This document shows positions 1 to 64,000 of a DNA stretch of 64,000 nt, piece after piece. How positions within the stretch are numbered: the stretch's first letter is position 1; the number at the start of each line of letters is the position of its first letter. A program made the translations under genes and the position numbers. Where the stretch lies: NCBI GenBank assembly GCA_965242595.1, contig OZ251464.1:2744982-2808981 (forward strand), read 5' to 3'. The notes beneath the pieces are model-generated. The model was not told the origin of the DNA. It did no database searches and saw nothing but the letters and a program-made list of their open reading frames with translations. This stretch comes from Alphaproteobacteria bacterium (GTDB taxonomy: Bacteria > Pseudomonadota > Alphaproteobacteria > SP197).

Positions 1-839
1 CCGGTTTCCACCCACATCGGCGGCACGATATGGATGGAGCCCGCCAGCGACGCCGACGAACCGGCGATGACGTTGAAATAATCCAGGCCGCCGCCCCGGT
101 CCAGCAGCTGGATGGCCTCTGTGACGGTCGCGATATCGGGGCCGTCGTGGGAGCGTTCGTCGCCAGAAATGCGCAGGCCCACCACGAAATCCGGCCCCAG
201 CCTGGCGCGGATGGCGTCGATCGCCTGGCGCAGGAAACGCAGCCGGTTCTCCAGGCTGCCGCCGTAATCGTCGTCGCGCCGATTGACCCTGGGGTTCAGA
301 AACTGGGCCGGCAGATAGCCGTGGCTGGCCACGATCTCGACCCCGTCCAGCCCGGCCTCGGCCAGGCGCAGGGCGGCATCGCCATAGCCCTCCACCACCT
401 CGGCGATCAACGCGCGCGACATCGGGCGCGGCACCACGTGGAAGCGTTCGTTGGGAACGGCCGAGGGCGCATAGGCCACCGGCGCGCTGCCATCGATGGA
501 TTCGAAATTCTCGCGCCCGGGGTGGAACAGCTGGCCGAACACCTTGCAGCCATGGCGATGGACGCCGGCGGCGATGCGGCGATAGCCGGGGATGCAGTCG
601 TCGCTTTCGCCCTTGATGGTGTGGGAGGTATAGACGGCCGAAGGATGCACCGTGGCCACCTCCACGATCACCAGCCCGGCCCCGCCCCGGGCGCGGGCGG
701 CGTGATAGGCGGCCAGATGTTCGTTGGGCTTGTAGTCGGTGGCCAGCGTGGTCATGTGGCCGGTGGAAAAGATGCGGTTTTTGATGGTGACGCCGTTCAC
801 GGTGAGCGGCGTGAAGAGATGGGGAAACATATCCGGCAT
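1..839 (-). CDS. NADH:flavin oxidoreductase, Old Yellow Enzyme family (partial, runs off the window start)
   Basis: Read manually on the minus strand (absent from the ORF track): MPDMFPHLFTPLTVNGVTIKNRIFSTGHMTT...YHAARARGGAGLVIVEVATVHP, the OYE N-terminal signature; G-rich RBS upstream of ATG 839. Confidence 0.85.
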   Translation of the reverse strand, partial: MPDMFPHLFTPLTVNGVTIKNRIFSTGHMTTLATDYKPNEHLAAYHAARARGGAGLVIVEVATVHPSAVYTSHTIKGESDDCIPGYRRIAAGVHRHGCKVFGQLFHPGRENFESIDGSAPVAYAPSAVPNERFHVVPRPMSRALIAEVVEGYGDAALRLAEAGLDGVEIVASHGYLPAQFLNPRVNRRDDDYGGSLENRLRFLRQAIDAIRARLGPDFVVGLRISGDERSHDGPDIATVTEAIQLLDRGGGLDYFNVIAGSSASLAGSIHIVPPMWVET

Positions 840-858
840 CGGCGGCGCCCCCCCTGTT

Positions 859-903
859 GTGACCGTCGTGACCGTCGTGACCGTCGTGACCGTCGTGACC
901 GTC
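859..903. repeat. Perfect tandem repeat (GTGACCGTC)x5
   Basis: Five exact 9-bp units read directly. Confidence 0.95.
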
Positions 904-1012
904 ATGGCCGGCGGCCACTAAACCACGTCCGGGCGGACCGTGCCAGGGGCCACGCGCTGGCGGCGGCGCGGCCGCCGGCCTAGCCTGCCGCGGCCGGCAA
1001 AGGGAGGACGCC

Positions 1013-2338
1013 ATGGCCCGCATCGCCAACACCGCGCTTCGCGAAGAGCTGACCCGCGCCCTGGATGACGCCGTGGCCGCCTTTGCGGCCGCCAACCCCG
1101 AAAGCCGGGCCGAAGACCGGGCGGCCGCGGCCGCCATGCCCGGCGGCAACACCCGCACGGTGCTGTTTCACCCGCCCTTCCCGCTCACCCTGGCCCGGGG
1201 CGAAGGCGCCCATGTCTGGGACATCGACGGCCACCGCTATACCAATTTCGTGGGCGAGTTCGGCGCCGGCCTGTTCGGCCATTCCGAGCCGCGCCTGGCG
1301 GGCGCCATCTCCCGCGCCCTGGCCGATGGCTGGGTGCTGGGCGGCCCCAACCGCTACGAGCGCAGGCTGGCGGCCGAGCTGGTGCGCCGCTTTCCCTCGC
1401 TGGACAAGGTGCGCTTTACCAATTCCGGCACCGAGGCCAACATGATGGCCATCGTCACCGCCCGCGCCGTCACCGGAAGGGACAGGGTGATGGTGTTCGA
1501 AGGCGCCTATCACGGCGGCGTCTTCACCTTTGCCCATGGCGGCTCGCCCATCAACGCGCCGTTCGATTATGTGATGGCGCCCTTCAACGACACCGAGGCC
1601 ACCCTGGCCCTGATCGCGGCCCATGCCGACGACCTGGCCTGCGTCGTGATCGAGCCGATGCAGGCCTCGGGCGGCATGATCCCGGCGGACAAGGATTTTC
1701 TGCATGCCCTGCGCGCGGCGACCGCCCGCCACGGCATCGTGCTGATCTTCGACGAGGTGGTCACCAGCCGCCTTTCCGGCGGTGGCCTGCAACAGCTGCT
1801 GGGGATCGTGCCGGATATGACGGCGCTGGGCAAATATATCGGCGGCGGCGCCGGCATCGGCGCCTTCGGCGGGCGCGACGAGCTCATGCGCCGCTACGAC
1901 CCGCGCGCCCCCGATGCCATCGGCCATGCCGGCACCTTCAACAACAACGTCATCTCCCATGCCGCCGGCGCGGCCGCCATGGCGGACATCTACACGCCCC
2001 AGCTGGCCCAGGACTTCAATGCCCGCGGCGATGCCCTGCGGGCGCGGCTGAACGCCATCGCAGCGCGCCACGGCCTGGCGCTACACGTCTCCGGGCTGGG
2101 TTCCATGATGCAGATTCACTGCTGCGAAGGCCCGCTGCGGAACGAGCGCGACAGCGCGCACGAGGATGCCACCAAGGCGGCGCTGCTGTTTCACGACCTG
2201 CTGGCCCGCGGCCAGCGCATGACCTGGCGCAACTCCCTGCTGCTGTGCCTGCCCATGACCGATGCCGACCTGGACGGCTTTGCCGCGGCCTTCGACGATG
2301 TGCTGGCAAGGCGCGGCCATCTGCTGGCGGCGGAATAG
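1013..2338 (+). CDS. Class III PLP aminotransferase (glutamate-1-semialdehyde aminomutase-like)
   Basis: PGGNTR, FTNSGTEA, LIFDEVVT, TALGKYIGGG, HAGTFNNN motifs. Confidence 0.9.
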   Translation: MARIANTALREELTRALDDAVAAFAAANPESRAEDRAAAAAMPGGNTRTVLFHPPFPLTLARGEGAHVWDIDGHRYTNFVGEFGAGLFGHSEPRLAGAISRALADGWVLGGPNRYERRLAAELVRRFPSLDKVRFTNSGTEANMMAIVTARAVTGRDRVMVFEGAYHGGVFTFAHGGSPINAPFDYVMAPFNDTEATLALIAAHADDLACVVIEPMQASGGMIPADKDFLHALRAATARHGIVLIFDEVVTSRLSGGGLQQLLGIVPDMTALGKYIGGGAGIGAFGGRDELMRRYDPRAPDAIGHAGTFNNNVISHAAGAAAMADIYTPQLAQDFNARGDALRARLNAIAARHGLALHVSGLGSMMQIHCCEGPLRNERDSAHEDATKAALLFHDLLARGQRMTWRNSLLLCLPMTDADLDGFAAAFDDVLARRGHLLAAE

Positions 2339-2364
2339 GAACCCCCGGCGCCGCCCTTGCCTTA

Positions 2365-2378
2365 CCCCCCCCCCCCCC
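2365..2378. repeat. C14 homopolymer inside a putative promoter spacer
   Basis: TTGCCT (2357-2362)-TA-C14-GTGC-GAGAAT (2383-2388). Confidence 0.8.
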
Positions 2379-2528
2379 GTGCGAGAATGGCGGACTCGGC
2401 GATTCGGGGCGATTCGGGGGGACGGCCATGGGTGGGGCGGAATTCAGGGTCTTCGCGGCCTGCGCTGCGTTCATGGCCGGCGCGCGACCGTGCGTCGCCC
2501 ATGAACCGCCTGCGCAAGGAGAAGCAAC

Positions 2529-3629
2529 ATGACCACCCCACCACCCAACCTCTTCCGCTATGGGCACAAGGAGCTGTCGCAGGACGCCATGATCTGCTGG
2601 CTGCTGGACTGGGCCAACCGGCGCTACGAGCAGACCTGCCCTGAGCTGCATAAGGCCGGCCAGCGCTTTGCCCACGCGCTGTTCGCCAAACACGACCGCC
2701 CGGGGCCGGAGCGTATCGAAACCGTCCAACTGGGGATGCAGGTTGCCAGCATCGACGTGCTCGCCTGGATCAACGGCGAATACGCCCTGCTGATCGAGGA
2801 CAAGACCGACACCAGCGCCCATGGCAACCAGCTCGAGCGGTATCACTGGCAGGTGCTGGGAGGGCTCGCCATATGGGACGATGTGGCCCGTGACTCGGTG
2901 ACGGTGAAACCCTCACCGGACAAGTTCTTCCCGATCTTCCTCAAAACCGGGAACATCTCCCAGGCCGACAAGAAGTGGATAGAGGGACGCGAACTCTGCC
3001 CGCCCTACAGGGTGTTCGAGCGCAAGGACTTCCTGGACGCTCTGGAAGGGTGCGACCGGAGCCGGTCGGAAATTCTGGCGGCCTTTCACGACCACCTCAT
3101 GGAGAAGGAAAGGTCCACCCAAGCCTATGAAAGCGCCCCTCTGTCCGATTGGCCATGGGATGCCTGGCAGGGATTCTTCCGCTGCCTCGAAGGAAAGATG
3201 GAGAACGTCGAGGGATGGAACTATGTCCCCAATCAGGCCGGCGGCTTCATGGGCCTGTGGTGGTACTGGCAGTCCCCTCAGCATGGCGATGAAGAACTGC
3301 ATCTGCAGATCGAGTGGGGAAGGCTGTGCTTCAAGATCAAGGTTGGCGACGCGAGCAAGCGCAGGGAGCGCAGGCAACACTGGCATGAGCGCATCGTGGA
3401 GGCGGGCAGGGCCAGCGCTTTGCCGGTCGTCAGGCCGGCCCGGTTCGGAAGCGGCTACACCATGACCGTCGCCATCGTCGAGGGCGACTTCCGGCAGGCC
3501 GGCGCCGACGGCAGGCTGGACCTGGACGCCACCCTGGCCATCCTGCGGCAGGCAGAGCAGGTGCTGTGCGCGGCCGCGCAGACCGCCGCTCCGGACAGCG
3601 CCCCGAACAGCGCCCCGGACAGCCCATAG
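2529..3629 (+). CDS. PD-(D/E)XK nuclease superfamily protein
   Basis: ELSQDAMICWLL...IDVLAWINGEYALLIEDKT...NQLERY (D...ExK plus QLxRY); C-terminal APDS/APNS 12-bp repeats at 3588-3623. Confidence 0.8.
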   Translation: MTTPPPNLFRYGHKELSQDAMICWLLDWANRRYEQTCPELHKAGQRFAHALFAKHDRPGPERIETVQLGMQVASIDVLAWINGEYALLIEDKTDTSAHGNQLERYHWQVLGGLAIWDDVARDSVTVKPSPDKFFPIFLKTGNISQADKKWIEGRELCPPYRVFERKDFLDALEGCDRSRSEILAAFHDHLMEKERSTQAYESAPLSDWPWDAWQGFFRCLEGKMENVEGWNYVPNQAGGFMGLWWYWQSPQHGDEELHLQIEWGRLCFKIKVGDASKRRERRQHWHERIVEAGRASALPVVRPARFGSGYTMTVAIVEGDFRQAGADGRLDLDATLAILRQAEQVLCAAAQTAAPDSAPNSAPDSP

Positions 3630-3780
3630 TCGCCAGGGGGCGCAACACAAGGGGAACTATACGTCCGAATCTGACGCATACCCCCACAAGGGGCAGCCCC
3701 TGGACACGCCCGCGCCGCCCCCTGCCCCGCGCCCTGCGCCCGTGCTATCGTCGCGGCGCAACCTGCCGGGAGGGGATGCC

Positions 3781-4539
3781 ATGGCCGCCGTCACCCAGCT
3801 TCAAGCCGATGCCGCCTCCAGCCGCGAATGGGAGATTCGCTGCGAGCTCGCCGCGCTCTACCGCGCCTTCGTCCGCTATGGCTGGACCGACCTCATCTAC
3901 ACCCACATCTCGGCCCGCCTGCCCGACGAGCCGGGCCGCTACCTCATCAACCCCTATGGCCTGCTGTTCGAAGAGGTCACCGCCTCCAACCTGATCGTGG
4001 TCGATTACGACGGCCGCCTGGTGCGCGGCGACTGGCCGGTGAACTCGGCCGGCCACGCCATCCACCACGCCGTGCTGAAGGGGCGCGACGATGTCAACTT
4101 CGTGCTGCACACCCACAGCCGGGCCGGCATGGCGGTGGCCTGCATGGCCTGCGGCCTGCTGCCGCTGACCCAGCAGGCCATGTTCCTGCACGGGCGCGTG
4201 GCCTACCACCCCTGGGACACGCAAACCGCCGGCCAGGCCGAATGCGACAAGCTGGTTGCCGATCTGGGCCGCCACAACGCCATGATCCTGCACAATCACG
4301 GCCTGCTGACCTGCGGGCCGACGGCGGGCGCGGCCTTCCAGACCCTCTACAACCTGGAAGTGGCCTGCAAGGTGCAGGTGGATGTGCTGGCATCGGGCCA
4401 GAAGACGGTGGTGCCCGACCAAGACGCCATCGCCCGCACCGCGGCCCTGGCCGACGACGAGGAATTCATGCCCGACGACAGCGCCTGGCAGGCGGTGCTC
4501 CGCGCCCTGGAGCGCACCTGCCCGGATTACCGCAGCTGA
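3781..4539 (+). CDS. Class II aldolase/adducin family protein
   Basis: THISARLP, INPYGLLFEEVTAS, LHTHS, LHNHGLLTCG; GGAGGGG RBS before ATG 3781. Confidence 0.9.
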   Translation: MAAVTQLQADAASSREWEIRCELAALYRAFVRYGWTDLIYTHISARLPDEPGRYLINPYGLLFEEVTASNLIVVDYDGRLVRGDWPVNSAGHAIHHAVLKGRDDVNFVLHTHSRAGMAVACMACGLLPLTQQAMFLHGRVAYHPWDTQTAGQAECDKLVADLGRHNAMILHNHGLLTCGPTAGAAFQTLYNLEVACKVQVDVLASGQKTVVPDQDAIARTAALADDEEFMPDDSAWQAVLRALERTCPDYRS

Positions 4540-4555
4540 TCCGGAGGCGAACGCC

Positions 4556-5467
4556 ATGGCCACCTGCCCGCTGCGCTGCCGCCAGACGCAAGGCAACACG
4601 CCGAAGGCCGCCCATTGGGGCTGCGATTCCGAATACGGCCTGCTGACCGACGTGCTGCTGGCCCCCGCCGATCATTACCGCTGGCGGGCCACCAGCTCCA
4701 TCTCCAGGGCGACGCTGGCCAGGGGCGATGTCTTCGACAAGCAGCTGGCCATGAAGCAGCACCGGGAGATGGTGGATGCCTATCTGGAGGCGGGCGTGAA
4801 GGTGCACTGGCTGGAGGGCGACGAACATCTGCCCTATCAGGTCTATGCCCGCGACTCCTCCTTCATGACCCCCTATGGCGCCGTGGTGACGCAGATGGCG
4901 CAGTGGTGGCGGCGGGGCGAATATGCGCCGGTGGTCCGCTTCTATGTCGAAAACGGCATCCCCATCTACGACATGGTGACGGCCGGCTCGTTCGAGGGCG
5001 GCGATTTCGACATCATCGAGCCCGGCGCGGTGCTGATCGGCTGGTGCGGCGAGAGGACACAGCAAGGCGCCGCCCGCCAGGTCGCCCGCTGGTTCGAAAA
5101 GGAAGGCTGGGAGGTCAAAATCGCCCCCATCGCCGAACACTACGTCCATATCGACCTGATGGTGTGCATGCTGGCGGAAAAGCTGGCCGCCGTCTGCCTG
5201 GACACCACCGACCCGGAGATCGTGGACTGGCTGAAGGCCAGAAAGATCGAGATCGTGCCGGTGAACTACCGCGACACCATGGCGCTGGCCTGCAATGTCA
5301 TGGCGCTGGGCAACGACCGGGTGCTGGCGCCCGCCCATGCCCGGGATCTGAACGCCCGGCTGAAGGCGCTGGGCTTTACGGTGTTCGACCCGGATGTCGA
5401 TGTCTTCACCCGCGGCGGCGGCGGCGTCCACTGCATGGCGCAATCGCTGCGCCGCCAGCCGGCCTGA
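4556..5467 (+). CDS. Amidinotransferase / dimethylarginine dimethylaminohydrolase family protein
   Basis: SEYGLL, YARDS, FEGGD, HID, C-terminal GGGVHCM; GGAGG RBS. Confidence 0.85.
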   Translation: MATCPLRCRQTQGNTPKAAHWGCDSEYGLLTDVLLAPADHYRWRATSSISRATLARGDVFDKQLAMKQHREMVDAYLEAGVKVHWLEGDEHLPYQVYARDSSFMTPYGAVVTQMAQWWRRGEYAPVVRFYVENGIPIYDMVTAGSFEGGDFDIIEPGAVLIGWCGERTQQGAARQVARWFEKEGWEVKIAPIAEHYVHIDLMVCMLAEKLAAVCLDTTDPEIVDWLKARKIEIVPVNYRDTMALACNVMALGNDRVLAPAHARDLNARLKALGFTVFDPDVDVFTRGGGGVHCMAQSLRRQPA

Positions 5468-5503
5468 CGCCCCCGCCCGGCGCCGGGCGGCCCCTAGCGG
5501 CCC

Positions 5504-6295
5504 CTAGCGGCCCTTGAACACCGGCTTGCGCTTTTCGGCGAAGGCGCGCGGGCCTTCCCTGGCATCTTCGCTGGCCAGCATGCGGGTATAGATCGGCAGC
5601 TGGCCGCTGCGCAGCTTGCGGAAGCAATCGGGGATGGAAAGGTGCATGCTGTGGCGCACCGCCTCCTTGGTGGCCTGCAACGCCAGCGGCCCGCCTTCGG
5701 CCAGGTGGCGGGCGGTGGCCCGCGCCCGTTCCATCAGCGCCTCCGGGGCCACGATCTCGTTCACCAGCCCCCAGCGCAGGGCCTCCTCCGCGCCCATGCG
5801 CCGCCCGGTCAGCAGGATGTCCATGGCGATGGAATGGGGCAGGCGGCGGGGCAGAATCTGGATGGCGCCGCCATCGGCGACGAAGCCGCGATGGACATCG
5901 GGCACGAAGAAGGTGGCGTGCGGCACGGCATATTGCAGATCGCAGGCCAGCGCGATCTCCCAGCCGCCGCCGACGGCATAGCCGTTCACGGCCGCGATCA
6001 CCGGCTTGTAGAGGTTCCACATTTCGGTGATACCGGCAAAGCCGCCATCCACCGCCTCCTCGCCGCCGCCATGTTCCTGGCTGGCCGCCGCTTCCTTCAG
6101 ATCCCAGCCGGGCGAGAAGAACTTGCCGCCCGCCCCGGTGACGATGCCCACCAGCAGCTCCGGATCGTCGCGCAGGGTGGCGAAGGCCCGCGACAGCCCG
6201 GCCGTCACCCGCCGTCCGATGGCGTTGGCGGGCGGGTTGTCGATGGTGATCTCGATCACGCGGCCCCGCCTTTCGGTCCTCACCGGCTCGCCCAT
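5504..6295 (-). CDS. Enoyl-CoA hydratase family (carnitinyl-CoA dehydratase-like)
   Basis: FSPGWDLK, KPVIAAVNGYAVGGG, EGPRAFAEKRKPVFKG. Confidence 0.88.
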   Translation of the reverse strand: MGEPVRTERRGRVIEITIDNPPANAIGRRVTAGLSRAFATLRDDPELLVGIVTGAGGKFFSPGWDLKEAAASQEHGGGEEAVDGGFAGITEMWNLYKPVIAAVNGYAVGGGWEIALACDLQYAVPHATFFVPDVHRGFVADGGAIQILPRRLPHSIAMDILLTGRRMGAEEALRWGLVNEIVAPEALMERARATARHLAEGGPLALQATKEAVRHSMHLSIPDCFRKLRSGQLPIYTRMLASEDAREGPRAFAEKRKPVFKGR

Positions 6296-6322
6296 GGCTT
6301 CCCTCCCCTTCGCGCCCGGCCC

Positions 6323-7075
6323 CTATAGCGCGGCGGAATCGCCGTCCTCAACCGCCGCCCGGCGGCGTTGCAGCGCCGCGATGCGCCTCGCCAGCAGCTC
6401 GCCCTGGATGCGGACCAGCAGCACGGCGACATAAAAGGCGAACAAGCCCACAGCCATGGTCAGCAGCGGCCACAGCATGGAGTCATGGATGGCGGGGCCG
6501 TCTGCGCGCAGCACGCTGGCGCCCTGATGCAGCGTGTTCCACCAATCCACCGAGAATTTGACCACCGGCAGGTTCACGGCCCCAACCACGGCCAGGATGG
6601 CGGCCGCGCGGGCGCCGCGCCAGCCTTCGTCGAAGGCCCGCGCCAGGGCCATATGGCCCAGATAGAGGAACAACAGCACCAGCACCGAGGTCAGCCTGGC
6701 ATCCCACACCCACCAGGTGCCCCAGCTGGGCTTGCCCCACAGGCTGCCGGTGATCAGCGCCACGGCGGTGAAACAGGCGCCGATGGGCGACGACGCGCGC
6801 GCGGCCAGATCGGCCAGCACATGCTTCCAGATCAGAAAGGCGGCAGAGAACGCCGCCATGACGGCATAGCACAGCAGCGCCATCCACGCCGCCGGCACAT
6901 GGACATACATGATGCGCGCGCTGTCGCCCTGCTGATAATCCGGCGGCGCGAAGGCCAGCCCCCAGACCAGGCCGCAGGCCAGCCCCAGCGCCGCCAGGGC
7001 GCCGGCCCAGGGCAGCAGGCAGGACGCCAGGCGCTGGAAACGGGCGGGGCTGGCAAGGCGGTGGAAGAAGGCCAC
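6323..7075 (-). CDS. ccmC: Heme exporter protein C
   Basis: IMYVHVPAAW, WGKPSWGTWWVWDARLT (WWD domain), WWNTLHQ; GTG start after AGGAG. Confidence 0.95.
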   Translation of the reverse strand: MAFFHRLASPARFQRLASCLLPWAGALAALGLACGLVWGLAFAPPDYQQGDSARIMYVHVPAAWMALLCYAVMAAFSAAFLIWKHVLADLAARASSPIGACFTAVALITGSLWGKPSWGTWWVWDARLTSVLVLLFLYLGHMALARAFDEGWRGARAAAILAVVGAVNLPVVKFSVDWWNTLHQGASVLRADGPAIHDSMLWPLLTMAVGLFAFYVAVLLVRIQGELLARRIAALQRRRAAVEDGDSAAL

Positions 7076-7097
7076 GGGCGCGACTCCTGGGGCGCGT

Positions 7098-7775
7098 TCA
7101 GGCCAGCGCCAGGCGCAGGGCGCCGGCCCCGGCAAAGGCCGCCAGCGGCAGGGCGGCGGCCAGCAGAGCGGCCTGGATCAGCATATGGGGCCAGGCCGGC
7201 AGCCCCGCCAGGGCCGCCTCCACCGCCAGAACGCCGAACACCAGCACCGGCACGAACAGCGGCAGCACCAGCAGGCCGATCAGCGCCCCGCCGCGCCTGG
7301 CCCCCAGCACCAGCGCGGCGCCCACCGCGCCCACCAGGCTGACCGAAGGCGTGCCCAGCAGCAGCGCCCCCGCCAGCACCGGCCAGACCGCGCTGTCCAG
7401 CTGCAACAGCGCCGCCATGGCCGGGGCCATCAGGGCGGCCGGCAGCCCGGTGGTCAGCCAGTGGGCGAGGCATTTCGCCATCAGCGTCAGCTCCAGCGGC
7501 AGCGGCCCCAGGGCCAGCAGCTCCAGGGCGCCGTCCTCGAAATCGGGGCGGAACATGCGCTCCAGCGACAAGGTGGCGGCCAGCAGGGCCACCACCCACA
7601 CCACGCCGGCCGCCACCCGCCCCAGCAGCTGCGGATCGGGGCCGATGCCGAAGGGGAACAGGGCGACGGCGACGACGAAAAAGCCCAGCGTCAGCGCCGC
7701 CTCGTCGCCGCGCCCCAGGGCCAGCGCCACATCGCGGCGGACGAGGGCGAGCCATCCCCTCATGGCGGCCCTCAT
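7098..7775 (-). CDS. ccmB: Heme exporter protein B
   Basis: LFPFGIGPD, DFEDGALE, KCLAHW, LLVLPLFVPVLVFG; ATGA overlap with ccmA. Confidence 0.93.
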   Translation of the reverse strand: MRAAMRGWLALVRRDVALALGRGDEAALTLGFFVVAVALFPFGIGPDPQLLGRVAAGVVWVVALLAATLSLERMFRPDFEDGALELLALGPLPLELTLMAKCLAHWLTTGLPAALMAPAMAALLQLDSAVWPVLAGALLLGTPSVSLVGAVGAALVLGARRGGALIGLLVLPLFVPVLVFGVLAVEAALAGLPAWPHMLIQAALLAAALPLAAFAGAGALRLALA

Positions 7776-8455
7776 GGCGGCGCCGGCGCCGGGGCGCGCC
7801 GTTCCGCAGGGCGGCAGGGCGGCAGGGCCAGGCGGGCGGCGCCCGCCGGGGCCGGCGCCTCGCGGCCCGCCATCGCCACCACGCCGCCCAGGGCCAGATG
7901 GCGTTCGATCAGCGCCGCCAGCCGCGCCAGCGACGGCGCGTCCAGCCCGGCGCCGGGTTCGTCCAGCAGCCAGCAGCCCCCCGGCCGCAGCGCCAGCCGC
8001 GCCAGGGCCAGCCGACGGCGCTGGCCGGCCGAAAGCAGCGCCGCCGGCGTCGCCGCCAACGGCGCCAGCCCCAGCGCCCGCAGCGCCGCGCCGACATCGC
8101 CGCCGCCTTCGAAGGCCTGCCAGAAGCGGAGATTGGCGGCCACCGTCAGGGCCGGCTTCACGGCGTCGCGATGGCCCAGAAACACCAGCGCCCGGCGCCA
8201 GGGGCCGGGCTCCGCCCGCGTGTCCCGCCCGTGCCACAGCACCCGCCCGGCGGCCGCCGGCGCCAGCCCCGCCAGCAGCCGCAGCAGGCTGGTTTTGCCG
8301 CTGCCATTGGCGCCTTCCAGCACCAGCGCCTGGCCGGCGGCCAGGGTGAAGGAGAGCGCGGTGAACAGGCGCCGCCCGCCACGCTCGCAGGCCACATGTT
8401 CTGCCGCCAGGGCCGGGCTTCGGGAGCTTCGGGACTGCGTCGCCATCGCTGCCAT
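7772..8455 (-). CDS. ccmA: Heme ABC exporter ATP-binding protein A
   Basis: GANGSGKT Walker A, LSAGQRRR, WLLDEP; first gene of ccmABC; start uncertain (8446 or 8455). Confidence 0.9.
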   Translation of the reverse strand: MAAMATQSRSSRSPALAAEHVACERGGRRLFTALSFTLAAGQALVLEGANGSGKTSLLRLLAGLAPAAAGRVLWHGRDTRAEPGPWRRALVFLGHRDAVKPALTVAANLRFWQAFEGGGDVGAALRALGLAPLAATPAALLSAGQRRRLALARLALRPGGCWLLDEPGAGLDAPSLARLAALIERHLALGGVVAMAGREAPAPAGAARLALPPCRPAERRAPAPAPP

Positions 8456-8551
8456 CCTACAGGCACGGTGCCCGGCCGGTAAGCGCGCCGCCCCTTGCAA
8501 GGGCAAGCGTTATGTTTCTAAACTGGCGGCGGACGACGGCAGGAGGATGCC

Positions 8552-10129
8552 ATGGCCTGGGTGAAAACCGTCGCCGCCGCCAGGCTGGAGCGCGAAGGCC
8601 GCGCCGTTTTTCGCCTGGATGGGCGCCAGATCGCGCTGTTCGCCACGCCGGACGGCGTGTTCGCCTGCAACAATCGCTGCCCCCACCAGGGCTATCCCCT
8701 GAGCGAGGGCACGCTGGACCGGGCCTGCCAGCTGACCTGCAACTGGCACAATTGGCGCTTCGATCTGCGCAGCGGCGAAAACCAGCGCGACGGCGACAGG
8801 CTGCGCGTCTATCCGGTGCAGCTGCGGGCGGGCGATATCTGGGTGGAGATCGTCGATCCGCCGCCCCAGCGCCGCCGTCAGCGCATCCTGGCCGACCTGG
8901 CCCAGGGCTTTGCCGACCACGATTACGAACGCCTGGCCCGCGAACTGGCCCGCCTGCAACGCCTGGATGGCGAGGCCACCCTGGCCGTGAAGGAGGCGAT
9001 CCGCCGGTCGCACGACCGGCTGCAATTCGGCTGGACCCACGCCTTTGCCGGCGCCGCCGACTGGCTTGCCCTGCACGACAGGCACGAAGGCCGGGCGGAA
9101 AACCGGCTGATCTGTCTGCTGGAGGCCATCGGCCACATGGCCGAAGACAGCCTGCGCGAGGCGCCCTGGCCCTATGCCGAAGGCGCGGAGGCCTGGGATG
9201 CGGCCGCCTTCCTGGACGCCGTGGAGGCCCAGCAGGAAGAGCGCGCCATTCGCCTGACCCGGGGCGCGCTGGCGACGGGCGCTGGCTTTGCCACCATGGC
9301 GGATGCGCTGGGGCGGGCGGCGCTGGCCCATTACGCCGATTTCGGCCATGCCGCCATCTATGTCGTGAAGGCGGGCGAGCTGATCTCCCGCCTGGGCGAA
9401 GAGGTGGCCGAACCGCTGCTGCTGGCGCTGGTCCGGGGGCTGGTTGCCGCCTTTCGCGAGGATCTGATCCCCGAATTTCGCGGCTATCGCCCGGCGCTGG
9501 CCGCCTTCGGCGCCGGCGGCGCGGGCCCGGCCCCCGCGGGCGCGGCCTTTGCCGGCCTGGATGCCGGCAAGGCGCTGGCGCTGACATCGCGCCATGGCGG
9601 CGCCGCGCCGGATGCGCTTTTCCGCGCCCTGCTGGCCGCGAACGCCACCAACATGCTGGCCTTCGACCTCAGGCATCTGGACGATCTCGACCGGCCCTAT
9701 GGCAGCGATTTCGGCTGGCTGGACCTTACCCACGGCCTGACCTTCGCCGATGCGGTGTTGCAGCTGGCCAGGCGTCAGCCGGCGCTGTGGCCGGCCGGCC
9801 TGCTGCAGATGGCCTGCTTTGCCGGGCGCAACAGCGGCCACCAGGACGCGGCCATCGCCCTGGACGACTGGCGGGTGGCGGATGCCGACGCCTTCTTCGC
9901 CCGCGCCGAAGAGACGCTGTTCGACCACGGGCGCGACCGTTACATCGTCTCCGTGCATCTTTTGAAGACCATGCAGGCGGTGCGCCGTCTGCTGGCCGCG
10001 CCGGAGGCCGGCGAGGCCGGCGCCATCGCGCTGGCGGCCCTGAACCGGCTGCTGGCCTCGAAGCTGCCCTCCAAGGCGGTGCGGCGGACGGCCCGCCAGG
10101 CCATGCGCTTCGTCGCCGCCGACATGTGA
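8552..10129 (+). CDS. Rieske (2Fe-2S) domain protein with a long helical C-terminal region
   Basis: CPHQG...CNWHNW Rieske ligands within the first 100 aa; AGGAGG RBS. Confidence 0.8.
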   Translation: MAWVKTVAAARLEREGRAVFRLDGRQIALFATPDGVFACNNRCPHQGYPLSEGTLDRACQLTCNWHNWRFDLRSGENQRDGDRLRVYPVQLRAGDIWVEIVDPPPQRRRQRILADLAQGFADHDYERLARELARLQRLDGEATLAVKEAIRRSHDRLQFGWTHAFAGAADWLALHDRHEGRAENRLICLLEAIGHMAEDSLREAPWPYAEGAEAWDAAAFLDAVEAQQEERAIRLTRGALATGAGFATMADALGRAALAHYADFGHAAIYVVKAGELISRLGEEVAEPLLLALVRGLVAAFREDLIPEFRGYRPALAAFGAGGAGPAPAGAAFAGLDAGKALALTSRHGGAAPDALFRALLAANATNMLAFDLRHLDDLDRPYGSDFGWLDLTHGLTFADAVLQLARRQPALWPAGLLQMACFAGRNSGHQDAAIALDDWRVADADAFFARAEETLFDHGRDRYIVSVHLLKTMQAVRRLLAAPEAGEAGAIALAALNRLLASKLPSKAVRRTARQAMRFVAADM

Positions 10130-10228
10130 CGCCAGGCGGCGTTTGCCTTCCCCGCCGCGCCGGGCCATCTTCGCCCGTGCGGGGCGGCGCCCGTCAGCTT
10201 GCCGCCCGTCAGCTTACCGGAGGACAGC

Positions 10229-12880
<2,652 letters not shown>

Positions 12881-12941
12881 CCCTGGCCCGCGCCGCCCGT
12901 GATGGCAACCGTGACGGCGGGCGCGCCCACCGCCGGACGCG

Positions 12942-15140
12942 TCAGCCGGCTTCGCGGCGCGGGCGGGGGCGGCGCGGGCGGTCTTCGCCATCGCCATGCC
13001 CGAACCGTTCGGCCCGGCGCCTGGCGTCGCGTTCGGCGATGGCGGCGGAGATGTCCTCGCCGCTTTCCTGATCGACCACGCGCATGGAAAGCTTCACCTT
13101 GCCGCGCTCGTCGATGGCCAGCACCTTCACCTTCACCCGGTCGCCTTCCTTCACCACATCGCCCACGGTGGCGACGCGGCCTTCCGCCAGCTCGGAGATG
13201 TGGACCAGGCCGTCGCGCTTGCCGATGAAGTTCACGAAGGCGCCGAATTCCAGGCATTTCACCACCGTGCCGTCATAGACGGTGCCGATCTCCGGCTCGG
13301 CCACGATGTCGCGAATCGCCTTCAGCGCCACCTCGGTGGCGGCGTTGTCGGCCGAGGCGATCTTCACGGTGCCGTCGTCCTCGATGTCGATCTTGGTGCC
13401 CGATTGTTCGGTGATCTCGCGGATGACCTTGCCGCCGGGGCCGATGATGTCGCGGATGCGGTCGGTGGGGATGTGGATGGTGGTGATGCGCGGGGCGAAA
13501 TCCGAAAGCCGCTCGCGGCTGGCGCCGATGGCCTTGGCCATCTCGTCCAGGATGTGCAGGCGCCCTTCCCGCGCCTGGGCCAGCGCGGTTCTCATGATCT
13601 CTTCGCCGATGCCGGCGATCTTGATGTCCATCTGCAGGCTGGTGATGCCGGCCTCGGTGCCGGCGACCTTGAAATCCATATCGCCCAGATGGTCTTCGTC
13701 GCCCAGGATGTCGGAGAGCACGGCGACGCGCTCGCCCTCCTTGATCAGGCCCATGGCGATGCCGGCGCAGGGGCGCTTCAGCGGCACGCCGGCATCCATC
13801 AGCGCCAGCGAGCTGCCGCACACCGTGGCCATGGAGGAGGAGCCGTTGGATTCGGTGATCTCCGAGACGACGCGGATGGTGTAGGGGAACGCCTCGCGCC
13901 CTGGCATCAGCGGGCGGATGGCCCGCCAGGCGAGCTTGCCATGGCCGATTTCGCGCCGGCCCGGCGAGCGCAGGAACGACGCCTCGCCCACCGAATAGGG
14001 CGGGAAGTTGTAGTGGAGCATGAAGCGTTCCCGGTATTCGCCTTCCAGCGCGTCCATGATCTGCTCGTCCTGGCCGGTGCCCAGGGTGGCGGTGACCAGC
14101 GCCTGGGTTTCGCCGCGGGTGAACAGGGCCGAGCCATGGGCGCGCCCCAGCACCCCCACCTCGGCGACGATGGGGCGCACATCGGCCCGTCCGCGCCCGT
14201 CGATGCGGGCACCGCCGGCCAGGGTGGCCTCGCGCAAGGTGGCCTTTTCCAGCGCCTTCAGCTGACCTTCCAGCGCCTGCGATTCGGCTTCGTCGGCCAG
14301 CTCCTGCCGGGCGGCGTCCTTGGCGGCGGCGATCCTGGCCTGGCGGGCCTGCTTGTCGGGCTCCTGGAAGGCTTCGGCCAGCGCGGCGCCCGCCAGCGCC
14401 TGGACGCGGGAGGCGAGCGCGCTGTGGTCCTGGGCCGCCGGCAGCTCCCACGGTTCCCTGGCGCAGGCCTCGGCGAGCTCGACGATGGCGTCGATCACCG
14501 GCTGGAAGGCGCGGTGGGCGAAGGTGACGGCGCCCAGCATCTCCTCTTCGGAGAGCTCGTGGGCCTCCGATTCCACCATCATCACCGCATCGGCGCGCCC
14601 GGCCACCACCAGATCCAGCCGGCTTTCGGCCATCCGCTCCAGAGGGGGGTTCAGCACATAGTCGCCGTCGATGAAGCCCACCCGGGCACCGGCGATGGGG
14701 CCCATGAAGGGGATGCCGGAAAGGGTCAGCGCCGCCGAGGCGCCGATCAGCGCGACGATATCGGGGTCGTTTTCCAGATCGTGGGAGAGCACGGTGCAGA
14801 TCACCTGCGTCTCGTTGCGGAATCCGGGCGCGAACAGCGGGCGGATGGAACGATCGACGATGCGCGAGGACAGGGTTTCCTTTTCGCCCGGCCGGCCTTC
14901 GCGCTTGAAGAAGCCGCCGGGAATCTTGCCGGCCGCGAAGGCCTTTTCCTGGTAGTTCACGGTGAGCGGGAAGAAATCGATGCCTTCGCGGGGCTGGCGC
15001 TGGGCGACGGCGGTGCAGAGCACCGTGGTATCGCCATAGCTGGCCAGCACGGCGCCGTCGGCCTGGCGGGCGATGCGCCCGGTCTCCAGAACCAGCTTGC
15101 GCCCGCCCCAGACGATGTCCTTCCTGTGAATGGTCAACAT
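12942..15140 (-). CDS. pnp: Polyribonucleotide nucleotidyltransferase
   Basis: [39 protein letters not shown] and S1 domains. Confidence 0.97.
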
Positions 15141-15237
15141 CTCTTGTCTCCTTCAGACGGCGGCGGCCTTTGCGCCGCCGCGGCGATGCGCGGCCGTCCC
15201 GCCCGGCCGATGCCGAACCGCGCTGTCGTTGACGGCC

Positions 15238-15507
15238 TCAGCGCCTGAGGCCGAGGCTGGCGATGAGCGTGCGGTAACGCTCCTCGCTCCTGCTGCGCAG
15301 ATAGTCGAGCAGAGAGCGGCGCCGGCTGACCAGCAGCAGCAGGCCGCGCCGGGAATGTTTATCCTTGCGGTGGGTCTTGAAGTGCTGGGTGAGATTGGCG
15401 ATGCGCTCGCTCAGGATCGCCACCTGCACTTCGGGCGAGCCGGTATCGCCCTGTTCGCGGCCGTAGCGCGCGATGAGCTCGGCCTTGCGTTCGACGGTGA
15501 TCGACAT
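15238..15507 (-). CDS. rpsO: 30S ribosomal protein S15
   Basis: [12 protein letters not shown]...[10 protein letters not shown]. Confidence 0.97.
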
Positions 15508-15509
15508 CT

Positions 15510-16451
15510 TCATTCCCCTGCCAGATTGAACACGCGCAGCGGCCGCAGGCTGCCGGCCGTGACCTCGCCGATGGCGACGAGGCAGCGACCGGCCATGACC
15601 CGACGGATGCCGCCGCCTTCGCCGGCCACCGCCACCCGGCGCCCCTGCCGCAGCAGCTGCGCCTTCGCTGCCGTGACGGCAAGCGCCGGGATGTCGTCCA
15701 GCGCCGTCTCCACAGGCAGAAGCGCCCCCGAAGGCAGCGCGCTTTTACCACATTCGCCGAGGGTATCCACCGCAATCGCCATGTTGTGCGAAAAAGGCCC
15801 CACCCGCGTGCGGCGCAGGGCCGCGACATGGGCCAGCGTTCCCAGGCACCGCGCCAGATCCCGCCCCAGGGCGCGGATATAGGTGCCCTTGCCGCACACC
15901 GCCTCGAAACTGGCGCGGTCGCGGTCCGGGATGGCGATAAGGCGCAGGCTGTGAACCGTGACCCGGCGCGGGGCGAGGGCGACCGGCAGGCCGCGCCGGG
16001 CCAGATCGTAAGCGCGGCGGCCCGCCAGCTTCACGGCGGAAAAGGCGGGCGGCACCTGTTCGATGCTGCCGGTGAAGGCGGCCAGCGCAGCCTGGATGTG
16101 TTCGCGGCGGGGGCGGACGGCGCAGCTTGCCACCACCTCGCCCTCGCTGTCGTCGGTGGCGGTGGCCTCGCCCCAGCGCAGGGTGAAGCGATAGACCTTG
16201 GCGGCGTCCTGGCACCAGGGGACGGTTTTGGTGGCCTCGCCCAGGGCCACCGGCAGCACGCCGACGGCGGCGGGATCCAGGGTGCCGCCATGGCCCAGCT
16301 TGGCCGCGCCGGTGGCGCGCCGCACCCGGCCCAGCGCCTGGGTGGAGGTCATGCCGGGCGGCTTGTCCACCACCAGCCAGCCATCGATGCGGCGCCTGGC
16401 GCGCCGTGGCGGTGGCGCCGCTGCGGCCGCTTTAGCCGGTTCAGGCACCAT
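15510..16451 (-). CDS. truB: tRNA pseudouridine(55) synthase
   Basis: [34 protein letters not shown]; operon context. Confidence 0.95.
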
Positions 16452-16812
16452 CGGCGCGGCGCAGCAGGGCGCCGATGCGCTGGCTTCGCTCGAAGCCGGT
16501 GTCGGGCTGGAAGGCCAGCTGGGGCGCGGCGCGCAGCTGGAGGCGGCGCGCGATCCGGGCGCGCAGATAGGGTGCCGCACGCTCCAGCCCGGCCATGGCC
16601 TCGGCCAGCCCTTCGCCGCCCAGGGGCATGACGAAGCAGGTGGCGCGGCGCAGATCGGGGGTCATGCGCACCTCGGAGACGGTGATGGCGCGCCCGGCCA
16701 GCGCCCGATCGCGGATGGCGCCGCGGGCGAACAGCTCTGCCAGGGCGTGGCGGACCTCCTCGCCCACCCGCAGCTGCCGCTGGCCCGGCGCGCCCCTGAC
16801 CTGCCTGACCAT
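16441..16812 (-). CDS. rbfA: Ribosome-binding factor A
   Basis: RQLRVGEEVR, VSEVRMTPDLR, PQLAFQPD. Confidence 0.95.
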   Translation of the reverse strand: MVRQVRGAPGQRQLRVGEEVRHALAELFARGAIRDRALAGRAITVSEVRMTPDLRRATCFVMPLGGEGLAEAMAGLERAAPYLRARIARRLQLRAAPQLAFQPDTGFERSQRIGALLRRADGA

Positions 16813-16821
16813 GGCACCGCC

Positions 16822-19392
16822 TCAGGCTTCGGCGCTGCGGGCGACGGCGATGCGTTCATAGGCCTCGATCTCGTCGCCCACCTCGATGTCCTGGTGGCCT
16901 TCCAGCCGGATGCCGCATTCGCTGCCCTGCTTGATCTCGCGCACCTCGTCCTTGTGGTGGCGCAGCGAGGCGATGGCGCCATCGAACAGGATGTGGCCGG
17001 CGCGCAGCAGGCGGACCTTGGCGTTGCGGCGGACGACGCCGTCCATGATGCGGCAGCCGGCGATGCGGCCCAGCTTGGAGATATCGAAGGTTTCCAGCAC
17101 CTGGGCGGCGCCCAGCACCTTTTCCTCGCTGACCGGCGCCAGCAAGCCGGAGAGCATGGTTTCGGCCTCGTCCAGCAGCTCGTAGATGATGCGGTGATAG
17201 CGCAGCTCTACGCCTTCCTTTTCGGCCAGGCGGCGGGCCTGGCTGTTGGCGCGGACATTGAAGCCGAAGACGATGGCGTTGGAGGCCTTGGCCAGCGTGA
17301 CATCGCTTTCGTTGATGCCGCCTACCGCCGCCAGCAGCACCCGCGGCCTGACCTCTTCGCCGCCCAGTTGCTCCAGGCTTTGGGCGATGGCTTCGGCCGA
17401 GCCATCGACATCGGCCTTGACCACCAGCGCCAGCTCTCTGGCCTGGCCGGCGGCGATGCTGGCGAGCAGCTGTTCGACCGAACTGCGCCCGACGGTGGCA
17501 ATTTTGCGCTGCCGCTCCTGCTCTTCGCGATAGGCGGCGATCTCGCGCGCGCGGCGTTCGTTTTCGACCGCCACGAACTCGTCGCCGGCCGCCGGCGTCC
17601 CGGACAGCCCCAGCACCTCGACCGCCGCCGCCGGGCCGGCCGCCTTCACATGGGCCCCGCGATCGTCCACCAGGGCGCGGATGCGGCCCCATTCCCTGCC
17701 CACGACCACGATGTCGCCGACGCTGAGCGTGCCGCGCTGCACCAGCACGGTGGAGACGGCGCCGCGGCCCTTTTCCAGCCTAGCCTCGACCACCACGCCT
17801 TCGGCGGCGCGTTCGGGATTGGCCCGCAGCTCCAGCAACTCGGCCTGCAGCAGGATGGTTTCCTTGAGCTTGTCCAGGCCCGCGCCCGTTTTCGCCGAAA
17901 CCTCCACATCCAGCACCTCGCCGCCCATGGCCTCGACCACCAGCTCGTGCTGCAGCAGATCCTGGCGTACCTTGCCGGGATCGGCCCCTGGCAGATCGCA
18001 TTTGTTGATGGCGACGACCAGCGGCACGGCGGCGGCACGGGCGTGATCGATGGCCTCGCGGGTCTGGGGCATGACGGAATCGTCGGCCGCCACCACCAGC
18101 ACCACGATATCGGTGACATCGGCACCGCGCGCGCGCATGGCGGTGAAGGCGGCATGGCCCGGCGTATCCAGGAACATGATGGTGCCGGCACCGGCGAGCT
18201 CCACCCGATGGGCGCCGATATGCTGGGTGATGCCGCCCGCCTCGCCGGCGGCCACGTCGGTTTTGCGCAGGGCGTCCAGCAGCGAGGTTTTGCCGTGATC
18301 GACATGGCCCATCACCGTGACCACCGGCGGGCGGGGGCGTTTGAGCTCTTCGGCATCGTCGTCCTGTTTGAGGCCAACCTCGACATCGGCCGCCGAGACA
18401 CGGCGCGCCTTGTGACCGAACTCTTCCACCAGCAACTCGGCCGTGTCGGCGTCGATGGCCTGGTTGATGGTGACCATCTGCCCCAGCTCCATCAGCCGTT
18501 TGACCACCTCGCCGCCGCGCACCGCCATGCGGTTGGCGAGCTCGCCTACCGGGATGGCTTCGGGGACGACGATCTCGCGCTGGAACTTCCTGGCCGGGCC
18601 GCTGGAACTGCGCTGGCCGGCCTGCTGCTGGCGCAGCTTTTCGCGGGCGCGCCGCGCCGCCGCCAGGCTGCGCGCCCGCTCCTCGCCATCGTCGCCCGCC
18701 AGCGCCTGGGCGACGGTGAGCTTGCCGCGCCGGCGGCGATCGCCGGGCCGGGTTTTGGGCGCCAGCGGCGAGCGGCGCTCGCGCCGGGGGCGGCGGGCTT
18801 CTTCCTCTTCGGGCCGCGCCGTCGTGGTGGCGGGCGGGGCCGGATCGGCGCCGCGGCGCGGTTCGGCCAGGCGGCTGGCCTGTTCCTCGGCCTTCTGCCG
18901 CGCTTCCTCCTCGCGCTGGCGGCGTTCCGCCTCGGCTTCGGCCTGGCGGCGGGCTTCCTCGCGCTCGGCCTCGATCCTGGCCTCTTCCTCGCTGCGCAGG
19001 GCCGCCTCGGCTTCGGCCTGGCGGCGGGCTTCTTCCTCCAGCTTGCGCGCCTCGCTCAGCGCGCGCATACGGCTTTCGCGCTCTTCGGGGGTCAGCGTCT
19101 TGAGGATCAGGGGGGCGCGGGGGCGCCCCTTCGCTGGCGCGCTGGCGGCGGGCCGTTCCACGGGCTTCGCCGACGGCGGGGCGGGGGTGGGCGCCGCCGC
19201 TTCCGGCTTGGCATCGCCGCGCCCGGGGCGGATGACGTGCCGCTTTTTGACCTCGACCTGCACCACCTTGGTGCGCCCGTGGCTGAAACTCTGGCGAGTC
19301 TGGCCGCCCGATATCGTCTTGCGTCTTTCAAGGCGGACACCGCCGCTGCTGCGGGCGGGCGCCCTGGACCTCCTGTCGCCTTCGTCCGTCAT
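16822..19392 (-). CDS. infB: Translation initiation factor IF-2
   Basis: [42 protein letters not shown]. Confidence 0.97.
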
Positions 19393-19991
19393 CCCTGGCG
19401 TCCTTCCCTGCCCTGGCCCGGCGCCGTGCGCAAACCGGCCAGCCGGGCGCATTCGCCCTCGATCTTCGCCGCCAGCCGGCCGGGCGCCAGGGCGACATGC
19501 ACCGCCCGGCAACGGCCGAAGGGCGCCCCCAGCTCGGCAGCGTCCAGCAGACGGATGGTGCGGGGTGCGGCCGCGCCCGCCAGCTTGCGCAGGCCGTCCA
19601 TAGAACCATCGCGGGCATGCAGCAACACCGCGCCGTCATGCGCCAGCCGAGCGCGGCATTTTTCGAACCCCGCCACCGCCTCGCCGGCACGCCGCGCCAG
19701 ACCCAGCAGGGCGACGATGCGGGCGGTCATCAAGCGCTCCACCGTGTCGGCCAGCCCGGCCTCGGCCCTGGCGGCGCTTTTGAAGGCGCGGGGAAACAGG
19801 TTTTTGGCGACCGCCCGTTCGATGGCCGCCCGCCGCGCGCCGACCCAGGCGCCGCGGCCCGGCAGGCGCCGGGTGAGATCGGGCACCACGCGGCCATCGG
19901 GCGCCAGCGCGAAACGCACCAGCGTTTCGGCGCTGCCGCTTTCGCCCGTGGCGAGGCAGCGGCGCAACCCGTCGCTATCCCTGCCAGCCAT
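19389..19991 (-). CDS. YlxR/DUF448 RNA-binding protein with an L7Ae-like C-terminal half
   Basis: RRCLATG...LVRFAL...LPGRGAWV; lies between nusA and infB. Confidence 0.88.
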   Translation of the reverse strand: MAGRDSDGLRRCLATGESGSAETLVRFALAPDGRVVPDLTRRLPGRGAWVGARRAAIERAVAKNLFPRAFKSAARAEAGLADTVERLMTARIVALLGLARRAGEAVAGFEKCRARLAHDGAVLLHARDGSMDGLRKLAGAAAPRTIRLLDAAELGAPFGRCRAVHVALAPGRLAAKIEGECARLAGLRTAPGQGREGRQG

Positions 19992-20005
19992 GGCCGCCGC
20001 CGCCG

Positions 20006-21628
20006 TCAGGGCGCGGCCTCTGCCGGAGCGGAAGGCCGCTCTTCACCAGCGCTGCCCTCGCCGCCATCTTCCGGCGCCTCGTCTTCGTCGGCGAACCAGT
20101 GGGCGCGGGCGGCCATGACGATGGCGTTGGCATCCTCGATGGCGAGATAGCCGGGCAGGATGTCCTCCATCAGCTCGTCGGCGGCCAGATCGCCCAGATC
20201 GTCCAGCGTCTTGATCCCCTTCTCGCCCATCTCCACCAGCATGGTGGGGGTGAGGCCTTCGATCCCGGCCACGGCGTCTTCCACGCCCAGTTCGCGGCGG
20301 CGCTGGTTCATCTGGCGGTCGCGCTCTTCCACGAAGGCCAGCGCCCGGCTTTGCAGTTCGTGGCCGACGGTCTCGTCCAGGCCCTCGATGGCAACCAGCT
20401 CCTCGACCGGCACATAGGCGACCTCATCGGCCTCGCTGAAGCCTTCGGTGACCAGCAGCCGGGCCAGCACATCGTCGACATCCAGCGCGTCCATGAAATG
20501 CTCGCTCTTCTGGCGCATCTCTTCGATGCGGCGTTCGGACTCGTCGCTTTCGGTCATGATGTCGATGTCCCAGCCGACCAGCTGGGAGGCGAGGCGGACA
20601 TTCTGCCCGCGCCTGCCGATGGCGAGCGAGAGCTGGTCGTCGGGCACCACCACCTCCATGCGGCGCTCGTCCTCGTCCATCACCACCTTGGCCACCTCGG
20701 CCGGCTGCAGGGCGTTGACGACGCAGGTCGGGATGTCGGGCGACCAGGGGATGATGTCGATCTTCTCGTTGTTGAGCTCGTTCACCACCGCCTGCACCCG
20801 GCTGCCCCGCATGCCGACACAGGCGCCGACCGGATCGATGGAGCTGTCGTTCGACATCACGGCGATCTTGGCCCGGCTGCCGGGATCGCGCGCCACCGCC
20901 TTGATCTCGATGATGCCGTCGTAGATCTCCGGCACCTCCTGGGCGAACAGCTTGACCATGAACTGGGGGTGGGTGCGGCTGAGGAAGATCTGCGGCCCGC
21001 GCTGTTCCTGGCAGACGCGGGAGATATAGGCACGCACGCGCTTCTCGCTCCTGTCCTCGCGGCTTTCGTCGAAGGTGAACTCGCCCGGCACGCATTCGTC
21101 GCGGCGCAGCAGCGCCTCGGCCTTGCCCAGATCGACGATCAGGTTGCCGTGCTCGCGGTTCTTGACATAGCCGATGACGATCTCGCCCACCCGGTCCTTG
21201 TATTCGTTGTATTGCCGCTCCCGCTCGGCCTCGCGCACCTTCTGCACGATCACCTGCTTGGCGGCCTGCACGGCGATGCGGCCGAACTCCACCGGCGGCA
21301 GTTCGGTGGCGATGAAATCGCCCACCTGGGCGATGGGGTTGTGGGTGCGCCGCGCCTCTTCCAGCCCGATCTGCACGGCGGGCGTCTCCACCGCCTCGTC
21401 TTCCACCACTTCGACGAAGCGGCGCAGCGTGACCGCACCGGAGGCGCGGTCGATCTGGGCGCGGATGTCGAATTCGTTGCCGTATTTGCGTCTGCCGGCG
21501 TGCTGGATCGCCTGTTCCATCGCCTCGATCACGGTCTCGCGCTCGATCCCCTTCTCGCGGGCGACCGCATCGGCGATCTGGACCATCTCCTGATAATCGG
21601 CGCCCGCCATGGCCTCGCTGGCTGCCAT
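20006..21628 (-). CDS. nusA: Transcription termination/antitermination factor NusA
   Basis: [45 protein letters not shown]. Confidence 0.97.
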
Positions 21629-21632
21629 CGCC

Positions 21633-22139
21633 TCACTCCCTTTCCTTCTCTCCGCCCGGCCCCTGCCTGGGCGCCCCTGCCCGGAGCAGCCGGTCGCTGG
21701 CGACCAGCTTCGACTCCACGATCGCCTCGAAGGGCAGGCTGGCGATGCGCCCGTCCCTCAGCGCCAGCCGCACATGGCCCCGGGCCATGCCCTCCAGCCT
21801 GCCGCGGAACCGGTGCTGCCCGTCCAGCGGCGGCTCCACCCTGGCCATCGCCTCGAAGCCGGCGAAACGGTCGAAATCCTCCGGCCTGACCAGGGGGCGG
21901 TCGATGCCGGTGGAGCTGACCTCCAGCCGATAGGGGCCTGCGAGAGCATCCTCGACATCCAGCAGGGCGCCGACCGCACGGCTGATGGCGGCACAGTCGT
22001 CCAGCCCCACCGGCGTGCCGTCGCCCCGCTCCGCCATGACCTGGAGCGTGCGGGCCAGCATCTTCACACGCACCAACCGAAAGCCCAACGCTTCGACGGC
22101 AGGCCCGATCAGACGCTCGATCTCGCTCTCCGATGCCAT
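21633..22139 (-). CDS. rimP: Ribosome maturation factor RimP
   Basis: LDDCAAISR, YRLEVSSTGIDRPL; upstream of nusA. Confidence 0.93.
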   Translation of the reverse strand: MASESEIERLIGPAVEALGFRLVRVKMLARTLQVMAERGDGTPVGLDDCAAISRAVGALLDVEDALAGPYRLEVSSTGIDRPLVRPEDFDRFAGFEAMARVEPPLDGQHRFRGRLEGMARGHVRLALRDGRIASLPFEAIVESKLVASDRLLRAGAPRQGPGGEKERE

Positions 22140-22299
22140 CCTGCCATCCACACGCACAAAGCCGGCACCGGAGAAGCCCCGAGGCGCAGCGACCTTAGCC
22201 ATGCCAGGGGCAAAAGCAAGCCCTTTCGCAGCCGGCCCCGGTCGCGGCCGCGCCCCGTCTTGACAAGGCGCCCCGCCGCGGCCGAAAGCGGGGGCCGGG

Positions 22300-22551
22300 A
22301 TGGCGCAGGATGCGGCACGGGGGCGCGCTGTTGTGGACGGCGAGATCGTCTGGTGGCGTGAGGCGAAGGGCTATGGCTTTCTGCGCCCGGTCGAGGGCGG
22401 CGACGACATCGCCTTCCGCCTGGCCGACGCCGCCCTGCCGCTGGGGTCGGTGGCTGTCGGCATGGCGGTTCACTTCACGCTTCGCCACGACGCCATCGGT
22501 CCGCTGGCGGTGCGGCTGGCGCCTGGCCATCGCGGCGAAGGCGCGCTTTAG
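22300..22551 (+). CDS. Cold-shock-domain-like protein (degenerate)
   Basis: GEIVWWREAKGYGFL (RNP1-like); RNP2 VFVH replaced by IAFR. Confidence 0.65.
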   Translation: MAQDAARGRAVVDGEIVWWREAKGYGFLRPVEGGDDIAFRLADAALPLGSVAVGMAVHFTLRHDAIGPLAVRLAPGHRGEGAL

Positions 22552-23390
22552 CGCAGGCCCTTGTCCACCCGGGGCGGCGCCTCGAAGACACGGGGAAAGC
22601 GCGGGCAGTCCAGCGGCTCGCCGGGGCGCAGGCCGCAATCGGGAAAGTCCGGCTCCATGATGCCGGGGCGCTCCACATAGACGGCGTCGTCGCCCACCCA
22701 GGTGGTGTTGGTGGCGCGGCGTCGCCGGTCCGTCTGCGGGTTGCCCGGCGCGCCGTGGACCGTCATGCCGTGGAAGGCGACCACATCGCCGGGTTCCAGC
22801 TCCCAGGCCAGCAGGTCGCCGCCGTGGCGGGCCTCGATGTCGCCGGGTGCGGCATGGCCCTCGCTGCCCCGCCCGAAGCCGCCGCCATCGCGAAAACGCA
22901 GCGGTGCCAGCGGCAGGGGCCAGCGGTGCGAGCCCTTGACACAACGCAGGCTGACCTCGGCCGGCACCCTGTCCAGCGGCGCCCACAGCACCACGATCTG
23001 GCGCCCCTCGACGCAGTAATAGGGCTGATCCTGATGGTAGAGGCTGGGCTTCGAGGCTCCCGGTTCCTTCACGAACACGCCGTCGAAGAGGAAGTTGGCC
23101 CGGCGCGAGCGCATCAGCGCCGCCGCCAGTTCGCCGGCGGGGCCTTCCAGCGCGAAACGCCTCAGCGCCGCCACCCGGTCAGAGGCGAGATAGTCGGTGA
23201 AGAAGACGGGATCGCCCCCATCCTGGATGCGGCGCGAATAGCGCCCGCAGCTCGCCATCGCCTGTGCGACGCCGTCGCGCAGCAGCGCCACCCACTCCCG
23301 CCCATAGACGCCCCTCAGCACGCAGGCCCCGTCGGCCTCATAGCGGGCGATCTCGGCTTCGTCGGGCAGGCGGACGGGGTGGGCGGGCAT
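22548..23390 (-). CDS. Phytanoyl-CoA dioxygenase (PhyH) family Fe/2OG oxygenase
   Basis: YHQDQPY (HxD), WAPLD, GSHRW, FHGMTVHGA. Confidence 0.88.
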   Translation of the reverse strand: MPAHPVRLPDEAEIARYEADGACVLRGVYGREWVALLRDGVAQAMASCGRYSRRIQDGGDPVFFTDYLASDRVAALRRFALEGPAGELAAALMRSRRANFLFDGVFVKEPGASKPSLYHQDQPYYCVEGRQIVVLWAPLDRVPAEVSLRCVKGSHRWPLPLAPLRFRDGGGFGRGSEGHAAPGDIEARHGGDLLAWELEPGDVVAFHGMTVHGAPGNPQTDRRRRATNTTWVGDDAVYVERPGIMEPDFPDCGLRPGEPLDCPRFPRVFEAPPRVDKGLR

Positions 23391-23396
23391 CGGCGT

Positions 23397-24551
23397 CTAT
23401 TTCACCACCAGGTCGTGGGGCATGGCGGAGACCGGCTCGAAACGGTCGTCATGCACGATCCCGGTCTCGCCCAGGCTCATGGTAAGGCGGCGCGCGCCAT
23501 CCACCAGGATCATGTGCATGAACACCACCATGCCGGCCTCCACCAGGGTGGGATTGTCGGCATAGATCATCGGCTCCTCCATCCAGGAGGGAGGATAGTT
23601 GGCGGAAAGCGAATAGCCACAGGCGTTCAGCCGGCAATCCGCGAGCCCGTGGGCATCGATGACGCGGGCATGGGTGGCGTAGAGGTCGCCGAAGCTGGCG
23701 CCGGGCCGGGCCGCCGCCTGACATGCGGCCAGCGCCTCCACACAGGCCGCATGCATGGCCAGGTGGCGTTCGCCCGCCCGCCCGGTCAGCACCGTGCGCA
23801 TGATCGCCGCCTGATAGTGGCGCCAACCGGCGCCATATTCCAGCTGCACCTGGTCTTCGTCGCCCACCCTGGCACGGCCGGTGAAATAGCGCACCAGCAG
23901 CGCGCCCTCGCCACAGCCGACGATGGCGCGGCTGGCCGGATAATCGCCGCCGTTCTCGAAGATGGCATCGTTCATGCGGGCATAGAGCACGCCTTCGTCC
24001 ACGCCCGGCGCGATGGCCGCGTACAGGGCGTGGAGCGCCCGGTCGCACAGCTTTCCGGCGCGGCGCACGCAATCCTGTTCGGCCGGGCTTTTCACCAGGC
24101 GCAGCCGCTGCACCAGGTCGCTGGCGTCCTCATGGGCGCAGAAGCCTTCCAGGGCGCGGGCCAGCATCGCCCAGCGCTGGCCGGTCAGGCACCAGGCATG
24201 CAGCTCCACACCCAGCCGGGCGCCGCGAAGCCCCTTCTCCTCCAGCACCGCCAGCACATCGCGGGCAGGATCGGCCCCGCCGCGGTCGGCCCAGATGCGC
24301 ACATCCTCGATGACGGAGGTATAGGCCGCCTGCTCCCGGTCGGCGGAACGGGTCACCAGCACCATGGCGCCGCCGGCGGTCAGCACCAGGCACTGGAACA
24401 GGGAATAGCCGGCGGTGTCGTAGCCGGTAAGGTAATACATGCTCTCCTGCTTGAAGAGCAGCAGCGCGTCCAGGCCGTGCGCGACCATCGCCGCGCAGGC
24501 CGCCTGCCGCCGGGCGGCGAGCTCTTCGGGCGCGAAATGCAGATGGGCCAT
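23397..24551 (-). CDS. M24 Xaa-Pro peptidase family (ectoine hydrolase-like)
   Basis: QESMYYLTGYD, RLVKSPAE, CGYSL, VFMHMIL. Confidence 0.85.
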   Translation of the reverse strand: MAHLHFAPEELAARRQAACAAMVAHGLDALLLFKQESMYYLTGYDTAGYSLFQCLVLTAGGAMVLVTRSADREQAAYTSVIEDVRIWADRGGADPARDVLAVLEEKGLRGARLGVELHAWCLTGQRWAMLARALEGFCAHEDASDLVQRLRLVKSPAEQDCVRRAGKLCDRALHALYAAIAPGVDEGVLYARMNDAIFENGGDYPASRAIVGCGEGALLVRYFTGRARVGDEDQVQLEYGAGWRHYQAAIMRTVLTGRAGERHLAMHAACVEALAACQAAARPGASFGDLYATHARVIDAHGLADCRLNACGYSLSANYPPSWMEEPMIYADNPTLVEAGMVVFMHMILVDGARRLTMSLGETGIVHDDRFEPVSAMPHDLVVK

Positions 24552-24643
24552 CGCCTTCCCCTGCCGTTGCCCGACGATCATGCCGTTGCGGCGGCGGTGC
24601 CGTAAAGGCTAGAAGGGCGCCCGCCTGGCCGGGAGGGCGCGCG

Positions 24644-25123
24644 ATGGCAGACGGCCTGTTCCGCACCGAAGCGGTGGTGAAGCCGGAATGGATCGACGAC
24701 TACGGCCATCTCAACATGGCCTTCTATGTGCTGATCTGCGATCTGGCCACCGCCGCCTTCTGGGACGCCATGAACGCGCCGGTGCCCCAGGCCGAACGGG
24801 ACGGGGCGGAATACGCCGTGGTCGAAACCCATGTGAACTATCTGGGCGAGCTGCGCGAAGGCGCCCCGGTGGCGGTGACAACCCAGCTGCTGGCGGCCGA
24901 CGCCAAGCGCTTCCGCCTGTTCCACCGCCTGTATCACGCCCGCGAAGACTATCTGGCGGCCACCAACGAGGTGATGGCGCTGGGCTTCCATCTCAAAACG
25001 CGGGCCGCCATGGCGTTCGTGCCAGCTGCCCGCGAGCGCCTGCGGCAGATGGCGGCCGATCATGCCGCCATCGAACGCCACCGCCATGTCGGGCGCGCCA
25101 TCGGCCAGCCCTTCGAACGCTGA
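24644..25123 (+). CDS. Hot-dog-fold thioesterase
   Basis: VKPEWIDDYGHLNMAFY, VETHVNYLGEL, DAKRFRLFH. Confidence 0.85.
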   Translation: MADGLFRTEAVVKPEWIDDYGHLNMAFYVLICDLATAAFWDAMNAPVPQAERDGAEYAVVETHVNYLGELREGAPVAVTTQLLAADAKRFRLFHRLYHAREDYLAATNEVMALGFHLKTRAAMAFVPAARERLRQMAADHAAIERHRHVGRAIGQPFER

Positions 25124-25141
25124 GACGGGTCGCAGGCCGGG

Positions 25142-26344
25142 TCACAGGCCGAAAGGGACAGCCCCGCCTCCGCAGGCATCGCCTGTCCGCCGCGCGCCCG
25201 CCCGCGCCTGTGCCAGGGTGCGCAGGCGGGAATCGAACTCGTCCGCCTCCACATGGCAGGTGCGCATATGGCGCTCGCCCTCGGGCGCGAAGCCGGTGCG
25301 CCCGTGCAGCACGCGCCGGTTGTCGAACAACAGCGCCTCGCCGCCGGCGACCGGGATCGTCACCCGGTTCCGCGGGTCGAACAGCAGCGTCTGCAACTGG
25401 CGCAGGGCGCGGTAGAGAGGGCGGACGACCTCGTCTGGCACATCGGCCGGGCCGATGGCGCGGTCGAGATGGCGGATGGCACGCATCTCGCCCTCCGCAT
25501 CCAGGCTGAAGACCGGCGCCCGCATCCGGAAATCCAGGCCCTGGTCGTCCAGGCGGCGGTGGAAGGTCAGCGGCCAGGCGGTCAGCAGATGAAAGGCCTC
25601 GGGATCGCTCTCGCGCAGCACGGCGCCGATGCGAAAGCCATCGGTCATGGTCGATTCGCCCCCCGAAGCGGCGGCGCGGATGAAATGAAAACAGGTGATC
25701 GCCGGCGGCGTGTGGCGATAGGCCTCGTCGGTATGCGGCTCCAGCGCGACATTGAGGTCGCCATAGACCAGGGCCTCCGGCTTGTAGGTGAAGTCGTAGA
25801 TGCTGCCGTAATTGGTGACGCGCAAGGGGCCGGCCAGCCCCGCCACCGCCTCGGTGCAGGCGGGATCGGCGGGCACGCCGCGCAGCAGCACGAAGCCCCA
25901 GTCGCGCAGCGCCTCCAGCATGACCAGCCGGGCATCATCGTCCGCCCGGCAGGTGGCGAAATCGGCCTCGGGCACGCGGCCTTCGATCTCCCGGCCCCAC
26001 AGCCGCGGCCGGGAACGGCGCCGGGCGCGCTCGCCTTCGCTGTTGCAGTGGCGGCGCAGCCAGGCCGCATCGAAGCGGCTGCGATGGCCATCGTTCGCCC
26101 ACAGGATGGCGACACTGCCATCCTGCTCGCAGCGCGCCGATGCGGCGGCGATGCCTTCGGGAATCTCGGTCAGCCGCAGGGAACGGATGGCGCTGACATA
26201 GCTGCCGCAGGCGGCGCATTGGCAGGCATGGCGCAGCCAGACGGCGTGATAGCGGCTGCGATGGCCGTCGCCCCAGCGCACCGCAACGGTATCGCCGCGG
26301 TTGTCGAGGGAGGCGACGGCATAGCGCGGGTCCGCAACAGCCAT
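25142..26344 (-). CDS. TauD/TfdA dioxygenase, gamma-butyrobetaine hydroxylase-like
   Basis: N-terminal WLRHACQCAAC...GH zinc motif, PHTD, FDNRRVLHGR. Confidence 0.88.
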   Translation of the reverse strand: MAVADPRYAVASLDNRGDTVAVRWGDGHRSRYHAVWLRHACQCAACGSYVSAIRSLRLTEIPEGIAAASARCEQDGSVAILWANDGHRSRFDAAWLRRHCNSEGERARRRSRPRLWGREIEGRVPEADFATCRADDDARLVMLEALRDWGFVLLRGVPADPACTEAVAGLAGPLRVTNYGSIYDFTYKPEALVYGDLNVALEPHTDEAYRHTPPAITCFHFIRAAASGGESTMTDGFRIGAVLRESDPEAFHLLTAWPLTFHRRLDDQGLDFRMRAPVFSLDAEGEMRAIRHLDRAIGPADVPDEVVRPLYRALRQLQTLLFDPRNRVTIPVAGGEALLFDNRRVLHGRTGFAPEGERHMRTCHVEADEFDSRLRTLAQARAGARRTGDACGGGAVPFGL

Positions 26345-26477
26345 GGTGCCCGACTCCAGAGCCGGCGCCAGGGTGCGACTCCGCCGGCGGCCTGTAAATG
26401 GCTTCGAGGGGGGTGCGAGAGGTTTTCGCACACCGAACGCAGGGTGCTATCCTGGCCTCCCCTGCGCGAGCGAGGCC

Positions 26478-27239
26478 ATGACGGCAATCGTCCCCAACGG
26501 CATGACGGCACAGGAATGGCAGCTGCGCTGCGACCTGGCGGCCTGCTACCGGCTGGTGGACCTGTTCGGCTGGTCGGACCTTTCCAGCACCCACATCTCC
26601 GCCCGCCTGCCAGGGCAGGACCGCTTCCTCATCAACCCCTATGGCCTGCTGTTCGATCAGATCACGGCCAGCAACCTGGTGGAGGTGAACGACAAGGGCG
26701 AGGCGGTGGCGGGCATGGCGGCGGTCAATCCGGCCGGCTTCCTGATCCACAGCTGCATCCACCGCGCCCGTCCGGATGTCGGCTGCGTGCTCCACACCCA
26801 CACCGCGGCCGGCAATGCGGTGGCCATGCAGGCGGAAGGCCTGCTGCCGCTGTCGCAAAAGGCGCTGATCCTGATGGGCTGGATCGGCTATCACGATTAC
26901 CGGGGCGTGGTGCTGGACGCCGCCGAACAGGAAAGCCTGGCCGCCGACCTCGCCGACAACGCCATCCTGGTGCTGCGCAATCACGGCCTGCTGACCTGCG
27001 GCGCCACGGTGGGCGAGGCCTTCGTGTGGATGCACCGCATGGAGGCCGCCTGCCGCTATCAGGTGGCGGGGCTGACGGGCGGGCGGCCCCTGCACATCCC
27101 CGGCCAGGAGGTGCAGCGCCACACCATCGCCCAGGGCCGGCGCATCTTCGCCGCTGGCGGCCACGCCCGGGCGGGGCGGGAATGGCCGTCGCTGCTGGCC
27201 TTGCTGGAGCGCGAGCGCGGCGACGGCTGGCGCAGCTGA
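26478..27239 (+). CDS. Class II aldolase/adducin family protein (second paralogue)
   Basis: THISARLP, INPYGLLF, LHTHT, LRNHGLLTCG. Confidence 0.9.
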   Translation: MTAIVPNGMTAQEWQLRCDLAACYRLVDLFGWSDLSSTHISARLPGQDRFLINPYGLLFDQITASNLVEVNDKGEAVAGMAAVNPAGFLIHSCIHRARPDVGCVLHTHTAAGNAVAMQAEGLLPLSQKALILMGWIGYHDYRGVVLDAAEQESLAADLADNAILVLRNHGLLTCGATVGEAFVWMHRMEAACRYQVAGLTGGRPLHIPGQEVQRHTIAQGRRIFAAGGHARAGREWPSLLALLERERGDGWRS

Positions 27240-27252
27240 GCGCGAGCGCGCT

Positions 27253-28011
27253 TCAGGCCGCGGTCAGCCCGCCATCGATGACGAATTCGGCCCCGGTCAC
27301 GAAGGCGGCCTCGTCGCTCGCCAGATAGACGATCATGTCGGCCACCTCGCCCGCGCCCCCCAGGCGCCGCAGCGGGATCTGCGCCTCCAGCCTGGCGCGG
27401 GCCGTGGCCGGGTCGCGGCTTTTCGCCATCAGCGCCTCCACCATCGGCGTTGCGATGAAGGCCGGATGCACGGAATTGCAGCGGATGGCATAGCCTTTGC
27501 GCGCGCAATGGAGCGCCACCGATTTGGTCAGCAGCCGCACCGCGCCCTTGCTGGCGTTGTAGGCGGCCAGATTGTGGCCGCCCACCAGGCCCGACACCGA
27601 CGACAGATTGACGATGGCCCCGCCCGCCTCCTTCATGGCCGCAACCCCCGCCCGGCAGCCCAGAAAGGTGCCGTCGGCGTTGATCGCCATGGTGTGGCGC
27701 CAGTCGGCCAGGGTGGTGTCCTCGATGCTGGCGGCCCGCCCGGTGCCGGCGCTGTTGACCAGGATAGAGAGGCGTCCGAAGGCGCGGCGGGCGGCGGCAA
27801 CGGCCGCCTCCCAATCCGCCTCGCAGGTGACATCGTGGCCGATGGCCACCGCCGCCCTGCCCAGCGGCGCCGCTGCCTCCGCCAGGCCCTCGCGGTCGAT
27901 ATCGGTCATGGCGATCCTGGCGCCCTCTGCGGCAAAGCGTTCGGCGCAGCGCCTGCCGATGCCGGAGGCCGCGCCCGTCACCAGCGCCACCTTGCCTTGC
28001 AGTCGTGCCAT
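27253..28011 (-). CDS. SDR family oxidoreductase
   Basis: TGAASGIG, NSAG, YNASK, VIDGG; GAGGAGG RBS. Confidence 0.92.
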   Translation of the reverse strand: MARLQGKVALVTGAASGIGRRCAERFAAEGARIAMTDIDREGLAEAAAPLGRAAVAIGHDVTCEADWEAAVAAARRAFGRLSILVNSAGTGRAASIEDTTLADWRHTMAINADGTFLGCRAGVAAMKEAGGAIVNLSSVSGLVGGHNLAAYNASKGAVRLLTKSVALHCARKGYAIRCNSVHPAFIATPMVEALMAKSRDPATARARLEAQIPLRRLGGAGEVADMIVYLASDEAAFVTGAEFVIDGGLTAA

Positions 28012-28189
28012 CGCCTCCTCCCCTGCCGCCGCGCCCATAGTGCGGCCCATATTGCGACAGGCGGCGCGAAGAGCGAAACGCGCCCGCGCATCCATGCAGC
28101 ATCCATACACGGGCCGGCCTTGGACCGGCGGGCCGGCGCCCTGTAGCCTTGCCGCCATGATTTTGCCCATTGCGGCGGGGCCGGCGCGG

Positions 28190-29536
28190 ATGGCGATGCA
28201 GCATGCCAGCGATGCGCAGAGCGGGCGCAAGGCACCGGCCGGCGCCAAAGGGGCCTTCCGCGATCCTGCCTTTACCGCCAACCGCGACCTGCCCATCCAT
28301 CGCTGGGTGCCCTGGATCGCCGGCTTTTCCAGGGATGTGGTCGCCGATGCGCTCGCCCGCTTCATGGACGGCCCCGGCCTGGTGCTGGATCCCTTCGCGG
28401 GGGTGGGCACCGCGCTGGTCGAGGCCGATCTGGCAGGCCACGAGGCGGCAGGCTTCGAGATCAACCCCTATGCCGTCTTCGCCTCGCGCACCAAGCTGGC
28501 GGCTCACCGGGCCGATCCGGCGCGCCTGCGGCAGGCGGTGGCGGATTTCGTCGCCTTCGCCGAGCGGGCGGTGCGGGAAGGGCGCGCGCCGCGCAGCGTG
28601 GCTCCCGCCGGTTTCCGCACCCGCGCGCCCTTTTACAGCCCCAAAGTGCTGGCCAAGGTGCTGCTGGCCTTCGATTTCATCGCCGAACGGGATGCGACCA
28701 CGGGCGCCGTCTTCCGCCTCGCCTTCGCCGCCATCATGGTCGCCTGTTCGAACTATTCCTACGAGCCCAGCCTGGGGCGCAAGGCGGCCGCCGGACGCGC
28801 CGTGGTGGAGGATTTCCCGCTGATGGAACGGCTGGCCGCCGCCGTGCTGCGCATGGCCGACGATGCCGCCTGGTATCGCCAGCGCCGCGCCGGGCCGGGG
28901 CGGGCGGATGCGCGCGTGTTCGAACGCTCCTTCCTGGAAGGCCACACCGGCCTGCGCCCGGGCAGCGTCGATCTCATCGTCACCTCGCCGCCCTACCTCA
29001 ACAACTACCACTACAACCGCAACACCCGCCCACAGCTCTACTGGCTGGGCCTCGCCCACGCGCCTTGCGACCTGAAGCGGCTGGAAGAGCTGAACTTCGG
29101 CAGCTATTGGCAAAACGCCAGGGAGCTGGAGGCCGTGGCCCTGGCGCCGGCGGCGGCGGACGAGGAGATCCGCGCCACCCTGGCAAAGATCGCCGCCTGC
29201 AATCCCGGCAAGGGCCTCTATAGCGGGCAGGGATGGGCCAATTACGCGGCGCGCTATTTCAACGATTGCGCCCGTTTCGCCGCCGCCGCGCGCCGCTGCC
29301 TGCGGCCCGGCGGGCGGGCGCTGGTGGTGATCGGCAACAGCATCCTGCAAGGGGTGCCGGTCGCCACCGACCGCTTTCTGGCCAGGATCGCCACCGCGCA
29401 GGGGCTGGAGGCGGTCGCCATCCACACCCCGCGCCAGACGCGCACCGGCAGCAGCATCGTCGCTTCCAGCGTCCGCGCCGGCGCTGCCAACGGCCACCGC
29501 CTGCACGAATCCATCGTCGAACTGCGGCGGCCCTAG
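28190..29536 (+). CDS. Amino-DNA methyltransferase (probably N4-cytosine), orphan
   Basis: Motif I LDPFAGVGT followed by motif IV VTSPPY; start uncertain. Confidence 0.82.
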   Translation: MAMQHASDAQSGRKAPAGAKGAFRDPAFTANRDLPIHRWVPWIAGFSRDVVADALARFMDGPGLVLDPFAGVGTALVEADLAGHEAAGFEINPYAVFASRTKLAAHRADPARLRQAVADFVAFAERAVREGRAPRSVAPAGFRTRAPFYSPKVLAKVLLAFDFIAERDATTGAVFRLAFAAIMVACSNYSYEPSLGRKAAAGRAVVEDFPLMERLAAAVLRMADDAAWYRQRRAGPGRADARVFERSFLEGHTGLRPGSVDLIVTSPPYLNNYHYNRNTRPQLYWLGLAHAPCDLKRLEELNFGSYWQNARELEAVALAPAAADEEIRATLAKIAACNPGKGLYSGQGWANYAARYFNDCARFAAAARRCLRPGGRALVVIGNSILQGVPVATDRFLARIATAQGLEAVAIHTPRQTRTGSSIVASSVRAGAANGHRLHESIVELRRP

Positions 29537-29592
29537 GCGCCGCGCCTGGCCGCGGTCGCGCGGGCGGCGGCGCGGGGCTAGGCTGCTTCGTC

Positions 29593-32500
29593 ATGTATCT
29601 GGATCGCCGCCTCTGGGCCTTCGCGCGCGGAATGCGCGGGCGCATCGCCTGGGCTGCCGTGCTGGCCCTGGCGGCGGTGGCCTTCGGCATCGCCCGCCTG
29701 GCGCTGCTGGGCTGGCTGCTGGCGCGGGTGTTCGCAGGCGCGCCGCCCGGCGAAATCGTGGCCCTGGCGGCGCTGACCGCCGCCGCCATGGCGCTGCGCG
29801 GTGCCCTGGAATATGCCCGCACCATGGTCGCCCATACAACCGCCGCCCGCATCCAGGTGGCGCTGCGGCGGGCGATCCACGACAAGGCCGTGGCCCTGGG
29901 GCCGGCCTGGTTCGAGAACCAGCGCAGCGGCGAGCTGGCGCTGGCGGCGGTGGACGGGGTGGAGCAGCTGGAGGTCTATTTCGGCGCCTTCATGCCCACC
30001 CTGCTGGTCGCCGCGCTAACGCCCATCGTCGCCTTCGCCGCTGTCGCCTTTCTGGATCCCGTGGTCGCCGCCGTGCTGCTGGCCGCCGCCGTGGTGGCGC
30101 TGCTGCTGCCGGCGGCCTTTCACCGCCTGGACCGCAAGGCCAGCCTGGAACGCGCCGCCGCCTATGGCGATTTCGGCGCCGCCTTTCTGGACGCCCTCCA
30201 GGGCCTCGCCACCCTGAAGGCCTTCGGGCAAAGCGGCGCCCGGGGCAAGGCGCTTGCGCGCCGCGCCCACCGCCTGGCCCAGAGCACGCGCTGGGTCAAC
30301 GCCACCAACACCTTGGGCCGCGGCATCGCCGATGGGGCGGTCGCCATCGGGGCGGCGGCGGCGCTGGCGGTGGGCGCCTGGCGGGTCGAGGCGGGCGCGA
30401 TGGAGATGTCCACCCTGCTGATGGTGCTGATGATGGGGGTGGAGCTGTTCCGCCCCCTGCGCGAGCTGCGCGCCCAGCTCCACGCCGGCATGATGGGCCA
30501 GGCGGCGGCGCAGGCCGTCTTTCGCGTGCTGGACGCCCGCCCGCCCCTGGCCGAGGCGGCGCCCATGCCGGCCCCGGGCGCCAGCGAGGCGCCGGCCATC
30601 GCCTTCCGCCGCGTCTCCTTCGCCTATCCCGGGCGCGAACAGCGGGTGCATGAAGGCCTCTCCTTCACCGTGGCGGCGGGCGAGCGGGTGGCCGTGGTGG
30701 GGCGGTCGGGGGCCGGCAAATCCTCTCTGCTGCGCCTGCTGCTGCGCTTTCACGATCCGCAGGCCGGCAGCGTGCGGGTGAACGGGCGCGACCTGCGCCA
30801 CATGCCGGCCTGCGAACTGCGCGCCCTGGTCGCCGCCGTCGCCCAGGAGCCCTACCTTTTTCACGGCAGCATCGCCGACAATCTGCGCTTTGCCCGCCCC
30901 CAGGCGACGCCGGCCGAGATGGAGGCCGCCTGCCGCACCGCCCATATCCACGATTTCATCGCCTCTCTGCCGGCGGGCTATGCCACCCGCATCGGCGAGC
31001 GCGGGCAGCGCCTTTCCGGCGGCCAGCGCCAGCGGCTGGCCATCGCCCGGGCGTTGCTGGCCGATGCGCCGATCCTGGTGCTGGACGAGGCGCTGTCGTC
31101 GGTCGATGGCGAAAACGAGGCCGCCATCGCCGCCGCCCTGGCCCGCGCCACGGCCGGGCGCACCGTGCTGGTGTTCGCCCACCGCCTTTCCAGCGTGATC
31201 GACGCCGATCGCATCCTGGTTCTGGCGGGCGGGCGCATCGTGGAAGAGGGAAGCCACCATGCGCTGATGGCCGCCGGCGGCGCCTATCGCCGGCTGATGG
31301 AGGAACAGGCGCGCTGGGCCGGCGATCACGGCCGGCCGGTCTTCGCCCGGGATGCCGCCCCGCCGCCTGCCGACGCCCCGCCCGCCGCCGCCACGGGCGA
31401 AAGCGGCGGCGCCATCCTGAGCGCCGGCGCCGGCGGCTGGGCGCGGGCGGCGCGGGCGCTGTTCGTGCTGTCCAGGGGCGGGCGCCTTGCCATGGCGCTG
31501 GCCGTGCTGTGCGGCATCGCCCGGGTGGCGGCCTTCATCGCCGTCGGCGCGCTTTCGGCCCTGGCGGTGGCCAGGCTGGAGGCCGGGCGTCCGTTCGACG
31601 ATCTGCTGCCCTGGCTGGCCCTGGCGGCGCCGCTGGCGGGCGCGCTGCACTGGCTGGAATCCTGGTTCGCCCACGATGTCGCCGCCCGCCAGATGACCGC
31701 CATGCGCGAACGCCTGTTCGCCGCCCTGGACAGGCTGGCCCCCGCCTTTCTGCTGCACCGGCGCAGCGGCGATCTGGCGGCCGTGGCCACCCAGGATATC
31801 GAAACCGTGCGCTACTTCTACGGCCACAGCATGGCGCCCGCCCTGGTTTCGCTGCTGGTGCCGGCGGCGGTGCTGGCGGTGCTGCTTTATGGCGGCTGGC
31901 CCATGGCGGCGGCGCTGGCCCCCTTTCTGGCGCTGGTGGCCGTCTCGCCCTTTCTGCTGCGGCGCCGGCTGGATCGGCTGGGCGGGCGGGCGCGCGAGGC
32001 GCTGGGCGCGCTGAACGCCTTCACAGTCGATTCCATCCAGGGCCTGGCCGAAATCGCCGCCTTCCGCCAGGGCCGGCCCCGCTCGCTCGCCTTCCAGCGC
32101 CTGGCGCGGCGGGTCGAGCGGCTGCGGCTGCCCTTCTTCCGCGATCTCACCCTTCAGATGGCGCTGCTGGAGGCCGCCACCGGGCTGGGCGGGCTGGCCG
32201 TGGTTGCCACCGGCACGGCGCTGGCTCAGGCCGGCGCCCTGGAGGCGCGCCTGCTGCCGTTTTTCGCGCTGATCGCCATGGCCGCCTTTCTGCCGGTGGC
32301 CGAAATCGCCCAGCTGGGCCGTCAGCTGGCCGATACCCTGGGCGCGGCGCGGCGCCTGCAAGCCATCGAAGATGAACCGGTGGCGGTGGCCGACGGCCCC
32401 GGCGCGCCGCCGCCGCCCGCCTCCAGGGGCGCCGCGCTGACGCTGGAACAGGTTCGCTTCGGCTATCGCGCCCGCGCCCGCCCGGCGCTGGATGGCGTTT

Positions 32501-33177
32501 CGCTGGCCGTTCCCGCCGGCGCGAAGCTGGCCCTGGTCGGTCCCAGCGGCGCCGGCAAAACCACCCTGGCCCATCTGCTGCTGCGCTTCTGGGATCCGGA
32601 CGCGGGCCGCATCCTGCTGGATGGCGCCGATATCCGCGCCTGGCGCCTGGACGCGCTGCGCCGCCATATCGCGCTGGTGGCCCAGGATACCTTCCTGTTC
32701 GACGATACGCTGAAGGCCAATATTCTGCTGGCCAGGCCCGATGCCAGCCCGGGCGAGCTCGATGCCGCCATCCGGCGGGCGGCGCTGGCGGATATGGTGG
32801 CCGGCCTGCGCCACGGCCTGGAAACCCGCGTCGGCGAGCGTGGGGCGCGCCTTTCCGGCGGCCAGCGCCAGCGGCTGGCCATCGCCCGGGCCTTTCTGAA
32901 GGATGCGCCGGTGCTGGTGCTGGACGAAGCCACCAGCCATCTCGATGCCGCCAGCGAGGCGGCGGTGCATCGCGCCCTGGCCGATCTGGCGCGGGGCCGC
33001 ACCACGGTGGTGATCGCCCATCGCCTTTCCACCGTGCGCGATGCCGATCTTATCGCCGTTATGGCTGCGGGCCGCATCGTCGAGCGCGGGCGCCATGAGG
33101 AATTGGTGGCAAAGGGCGGCGCCTATGCCCGCCTGATCGAAAGCCAGATGGCGGCGACGGGCGGGGTTGACGCCTAG
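29593..33177 (+). CDS. Fused ABC exporter (TMD-NBD-TMD-NBD), CydD/CydC-like
   Basis: Two Walker A (GRSGAGKS, GPSGAGKT), two LSGGQRQR signatures, two TM regions with SGEL/SGDL. Confidence 0.9.
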   Translation: MYLDRRLWAFARGMRGRIAWAAVLALAAVAFGIARLALLGWLLARVFAGAPPGEIVALAALTAAAMALRGALEYARTMVAHTTAARIQVALRRAIHDKAVALGPAWFENQRSGELALAAVDGVEQLEVYFGAFMPTLLVAALTPIVAFAAVAFLDPVVAAVLLAAAVVALLLPAAFHRLDRKASLERAAAYGDFGAAFLDALQGLATLKAFGQSGARGKALARRAHRLAQSTRWVNATNTLGRGIADGAVAIGAAAALAVGAWRVEAGAMEMSTLLMVLMMGVELFRPLRELRAQLHAGMMGQAAAQAVFRVLDARPPLAEAAPMPAPGASEAPAIAFRRVSFAYPGREQRVHEGLSFTVAAGERVAVVGRSGAGKSSLLRLLLRFHDPQAGSVRVNGRDLRHMPACELRALVAAVAQEPYLFHGSIADNLRFARPQATPAEMEAACRTAHIHDFIASLPAGYATRIGERGQRLSGGQRQRLAIARALLADAPILVLDEALSSVDGENEAAIAAALARATAGRTVLVFAHRLSSVIDADRILVLAGGRIVEEGSHHALMAAGGAYRRLMEEQARWAGDHGRPVFARDAAPPPADAPPAAATGESGGAILSAGAGGWARAARALFVLSRGGRLAMALAVLCGIARVAAFIAVGALSALAVARLEAGRPFDDLLPWLALAAPLAGALHWLESWFAHDVAARQMTAMRERLFAALDRLAPAFLLHRRSGDLAAVATQDIETVRYFYGHSMAPALVSLLVPAAVLAVLLYGGWPMAAALAPFLALVAVSPFLLRRRLDRLGGRAREALGALNAFTVDSIQGLAEIAAFRQGRPRSLAFQRLARRVERLRLPFFRDLTLQMALLEAATGLGGLAVVATGTALAQAGALEARLLPFFALIAMAAFLPVAEIAQLGRQLADTLGAARRLQAIEDEPVAVADGPGAPPPPASRGAALTLEQVRFGYRARARPALDGVSLAVPAGAKLALVGPSGAGKTTLAHLLLRFWDPDAGRILLDGADIRAWRLDALRRHIALVAQDTFLFDDTLKANILLARPDASPGELDAAIRRAALADMVAGLRHGLETRVGERGARLSGGQRQRLAIARAFLKDAPVLVLDEATSHLDAASEAAVHRALADLARGRTTVVIAHRLSTVRDADLIAVMAAGRIVERGRHEELVAKGGAYARLIESQMAATGGVDA

Positions 33178-33280
33178 TTGACGCGGGGCGCGAATTGCAG
33201 CAGCTTTGTGGCGAATCGGGTGCAGAGCCGAAGGGGGGCGCGAATCATGGACCGGGTGGCGAGACGGAATTTCCCTTGTA

Positions 33281-33293
33281 AATCAATGGCTTA
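33281..33293 (+). promoter_or_regulatory. IHF-consensus-like site
   Basis: AATCAATGGCTTA fits WATCAANNNNTTR; it lies inside a putative 5' coding segment, so function is uncertain. Confidence 0.35.
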
Positions 33294-33312
33294 CCCCCCC
33301 CCCCCCCCCCCC
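33294..33312. repeat. C19 homopolymer
   Basis: Counted directly. Confidence 0.9.
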
Positions 33313-34786
33313 GCCGCCTGAGTGAGGGTGGGCCGCCCGGCCGCCGGATTCGCGCCGCCGCCGCAACCTTCCTCCTGACAACCGCTTTCGCGTTATCCCT
33401 CCCGGCCGCTGCCGGGGCAGAGGGCGATTCGCCCGTCCCGTCCCCGGCCTGGGAGTCGGGCGGCGCGGCCGCCCTGGCCGGCGGCCTGGGGCTGGAAAGC
33501 TGCGCCCAGGCGCTGGCCGGGGCCGAGCGGCTGGCGGCGGCCGATTGCGCGGCAGACAGGGCCTTTCAGCTGGCCCTGGGCCTGGCGCAAAGCCAGGGCC
33601 GGGCGCTGTTCGGCCACGGCTTCAGCCTCACCCATCGCATGTCGTTCTCGCCCTTCGGCGAAGGCCTGGCGGGCGATCTGGATCTGGTGGTGCCGCTGGC
33701 CTCCCCGGCCCTGGGCTTTGCCGCCGGCGCTGCCGATGGGGACGCCCCCGGCGCCCTTTTCTTGCAGCAGGGCGTCACCCGCTGGAGCGACGGCCACGGC
33801 TTTCGCCGCAACGATGCCCGCTATGGCGCCGCCTGGCGCTTTGCGCTTTCGGATGGCGATGTGCTGGGCGTCTCGGCGCTGATGCAGGAAAACCTGGAAC
33901 GCGGCCATCGCCGCCTGGTGGCGGGCATCGATTACGACGGGCGCTGGGGCCATGGCTGGCTGCAACAGCTGACGCCCACCACCGGCTGGCTGGCGGGCCG
34001 CATCGGTTATCGGGAACGGGCGGTGGGCGGCACCCGGCTGGGCCTGGGCCTGGATGTCACCGATACCGTCTCGCTGGAGGCCTCGCTTTCCCGCTGGCAG
34101 GACGATGGCGACGGCAGGCCGTTCATGGACGGGCGGCTGGGCGCGGCGTGGCGGCCGCATCCCTGGCTGGGCCTGCGGGCCGGCTGGGGCGGCATCGGCC
34201 CGGCCGCAGATACCGGCTCGCTGCAAGTGACGCTGAATGTGCCGTTCGGCGGCCAGGCGCAGCGTCTGCCGCCCTGGCAGGGGCTGGGGGTGGCCGGCGG
34301 CGCGGCGCAGAACACGCCCGATCTGTGGCGCCCGGTGGCGAATGTGGACCGCATCCAGACCGTGGAGCGCATCCGCCCGGCGGCGGACCTGGTGGCGTCC
34401 GGGCAGGTGGCGGTGCGATTCCTGCAAGAGACCGCCACCACCGGCGAGCGCATCGTGCTGGAAGTGACCTTCCCAGAGCCGGTGGTGGGCGATGTGCGGC
34501 TGGTGGCGCGTCTGGCGCCCGGCAGCGGCGACAACCCGGCCGTGGCGGGGGTGGATTATGTGGACCGGCCCTACGAGATCACGGTGCCGGACGGCAGCGC
34601 CAGCGGACGGGTGGAGGTGCAGCTGCTGTTCAACCCCGATGTGGAAGCGGGCGGGCGCACGCTGGCCGTGAAGGCCGCGCTGGCCTCGTGACCGCCCGCT
34701 AACGCCCAGATCACGCCGACAACCCAGGTTTGGGAACGCGCAACAGAACATCCCCCCGCAAGGCGGGGGCAGTGGAGACAGAAGCC

Positions 34787-35950
34787 ATGACCGACCGCAT
34801 CGCCAGGACATTTTCGCTCGCCGCCCTTTGCATCGCCTCGGCCCTGGCGCTGGCGGCCTGTGGCGGCGGTGGGGGCGGTGGCACAACGCCTGCCGCCAAG
34901 CCCGCCCCTGCCACCCCTGGCGATGAGACGAGGGTGATGCCGGCGGCGGATCATCCCAATACCCTGGGCGAGGCGCTGGCGATCAGGGCCGGGCAGGCGA
35001 TCGACGGCAGCATCGCTTCGGCAGACGACAGGGATTTCTTCCGGCTGCCGCTTAGCGAACCCAGCAGGGTGACGTTCTGGGCAACAGGAGAGGCGGACAC
35101 CGTGATCGCGCTGCTGGACGAGGACGGCAACGAGCTTGCCACGACGGGCGCAGCCCCGGCATCGATCAGCGCGGCCGGCGGCGGCGGCAGCGTGGCCGCC
35201 AGCGAGGGCAGGGTGAGCGTGAAGACGGGGGCGGAACAGGTGATCGCCCGGGTGAGCGGCAAGCAGGGCGGCAGCACCGGCGGCTACAGGCTGCATAACC
35301 AGTCGGCGAAGAATCGGGCGCCCGTGGTCAGCGGGACTGTCGCGCCGCTGAACGTGTCAGCCGGCCAGACGGAGACTGTCCCGCTTGCGAACGCCTTCAC
35401 AGACCCGGACGGCGACAAGCTTACATACACCGCAAGCGCGCCAGGGGGAATTCTGACTGTTCGTGTGGAAGGGTCGATCCTGAATGTCGCGCGCATGGAC
35501 AATGCGAGGCCTGGCTCGGTGAAGATCACGATTACCGCCAGAGATCCTTTCGGCCTGGGCGTGTCTCGGGAGTTCACCGCCACGATCTCCGCACCCACAA
35601 CCCAGATGGTTTCCGTTGAAGCGTGCATCAATGCCGCTCGTCGTATCTCTCCTTTTAGACCGTCATGTCCAACAGGTTATGGCGATAGGCATCGTGTTGA
35701 CTTTACAAACTCCTGCACTCAGGAGGTGAGTGTCACGTGGAATTGGTATTATCGTAGTTCCGAAATCGTCGGCGGCGGCATCTCCACCGGATGGTCCACT
35801 GGACAAGCCGCCACAATTAAGCCTGGGAGCACACATGATACGGATTCGCTTTGTACCACCGCTTCGCAACCACCCATCAGATACTGTGTTTACGCCCGTG
35901 GTTCCTCCTCCCGTTGCTATGGCGATAACCCACCGTGGAAAAATCTGTGA
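34787..35950 (+). CDS. Surface lipoprotein with PPC-like and cadherin/Ig-like domains
   Basis: Lipobox LAAC-GGGG; DDRDFFRL...DTVIALLDEDG; NRAPVV...FTDPDGDKLTY; Cys-rich C-terminus. Confidence 0.75.
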   Translation: MTDRIARTFSLAALCIASALALAACGGGGGGGTTPAAKPAPATPGDETRVMPAADHPNTLGEALAIRAGQAIDGSIASADDRDFFRLPLSEPSRVTFWATGEADTVIALLDEDGNELATTGAAPASISAAGGGGSVAASEGRVSVKTGAEQVIARVSGKQGGSTGGYRLHNQSAKNRAPVVSGTVAPLNVSAGQTETVPLANAFTDPDGDKLTYTASAPGGILTVRVEGSILNVARMDNARPGSVKITITARDPFGLGVSREFTATISAPTTQMVSVEACINAARRISPFRPSCPTGYGDRHRVDFTNSCTQEVSVTWNWYYRSSEIVGGGISTGWSTGQAATIKPGSTHDTDSLCTTASQPPIRYCVYARGSSSRCYGDNPPWKNL

Positions 35951-35966
35951 ACGGGAGTAAGGAGCC

Positions 35967-36626
35967 ATGAACAGCGACAAACAGAGCAAGTCGGCAAGCG
36001 ACGGCAAAGAGGATTCAGGGACGAGGTGGCCCTGGTGGGGGCAGCTCCTGCTTGCCGTGGCTGCGATGGCGACTGCCAGCGGGCTGCTGATCGGCCTACC
36101 GGTTCTGAGTGCGGAGATTGCCGGGAATGGCGACGTCGGTGGGCTGACCGTGTGGGGTCCAATGTTCGCGGTGCTGATCGGTATCACCGCCATGACGATC
36201 ACCGGCATCTTCGTCTTCATGAGTTTCAGAATCGACCGTGGGGCGAGGTTGGAGGCGCGAAATGAGGCGCAAGAAGAAATACGAAAATTGTCGGGAACAA
36301 TATCGAAGACAATAAAAGAGATTGAAGAATGTGCAGATAAAACGAAAGCCAGGATAGAGGAAGCCGGAGATGAAGTGGAGCAGAATAGCGAAAACGTCAT
36401 AAGGAAGACGGAAGAAGACCTCAAAAAAGAGACAGACGCCATAAAAAGTAGGGCTGAGCGCAGACTGAAGGAGAATGAAACCAAGATCGTCGATGATATG
36501 CGAAAAAAGGTTGAAAAAAGGGTTGCTGAAACCAATATCGAGCAGATGGTGGAAGATGCCAATCGACGAGGCGCCACTGAAAAGCGTGGCTGGTTACGCT
36601 GGTTTCGCCGCCCTGACAGGTCGTAG
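35967..36626 (+). CDS. Hypothetical membrane protein, two TM helices plus a charged coiled-coil tail
   Basis: Hydrophobic segments in the first 90 aa, E/K-rich tail; AAGGAG RBS. Confidence 0.7.
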   Translation: MNSDKQSKSASDGKEDSGTRWPWWGQLLLAVAAMATASGLLIGLPVLSAEIAGNGDVGGLTVWGPMFAVLIGITAMTITGIFVFMSFRIDRGARLEARNEAQEEIRKLSGTISKTIKEIEECADKTKARIEEAGDEVEQNSENVIRKTEEDLKKETDAIKSRAERRLKENETKIVDDMRKKVEKRVAETNIEQMVEDANRRGATEKRGWLRWFRRPDRS

Positions 36627-36656
36627 GCAAAGGCTTCGGTGCCCGGGTTCCTGGCG

Positions 36657-37688
36657 ATGATCGCGAGTTCATGGCGTTTCGCTCGCCGTCAGTGGCATCG
36701 GGCCGGGGATGTGTTTCGCATCTTGACGGTGACGACCCTGGCCGCGTCGGCGTTGCTTGCCGTTGCGGCGTTCGTCGTTTTTTCATGTATGTGGCCGCCA
36801 CTGAACGGCAATGAAGAAACCGTCATGACCGTCAAAATAGACAAAGAACAATTCGATGAGATCAAAGATATCGTCGAGAATGCGACAGAATGGCAGGCGG
36901 ACATAAGCAGCGAGATCGCGGGCATTCGTTTCGGAGTCGAGGATCTTCGCTCCGAAGCCGGGGATGTGGTGGTAGCAATCAGGGAACAGGGAGACAGAAT
37001 CGCCGACGGCATGACGGCAATCACGGAACAGACAGGTAAAATTTCCGACGATGTGGCGGCAATCGCGGAACAGACGGGCAGGATCGCTGACGGCGTGGCG
37101 GCGGTAAGAAAAGGTGGAGACAGAACTCTGCAAGAGGAAGACGAAGTGAGCGACCTGCAGAATGGAGGGGGAATCCTGACGAAAGTAGTTTCATCGCCGG
37201 AAGGTTGTTCCGACAGCGATGGATGCCTGGGAGAGTTGTATTTCGTTCATGATTGGCCGCCGGAACGGGAAAATATATGCAAAGATACGGCAGAGGGCAG
37301 AGATATGACAAGGGATTTTTCACAGACGCATATCACAGAGTTGGGCAGCATTGTCGACAAGCTGAAAGAAAAAGGGCCAGGAAAATTTGTATTGGTTGAG
37401 GGATATGCGAGTAATCATGGGGAAAAGGAATTTGTCGAGGGGCCTGTGAGCAATCCTGAAAAGGAACAGAATCTCATGCTGTCGCGAAGAAGAGCGGAAA
37501 TTGTGGCTTGTTATCTCGAACAAGAGTTGATGAACAGAAATGGAGAATCGAAGTATTGCTTTTCTCATTTCGGTGAGGGTTCCGATGAACACTGGAGGAG
37601 CCATTCTGACTCCGATGATTTCAATTACCGAAAGGTGCGAGTCATCCTCAGTGAGTATGCATGCCCGTCGGGCACAGGAAGAATTTGA
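36657..37688 (+). CDS. Membrane-anchored coiled-coil protein with a C-terminal OmpA/MotB-like domain
   Basis: One TM helix, 14-aa repeats (IADGMTAITEQTGK-like), VLVEGYAS...NLMLSRRRAEIV...FGEG...RKV. Confidence 0.72.
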   Translation: MIASSWRFARRQWHRAGDVFRILTVTTLAASALLAVAAFVVFSCMWPPLNGNEETVMTVKIDKEQFDEIKDIVENATEWQADISSEIAGIRFGVEDLRSEAGDVVVAIREQGDRIADGMTAITEQTGKISDDVAAIAEQTGRIADGVAAVRKGGDRTLQEEDEVSDLQNGGGILTKVVSSPEGCSDSDGCLGELYFVHDWPPERENICKDTAEGRDMTRDFSQTHITELGSIVDKLKEKGPGKFVLVEGYASNHGEKEFVEGPVSNPEKEQNLMLSRRRAEIVACYLEQELMNRNGESKYCFSHFGEGSDEHWRSHSDSDDFNYRKVRVILSEYACPSGTGRI

Positions 37689-37782
37689 AGGCTGCCACCC
37701 GCGCCGTATTTGGAGCGGCGCAGGCCGGACCGGCAGAACACCGGCACAGCCAGGCAGACGCCATCGCCCGGGCAGCCGAAGA

Positions 37783-38298
37783 TCAGGGAATAAGCTCGGC
37801 CGCCGCCACCGCCAGAGCGGCAACGGCGACGATGAACACCATCATGCGCGCGTCACGCCGCGCATTCGCAGCCTCCTGGCGCGTTTCAAGCGCCCGAATG
37901 CGCTCGTCAAGGCGCGCCTCGGACGCCTGGATGCGCTCCTTCAGACGCGCCTCGGACGCCTGGATGCGCTCCTTCAGGCGCGCCTCGGACGCCTGGATGC
38001 GTTCATCCGTGCGCGCCTCGGACGCCTGGATACGTTCGTCCGTGCGCGCCTCGGACGCCTGGATGCGCTCGTCAAGGCGCGTCTCCAGGAGATCCATGCG
38101 CGTCTCCAGAAGGTCCATGCGCCCGTCGATACGGGTCAGCTGCCCGTCGATACGGGCGAAACCCGCCTCCAGGTCCGCCTTGCTGGCGGTGGTCTCCGTC
38201 ACCGCATCGCGCATCGCCTGCGCGTGCGCTTCGGCCTGGTCCACAGCGACGCCGGCGGTCTTCAGGCGCTGGGCATAGGCGAGGGTGTCGAAGGCCAT
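37783..38298 (-). CDS. DUF1640/CCDC90-like coiled-coil membrane protein, copy 1
   Basis: MAFDTLAYAQRLKTAGV...QAEA...ASKADL, six 11-aa repeats, C-terminal TM. Confidence 0.8.
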   Translation of the reverse strand: MAFDTLAYAQRLKTAGVAVDQAEAHAQAMRDAVTETTASKADLEAGFARIDGQLTRIDGRMDLLETRMDLLETRLDERIQASEARTDERIQASEARTDERIQASEARLKERIQASEARLKERIQASEARLDERIRALETRQEAANARRDARMMVFIVAVAALAVAAAELIP

Positions 38299-38318
38299 GG
38301 CATTGCTCCTCAGCCGTC

Positions 38319-38347
38319 AGACTAAACCGCCACCCTTCCCGGCGCAA
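38319..38347 (-). promoter_or_regulatory. Putative sigma70 promoter of DUF1640 copy 1 (same motif at 38813-38841 for copy 2)
   Basis: Minus strand TTGCGC-17 bp-TAGTCT followed by AGGAG RBS. Confidence 0.55.
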
Positions 38348-38363
38348 GCCGGGGGGCCGAAGA

Positions 38364-38792
38364 TCAGGGAATAAGCTCGGCCGCCGCCACCGCCAGAGCG
38401 GCAACGGCGACGATGAACACCATCATGCGCGCGTCACGCCGCGCATTCGCAGCCTCCTGGCGCGTCTCGGACGCCCGAATGCGCTCGTCCATGCGCGTCT
38501 CGGACGCCTGGATGCGCTCGTCAAGGCGCGCCTCGGACGCCTGGATGCGCTCGTCAAGGCGCGCCTCGGACGCCCGAATGCGCTCGTCCATGCGCGTCTC
38601 CAGGAGATCCATGCGCGTCTCCAGAAGGTCCATGCGCCCATCGAGGCGGGCAAAGCCGGACTCCAGGTCCGCCTTGCTGGCGGTGGTCTCCGTCACGGTA
38701 TCGCGCAGCGCCTGCGCGTGCGCTTCGGCCTGGGCCGCAGCGACGCCGGCGGCTTTCAGGCGCTGAGCATAGGCGAGGGTATCGAAGGCCAT
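38364..38792 (-). CDS. DUF1640/CCDC90-like coiled-coil membrane protein, copy 2
   Basis: Near-identical to copy 1, with four 11-aa repeats. Confidence 0.8.
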   Translation of the reverse strand: MAFDTLAYAQRLKAAGVAAAQAEAHAQALRDTVTETTASKADLESGFARLDGRMDLLETRMDLLETRMDERIRASEARLDERIQASEARLDERIQASETRMDERIRASETRQEAANARRDARMMVFIVAVAALAVAAAELIP

Positions 38793-38876
38793 GGCATTGC
38801 TCCTTAGCCGCCAGACTAAACCGCCACCCTTCCCGGCGCAAGCCGGGGGGTTGTTGGGGTTGTTGCGGCGGGCGGT

Positions 38877-42536
<3,660 letters not shown>

Positions 42537-42537
<1 letters not shown>

Positions 42538-43670
42538 TGGCGGCTGGCGGCGGCGAAGCGGTGGCAGGCCCAGGGGCAGACCAGGCGGCGGGAGCGGCGC
42601 GGCCCAGCCTGCCGGCCCGCTTCTACACCTGCCCGCAGCTGGCGGCGCGGGAGCGGCGCGCCATCTTCGCCGCCAATTGGGCGCCGTTCGGCCCCCTGCA
42701 CGAGCTGGCGCCAGCCGGGCGCTATGTGGCGCGCACGGTCAATGGCTGGCCGCTGCTGGTGCTGCGCGATCGCCAGGGCGAGCTGCGCGCCTTTCACAAT
42801 GCCTGCCGCCATCGGGGGGCGGCGCTGCTGGCCGAGGGCGCCGGCAGCTGCGGGGGCGAGATCGTCTGCCCCTATCACGGCTGGCGCTATGCCAGCGACG
42901 GGCGCCTGGTGCTGGCGCCCCGCTTCGGCGCGGCGCTGCCCGGCGAGCTGCTGCCCGGAGGCCTGCTGGAGGCGCGGGTGGACAGCTGGCGCGGCCTGAT
43001 CTTCGTCTGCATCGACCGCGAGGGGCCGGGGCTGGAGGCCTGGCTGGGCGCGCTGCCGGCCCTGTGCGCCGATTATCCCGAAACCGGGGCCCTGGCCTGG
43101 CATGGCAGCTTTGCGGTAGAAGGCCGGGCCAATTGGAAGACCTATTGCGACAACACGGTGGAAGGCTATCACCTGCCCTTCGTTCACAAGCGGCTGGCCA
43201 GGGCGGTGGCGGGGGCGGAGGTGGAGTTGCGCGGCTACGATGGCGGGCGGCTGGTGTGCTTTCATGTCGCCTATCGCGGCGAGGGGCGGGCGCTGCGCGG
43301 CGAGGGCGGGCTGTGGTTTTACCGCTATCCCGGTTTCCAGGCGGTGCTGGGGCCGGCCGGCTTCAAGGCCGAGCGGATCGAACCCATGGGCGCCGGCGCC
43401 CTGCGTTCCATCAGCTGGGCGTGGTACGATGCCGGCATGGATGACGCAGAGGCGGCGGAGAACTTCGCCTGGGCCGAGGAGATCGTGCGCGAAGATCTGA
43501 GCATCTGCGAGACGGTGCAGCGCAACCTGGAGGCCGGCGCCTGGCAGAGCGGCTGGCTTTCGCCCGCCATGGAGGAACACACCGCCGCCTTTCAGCGGCT
43601 GGTGCGGGAGGATATGGCCGCGGTGGAAGAGAGAGACGTTGCCGGGGCCGGAACGGAGGGGCGGTCGTGA
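42537..43670 (+). CDS. Rieske non-heme iron oxygenase alpha subunit (choline monooxygenase-like)
   Basis: NACRHRG, CPYHGW, NWKTYCDNTVEGYHLPFVH, EDLSICETVQ. Confidence 0.88.
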
Positions 43671-44197
43671 TCGGGCCCTTTGCCAACCGGCTGGGCGGGC
43701 GGGTGCCGGCGACGCTGGTGGCGGGCATCGTCCTGTCCGCGGCGGGGGCGTGGTTCACCTCCGCGCCGCTGCTCCACAGCTATCCGGAGGAGGGCGAGTT
43801 GACGGCCGTGCACGGCGAGGCCTTCGACGCCATCGAGGTGCGCAAGCGGCGCGGCGCCCTGACGCGCTTTCTGGCCGAAGATCCGCTGGAATTCCAGGCC
43901 GTGCTGGCGCCGGGCGAGCGCATCGTGATCTACGAAAACACCCTGCCGCGCTATCGCGAGGTGAAGGCGGTGGCGGTGGCCGGCGAGGCCGTCTATCACC
44001 TGTGGCAGGAGGCGCCGGACGAGCGCGACCGGCTGCTGATCTGGCAGCTGGACGGCGCGGACGGCCAGGTGATGAGCCGCCAGCAGACCGTGCTGGCGCT
44101 CAAGGCAGAGCGCATCAAAGCCACCCTGCTGCCAATGGTGATGGCGCTGGCCGGCGTGGTGCTGGTGGTGCTGGGCTGCCGGGCGCAGCGGGAGTGA
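43667..44197 (+). CDS. Hypothetical membrane protein
   Basis: GTGA overlap with the upstream gene, N- and C-terminal hydrophobic segments, host-like codon usage. Confidence 0.65.
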   Translation: MIGPFANRLGGRVPATLVAGIVLSAAGAWFTSAPLLHSYPEEGELTAVHGEAFDAIEVRKRRGALTRFLAEDPLEFQAVLAPGERIVIYENTLPRYREVKAVAVAGEAVYHLWQEAPDERDRLLIWQLDGADGQVMSRQQTVLALKAERIKATLLPMVMALAGVVLVVLGCRAQRE

Positions 44198-44341
44198 GGG
44201 AGGTGGACGGCGTGCTTTCTGGCATGATCGTTGCACCCATCATGGCGGCGATTGTTGTCAAGGCTTTCTTCTGACCTTCAACACCAGGGCTGCGGTGCCC
44301 TGCCGTTCGTGCCAGGAAGACGAGCCATATAGGGACATATC

Positions 44342-45478
44342 GTGGCTGGAGAACGCATACCGATCACGGGCGAGGTCCTGCGGTGGGCGCGGAAGCGGGC
44401 CGGTTTCTCGATTGAAGAGTTGCTCGCCAATTTCCGGGACATCGAGGCCTGGGAAAAAGGCACGGCGTCGCCGACATATCCGCAGCTCGAGCGGCTGGCC
44501 AAGGCTTTCAAAGTGCCGGTTGCGGTGTTTTTCTTCCCGGAACCACCAGATATACCGCGGATCCAGGAGTCCTTCAGAACGCTTCCAGCTGCGCAATTCG
44601 AGATCCTGCCCCGTGAATTGATTTTCTTGCTGCGCAAGGCCAAGTCCCTACAGATCAACCTTTCAGAGCTGCATGAGGACCGGAATCCCGCCGAGCGCTT
44701 CATCCTGCGCGATTTGCACTTTACTCCAGACACGAAGATCCCGGATATGGCGCGGCGGGTGCGCAACCATCTTGGCATATCTCTCGAAACCCAAATGAGT
44801 TGGAAAAACAGCGATGCGGCTTTCGATGAATGGCGCGCAACGCTTGAAAAACATGGTGTAGCCGTCTTCAAGGACGCCTTCCGAAATGATACGTACTCGG
44901 GTTTTTGTCTTTACCATGAAACTTTTCCGCTTATCTATGTGAACAATTCGGTAAAAACCCGCCAGACTTTTACCCTGTTCCACGAACTGGCGCATTTGCT
45001 CTTTCACACCAGCGGAATCGACGAGCCCGACGGAAGGACGAATGAAGAATTGCCGCCTGCGGGTCGCAAAATTGAAACTGTCTGTAATCTTTTTGCCGCC
45101 GAATTCCTGCTTCCCGGGGTCCGTTTCAAATCGGACATGCGTGACCAGCCGGCGACGGAGGAAACGGCAGATAAAATCGCCAGGCGCTATCATGTCTCAC
45201 GAGAATTGGTCTTTCGCCGTTTCCTGGACGATGGCGATATCAGCCAGGAGGAGTATCGAACCGCAGCCAAACGTTGGGCCGGGCAAAGAAAGGATAGCGG
45301 CCGGGGTGGAGATTATTACGCGACCAAGGTTTCCTATCTCGGCGTCAATTATATCGGTCTTGCTTTCTCGCGCTACAGGCAGAATCGCATTTCCGAGTTC
45401 GAATTGGCCGATTATCTTGATACCAAGGTCAGGTATCTCGATGGGATCGAGGATCGCTTTGCGAGAAAATCCATATAA
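44342..45478 (+). CDS. XRE HTH + ImmA/IrrE family metallopeptidase
   Basis: LRWARKRAG...WEKGTASPTYPQL HTH; RQTFTLFHELAH (HExxH); CNLFAAEFLLP. Confidence 0.9.
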   Translation: MAGERIPITGEVLRWARKRAGFSIEELLANFRDIEAWEKGTASPTYPQLERLAKAFKVPVAVFFFPEPPDIPRIQESFRTLPAAQFEILPRELIFLLRKAKSLQINLSELHEDRNPAERFILRDLHFTPDTKIPDMARRVRNHLGISLETQMSWKNSDAAFDEWRATLEKHGVAVFKDAFRNDTYSGFCLYHETFPLIYVNNSVKTRQTFTLFHELAHLLFHTSGIDEPDGRTNEELPPAGRKIETVCNLFAAEFLLPGVRFKSDMRDQPATEETADKIARRYHVSRELVFRRFLDDGDISQEEYRTAAKRWAGQRKDSGRGGDYYATKVSYLGVNYIGLAFSRYRQNRISEFELADYLDTKVRYLDGIEDRFARKSI

Positions 45479-45939
45479 TGTACGTCTTCGACACCTCGGC
45501 GCTGTCCAGCCTCATTAAAAACTTCTACCGGAAGCGTTTCCCGACGCTCTGGGGGTATTTCGACGACCTTGCCGCCAAGGGGGGCGTCACTTCTACGCGT
45601 GAAGTTCGACATGAGCTCAATCGAAGAACCGCCGATGACGACTTCGTTCGGGAGTATCGAAACATCTTCACGACCCCAACCCCCGAAGAAGCAAGATTTA
45701 TCATGAAAATCTATGAGATCCGACATTTTCAACAGAATATCGAGCTCCAGAAGATGGTGGCGGGTGGCTATAATGCCGATGCCTTCGTGATTGCGAAGGC
45801 GGCCGTCAACAATGGCACTATCGTTACTCTTGAACGGGAGAGGCCCAATGCGGCCAGGATTCCCAATATTTGTCGTCACTTCGGTATAGCGTGTTGCGAT
45901 CTTGAACAGTTCATGGAGGCTGAAGGCTGGAAATTCTGA
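45478..45939 (+). CDS. PIN-fold protein, DUF4411-like
   Basis: YVFDTSAL, FPTLW, EVRHEL, ADAFVIAKA, VTLE, IPNICRHFGI; TAATG coupling to the upstream gene. Confidence 0.85.
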   Translation: MYVFDTSALSSLIKNFYRKRFPTLWGYFDDLAAKGGVTSTREVRHELNRRTADDDFVREYRNIFTTPTPEEARFIMKIYEIRHFQQNIELQKMVAGGYNADAFVIAKAAVNNGTIVTLERERPNAARIPNICRHFGIACCDLEQFMEAEGWKF

Positions 45940-46059
45940 TGCTTATCACTTTTCTTCGGCGGTATGACAGATGACGATCGACGGTGCCAGGGCACACGAG
46001 GCGGCGATGAGGACGGCGGTCATCGGGCCTTCGGGCCGATGCCGGCGGACCCAGGGGCC

Positions 46060-47613
46060 TTAGTCGCGGGGGCGCCTCAGCAGGGTTCTGACCTCGGCGA
46101 GGTGGAAGGCGCCCAGGAGGTGGCCGGCGGCGGCGTAGCTGGCGAGGCCCAGGGTTATCAGGGCGGCCAGGGTGGCGGCCTGGGCGGCGGGGCCGGCGGC
46201 GAGCCAGGGCTCGGCCGTCTGGGCGGCGGGCCAGAGCAGGGCCACCATGGCGGCGGTGGCGGCGCTGGCCCGGGGCAGGCGGCGGCGCAGGCGCGCGTCG
46301 GGGGTGAAATGGCCGCGCCGCGCCAGCACCCGGAACAGCAGGGCGGCGTTGATCCAGGCGGCGCCGGCGGTGGCCAGGGCGATGCCGACATGGCCCAGCG
46401 ACCAGATCAGCGCCAGCATGATGGCGATGTTGCTGGCAAGGCCGACGACGGCGATCCGCACCGGCGTCGCCGTGTCCTGGCGGGCGAAGAAGCCCGGCGC
46501 CAGCACCTTGATCAGCACATAGGCCGGCAGGCCCAGGGCGAAGGCGGCCAGCGCGGCGGCGGTGGCGACGGTGTCGCTGGCGGTGAAAGCGCCGCGCTGG
46601 AACAGCACGGCGACGATGGGGCCGGCGATGGCCACCAGCGCGGCCGCGGCAGGCAGGCAGAAGATCGCCGCCAGCTCCACCGCCCGGCTCTGGCTGGCAT
46701 CGGCGCCGGCCCCGTCGCCGGCCGCGATCTGGCGCGAGAGCAGCGGCAGCAGCGAGGTGCCGGCGGCGATGCCGATCACACCCAGCGGCAGCTGATTGAC
46801 GCGGTCGGCATAGTAGAGATGGGAGATGGCGCCGGTGGGCAGGAAGGAGGCCGCCCACAGATCGATCAGCAGATTGATCTGCACCACGCCGGCGCCCAGC
46901 GCCGCCGGGGCGAACAGGACCAGCAGGCGGCGGACATCGGGACCGAAGCGCGGCCATAGCGGGCGCGGCAGCAGGCCGGCCCGCTTCAGGCTGACCAGCA
47001 GCAGCAGCAGCTGGGCCACGCCGCCGGCGCTGACCCCCCAGGCCAGGGCGCGCCCGGCCGCCGCGCCACCCTCCCGCCCGGCAACCAGGGCGGCGGCGAT
47101 CAGGCACAGATTGAGCAGGATCGGCGCGGCGGCGAAGGCGGCGAAGCGGCCGCTGGAGTTCAGCATGGCGCCGAACAGGGCCACCAGCGAGACCAGCAGC
47201 AGATAGGGGAAGGTGATGCGGGTGAGTTCGACCGCCAGGGCCAGCCGGGTGGGATCGTCGGCGAAGCCCGGCGCCAGCGCGAGCATGACCCAGGGCATGG
47301 CGATCTCGACCACGGCGACCAGGGCCGCCAGCACCACGAACAGGACCGCCAGGATCTCCGAAGCCAGGCGCCGCGCCGGCCCCTTGCCGGCATCCTCCAG
47401 CCGGGCGGCGAAGAGGGGCACGAAGGCGGCGTTGAAGGCGCCCTCGGCGAACAGGCGGCGGAAGAAATTGGGGAGCTTGAAGGCGACCAGGAAGGCATCG
47501 GCGACCGGCCCCGCCCCCAGCGCCGCCGCCACCAGCACATCGCGCAGGAAGCCGAGCGCGCGGCTGGCCGCCGTGAAGCCGCCGACGGTGGCGAAGGCGC
47601 GGTGAAGGTTCAC
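46060..47613 (-). CDS. murJ: Lipid II flippase MurJ (MviN)
   Basis: SRALGFLRD, AFKLPNFFRRLFAEGAF, LYYADRVNQLPLG. Confidence 0.96.
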   Translation of the reverse strand: MNLHRAFATVGGFTAASRALGFLRDVLVAAALGAGPVADAFLVAFKLPNFFRRLFAEGAFNAAFVPLFAARLEDAGKGPARRLASEILAVLFVVLAALVAVVEIAMPWVMLALAPGFADDPTRLALAVELTRITFPYLLLVSLVALFGAMLNSSGRFAAFAAAPILLNLCLIAAALVAGREGGAAAGRALAWGVSAGGVAQLLLLLVSLKRAGLLPRPLWPRFGPDVRRLLVLFAPAALGAGVVQINLLIDLWAASFLPTGAISHLYYADRVNQLPLGVIGIAAGTSLLPLLSRQIAAGDGAGADASQSRAVELAAIFCLPAAAALVAIAGPIVAVLFQRGAFTASDTVATAAALAAFALGLPAYVLIKVLAPGFFARQDTATPVRIAVVGLASNIAIMLALIWSLGHVGIALATAGAAWINAALLFRVLARRGHFTPDARLRRRLPRASAATAAMVALLWPAAQTAEPWLAAGPAAQAATLAALITLGLASYAAAGHLLGAFHLAEVRTLLRRPRD

Positions 47614-47653
47614 GACCGGGGCGAGGGGGATGGCGGGACCGGGCGGAGTGGGA

Positions 47654-50600
47654 TCACGGCGCGGGTTGCGGCCCGTGCTCGCCGGCCAGGGCCGTCAGCG
47701 CCCGGCTGGCAACCTGGGCCATGGCGAGATCGGCCGCGCCGGCGGCCTTGAGGTCGTCCAGCACGGCGGTGAGGCGGGCCGTCCGTTGGGCGTTGGCGGC
47801 GATCCAGGCGGCGGTGGCCTTGCCGGCCGGGGCTTTGGCATGGGCGGCCAGCACCGCGGCGGCGATGGCCCGCTGCTGGCGGAAGCTCTCTTCGATCAGG
47901 CCCTGCTGGGCGAGGCGGTCCCAGCGGCTTTCGATGGGCAGGCGGCCCAGCAGGTCGCGCAGCCAGTCGGCCCCCAGCTCTTCGCCGACATCGAAGAACA
48001 CGGTGGCGACGCGGATGGCGTCGAGCTTCATGGCCTGGGCGGTATCGACCACGTCGCAGACCGCCGCCAGGGTGCGCAGACCGGCGATCTGGGCGGCCGT
48101 CTCCGCCGGCACACCTTCCTTTTGATAGCGTCTGGCTGCCCGGCGCATGGAACGGCGGCGATGGGCGCTGACCAGGCCCGGCAGCTTGCGGCGCAGGGCG
48201 GCGACGGCCGGGCGGAAGGCGGCCACGGTGGCGCCGATGGCCATGGGCTGGGCGCGGTGGCGCAGCATCCAGCCGGTGACCCGTTCCAGCAGCAGCATGG
48301 TCTCTTCCAGCATGGCGGTTTGCACCGTGGCGGGAACCTCGTTGTCCAGCGCCTCGATGGCCTGCCACAGCTCGCGCAGGGCGAAGGCGTCGCGGGCGAC
48401 CGCATAGGCGCGGGCGATGGCGGCGAAAGCGTGGCCGTCTTCCTCTGCCAGCCGCCGCAGGAAGGCGATGCCGGCGCGGTTGACGATGGAATTGGTGGTG
48501 ATGGTGGCGACGATCTCGCGCCGCAGGCGGTGGCCCAGAATGCGGCGGCGGAAGCGCTCCTGCAGCGGCGGCGGGAAATAGCGCACCAGATCGTCCTGCA
48601 GGTCGGGATCGTCGGGCAGGTCGGAGGCCAGCAGGGCGGCGTGAAGGTCCATCTTGGCATAGGCCAGCAGCACCGAGAGTTCCGGGCGGGTGAAGCGGCG
48701 CTCCCTGCCGCGCCATTCGGCCAGGGCTTCGTCGTCGGGCAGGCCTTCCAGGCGGCGATCGAGCAGGCCGGCATGCTCGATGGCACGCATGAAGCGGATC
48801 TGTTCGTCCAGTCCGGCGCGGCCCTGGCTTTCCAGCACCGTCAGCGCCTGGGTTTGCAGGTAGTTGTCGCGCAGCACCAGGCGGGCGATGTCCCAGGTCA
48901 TGTCGTCCAGCAGCAGATTGCGCTGCTTGACGGTCATGTCGCCGGCCTCCACCACCCCGTCCAGCAGGATTTTGATGTTGACCTCGTGGTCGGAGCAATC
49001 GACCCCGGCCGAGTTGTCGATGGCGTCGCTGTTGAGGCGCCCGCCGGCCAGGGCATATTCGATCCGCCCGGCCTGGGTGGCGCCGAGATTGCCGCCTTCG
49101 CCGAACACCCGCGCCCCCAGCTCGTTCCCGTTCACCCGCAGGGCGTCGTTGGCGCGGTCGCCGACCTCGGCGTGGCTCTCGTGGCTGGCCTTGACATAAG
49201 TGCCGATGCCGCCGTTCCAGAACAGCTCGATATCGGCCTTCAGCATGGCGACGATCAGCCGGTTGGGCGTGACCTTCTCTTCGGCGATGGCGAAGCGGCG
49301 GCGCAGCTGGGGCGAAAGCTCCAGCGCCTTGGCGCTGCGCTCGAAGATGGCGCCGCCCGGCGACAGCAGCGCCCGGTCGTAATCGGCCCAGCTGGAGCGC
49401 GGCAACTGGAACAGGCGGCGGCGCTCGTCCCAGCTGGCGGCCGCGTCCGGGTCCGGATCGGCGAAGATGTGGAGGTGGTTGAACGCGCCCACCAGGCGGA
49501 TGTGTTTGGAGAGCAGCATGCCGTTGCCGAACACGTCGCCCGCCATGTCGCCGATGCCGACCACCGTGAAATCCTGATTCTGGATGTCCTTGCCCAGCTC
49601 GCGGAAATGGCGCTTGACCGCCACCCAGGCGCCCTTGGCGGTGATGCCCATGACCTTGTGGTCGTAGCCGGCCGAGCCGCCGGACGCGAAGGCGTCGCCC
49701 AGCCAGTGGCCGTATTCGGCCGCCACCTCGTTGGCGATGTCGGAGAAGGTGGCGGTGCCCTTGTCGGCGGCGACCACCAGATAGGGATCGTCGCCATCGT
49801 AGCGCACCACGCGCTCGCGCTCGACCACGGCGCCGGCGGCGATGTTGTCGGTGATGTCCAGCATCCCGGCCATGAACAGGCGGTAGCAGGCGATGGCCTC
49901 GGCCTGGAGCGCCTCGCGGGTGGACGGCGGGCGCTTGACGACGAAGCCGCCCTTGGAGCCGACCGGAACGATGACGGCGTTTTTGACCGTTTGCGCCTTG
50001 GCCAGGCCCAGCACCTCGGTGCGGAAGTCTTCGCGCCGGTCGGACCAGCGGATGCCGCCCCGGGCCACCGGCCCGCCGCGCAGATGCACCGCCTCCATGC
50101 GGGCGGAATAGACGAAGATTTCGCGCCACGGCTTCGGTTCCGGCAGGGGGTCGATGGCGCCGCTGTCGAATTTGAGCGCGAGGCAGGGCTTGGGGGCGCC
50201 GTCCTTTCCGCGCTGGAAGAAATTGGTGCGCAGCGTCGCCTCGATCAGATTGAGATAGCGGCGCAGGATGCGGTCCTGATCGAGGGAGGCGACCCGGTCG
50301 AGCTCCTCGGCCAGCAGCCGGCGCAGCCCCTGGCAGCGGGTGTCGGCGTCGTCGCGGCGGTCGGGATCGAAGCGGGCCTCGAACAGCTGGACCAGGGCGC
50401 GGGCGATGGCGGGATTGGCGGCCAGCGTCGCCTCGACATAGGCCTGGCTGAAGGGCGCGCCGATCTGGATCAGATAGCGGGCATAGGCGCGCAGCACGAC
50501 GATCTGGCGCCAGCCCAGCCCGGCCAGCACCAAATTGTTGAAATCGTCGCTTTCGATCTCGCCCGACCACAGGCGCGCGAAGGCTTCGTGGAAGCGTTCG

Positions 50601-52501
50601 CGCAGGGCGGCGGCATCCACCTGCCAGGCGAATTTCAGCCGCACCCGGAAGTCGTGAACCCAGACCGGCGAACTGCCTTCGGGGCGCAGTTCGTGGGGGC
50701 TTTCCTCCATCACCACCAGACCCATATGTTCCAGCATCGGCATGATGTCGGAGAGCGGCACCGGCGCGCCGGAACGATAGACCTTGAAATTGAGCGCGCC
50801 TTCTTCGGCATCCACGCGGCGGTGGAGATTCATGGCGATGCCGCCCGGCGCCATGGCCTCGATGCGCTCGATGTCGGCAACCGCCAGGGCGGCGCTGTAG
50901 GTTTCCTTGTAGCTGGCCGGGACGGCGCCCCGGTAGCGGTGATAGAGCGCCATGCCGGCGCCTTCGCCGCGCCGTTCGATCAGCGCGTCGCGGAAATCGT
51001 CGTCCCAGCGGCGCGAGGCGGCGACCAGCAGCGCCTCGATCTCTCTGGCGTCGGCGGCGTCGGCATCGCCTTCGGGGGTGTGGACGATGTAATGGGCCCG
51101 GGCCATGGGCGCATCGGAAAGCTGAGTCGCGACCTCGGCCGAACTGCCGCCCAGCTCCGCCATCAGGATGGCCTGCATGCGCTGGCGCAGGGCGGTGGTG
51201 TAGGCGTCGCGGGGCACGAATACGAAGCAGGAGACGAACTGGCCGTAGCTGTCGTGGCGCATGAACAGGCGCAGGCGCTGGCGGTGCTCCATATGCAGGA
51301 TGCCATGGGCGGTGCGCTCCAGCTTCGCCGCGCCCATCTGGAACAGCTCGTCGCGGGGGAAGCTGGCCAGGATGTGCTCCAGCGCCTTGGCGTTGTGGCT
51401 GCCGGGCGCGAAGCCCGAGCGCGCCATCGCCGCCTGGGCCTTGCGCCGCAGCAGCGGGATGCCGGCGAGCGGGGCGCTGTAGGCGGCGGAGGTGAGCAGG
51501 CCCAGGAAGCGGCGCTCGCCCACCACGCGGCCGTCGCCGCCGAAGCGGCGCACGCCGATGTAATCCATATAGACCGGGCGGTGGACGTCGGAGCGGGTCC
51601 AGGATTTCGAGACGATGAAGAGCTCCCGGCGCTCCAGCTGGCGGGCGAAGCGCGGCGCCAGCGGCTTGTCGTGCCAGGCGCGGCGCTCGTCGGAGAGATG
51701 GCGCAGGATGCCCAGGCTGCCGCTTTCGACCACCTTGGAGAACACCGCGCCGCCCTTGCGCTGCAAGACATATTCGCGATGGCCCAGGAAGGTGAAATTG
51801 TCGTCGCGCAGCCAGCGCAGAAAGGCCAGCCCTTCCGCCAGATCGTCGGCGGCGACCGGCGGCGGGCGGGCCTCCATCTCGGCGATCTGGGCGTCCAGGG
51901 CGGCCAGCATCGGCTGCCAGTCTTCGACCGCGGCGCGGACATGGCCCAGCGCCAGAGCCAGGCGGCGGCCCATCTCTTCGTGGCGCGGGCCTTCGGGCTG
52001 CTGTGTAACCTCGACATGGAGCACCGATTCGGCGGCGAAGGCGGCGCCGTCTTCGTCGCCGGTGGCCCCGGTGGCTATGGCGGCGACGGTGCCGTCGCCG
52101 GCCCGGGCGACGCGGATCACGGGGTGGATCAGCAGCAGCACCGCCAGGCCCATGCGGTTGAGCGCCGCCACCACGGAATCGACCAGGAACGGCATGTCGT
52201 CGTTGACGATCTCGACCACGGTGTGGGTCGATTGCCAGCCGTCGCGTTCCAGGTCGGGGTTGTAGATGCGGATGCGGGGCGTGGCGTCATGGCGGGGCTG
52301 CTTCAGCCACTGCCAGAGCGAGGCGACGGCGCCGAAGAGGTTGTCCGCCGCCTCGCCTTCGATGTCCTCGGCGATCAGATCGGCGAAATAGCGGCGCGCG
52401 AAGGCGGCCAGGCGCGGCGCCTCGCCACCGAAGCGCTCATCCACCAGCGCCAGCACCGCCGCCACGCGCTCTGCCAGCATGTCCCGGTCACGCTGCGCCA
52501 T
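47654..52501 (-). CDS. Large NAD-specific glutamate dehydrogenase
   Basis: DDMPFLVDS, ARGGIRWSDR, KNAVIVPVGSKGGF, VVAADKGTA, GDMAGDVFGNG, NSAGVDCSDHEVN. Confidence 0.95.
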   Translation of the reverse strand: MAQRDRDMLAERVAAVLALVDERFGGEAPRLAAFARRYFADLIAEDIEGEAADNLFGAVASLWQWLKQPRHDATPRIRIYNPDLERDGWQSTHTVVEIVNDDMPFLVDSVVAALNRMGLAVLLLIHPVIRVARAGDGTVAAIATGATGDEDGAAFAAESVLHVEVTQQPEGPRHEEMGRRLALALGHVRAAVEDWQPMLAALDAQIAEMEARPPPVAADDLAEGLAFLRWLRDDNFTFLGHREYVLQRKGGAVFSKVVESGSLGILRHLSDERRAWHDKPLAPRFARQLERRELFIVSKSWTRSDVHRPVYMDYIGVRRFGGDGRVVGERRFLGLLTSAAYSAPLAGIPLLRRKAQAAMARSGFAPGSHNAKALEHILASFPRDELFQMGAAKLERTAHGILHMEHRQRLRLFMRHDSYGQFVSCFVFVPRDAYTTALRQRMQAILMAELGGSSAEVATQLSDAPMARAHYIVHTPEGDADAADAREIEALLVAASRRWDDDFRDALIERRGEGAGMALYHRYRGAVPASYKETYSAALAVADIERIEAMAPGGIAMNLHRRVDAEEGALNFKVYRSGAPVPLSDIMPMLEHMGLVVMEESPHELRPEGSSPVWVHDFRVRLKFAWQVDAAALRERFHEAFARLWSGEIESDDFNNLVLAGLGWRQIVVLRAYARYLIQIGAPFSQAYVEATLAANPAIARALVQLFEARFDPDRRDDADTRCQGLRRLLAEELDRVASLDQDRILRRYLNLIEATLRTNFFQRGKDGAPKPCLALKFDSGAIDPLPEPKPWREIFVYSARMEAVHLRGGPVARGGIRWSDRREDFRTEVLGLAKAQTVKNAVIVPVGSKGGFVVKRPPSTREALQAEAIACYRLFMAGMLDITDNIAAGAVVERERVVRYDGDDPYLVVAADKGTATFSDIANEVAAEYGHWLGDAFASGGSAGYDHKVMGITAKGAWVAVKRHFRELGKDIQNQDFTVVGIGDMAGDVFGNGMLLSKHIRLVGAFNHLHIFADPDPDAAASWDERRRLFQLPRSSWADYDRALLSPGGAIFERSAKALELSPQLRRRFAIAEEKVTPNRLIVAMLKADIELFWNGGIGTYVKASHESHAEVGDRANDALRVNGNELGARVFGEGGNLGATQAGRIEYALAGGRLNSDAIDNSAGVDCSDHEVNIKILLDGVVEAGDMTVKQRNLLLDDMTWDIARLVLRDNYLQTQALTVLESQGRAGLDEQIRFMRAIEHAGLLDRRLEGLPDDEALAEWRGRERRFTRPELSVLLAYAKMDLHAALLASDLPDDPDLQDDLVRYFPPPLQERFRRRILGHRLRREIVATITTNSIVNRAGIAFLRRLAEEDGHAFAAIARAYAVARDAFALRELWQAIEALDNEVPATVQTAMLEETMLLLERVTGWMLRHRAQPMAIGATVAAFRPAVAALRRKLPGLVSAHRRRSMRRAARRYQKEGVPAETAAQIAGLRTLAAVCDVVDTAQAMKLDAIRVATVFFDVGEELGADWLRDLLGRLPIESRWDRLAQQGLIEESFRQQRAIAAAVLAAHAKAPAGKATAAWIAANAQRTARLTAVLDDLKAAGAADLAMAQVASRALTALAGEHGPQPAP

Positions 52502-52701
52502 AACCCCTCCCCGCCGGGTGGGAAGCCTAGCAGCTTGGCAGGCGATGGGGGAGCGGGGGTGCCGTAGAGGTGCTGTAGGGCTGTCGTGCGACAGTCACGC
52601 GACAGGCGCCCGACACCCTCTCGGACGAGCTGGGCCGGGGGCGGGGCAGGGTGGGGGTGGGGCGGTGGCCCGATACCGGCAAGATGTCCAGGGGCAGCAA
52701 C

Positions 52702-53676
52702 TTACTCTACGTCATCGGGAATCGTGCTTGCCCTTGTAAAATTCATGAACTTGCCGGATGAAATCCGCCGTGCGCGGCGGCGTTCGACGACACCAAGCGC
52801 GGCACGAATCTTTGGGCGGTCGAAATGCGGGTGGCTGAGCAACGCTCGAATTCCAGCAAGACTGGTTGGCTCACGCCAGATGGGCCAATCCAAGATGTGT
52901 GCACCAGCGGGTTCGCGACCTCCACCAAGGAGAGCAAGCCGCACCTCGCTGGCGCGATGCCTTGGAGCAACAGTCCATACGGAGAGGCCTATTGCGGCGA
53001 GTCTGTTAGCGCCGTGCTGTGTGGTTTCTTTGGTCTTTAGATCGGTTGGGTTTCTCGCACGCAACGCGTAGCGCACATCTTCATGAGGATCCCATCGGAA
53101 AGAGTCGGTTGCATCAGGTCGCTCCCAGGAAGCGAACAACGCCTCGCGCAAGCACTCCGTTTCGGAAATCTCCAACTTATTGCGACCGGAGCCTCGATTC
53201 GGTGGCGTTGCCTGCCGAGGAACCGAAGCAAGGCGTGAAAGAAAATGTTGATGACCCTGACCAAACATGAGGCAAAGCGGTGTCGGTTCAACCTTCTTGC
53301 CATCGCGGGTAATTGCAGCATCGCTAACAAGCGATGCCCACAAATCGGCATTGTATCGGTCCGAGTCAGCAGCACGCTGGAGTATATGTGTGGCCTCGCC
53401 GGGAGGTAAAGCCAAATCTGATCGCCCTTTGAAGCCGTGATGTTTGGCCAGAACTCCCAGCCCTTCAGCCGCAGCCTCGGTGATCTCATTCCCAGTTGCT
53501 TCTTTTGCAACATGCAGACGCGGGCGAAGAGGCGGTTCGTTCACTGTCCAAGACACACGCGGATGCCAGTCGGGGCGAGCCTTTTCGAGCGTGCGAAGCA
53601 GGCCCAACAAGGCCATGAAGGCCAGCAGGTTGTCGGGTTCCAGCCCATCGAGGCGGTGAGTTGCACAGGCAATCAC
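52702..53676 (-). CDS. Type I-G Cas8g (Csb3/Cas8u2-like) subunit
   Basis: HRLDGLEPDNLLAFMALLG, FGQGHQHFL, WDP, GANRLAAIG, WPIW; GTGA overlap with cas3. Confidence 0.8.
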   Translation of the reverse strand: MIACATHRLDGLEPDNLLAFMALLGLLRTLEKARPDWHPRVSWTVNEPPLRPRLHVAKEATGNEITEAAAEGLGVLAKHHGFKGRSDLALPPGEATHILQRAADSDRYNADLWASLVSDAAITRDGKKVEPTPLCLMFGQGHQHFLSRLASVPRQATPPNRGSGRNKLEISETECLREALFASWERPDATDSFRWDPHEDVRYALRARNPTDLKTKETTQHGANRLAAIGLSVWTVAPRHRASEVRLALLGGGREPAGAHILDWPIWREPTSLAGIRALLSHPHFDRPKIRAALGVVERRRARRISSGKFMNFTRASTIPDDVE

Positions 53677-56624
53677 GATACGCGTCCCACCTCCGAAGCC
53701 CGGTGATCGGCGAGGCGCAGAATCGCCTCCATATGGGCTAGGCCCCATATCCCGTAGCACCGTTTGAGGTCTTCGAACAAGGATGGCCAATCGGCACCAC
53801 GAAATTCGAAAGCCAAGGATTGCGGCCCCGGGCTTTCCGCTGCGATACGCCATTCCTTGACACCGAGGCATGACGGAAGCTGCCCCCGATCCGGTTCCGG
53901 ATCGAAAAACCCGAAAAACGGCCGTCCCAGGCCATGATGACTCCCAATCAGCCAAAGGACAAGTGCAGGATCGCGCGCATCTTTAAAGCGAGGATGTGCT
54001 GTCGCCATCCTCACGGAGAGCGCTTCGTGCCGCCAGCCTTCCGGTAGCCCAGCACGCTCTCCAGCACTGGGCGACCATGAGCGCCCGCTTTTGGCCAGAG
54101 GCGGACCTTCGGGGCGATTCCAGGAATCGCCGCCCGACAACATGATCTGGAAACGCGGATCGGCTTTGCCAGCGTCGTGGAGATAGGCTGCCAACTCAAG
54201 GTCGCTCGCGATACTGGCGTCAAGGTCGAGGGTTTGAGCGAAACGCTTGGCATAACAGGCAACTTGCCAGCTATGGTCTTCGAGGCTGACAGGTTCCCCG
54301 GAAGTGTGCGACATATCGTCGCTCTCGGTTGCAGGCGCAAAGACGTCCAATGTATGGGTGCCCTTGACTCCGTGCTTTGCAACGATAATCGCGCCTTTCT
54401 CACCACGCTCGTCGTAAGGAAAGCGAATGTTGTAACCCTTTTTGGCGCACTGCAACGCTTCCAACCCGTCTCGCAACGCCCATAGTGCCCGCCGGTGACC
54501 CTCCTCTTTCTCGAGTTTCGCCACATCCGTGGATGGCAAGATGTCGAGCAGTCGGTCAATCACGTCGATAGCATCGTCCTCGTCCTGGAGTATCTCTGAC
54601 GTGCGACTCCACAGAATGTCGTCTTGCACGAGACCGCGTGCAATCCGAACCGCGCAGCGCCGCCCCCAGAAAGGCTTCGCAGCATCGTCAGCAACATCCT
54701 CGACGGGGCTGCCAGAGTCGGGATTCCAGCCGTAGCGGTCGCAACCGCCGTATTCGACAGGAACGATCAGCATATCTCCCGGCCACAACTCATCCGGCCG
54801 CACGGGACCGGTATGGGCGTTATCTGCCCCAGCCCAACGGAACGCCGGCCGCCCATCTTTGCGGTTTGCGGCCAACCCCAACGTTTCGTCTTCGCGCTCG
54901 CGCTCAGGTGCATCGGACATAGCGTCAAGAGGTACCGAATCTCTCCGTGACTGGCGAAGCCATGCGCGCGCGGCCCATAGTGGGACATCGACCGCCTCGG
55001 AGGCGCGGGGTGGGACTAGTCGAAGCAATTCTTTGATCCCATCCCCTCGCTCGCTCTTCAAATCGTCTTGCGAAATATCGCCACGCCAGACAATGGAGAC
55101 TCCGGCGGTCGTCCGCTCGGCCCCGTGCAAGAACAGTCCGATGTCCGGATCGGCCGCCGGTCGAGGCGATGTCTGTGACCACAAGTCAAGATAGGCCGGC
55201 ATGATGACCGGAGCGTTCGAACGCTCCGCTGCGAGCGTATTTGGGTCGATGCCGGCCGCATTCAGGCGCTTTGGCAACGCCTCGACGCCAAAATCCACCG
55301 GGCCGTCTTTGGCAAGGTCCTGGAGTTTCTCCCAGGTTTTATGGATGCGGTCACCATAGACCGGATCGGTGGCCCTTTTGGCGATATCTTCAGGGCAGGC
55401 TAGGATCGTCCCTTCAGCAGAGAACGGCCGCCCGGCGCGATTCAGCCGGCCGAAACGCTGGCGGAGTGCATCGAGGGACGCGGCTTGGGTTACAAGGCCG
55501 TCGAGATCGAGATCGACTCCGACTTCCAGGCATTGGGTCGCGACGATGAACAGAGGCTGGGCTTGCGGTCGGTCTTTCGCGCCGGTTCGGAAGGGGTCGA
55601 GCTTTTTGGCGATCCTGTCGCGATCCACGTCGCGTGAGCGCCCGATCATTAACGTCGCATCGTTGGTATCGTCGTCTTTCAGAGCATCGAAGACGCTTCG
55701 CGCAAGAGCGACGCGGTTGACGACGACACCAACGGCGTGCGGTGAGACTCCTTTTTCCCGCAGCCGATCCGCCATTGTGCGGGCGGCTTTGGCGAAGGCT
55801 TCCGCGACGGCCGCGGACGTTCCGCGCACCACTTTCAATACGGCAGGCTTACGAGCTTCGAGACGCTTTCTCAATATGGGATGGGCACGATCTGCTAGTG
55901 AAAGCTCAAAGGGTCGTTTCGCTTCTTCTCCCGGAGTGGCTGACAGGAGTGCCATGCGCACCCCGGCTCCCCCAGTGCATTGTGCAGCGGTAAGCGTTTG
56001 CCGGAACGGTTCGGACAGATGCGCCTCGTCCAGGAGGATCAGGCTGTCGGTGCCAAGCAGGCCGGCATGGATGGGCTTCATGCGGTCCGATACGCCATAT
56101 CCGCGAAACAACAACCTCGAACCGATCTGATCGACGGTGGAGCAGAGAATCGTCGGCTGCGTAGGTGTGCGCGCCCAATCGTCTTCCAGCGGCGCTCCGC
56201 CGCGAAGCCGCTGGACGATGAGCGGTGGCGCATCATCGCCTGCCAGTCGGCACAGCCGGGAGGCCACTTCCTTGACGACCTCATGTCCTTGCGTACCGGC
56301 ACACAAAGAATGGCGAAGTTTCTTGCTGATCTTGCTGGCTCGATCAAGGGCGTCGTCCACCACGAGACGACGATCCACGACAAGCGCAATCCGCAGCGCG
56401 GCCCTCCGTAGCAGGTCTCTTCCCGGTTTATCTGCGCACAGCGCCAAGTGGAATATGGCCACGTCCATCGCCGCCGTCTTCCCTGTGCCGGTCGGCAGAT
56501 CCAGCACGTCCGGCCACCGGCCGCGTTCAGCGAGGTGGTCCACCAGGGCTTGCTGCCAGGGAAATGGGGCTTGGTCATGGATACCACAGAAGAAGTCGTG
56601 GAAATCGGCGGGGTGAAGTTGCAT
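53673..56624 (-). CDS. cas3: Type I-G Cas3 (helicase with C-terminal HD nuclease)
   Basis: PFPWQ, LPTGTGKT, VVDRR, LDEAHL, QRFGRLNR, then LHDAGKAD, RHE, SHHG, LRLAD. Confidence 0.95.
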   Translation of the reverse strand: MQLHPADFHDFFCGIHDQAPFPWQQALVDHLAERGRWPDVLDLPTGTGKTAAMDVAIFHLALCADKPGRDLLRRAALRIALVVDRRLVVDDALDRASKISKKLRHSLCAGTQGHEVVKEVASRLCRLAGDDAPPLIVQRLRGGAPLEDDWARTPTQPTILCSTVDQIGSRLLFRGYGVSDRMKPIHAGLLGTDSLILLDEAHLSEPFRQTLTAAQCTGGAGVRMALLSATPGEEAKRPFELSLADRAHPILRKRLEARKPAVLKVVRGTSAAVAEAFAKAARTMADRLREKGVSPHAVGVVVNRVALARSVFDALKDDDTNDATLMIGRSRDVDRDRIAKKLDPFRTGAKDRPQAQPLFIVATQCLEVGVDLDLDGLVTQAASLDALRQRFGRLNRAGRPFSAEGTILACPEDIAKRATDPVYGDRIHKTWEKLQDLAKDGPVDFGVEALPKRLNAAGIDPNTLAAERSNAPVIMPAYLDLWSQTSPRPAADPDIGLFLHGAERTTAGVSIVWRGDISQDDLKSERGDGIKELLRLVPPRASEAVDVPLWAARAWLRQSRRDSVPLDAMSDAPEREREDETLGLAANRKDGRPAFRWAGADNAHTGPVRPDELWPGDMLIVPVEYGGCDRYGWNPDSGSPVEDVADDAAKPFWGRRCAVRIARGLVQDDILWSRTSEILQDEDDAIDVIDRLLDILPSTDVAKLEKEEGHRRALWALRDGLEALQCAKKGYNIRFPYDERGEKGAIIVAKHGVKGTHTLDVFAPATESDDMSHTSGEPVSLEDHSWQVACYAKRFAQTLDLDASIASDLELAAYLHDAGKADPRFQIMLSGGDSWNRPEGPPLAKSGRSWSPSAGERAGLPEGWRHEALSVRMATAHPRFKDARDPALVLWLIGSHHGLGRPFFGFFDPEPDRGQLPSCLGVKEWRIAAESPGPQSLAFEFRGADWPSLFEDLKRCYGIWGLAHMEAILRLADHRASEVGRVS

Positions 56625-56626
56625 GG

Positions 56627-58072
56627 TCAACGCTCCATGCTGCGACAGAGGCCGAGACCCGTGAACCGGCCGGCACCGAGGAGAACGGGACCGGGCACCT
56701 CGTGTTCGAAGTCGATGACCGCGTGAACCAGTTGCCGACTCGCCAGCGATTTCGGCACTTTCCAGCGAGTCCACGGCGGCTCGCCTGCCAAGGGGCGGGC
56801 GGGCGGCATGCCTTCGACTGCCGAATGTTTGCCAACCCGAACCCGATTTGGATCTGGGCGCGGCAGCCCGGCGTTTTCGCACGCGCCTACAATAAGCTCC
56901 CGTATTTCGGCGTCGTCCCGCCGCTTCAGATGCCGATCAAGCACGATTGGCGTGGAGCTAGCCCAGATACGCGACGGTTTCAGATAGTATCTGGGCGAAA
57001 GAGAGCGCTTCTGTCCTCCGTCGCCCGGAACGGGCGCGAGGCATAGCGGCCCGTTCAGCGGGGGACCCTGTAGCGTCAGGATGCGCCGCTCCTCATCCCG
57101 ACTGTAGCGCGCCACGTTTTCGAACGCTGCACGGAAACCTTCGATTCGATCAAAGGCCATCCCGCGTGGTGGAACCAGGGCAAATCCCAGGACGCGCCCA
57201 TCGGCGTGGGGAAAGCCGGCAAAAGCCAATGGCACAATCGCGAGATGCGGGAGCCGGGTCGGCGCGCCGTTCGGGGTGTGGCCGGAAACGACCTCAGGTA
57301 TGGCGCTTTCCAGATCCGCTTTCCGGTAGCCGCTCATCAAGGCGTTTCGTAGCACACGGCAAACGAGGGCTGCCGCTCGGACATCCGGAACCTCGCCCCT
57401 GATCGCTTCCAGCACCAGCCAGCCATCGCCCGGCGGTGCCGAATCCGGCGGCCGTTCAGTGAAGCTAGGTGCGCCGGGGCGGATCGTCGGCCGGATGGGA
57501 TTTACGCGGTGGGCTTCCTCCAACTCACGCAAACGCCCCGGATAGACGTAGCGGCGCGCCGATTTGGCTGAATGTCGATATGCCGGAGCAACGACCGACA
57601 GGAAGCGGCAGCGGGCCAGGCTCGCCGAATGGCCAAGATACCCGACGCAACCAGCAAGTGAATTTAGTGCGTTGAACACTGCGGGATTTGGTTCTGACGG
57701 CCAAGTCAGGGCCACGAGTGGATCGTCTGGGCGAGTGATGGGGAAACGGCGCGGCTGGCGCGGGCGCATATCCGGCATCACTTTCAGATACGTCTCCACT
57801 GTCTTCGACGCCCTTGGATCATTCGGTGGCACAAACACGACAGGTGTTGTCCTGGGAGTATGGTCGCTCGCGTAAATAGTCGGCGATGGCTGTTCTTCCA
57901 GCCATTCGAGCGCCGCCCGCTCTTCAGGCCGTTCGCCCCGAACCGCCCAGGAGGAAACGAGTGCGGAGAATATTCTGTCGGGTTGTGGTGGCCAGTCGGG
58001 GGTGTCATCGCTGGGTTCGTGCGCGGCGCGACAAGCACCGGTTAGGAATTCAATTTCAAGAACGAGGGCCAT
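56627..58072 (-). CDS. csb2: Type I-G Csb2 (Cas5-Cas6 fusion)
   Basis: WPPQPDRIFSALV, YLGHSAS, WASSTPIVL, GPVLLGAGRFTGLGLC. Confidence 0.9.
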   Translation of the reverse strand: MALVLEIEFLTGACRAAHEPSDDTPDWPPQPDRIFSALVSSWAVRGERPEERAALEWLEEQPSPTIYASDHTPRTTPVVFVPPNDPRASKTVETYLKVMPDMRPRQPRRFPITRPDDPLVALTWPSEPNPAVFNALNSLAGCVGYLGHSASLARCRFLSVVAPAYRHSAKSARRYVYPGRLRELEEAHRVNPIRPTIRPGAPSFTERPPDSAPPGDGWLVLEAIRGEVPDVRAAALVCRVLRNALMSGYRKADLESAIPEVVSGHTPNGAPTRLPHLAIVPLAFAGFPHADGRVLGFALVPPRGMAFDRIEGFRAAFENVARYSRDEERRILTLQGPPLNGPLCLAPVPGDGGQKRSLSPRYYLKPSRIWASSTPIVLDRHLKRRDDAEIRELIVGACENAGLPRPDPNRVRVGKHSAVEGMPPARPLAGEPPWTRWKVPKSLASRQLVHAVIDFEHEVPGPVLLGAGRFTGLGLCRSMER

Positions 58073-59312
58073 CGTCACTCTCGTCTTCCCCGCCTTGACC
58101 TTCCAGCGCCAGTTGACGGCTGCGACGTATGATCTCTATTAGCTTGTCTTGCGGCTTGAGAGTGAGCGATCTGAACTGGAAGCCCGCCGCTTCGGCCTGC
58201 GCGTAGGCTTCACGATAGAGTGTTCGCGCTGCAGCGCGATCAAGCTCAAGAGGCGTCGTTGAGCCGTCAGTGCGAACCAGCTCAAGCGGCGCGGTCCCGT
58301 CGCAAACCAGATCGCAACGCGAGCGCAGCGCATAACCGCGTGCATCCTGTTCGGTCAGCGCCAGGAGGCCGAGCGACGCGATTAGTGCGCGCCCAGCGGC
58401 GTTTCGCGCATTATCGCCGAAACGTAATCTCCTGATTCCCGCCAGCGTAATCGTCGCACGATGCTCCACATGGTCGCAGGTAACACCGAGAGGAGCGACG
58501 GTGGGAGCGATGTTGCTGTGATTTATTTCGGAAGGGCGGACCTTCTTCGCAGCTTTTCCGACCTCATTCTTGTCCATGCTCCAATCGGAAGCAGAAGCAC
58601 CTTTGAAAACTTCTACTTTTCGGAGAATGCCGAGCGGGTCGATTCTGCTTCCCGTGCGTCGGCCAGCAGTTCGGGCTTCCATTTCGCCGGTGCGTTGGTT
58701 GACAACGATTCCCTCGACTGGCGTGTCAATGCCCATGATTTCGGAAACAAGCGCACGCGGAAATTTCGCACCAAGACCGCCACCTTCACCCTGGCTGTGC
58801 CATGCGCCAAACAGCAGGGCCGCGGGCGACAACTCCAACAGTATGGTCGCATCAGCAGGCTTGGCCGCCGCAAGGCGACGGCCTTCCTCGCTTTGCATGA
58901 AGGAGTGATTGTTCAGAAGGCTATCACGCAGTATGGCGTCGTAGATGCGGTGAGGCGCCTCCAGCGACGTGATACGCTCCAACGGCTCCAATCCGGCGCC
59001 GCTGAAGTTCACCGTGACGTAGGGCAGCGGGGGCGGTCCAGCGCTGCCTTCTTCATCGGCAGCCATCAGCAACGCCTCCTCCAGGCGGTTGGCCTGACTC
59101 TGGACACTGTCAATCAGAACACACCAGATCTCCTTGCCTTCCACTCGGCGCTGCTCGAACACATGGCGCGGGTGACCGCCGCGGCGTTCAGAAGGATATG
59201 TCGGCGGAAAAATCTTGTCGCCCTGGCCGCCGACCGGCTGAAGCCGCTGAATACGACGGAATGCGGCGGCCTCATCGACGGCCCTGTTCAAGATTTGCAG
59301 ATCGATCATCAT
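58056..59312 (-). CDS. csb1: Type I-G Cas7 (Csb1)
   Basis: LQPVGG...IFPPTY, IDSVQSQANRLE, PHRIYDA, LLFGAWHS, LRSRCDL; GGAGGG RBS. Confidence 0.92.
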   Translation of the reverse strand: MMIDLQILNRAVDEAAAFRRIQRLQPVGGQGDKIFPPTYPSERRGGHPRHVFEQRRVEGKEIWCVLIDSVQSQANRLEEALLMAADEEGSAGPPPLPYVTVNFSGAGLEPLERITSLEAPHRIYDAILRDSLLNNHSFMQSEEGRRLAAAKPADATILLELSPAALLFGAWHSQGEGGGLGAKFPRALVSEIMGIDTPVEGIVVNQRTGEMEARTAGRRTGSRIDPLGILRKVEVFKGASASDWSMDKNEVGKAAKKVRPSEINHSNIAPTVAPLGVTCDHVEHRATITLAGIRRLRFGDNARNAAGRALIASLGLLALTEQDARGYALRSRCDLVCDGTAPLELVRTDGSTTPLELDRAAARTLYREAYAQAEAAGFQFRSLTLKPQDKLIEIIRRSRQLALEGQGGEDESDDGPRS

Positions 59313-59460
59313 GTCCGGTCCCTCCAGTCGGAACTCAATACCATGCCCTGTAAGGCGACGGCAAGCGGTGGCGCTATGGCGTGGCCCCAGGTAGTCCACA
59401 TCCATGTCGACCGTGAAGCTCCCCTGCGGCCGGCGATGTCGAGTGCCTTTTCATACCTCG

Positions 59461-59673
59461 TCAAGGGGTTGTGATCCGCCGGGGCAGCGACGCCCCTGAG
59501 GCGCGGGCCAGAAGCCACAGCGCCATGACGGCCGTTTTGTCGAGACCGGTTGAGGTATCCACGGCTGCGGGGGGCTTGCCTTGCGACAGATACTCGTCGA
59601 ACAGCCGGCGCTGCCACGGGAAGGGTGGATGCCCGGTGAGCGCCTGAAAGTCGGAGGCGAAGCTCGCCGTCAC
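59461..59673 (-). pseudogene. cas3: Truncated N-terminus of a second type I-G cas3
   Basis: FQALTGHPPFPWQRRLF...VDTSTGLDKTAVMALWLLA...LPRR then stop; decayed Walker A. Confidence 0.8.
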
Positions 59674-59719
59674 GGCTGACCGCCGGGGCCGGAGGCGGTT
59701 TGTAGAAAGGAGTTGCAAT

Positions 59720-60199
59720 TCATGCCGGTTCCAGTGTATCCTGCTTTCGGCGCCCGAGCCAAGACCTAGACCCGTGGCTGCGGCTGCGCGAGGAGACTTT
59801 GGGCACCTCCGGGCGCCGCTCACTGCTTTTCCCGGGGCGGATCAAGCGGCCGTGCCGACGGGCGGTGGCAGCTTGGTTCGGCTTGATGCGATGGAAGGTG
59901 ACGAGAAGGGTCTCGCGCCGGTCGGCCGTGCGTTTGACGACGGCGCGCCACCACTTGCCTCGGTCAAGTTCCATCACACATGTCAGGGTGCGGTCTTTCT
60001 CCAGAATCGCCGTCCCGCCATCCAGCACCTGCTGCAAGCGGGCATAGTCGGCGGGTGTGACATCCGGGTGGCGTGCTGCCTGCTTGGCAGCCGTTTGTCG
60101 GGACAGGCGCACGAATCGTGAGCGCCCACCCAGCTGGGTCAGGAGCAGGTCGTCGAGTTCGGCCACGATGTCATTCGGGGGCAAGGGTTGATCCGGCAT
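59720..60199 (-). CDS. Stand-alone BECR-fold (phage PBECR-like) putative RNase
   Basis: VRLSRQTAAKQAARHPDVTPADY...WWRAVVKRT...LLVTFHR pattern, resembling toxin tips of phage MuF proteins; family call by eye. Confidence 0.6.
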   Translation of the reverse strand: MPDQPLPPNDIVAELDDLLLTQLGGRSRFVRLSRQTAAKQAARHPDVTPADYARLQQVLDGGTAILEKDRTLTCVMELDRGKWWRAVVKRTADRRETLLVTFHRIKPNQAATARRHGRLIRPGKSSERRPEVPKVSSRSRSHGSRSWLGRRKQDTLEPA

Positions 60200-60248
60200 T
60201 GTCTGGCCTTGGACATGAGAGGCTCCAATGCCATACTCCAAGGTAGGC

Positions 60249-60254
60249 TGTCAA
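60249..60254 (-). promoter_or_regulatory. -35 box of the putative BECR/cas effector operon promoter
   Basis: Perfect TTGACA on the minus strand 50 bp upstream of ATG 60199, within the inverted repeat TAGGCT-N8-AGCCTA; -10 box unclear. Confidence 0.6.
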
Positions 60255-60258
60255 CCTA

Positions 60259-60277
60259 GCCTATGGCGGCACACAAA
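60259..60277 (-). promoter_or_regulatory. Partial protospacer plus TTT PAM for the mini-array spacer
   Basis: Minus strand TTT-GTGTGCCGCCATAGGC vs spacer GTGTGGCGCCACAGGC: 14/16, mismatches at 6 and 12. Confidence 0.85.
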
Positions 60278-60339
60278 AAATTTGTGGACATACTGCTCAT
60301 ATGGTCGAATATAGCGCAGGATTGCCGAAGGGGCAGCCT

Positions 60340-60448
60340 CTCCCTCATGCCATCTGCGTGGGGCTTCATTGAAGGGTGTGGCGCCACAGGCACCGAACGG
60401 CACAATGCCGGAATTTCCGGGGCATAACCGCCCCGGCCTCTTTGGGTT
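60340..60448 (+). ncRNA. crRNA-like regulatory RNA: degenerate repeat (60340-60375), 37-nt spacer (60376-60412), degenerate repeat (60413-60448)
   Basis: Repeat 2 ATTTCCGGGGCATAACCGCCCCGGCCTCTTTGGGTT is 27/36 identical to the array repeat; repeat 1 ends GGCTTCATTGAAGG and keeps a hairpin. Confidence 0.85.
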
Positions 60449-61078
60449 TCTGTGGCAGGCGCCTGTGGTGTCGGTGCGGATGGGTGGACTCGCGCCCCCT
60501 TCACGCCCCGCCCCGCGGCCGGCGATGTCGGAGGCGTCTTCCCGGCCAAGGCGGCCATGGTTCGCCGGGCGCTGCGGGCAGTGAGCGGGCGAGCGCCAAG
60601 CCGATGCGCCAATTCGAGGCGCCGCCCCACCTTCCGCCGCGAGCGGAACGCCGGACAGGCGCCGCCGCCCGCCCGTTCGAGCGCGAAGCAGGGGCCATCC
60701 CAGCCCTGGCAGGCTCGTGACGGCGCAGCGCCTGTGGTTCCCATCGCCGCCGCGGTCGCGCATGGGGAAGATCGACAGGCCGTCCAGTTTCCCCCGGCGT
60801 TGGGCAACCTGCGCGGCCTCATGGCCCAGGCTTCGGCCTCTCCTCGTCGCGGCGCCCCGGCCTTGTCTCGTGGCAACGCCATGTTGTCCAGGGCGCGGCC
60901 GCGCAAGGCGGTGTCCTGGTTCAGGGCATGGGAGGCGGCGGGTTTCGGGTCTTCGGCCCGACGCCGGCAGGACGCTAACGCATCCAGGGGGCGATTGCGA
61001 ATCCCATGACGCTCCGCTGGGCGTTGCGCTTTACGTCTCGCCAAACCGGGCCGTGCACTGGGGCGTTGCCGCAGCGTT

Positions 61079-61107
61079 TGGACATTGTGCCGGACATTCA
61101 AGATACT
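61079..61107 (+). promoter_or_regulatory. Putative promoter of cas4/cas1-cas2
   Basis: TGGACA-17 bp-GATACT upstream of ATG 61145. Confidence 0.45.
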
Positions 61108-61144
61108 CTGCCCGTTGGGTTTCGGTAGCAGCAGGGACCGTTCC

Positions 61145-62872
61145 ATGACCCAGCTTGAGCTTCATCTTCCCGCGCCGCCGGCCACCGGCGAGTCGCCGCT
61201 GGTGCCGGCGCGCATGGTGAACGAATTCGTCTATTGCCCGCGGCTGGCCTATCTGATGTGGGGGCAGGCCGAATGGGCGGAGACCGCCGACACCGTGGAC
61301 GGCCGGCGCATCCACGGCCGGGTCGATCGTCCGGGAAAGCCGCTGCCCGGGCCGCAGGCACTGGAGGGCGGCGACGAAGACGAGAAGACCGTCAGCCGTT
61401 CGCTTACGCTTTCTTCCGAGCGGCTGGGCGTGATCGCGAAGATCGACATCGCCGAGGCCAAAGACGGGCTGGTGACGCCCATCGATTACAAACGGGGCAA
61501 GCGCCCCCATGTGGCGCGCGGCGCCTATGAGCCGGAGCGCGTTCAGGTCTGCCTTCAGGCACTGCTGCTGGAGGAACACGGATATCGGGTGGAGGAGGGC
61601 GCGATCTGGTATGCGGAGAGCCGCGAGCGCGTGCGCATAGACCTGGACGACGAACTGCGTCTGGCGGCCCGGGAAGCGGTGAGCCGCCTGCGTATGACCG
61701 TGGCCCACGGCCGGATTCCGCCGCCGCTGAAGGACAGCCCCAAATGCCCCCGCTGCGCCCTGGTTTCCATCTGCCTGCCCGACGAGATGGGCGCGCTGGG
61801 CGGTTCCGGCCTGGCGCCACGCCCTATCGCTGTAAGCCGCGACGAGGCGCTGCCGCTGGTGGTGCAGTCGCAGCGGGCGCGCCTGGCCAAGGAGGGGGAG
61901 ACGCTGAAGATTATCGACGAAGAGCAGGGCGATACCAGGGTGCGCCTGATCGATGTTTCCGATGTTGCGATCTTCGGCAATGTCTCGCTGACCGCGCCGG
62001 CGCTGGCCACCCTTATGGAACGCGAGATACCGGTTGCCTTTCACAGCCATGGCGGCTGGTTTCGCGGCATGACCCATGGCACAGGCCATCGCAATGTCGA
62101 GATTCGCACGGCGCAATACCGGGCGAGCTTCGACGACGGATTCTGCCTGCGCTTTGCCCGCGACCTGGTGGCTGCCAAGATCGTCAACCAGCGAACCATC
62201 CTGCGGCGCAATTGGCGAGGCGAGGAGGATGAGCGCAAGGCGGTGCTGGCGCGGCTGAGTGCGGCGCGCAAATCGGCGCCTGGGGCCGCGGGCATGAGCG
62301 AGCTTATGGGCCTGGAGGGCGATGCGGCGGCGAGCTATTTTCGCGCCTTTTCCGGGCTGCTGGCACCGCCCGGCGGTGGCGGGGAGGGGGACGGAATCGC
62401 GCCCTTTCGCTTCGACGTCCGCAACCGCCGACCGCCGACCGACCCGGTGAACGCCATGCTGTCGCTGGCCTACGCCATGCTGACGCGCCATCTGACGGTG
62501 GCGCTGGCCACCGTCGGCCTCGACCCCTATCGCGGCTTCTTTCACGCTCCGCGCTATGGCCGCCCGGCGCTGGCCCTCGACATCATGGAGCCGTTTCGCC
62601 CGCTGATCGCCGATTCCGTGGTGCTTTCGGCGGTGAACACCGGCGAGGTGGCGGCGGGCGATTTCATCGTCGCCCCCACAGGCACGGCGCTGACCGCCCC
62701 CGGGCGCCGCCGCTTCGTTGCCGCCTTCGAGCGCCGGCTGTCGCAGGAGACCACCCATCCCCTGTTCGGTTACCGGCTCAGCATGCGCCGCCTGCTGATC
62801 ATGCAGGCCAGACTGCTGGGCCGCCACCTTCTGGGAGAGCTTGCGAGCTACCCCCATTACCTGCCGCGGTGA
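61145..62872 (+). CDS. cas1: Cas4-Cas1 fusion
   Basis: Cas4: YCPRL, IDYKRG, CPRCALVSIC. Cas1: GLEGDAA, NRRPPTDPVNAMLS, GLDPYRGFFH, LALDIMEPFR. Confidence 0.96.
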   Translation: MTQLELHLPAPPATGESPLVPARMVNEFVYCPRLAYLMWGQAEWAETADTVDGRRIHGRVDRPGKPLPGPQALEGGDEDEKTVSRSLTLSSERLGVIAKIDIAEAKDGLVTPIDYKRGKRPHVARGAYEPERVQVCLQALLLEEHGYRVEEGAIWYAESRERVRIDLDDELRLAAREAVSRLRMTVAHGRIPPPLKDSPKCPRCALVSICLPDEMGALGGSGLAPRPIAVSRDEALPLVVQSQRARLAKEGETLKIIDEEQGDTRVRLIDVSDVAIFGNVSLTAPALATLMEREIPVAFHSHGGWFRGMTHGTGHRNVEIRTAQYRASFDDGFCLRFARDLVAAKIVNQRTILRRNWRGEEDERKAVLARLSAARKSAPGAAGMSELMGLEGDAAASYFRAFSGLLAPPGGGGEGDGIAPFRFDVRNRRPPTDPVNAMLSLAYAMLTRHLTVALATVGLDPYRGFFHAPRYGRPALALDIMEPFRPLIADSVVLSAVNTGEVAAGDFIVAPTGTALTAPGRRRFVAAFERRLSQETTHPLFGYRLSMRRLLIMQARLLGRHLLGELASYPHYLPR

Positions 62873-62885
62873 GGCCCACAGCGCC

Positions 62886-63179
62886 ATGAGCGACGAACGC
62901 ACCTATATCGTGACCTACGACATCGCCGACAGCCGGCGCTGGCGGCGCGTCTTCAAGATCATGAACGGATTCGGCGAGTGGCTACAGCTTTCGGTGTTCC
63001 AGTGCCGCCTGTCGCGGCGGCGGCGCGCCGAGCTGGAAAGCCGGCTGCGAGAGATCGTCAAGGCAGGCGAGGATCACGTCCTGCTGATCGACATCGGGCC
63101 GGCGGAGCGGACGAAGCTGGCGGTCGAGAGCATCGGCAAGACTTTTGCAGGTATCGAAAGGCAGGCGGTTGTGGTATAA
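62886..63179 (+). CDS. cas2: CRISPR-associated Cas2
   Basis: YIVTYDIAD...GFGEWLQLSVFQC. Confidence 0.96.
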   Translation: MSDERTYIVTYDIADSRRWRRVFKIMNGFGEWLQLSVFQCRLSRRRRAELESRLREIVKAGEDHVLLIDIGPAERTKLAVESIGKTFAGIERQAVVV

Positions 63180-63398
63180 TGACCCAAGCTGCCCGATTCC
63201 GCCGGACGACCGCGAGCGCCCCCGTGGCGCACGAGGACCGAAGGGCGCTCGAATCCGGGCAAGGCATTGATATTGTTGGGTTTTTGACATGGTAAGGAAG
63301 ATGACAGCAGCATTCTCGCCCGGATATGCGGATGAAGGGCGAGGGTGCTCGAAAGCCGATGGAATTCACCTTGGCGCATGGCAGGTTACGCGATAGGG
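63180..63398 (+). promoter_or_regulatory. CRISPR leader with an IHF-consensus site
   Basis: Non-coding stretch between cas2 and repeat 1; minus strand TATCAATGCCTTG (63260-63272) fits WATCAANNNNTTR; CGAGCGC/GCGCTCG inverted motifs. Confidence 0.75.
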
Positions 63399-64000
63399 CC
63401 TTCCGGGGCATAAAAGCCCCGGCCTCATTGAAGCGCTTCTCGACCAGCTCGGCTCCTGGCTGTCGCAGGCCTTCCGGGGCATAAAAGCGGCCTCATTGAA
63501 GCCGCCCCTTCGGGATCTTCCGTCAGCTTTGTGAACAGCCTTCCGGGGCATAAAAGCCCCGGCCTCATTGAAGCACGCCGTCGCCTCCACCAACCACGTC
63601 GGCAGGGGCTCCTTCCGGGGCATAAAAGCCCCGGCCTCATTGAAGCCACACCGATTGCCGCCAAGCCATTATGATTGCTAGCAACCTTCCGGGGCATAAA
63701 AGCCCCGGCCTCATTGAAGCTATCGGAAAGACCTAATCGTTTCTGCATTTCAGCGTCCCTTCCGGGGCATAAAAGCCCCGGCCTCATTGAAGCCGCCCCT
63801 TCGGGATCTTCCGTCAGCTTTGTGAACAGCCTTCCGGGGCATAAAAGCCCCGGCCTCATTGAAGCACGCCGTCGCCTCCACCAACCACGTCGGCAGGGGC
63901 TCCTTCCGGGGCATAAAAGCCCCGGCCTCATTGAAGCCACACCGATTGCCGCCAAGCCATTATGATTGCTAGCAACCTTCCGGGGCATAAAAGCCCCGGC
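63399..64000 (+). CRISPR. Type I-G CRISPR array, repeat CCTTCCGGGGCATAAAAGCCCCGGCCTCATTGAAGC, 9 repeats (last cut by the window end), 8 spacers of 35-38 bp
   Basis: Repeats start at 63399, 63470 (33-bp variant), 63539, 63611, 63685, 63758, 63830, 63902, 63976. Confidence 0.99.

Follow-up and report, generated by a model that had tools for sequence, protein, structure and literature searches.

A phage-type PBECR-like domain gene heading a type I-G cas3 operon is a candidate for repression by a crRNA-like RNA

CRISPR-repressed toxins account for the resistance of cas loci to loss and for the punishment of anti-CRISPR attack. The closest described system is CrePA from the type I-F locus of Acinetobacter baylyi, which consists of a CRISPR-repressed protein toxin, CreP, and the CreA RNA (Shu et al., bioRxiv 10.1101/2024.01.05.574328). 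As reported there, CreP is a phage-derived solo KilA-C domain, encoded upstream of the effector genes and repressed by CreA together with Cascade. This KilA-C domain of type I-F is the only protein example that we found described so far. CreR RNAs are crRNA-like RNAs that regulate Cas expression and are described for types I-B, I-E and V-A; according to a review of CreTA and CreR, in which 'I-G' is nowhere mentioned, they come in general without a linked toxin gene. Shmakov et al. list type I-G in a table only (235 loci, of which 4% have a mini-array), and a search of these two texts gave no I-G case.

Here we describe a type I-G locus in which a small non-cas gene, ORF159, lies between a divergent mini-array and the start of cas3. 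The whole stretch of DNA analysed, 64,000 nucleotides (nt) in length, is hereafter referred to as the window. Its relevant features are as follows.

59720–60199, minus strand: ORF159, with an ATG at 60199 and a stop codon at 59720–59722; 159 residues as read in the window.
59834–60175, minus strand: solo MuF-C/PBECR-like domain (ORF159 residues ~9–122), assigned from the alignment, the AF2 model, the fold matches and fusions to MuF.
60249–60254, minus strand: −35-like TTGACA box of the ORF159 promoter; TTGAC or TTGAT in all five lineages.
60257–60277, minus strand: protospacer-like target (60274 to 60257) with a 5′ protospacer-adjacent motif (PAM) TTT (60277–60275), assigned from the spacer match.
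60339–60448, plus strand: divergent, CreA/CreR-like mini-array, with psiR1 at 60339–60375, the spacer at 60376–60411 and psiR2 at 60412–60448.
59744–59818, minus strand: near-invariant element of ~71 nt whose ends form an 8-nt inverted repeat (alignment A4).
59473–59661, minus strand: 5′ fragment of a type I-G cas3, left as a pseudogene from the original operon (TIGR02621, E = 3.2e-16, covering model positions 2–69 only).

The locus belongs to type I-G, as judged from Csb1/Cas7g, Csb2, Cas3g and Cas4g/Cas1g, which bears out the subtype assigned in an earlier sequence-only reading. That reading also placed a 159-residue non-cas ORF with a K-Q-x-x-R-H-P...Y...VVK...TFHR pattern first behind an RNA-targeted promoter and saw no immunity gene beside it. 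These observations hold: the translation contains AAKQAARHP...DYARLQ...AVVKRT...LVTFHR, a TTGACA box and a spacer-matched site lie upstream, and a search on either side found no conserved small (immunity) ORF accompanying ORF159, the antisense ORFs at the gene being broken in the relative L001. The promoter and mini-array precede the gene, and the 71-nt element and cas3 follow it. We therefore rejected a type II toxin–antitoxin pair, as there is no adjacent antitoxin ORF. A 31-nt direct repeat (59422–59452 and 60511–60541) at first seemed to bracket the cassette; when aligned, it proved to have a core of only ~20 nt, which may be due to chance.

ORF159 is a real gene under purifying selection. 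It has 16 homologues with 54–85% identity, and the alignment of all 17 sequences (A1) contains 17 invariant columns. The GC content by codon position is 0.72/0.47/0.76, and dN/dS between the I-G-linked copies is 0.11–0.40. Because homologues exist and selection is detected, a chance ORF is ruled out. An upstream TTG at 60241 provides an alternative start, yielding 173 residues. Conservation in A1 is limited to residues ~9–122, and the final ~37 residues of the window protein result from frame-shifted reading across the 71-nt element. A conserved ...GGAQSLL..P.PRV tail ends 11 of the 17 aligned proteins; the L001 homologue terminates ahead of this tail, and P0016 reads it in yet another, third frame. 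The sole longer (fused) close relative, P0020, is an ORF call spanning the cargo 'gene X' described below, the mini-array and the ORF159 gene, and was taken as an artefact.

Scans of ORF159 for known families yielded no usable match in Pfam, NCBIfam, PHROGs or PADLOC (sub-threshold: Pfam Agenet, E = 0.14; PHROGs phrog_220, E = 0.034), and the family profile found a single chance-level match among PDB sequences (E = 0.72). A tblastn search of 50,697 GenBank phage records returned nothing at E ≤ 1e-3, and a peptide-pattern scan of JGI metagenome contigs gave 39 pattern matches with no relative among them.

The structural model and distant homologues place the protein in a family of predicted RNases. 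In the AF2 model (pLDDT 81; >90 over residues ~11–120), a strand (residues 29–33) and two helices (34–43 and 49–61) precede four strands (63–66, 71–79, 82–90 and 97–105), so that the BECR/PBECR core, comprising one or more N-terminal helices followed by a four-stranded antiparallel sheet, is present in the model. The top VIA-align row is BrnT (77/77 residues aligned, rmsd 3.0) with a Z of 7.3, a moderate value that is within the tool's reported range for models without a clear match. The seven best rows comprise BrnT, a Salmonella toxin–antitoxin entry, four contact-dependent inhibition (CDI) toxin–immunity entries and colicin D, and are followed by further rows for RelE, MqsR, YafQ and YoeB. 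Foldseek likewise ranked BrnT best in the PDB (E = 7e-3), but no PDB match reached E ≤ 1e-3. A search of BFVD gave 11 matches at E ≤ 1e-3; the best rows include MuF-C-containing, 'Nuclease' and minor capsid proteins, and polyvalent phage proteins appear at weaker E values. The predicted fold is thus BECR-like, as the sequence-only reading had proposed from motifs; the Foldseek comparison that it suggested supports the proposal through BrnT and the MuF-C proteins and falls short of a significant PDB match. The best solved structural matches, the type II toxins BrnT and RelE, are small α+β proteins of the same fold class as modelled for ORF159, whereas ORF159 lacks an adjacent antitoxin gene, is 8–14% identical to them in sequence and has another set of conserved residues.

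MuF-C/PBECR is a predicted RNase domain that phages carry on minor head proteins and on polyvalent proteins (Iyer et al. 2017, PMC5512222). With the C-terminal domain of one such minor head protein (L004, 400 residues), ORF159 shares 46% identity; in L004, Phage_Mu_F occupies residues 56–186, the ORF159-like domain is C-terminal and Portal_Mu is encoded next to it. A profile search with the ORF159 family retrieved 1,103 cluster representatives. Of ten long homologues scanned, nine contain Phage_Mu_F, one of them with an additional ART domain, and the remaining one carries a pre-toxin PT-TG domain immediately upstream of the ORF159-like domain. PBECR3/PBECR2 clusters account for 27 of 30 feature hits in the ESM Atlas (score 0.90). 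None of the Pfam models PBECR1–5 and MuF_C reached its gathering score, and MuF_C matched 1 of 17 members (E = 0.043); for comparison, phage Mu gp30 itself scores 21 bits against MuF_C, below the cut-off of 27.6. With hhalign, A3 residues 46–119 aligned on residues 349–428 of gp30, the MuF_C region (E = 0.0067, at a probability of only 5.7%). In a tree, the solo ORF159 proteins form a single clade (support 0.999) whose sister group contains MuF-fused proteins. Judging from homology, we assign ORF159 to the MuF-C/PBECR domains, as a free-standing copy and a predicted RNase. It shares homologous sequence and the predicted fold with the phage domains but is a solo, chromosomal gene in a cas operon under putative crRNA-like control, rather than part of a virion gene cluster, and it falls below the threshold of every current Pfam PBECR or MuF_C model.

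According to published descriptions, the BECR/PBECR active site pairs a His in the N-terminal (pre-α) helix with a Ser or Thr in the last core strand, the latter being replaced by His in colicin-like forms (PMC5512222; bioRxiv 10.64898/2026.08.28.747851). ORF159 has both the helix His and the last-strand Thr/Ser. Its putative catalytic set comprises S33, T36, K39, Q40 and H44 in the helix, K89 and T91, and T101, H103 and R104 in the last core strand. H44 and the other catalytic-type residues are invariant across the 17 sequences of A1. Among 163 relatives, the T/S101-x-H103-R104 strand motif is conserved, and a His occupies the H44 position in 78/87, 29/31 and 40/41 sequences of three architecture groups. 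As phage Mu's own MuF-C copy is regarded as inactive by Iyer et al. (PMC5512222), the fold alone is no proof of catalysis.

The promoter of this gene appears to be the target of the neighbouring mini-array. Degenerate repeats flank a spacer beside the gene, as in CrePA and CreTA: the 3′ end of psiR1 is CATTGAAGG, and psiR2 matches the CRISPR repeat at 73% identity, retains its hairpin and overlaps a weak Rfam match to CRISPR-DR16 (60417–60444). This arrangement is conserved in L001–L003 and L023. In the window, 14 of the 15 non-sixth positions among spacer positions 1–18 match the target, with mismatches at positions 6 and 12, and no other site in the 411-nt region reaches that score except the spacer itself. 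Mini-array and target occur in 5/5 lineages, in which the PAM-proximal part of the spacer matches the promoter of the gene with 14–15 of 15 non-sixth positions paired and mismatches at positions 6, 12 and 18; the target co-varies with the spacer. The PAMs are TTT, TTC and TTG, in line with the TTN described for type I-G (PMC9638904). The TTGACA box abuts the protospacer-like site, and TTGAC is found at protospacer positions 21–23 across lineages. A −10 box read directly 16–17 nt after the −35 box is TATGAT in L003 and TAGAAT in L023, and that of the window is poor. Thus, co-variation and valid PAMs argue for the RNA-targeted promoter of the sequence-only reading.

Compared with CrePA as described, the ORF159 locus shares a psiR–psiS–psiR mini-array adjoining a small gene, a match of the first ~17–19 nt of the spacer to a PAM-flanked site at the promoter of that gene, a gene for a single domain that in phages otherwise occurs in fusions, the lack of a protein antitoxin and a position just upstream of the effector genes. 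By contrast, the subtype is I-G rather than I-F, the product is a predicted BECR/PBECR RNase-like domain whereas CreP, a KilA-C domain, acts by blocking cell division, and cas3 follows directly, so that the targeted promoter is apparently common to the cas operon. Since the KilA family is absent from all Pfam scans of the ORF159 family and the fold is BECR-like, ORF159 would be an analogue of CreP and not a member of its family. The earlier proposal of a protein toxin paired with a crRNA-like antitoxin therefore has a published precedent in CrePA, of another type and with another domain. If the ORF159 unit works like CrePA, what is new is type I-G, the PBECR domain and the place as first cistron of a cas3 operon.

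As with CreR, the spacer partly matches the promoter of cas genes, which implies that they may be autorepressed; the ORF159 locus differs from CreR loci in having a non-cas first cistron. The gene is located directly upstream of cas3 in L001–L003 and L023–L026, with a gap within ~150 nt, and the same promoter precedes cas3 in these relatives; co-transcription thus appears likely. In the window, a truncated cas3, 62–72% identical to the N terminus of the full-length protein of L001–L003, and no intact cas gene lies directly 3′ of ORF159. Beyond it follows a csb1–csb2–cas3 set that is only ~28–31% identical to the genes of the relatives. By sequence comparison, the original effector genes have been replaced by a distant I-G set, and ORF159 was retained.

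This arrangement could reflect a plain CreR-type autoregulator of cas, with ORF159 as phage-derived cargo behind the regulated promoter and no role in CRISPR. CreR-type mini-arrays on cas promoters are described as widespread in type I systems, and cargo genes including toxin–antitoxin pairs are reportedly tolerated in I-G loci (PMC9638904). A variable cargo 'gene X' stands beside the mini-array in L001, of which only a remnant is left in the window, and the ORF159-family gene has been lost in G079. We nevertheless consider this explanation improbable: the I-G-linked copies are under purifying selection (dN/dS as above), the catalytic-type residues are invariant in A1, the gene keeps the same position in at least five lineages whose synonymous sites are near saturation, and in the window it outlasted the effector swap.

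In G079, where the gene is decayed, the mini-array spacer and target are decayed too, and cas3 aligns unbroken over 984 residues. ORF159 is absent from the described I-G effector, and with cas3 intact in G079 we rejected a core Cas subunit. The joint decay, a single case, hints that ORF159 is accessory and linked to the guide.

The 71-nt element lies between the PBECR-like domain and the cas3 start. It is 97% identical in L023–L026, where the ORF159-family protein is only 54% identical, and ~90% identical in G079. It is present in a single copy in its own genome and is not a repeat, and a scan of the region found no Rfam family for it. A DNA pattern derived from the element recovered four JGI metagenome contigs and had no match in viral contigs.

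The element bears on the possibility that ORF159 is a non-lethal accessory RNase, co-regulated with the cas genes, that acts on a specific RNA such as invader transcripts, the operon mRNA at the element ahead of cas3 or crRNA-like RNAs, without poisoning the cell. We regard this as unlikely, albeit a serious contender. Because ORF159 apparently shares a transcription unit with cas3 in all loci of known context, it would be made whenever Cas proteins are. The high identity of the adjacent element next to a much less conserved protein demands something that reads its sequence, Iyer et al. suggest that mRNAs or CRISPR RNAs, rather than tRNA or rRNA, may be the targets of PBECR domains (PMC5512222), and a non-lethal enzyme fits the lack of an immunity gene. 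However, persistence of the element in G079 without an intact gene indicates that it is independent of the ORF159 protein. The fold of the element is also no stabler than that of shuffled sequences (z-score 0.08), its inner hairpins are unsupported by its few substitutions (A4), and I-G systems are described as functioning without such a gene (PMC9638904).

Phage head proteins bearing such domains are thought to be injected along with the DNA (PMC5512222). With this origin, the proposed action of some PBECR domains on CRISPR RNAs and the position of ORF159 right beside a crRNA-like gene, the captured copy might be a self-encoded inhibitor that degrades crRNA or the crRNA-like repressor, acting as a feedback loop or switch without killing. 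The relatives' CRISPR arrays of 21–27 repeats adjoin the ORF159-family gene, however, and arrays of this size do not suggest chronic inhibition of the system; we deem such a function highly improbable.

The explanation that we favour, at somewhat short of an even chance, is that ORF159 is a phage-derived predicted RNase that Cascade represses via a crRNA-like RNA and that serves as an abortive-infection or addiction toxin. A phage MuF-C/PBECR domain would have been acquired in a single capture and become established as the leading cistron of a type I-G cas3 operon. The RNA from the divergent mini-array would direct Cascade to the TTN-flanked site at the σ70-type promoter, pairing over ~17 bp (positions 1–5, 7–11 and 13–17, with every sixth base unpaired), which would be too short to license cleavage by Cas3. 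The bound complex would occlude the neighbouring −35 box and repress ORF159 and the downstream cas genes. Loss, titration or anti-CRISPR blockage of Cascade would then let the promoter fire, producing more Cas protein and a burst of RNase that, by analogy with CrePA, would slow or stop growth. Cascade-dependent repression, RNase activity and toxicity are each inferred here. Several observations weigh against this toxin reading. As ORF159 appears to be part of the cas transcription unit, autorepression would always leave some protein made, which argues against an acutely lethal toxin; a potent toxin lacking an antitoxin protein could hardly be synthesised continuously, even at a low level. The effector swap also counts against it, as the distant Cascade of the window may not use the mini-array RNA, and so does the window's poor −10 box.

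A combined arrangement, which we consider quite unlikely, would be a dead-man switch in which one crRNA-like RNA both sets Cas levels, as CreR does, and restrains the PBECR RNase, as CreA does CreP, with the 71-nt element as a third part. An anti-CRISPR that disables Cascade would trigger both extra Cas protein and the RNase burst, and the element would be a cis cleavage or binding site of the RNase, or an RNA antidote, that gates cas3 expression. If true, CRISPR repression would have its first example of an enzymatic protein toxin, type I-G would gain its first module of this sort, and a cellular role would for the first time be assigned to a MuF-C/PBECR domain.

The five co-varying spacer–promoter pairs, with mismatches at every sixth position, provide compact natural evidence, at the level of sequence, for regulatory, non-cleaving binding by I-G Cascade, and for the control of cas3 the 71-nt element offers a lead of its own. 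ORF159 would be a tractable stand-alone member of the large, uncharacterised MuF-C/PBECR family. If our favoured explanation is true, an RNase-type effector would join the set of CRISPR-repressed protein toxins, and a second, unrelated phage domain would have been captured in type I-G, making the capture of solo domains guarded by Cascade a recurring solution.

ORF159, the minus-strand gene at positions 59720–60199 of the window, is a real gene. A word-indexed search returned 16 homologues with 54–85% identity across the first ~120 residues, together with one alternative-frame ORF call, and pairwise dN/dS values among the window and three alphaproteobacterial MAG loci (L001–L003) range from 0.11 to 0.40. 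The GC content of its domain at codon positions 1, 2 and 3 is 0.72, 0.47 and 0.76, respectively. The 17-sequence alignment contains 17 invariant columns, including S33, T36, Q40, H44, E67, K89, T91, H103 and R104, and the segments AAKQAARHP, DYARLQ, AVVKRT and LVTFHR, which carry the residue pattern named in an earlier sequence-only reading, are all present in ORF159. The features of the locus are as follows.

52702–53955, minus strand: 'Cas3-extension' protein
53673–56882, minus strand: Cas3g
56627–58078, minus strand: Csb2
58056–59405, minus strand: Csb1/Cas7g
59473–59661, minus strand: 5′ fragment of cas3 (TIGR02621 model positions 2–69, E 3e-16)
59720–60199, minus strand: ORF159, from the ATG at 60199 to the stop at 59720–59722 (159 residues, or 173 if an upstream TTG is used)
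59744–59818, minus strand: ~71-nt element between the ORF159 domain and the start of cas3, nearly unchanged across all loci
60339–60375, plus strand: psiR1, with the 3′ end CATTGAAGG, resembling the ...CATTGAAGC of the CRISPR repeat
60376–60411, plus strand: mini-array spacer (36 nt)
60412–60448, plus strand: psiR2, 73% identical to the CRISPR repeat, hairpin intact
61085–62872, plus strand: Cas4g/Cas1g (NCBIfam/Pfam typing of the locus)
62841–63179, plus strand: putative Cas2 ORF, 82–88% identical to the gene after cas4/cas1 in relatives and taken to be Cas2
From 63398, plus strand: CRISPR array

Conservation of the protein is limited to residues ~9–122, and its final ~37 residues in the window are a frame-shifted read-through. 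In 11 of the 17 aligned proteins another frame of the same DNA is used, ending in a conserved ...GGAQSLL..P.PRV tail; the L001 protein ends ahead of this tail, and one further homologue (P0016) uses the third frame. The gene is present once in its 2.82-Mb genome. Matches occur in 4 of 33 genomes from its order (its own genome counted), and two of the others, inspected closely, are MuF remnants.

Curated models in Pfam, NCBIfam and PADLOC do not match ORF159, and the only hints are weak ones: PHROG 220 ('minor head protein and DNA pilot') is matched at its C-terminal end (E 0.034), and Pfam MuF_C is matched by one of the 17 family members (E 0.043). The decisive link to phage MuF proteins is sequence homology: ORF159 is 46% identical to the C-terminal ~110 residues of a 400-residue protein, encoded beside a Mu-type portal gene in two identical loci of a Rhodospirillales MAG (L004 and L005), that carries Phage_Mu_F at residues 56–186. 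A profile search against 1.84 billion cluster representatives yielded 1103 proteins at E<=1e-3, 365 of them at E<=1e-10. Nine of the ten long homologues scanned have an N-terminal Phage_Mu_F domain, one of these with an ADP-ribosyltransferase (ART) as well, and the tenth has a pre-toxin PT-TG domain immediately N-terminal of the ORF159-like domain. An alignment to phage Mu gp30 (hhalign) places residues 46–119 on residues 349–428, the Pfam MuF_C region, weakly (E 0.0067, probability 5.7%).

The AlphaFold2 model built from the alignment (mean pLDDT 81; >90 at residues ~11–120) has two predicted helices followed by a four-stranded sheet. Compared with about 48,000 solved chains, it matched BrnT best (Z 7.3, 77 of 77 residues aligned, rmsd 3.0), followed within the best seven by one Salmonella toxin–antitoxin entry, four contact-dependent-inhibition (CDI) toxin–immunity entries and colicin D, with RelE, MqsR, YafQ and YoeB lower down. 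With BrnT, CDI, colicin D and RelE-type entries best, the BECR fold proposed in the sequence-only reading holds up, at a Z of ~7 that is moderate by the comparison tool's own warning; the search is nevertheless informative because its best rows are all entries of one kind. Foldseek against the PDB also placed BrnT first (E 7e-3), with no match at E 1e-3 or better. Among predicted viral structures there were 11 matches at E<=1e-3 (best 8e-7), the named ones including 'MuF C-terminal domain-containing' proteins, a minor capsid protein and 'Nuclease'; with weaker E-values, polyvalent ADP-ribosyltransferase proteins matched as well. In an ESM Atlas feature search, PBECR3 and PBECR2 clusters made up 27 of 30 matches (score 0.90, 180–183 shared features).

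Iyer et al. 2017 (PMC5512222) describe 'MuF-C', the Mu F C-terminal domain, as a phage BECR (PBECR) domain and consider Mu's own copy inactive, and colicin-like BECR members are described as having a second catalytic histidine on the last strand (2026 BECR classification preprint, bioRxiv 10.64898/2026.08.28.747851). In ORF159, H44 lies at a helix end, and the last core strand carries T101-x-H103-R104. Across 163 profile-aligned members, S33, T36, K39, Q40, H44, K89, T91, T/S101, H/R103 and R/K104 are strongly conserved, in short and N-terminally extended forms alike. We conclude from these comparisons that ORF159 is a solo MuF-C/PBECR domain of apparently active type, and we infer RNase activity for the protein.

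A tree of 156 domain sequences groups the 17 close homologues with six other short proteins in one clade (support 0.999), whose sister group contains MuF-fused proteins; this single well-supported solo clade suggests one capture event. In a congeneric genome (L014, G025:C3, 6159–6659), a truncated, frame-shifted 3′ MuF gene fragment, covering everything from residue ~243 onward with the PBECR-like domain included, adjoins the final repeat of a type I-E CRISPR array and is oriented as the array is. The adjacency is striking, and the fragment is probably a prophage remnant.

NCBIfam and Pfam assign the neighbouring genes to type I-G. In the chromosomes carrying L001–L003, the homologue lies directly upstream of full-length cas3g, with csb1 and csb2 farther downstream; L001 and L003 have a divergent cas4/cas1–cas2 on the opposite side (82–85% identical to that of the window), and cas4/cas1 was not found within the 6-kb flank of L002. 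Four mutually alike metagenome contigs (L023–L026) have the identical layout, and the identity of their protein is only 54%. In the window, the sequence immediately 3′ of ORF159 is a 5′ cas3 fragment and not an intact cas gene. The fragment is 62–72% identical to the N-terminus of cas3 in L001–L003, whereas the window's csb1, csb2 and cas3 are only ~28–31% identical to those of relatives; the effector module downstream of ORF159 therefore appears to have been swapped. No Csx17/Cas8g gene was seen among the window ORFs scanned.

The cargo between cas4/cas1 and the mini-array differs among loci: L001 (3731–5655) carries two ORFs, one of 194 aa and one of ~457 aa (gene X), the latter with an HTH-like C-terminus by eye and no match in Pfam or PADLOC, and at about 60500–60760 (minus strand) of the window gene X is reduced to a decayed C-terminal remnant. 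Within 63398–64000, a 222-nt stretch of the CRISPR array is duplicated exactly (63488–63709 and 63779–64000), so that three spacers are repeated as one block, and one repeat has a small deletion (63469–63505). A 31-nt direct repeat (81% identical; 59422–59452 and 60511–60541) brackets the mini-array, promoter, ORF159 and cas3 fragment; on alignment the common core shrinks to ~20 nt, so the repeat may be due to chance.

The ~71-nt element recurs at about 6370–6440 in L001–L003, at 2707–2777 in L023 and at 9021–9089 in L029, the locus of genome G079 in which the ORF159 homologue has decayed. Its conservation far exceeds that of the flanking genes: identity is 97% in L023–L026, against 54% for the neighbouring protein, and about 90% in G079. 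The two ends make up an 8-nt inverted repeat. The element is single-copy in its genome and, among 401 genomes sampled from the class, was found in two (the window's own counted). No Rfam family was found in the region, the element shows no gain in predicted stability over shuffled sequence (z 0.08), and its few substitutions do not support inner hairpins. Since it persists without ORF159, it is, as judged by comparison of loci, part of the cas3 5′ region.

The mini-array (psiR1–spacer–psiR2) lies upstream of ORF159 and divergent from it. Spacer nucleotides 1–16, all but positions 6 and 12, match the ORF159 sense-strand site 60274→60257, with TTT before the site and TTGACA after it (60254–60249). 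The claim that a crRNA-like spacer matches the ORF159 promoter is upheld, and the arrangement recurs in L001, L002, L003 and L023. In the window and these four loci, 14–15 of the 15 non-sixth positions among 1–18 pair; positions 6 and 12, and often 18 as well, are mismatched. The only other equal-scoring site per 411-nt region (401 nt in L023) is the spacer itself. Spacers vary by lineage and the targets vary with them: positions 1–5 read GTGTG in the window, ATGTA in L001, ACGCA in L002 and AGGTA in L003, each matched by its target, and in L023 spacer AGGTA faces target ATGTA with one mismatch. A TTGAC/TTGAT box begins at protospacer position 21–23, followed by −10-like boxes in L003 (TATGAT, at 17 nt) and L023 (TAGAAT, at 16 nt); the window promoter has no clear −10 box. 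Two sigma-70-like matches, against 0.1 expected, lie on the plus strand: TGGACA-16-CATACT (60210–60237), within the ORF159 5′ end and directed at the mini-array, and TGGACA-17-GATACT (61079–61107), immediately before the likely cas4/cas1 start. Unpaired sixth positions are a known signature of type I Cascade binding. The target PAMs are TTC in L001, L002 and L003 and TTG in L023, and the reported I-G PAM is TTN (PMC9638904). The pairing, the sixth-position gaps and the TTN PAM strongly suggest that Cascade would repress the ORF159 promoter.

A close published precedent for the ORF159 unit is CrePA, a type I-F module of a KilA-C-domain protein toxin, CreP, held down by a crRNA-like RNA, CreA, with Cascade (bioRxiv 10.1101/2024.01.05.574328; review PMC12737573). 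CreP, as ORF159, is a solo copy of a domain fused in phages, and is repressed via 19 nt of CreA; creP lies between cas3 and csy1 (same sources). With this close precedent, we tentatively favour ORF159 as a CrePA-like toxin, a reading that falls a little short of an even chance. Its origin in phage-conflict proteins (virion-borne MuF fusions, PT-TG toxin architecture, ART co-fusion) and its catalytic-type residues, kept under selection, argue for a toxin, as does the absence of an immunity gene: as stated in the sequence-only reading, none was found at the locus. Against it, a fold is by itself no proof of catalysis, the mini-array RNA is possibly not loaded by the swapped Cascade of the window, and the ORF159 promoter is shared with the cas genes, so that autoregulation would always yield some ORF159 protein. 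Ranked next, and rather unlikely, is a non-lethal RNase co-regulated with the cas genes.

L029 (G079:C1:2378000–2394000, positions 9090–9290) is a related I-G locus from another family of the class, in which cas3, csb1, csb2, cas4/cas1 and cas2 are all still detectable and the mini-array is reduced to a psiR2-like hairpin fused beside the TTGAC box. There the ORF159 homologue is a ~20-codon remnant with an altered TFHR, the mini-array lacks spacer, psiR1 and target, the TTGAC box is kept, and cas3 aligns without interruption over 984 residues; this decay beside a cas3 in one piece indicates that the ORF159 gene is accessory. The joint loss, a single case, would be expected of a toxin/antidote pair and favours the CrePA-like toxin.

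Mini-arrays aimed at cas promoters or cargo toxin–antitoxin genes have been predicted broadly, by Shmakov et al. (PMC10120712), whose text mentions type I-G in one table alone (4% of 235 loci with a mini-array). 'I-G' does not occur in the main texts of the CreTA/CreR review (PMC12737573), the CrePA preprint or the phage crlRNA preprint, nor 'MuF' in the text of the last, nor 'CRISPR' in that of the BECR classification preprint. As CrePA is published and type I-G appears in the main texts searched in that table only, we provisionally rate the ORF159 unit as a variant of the published CrePA idea.
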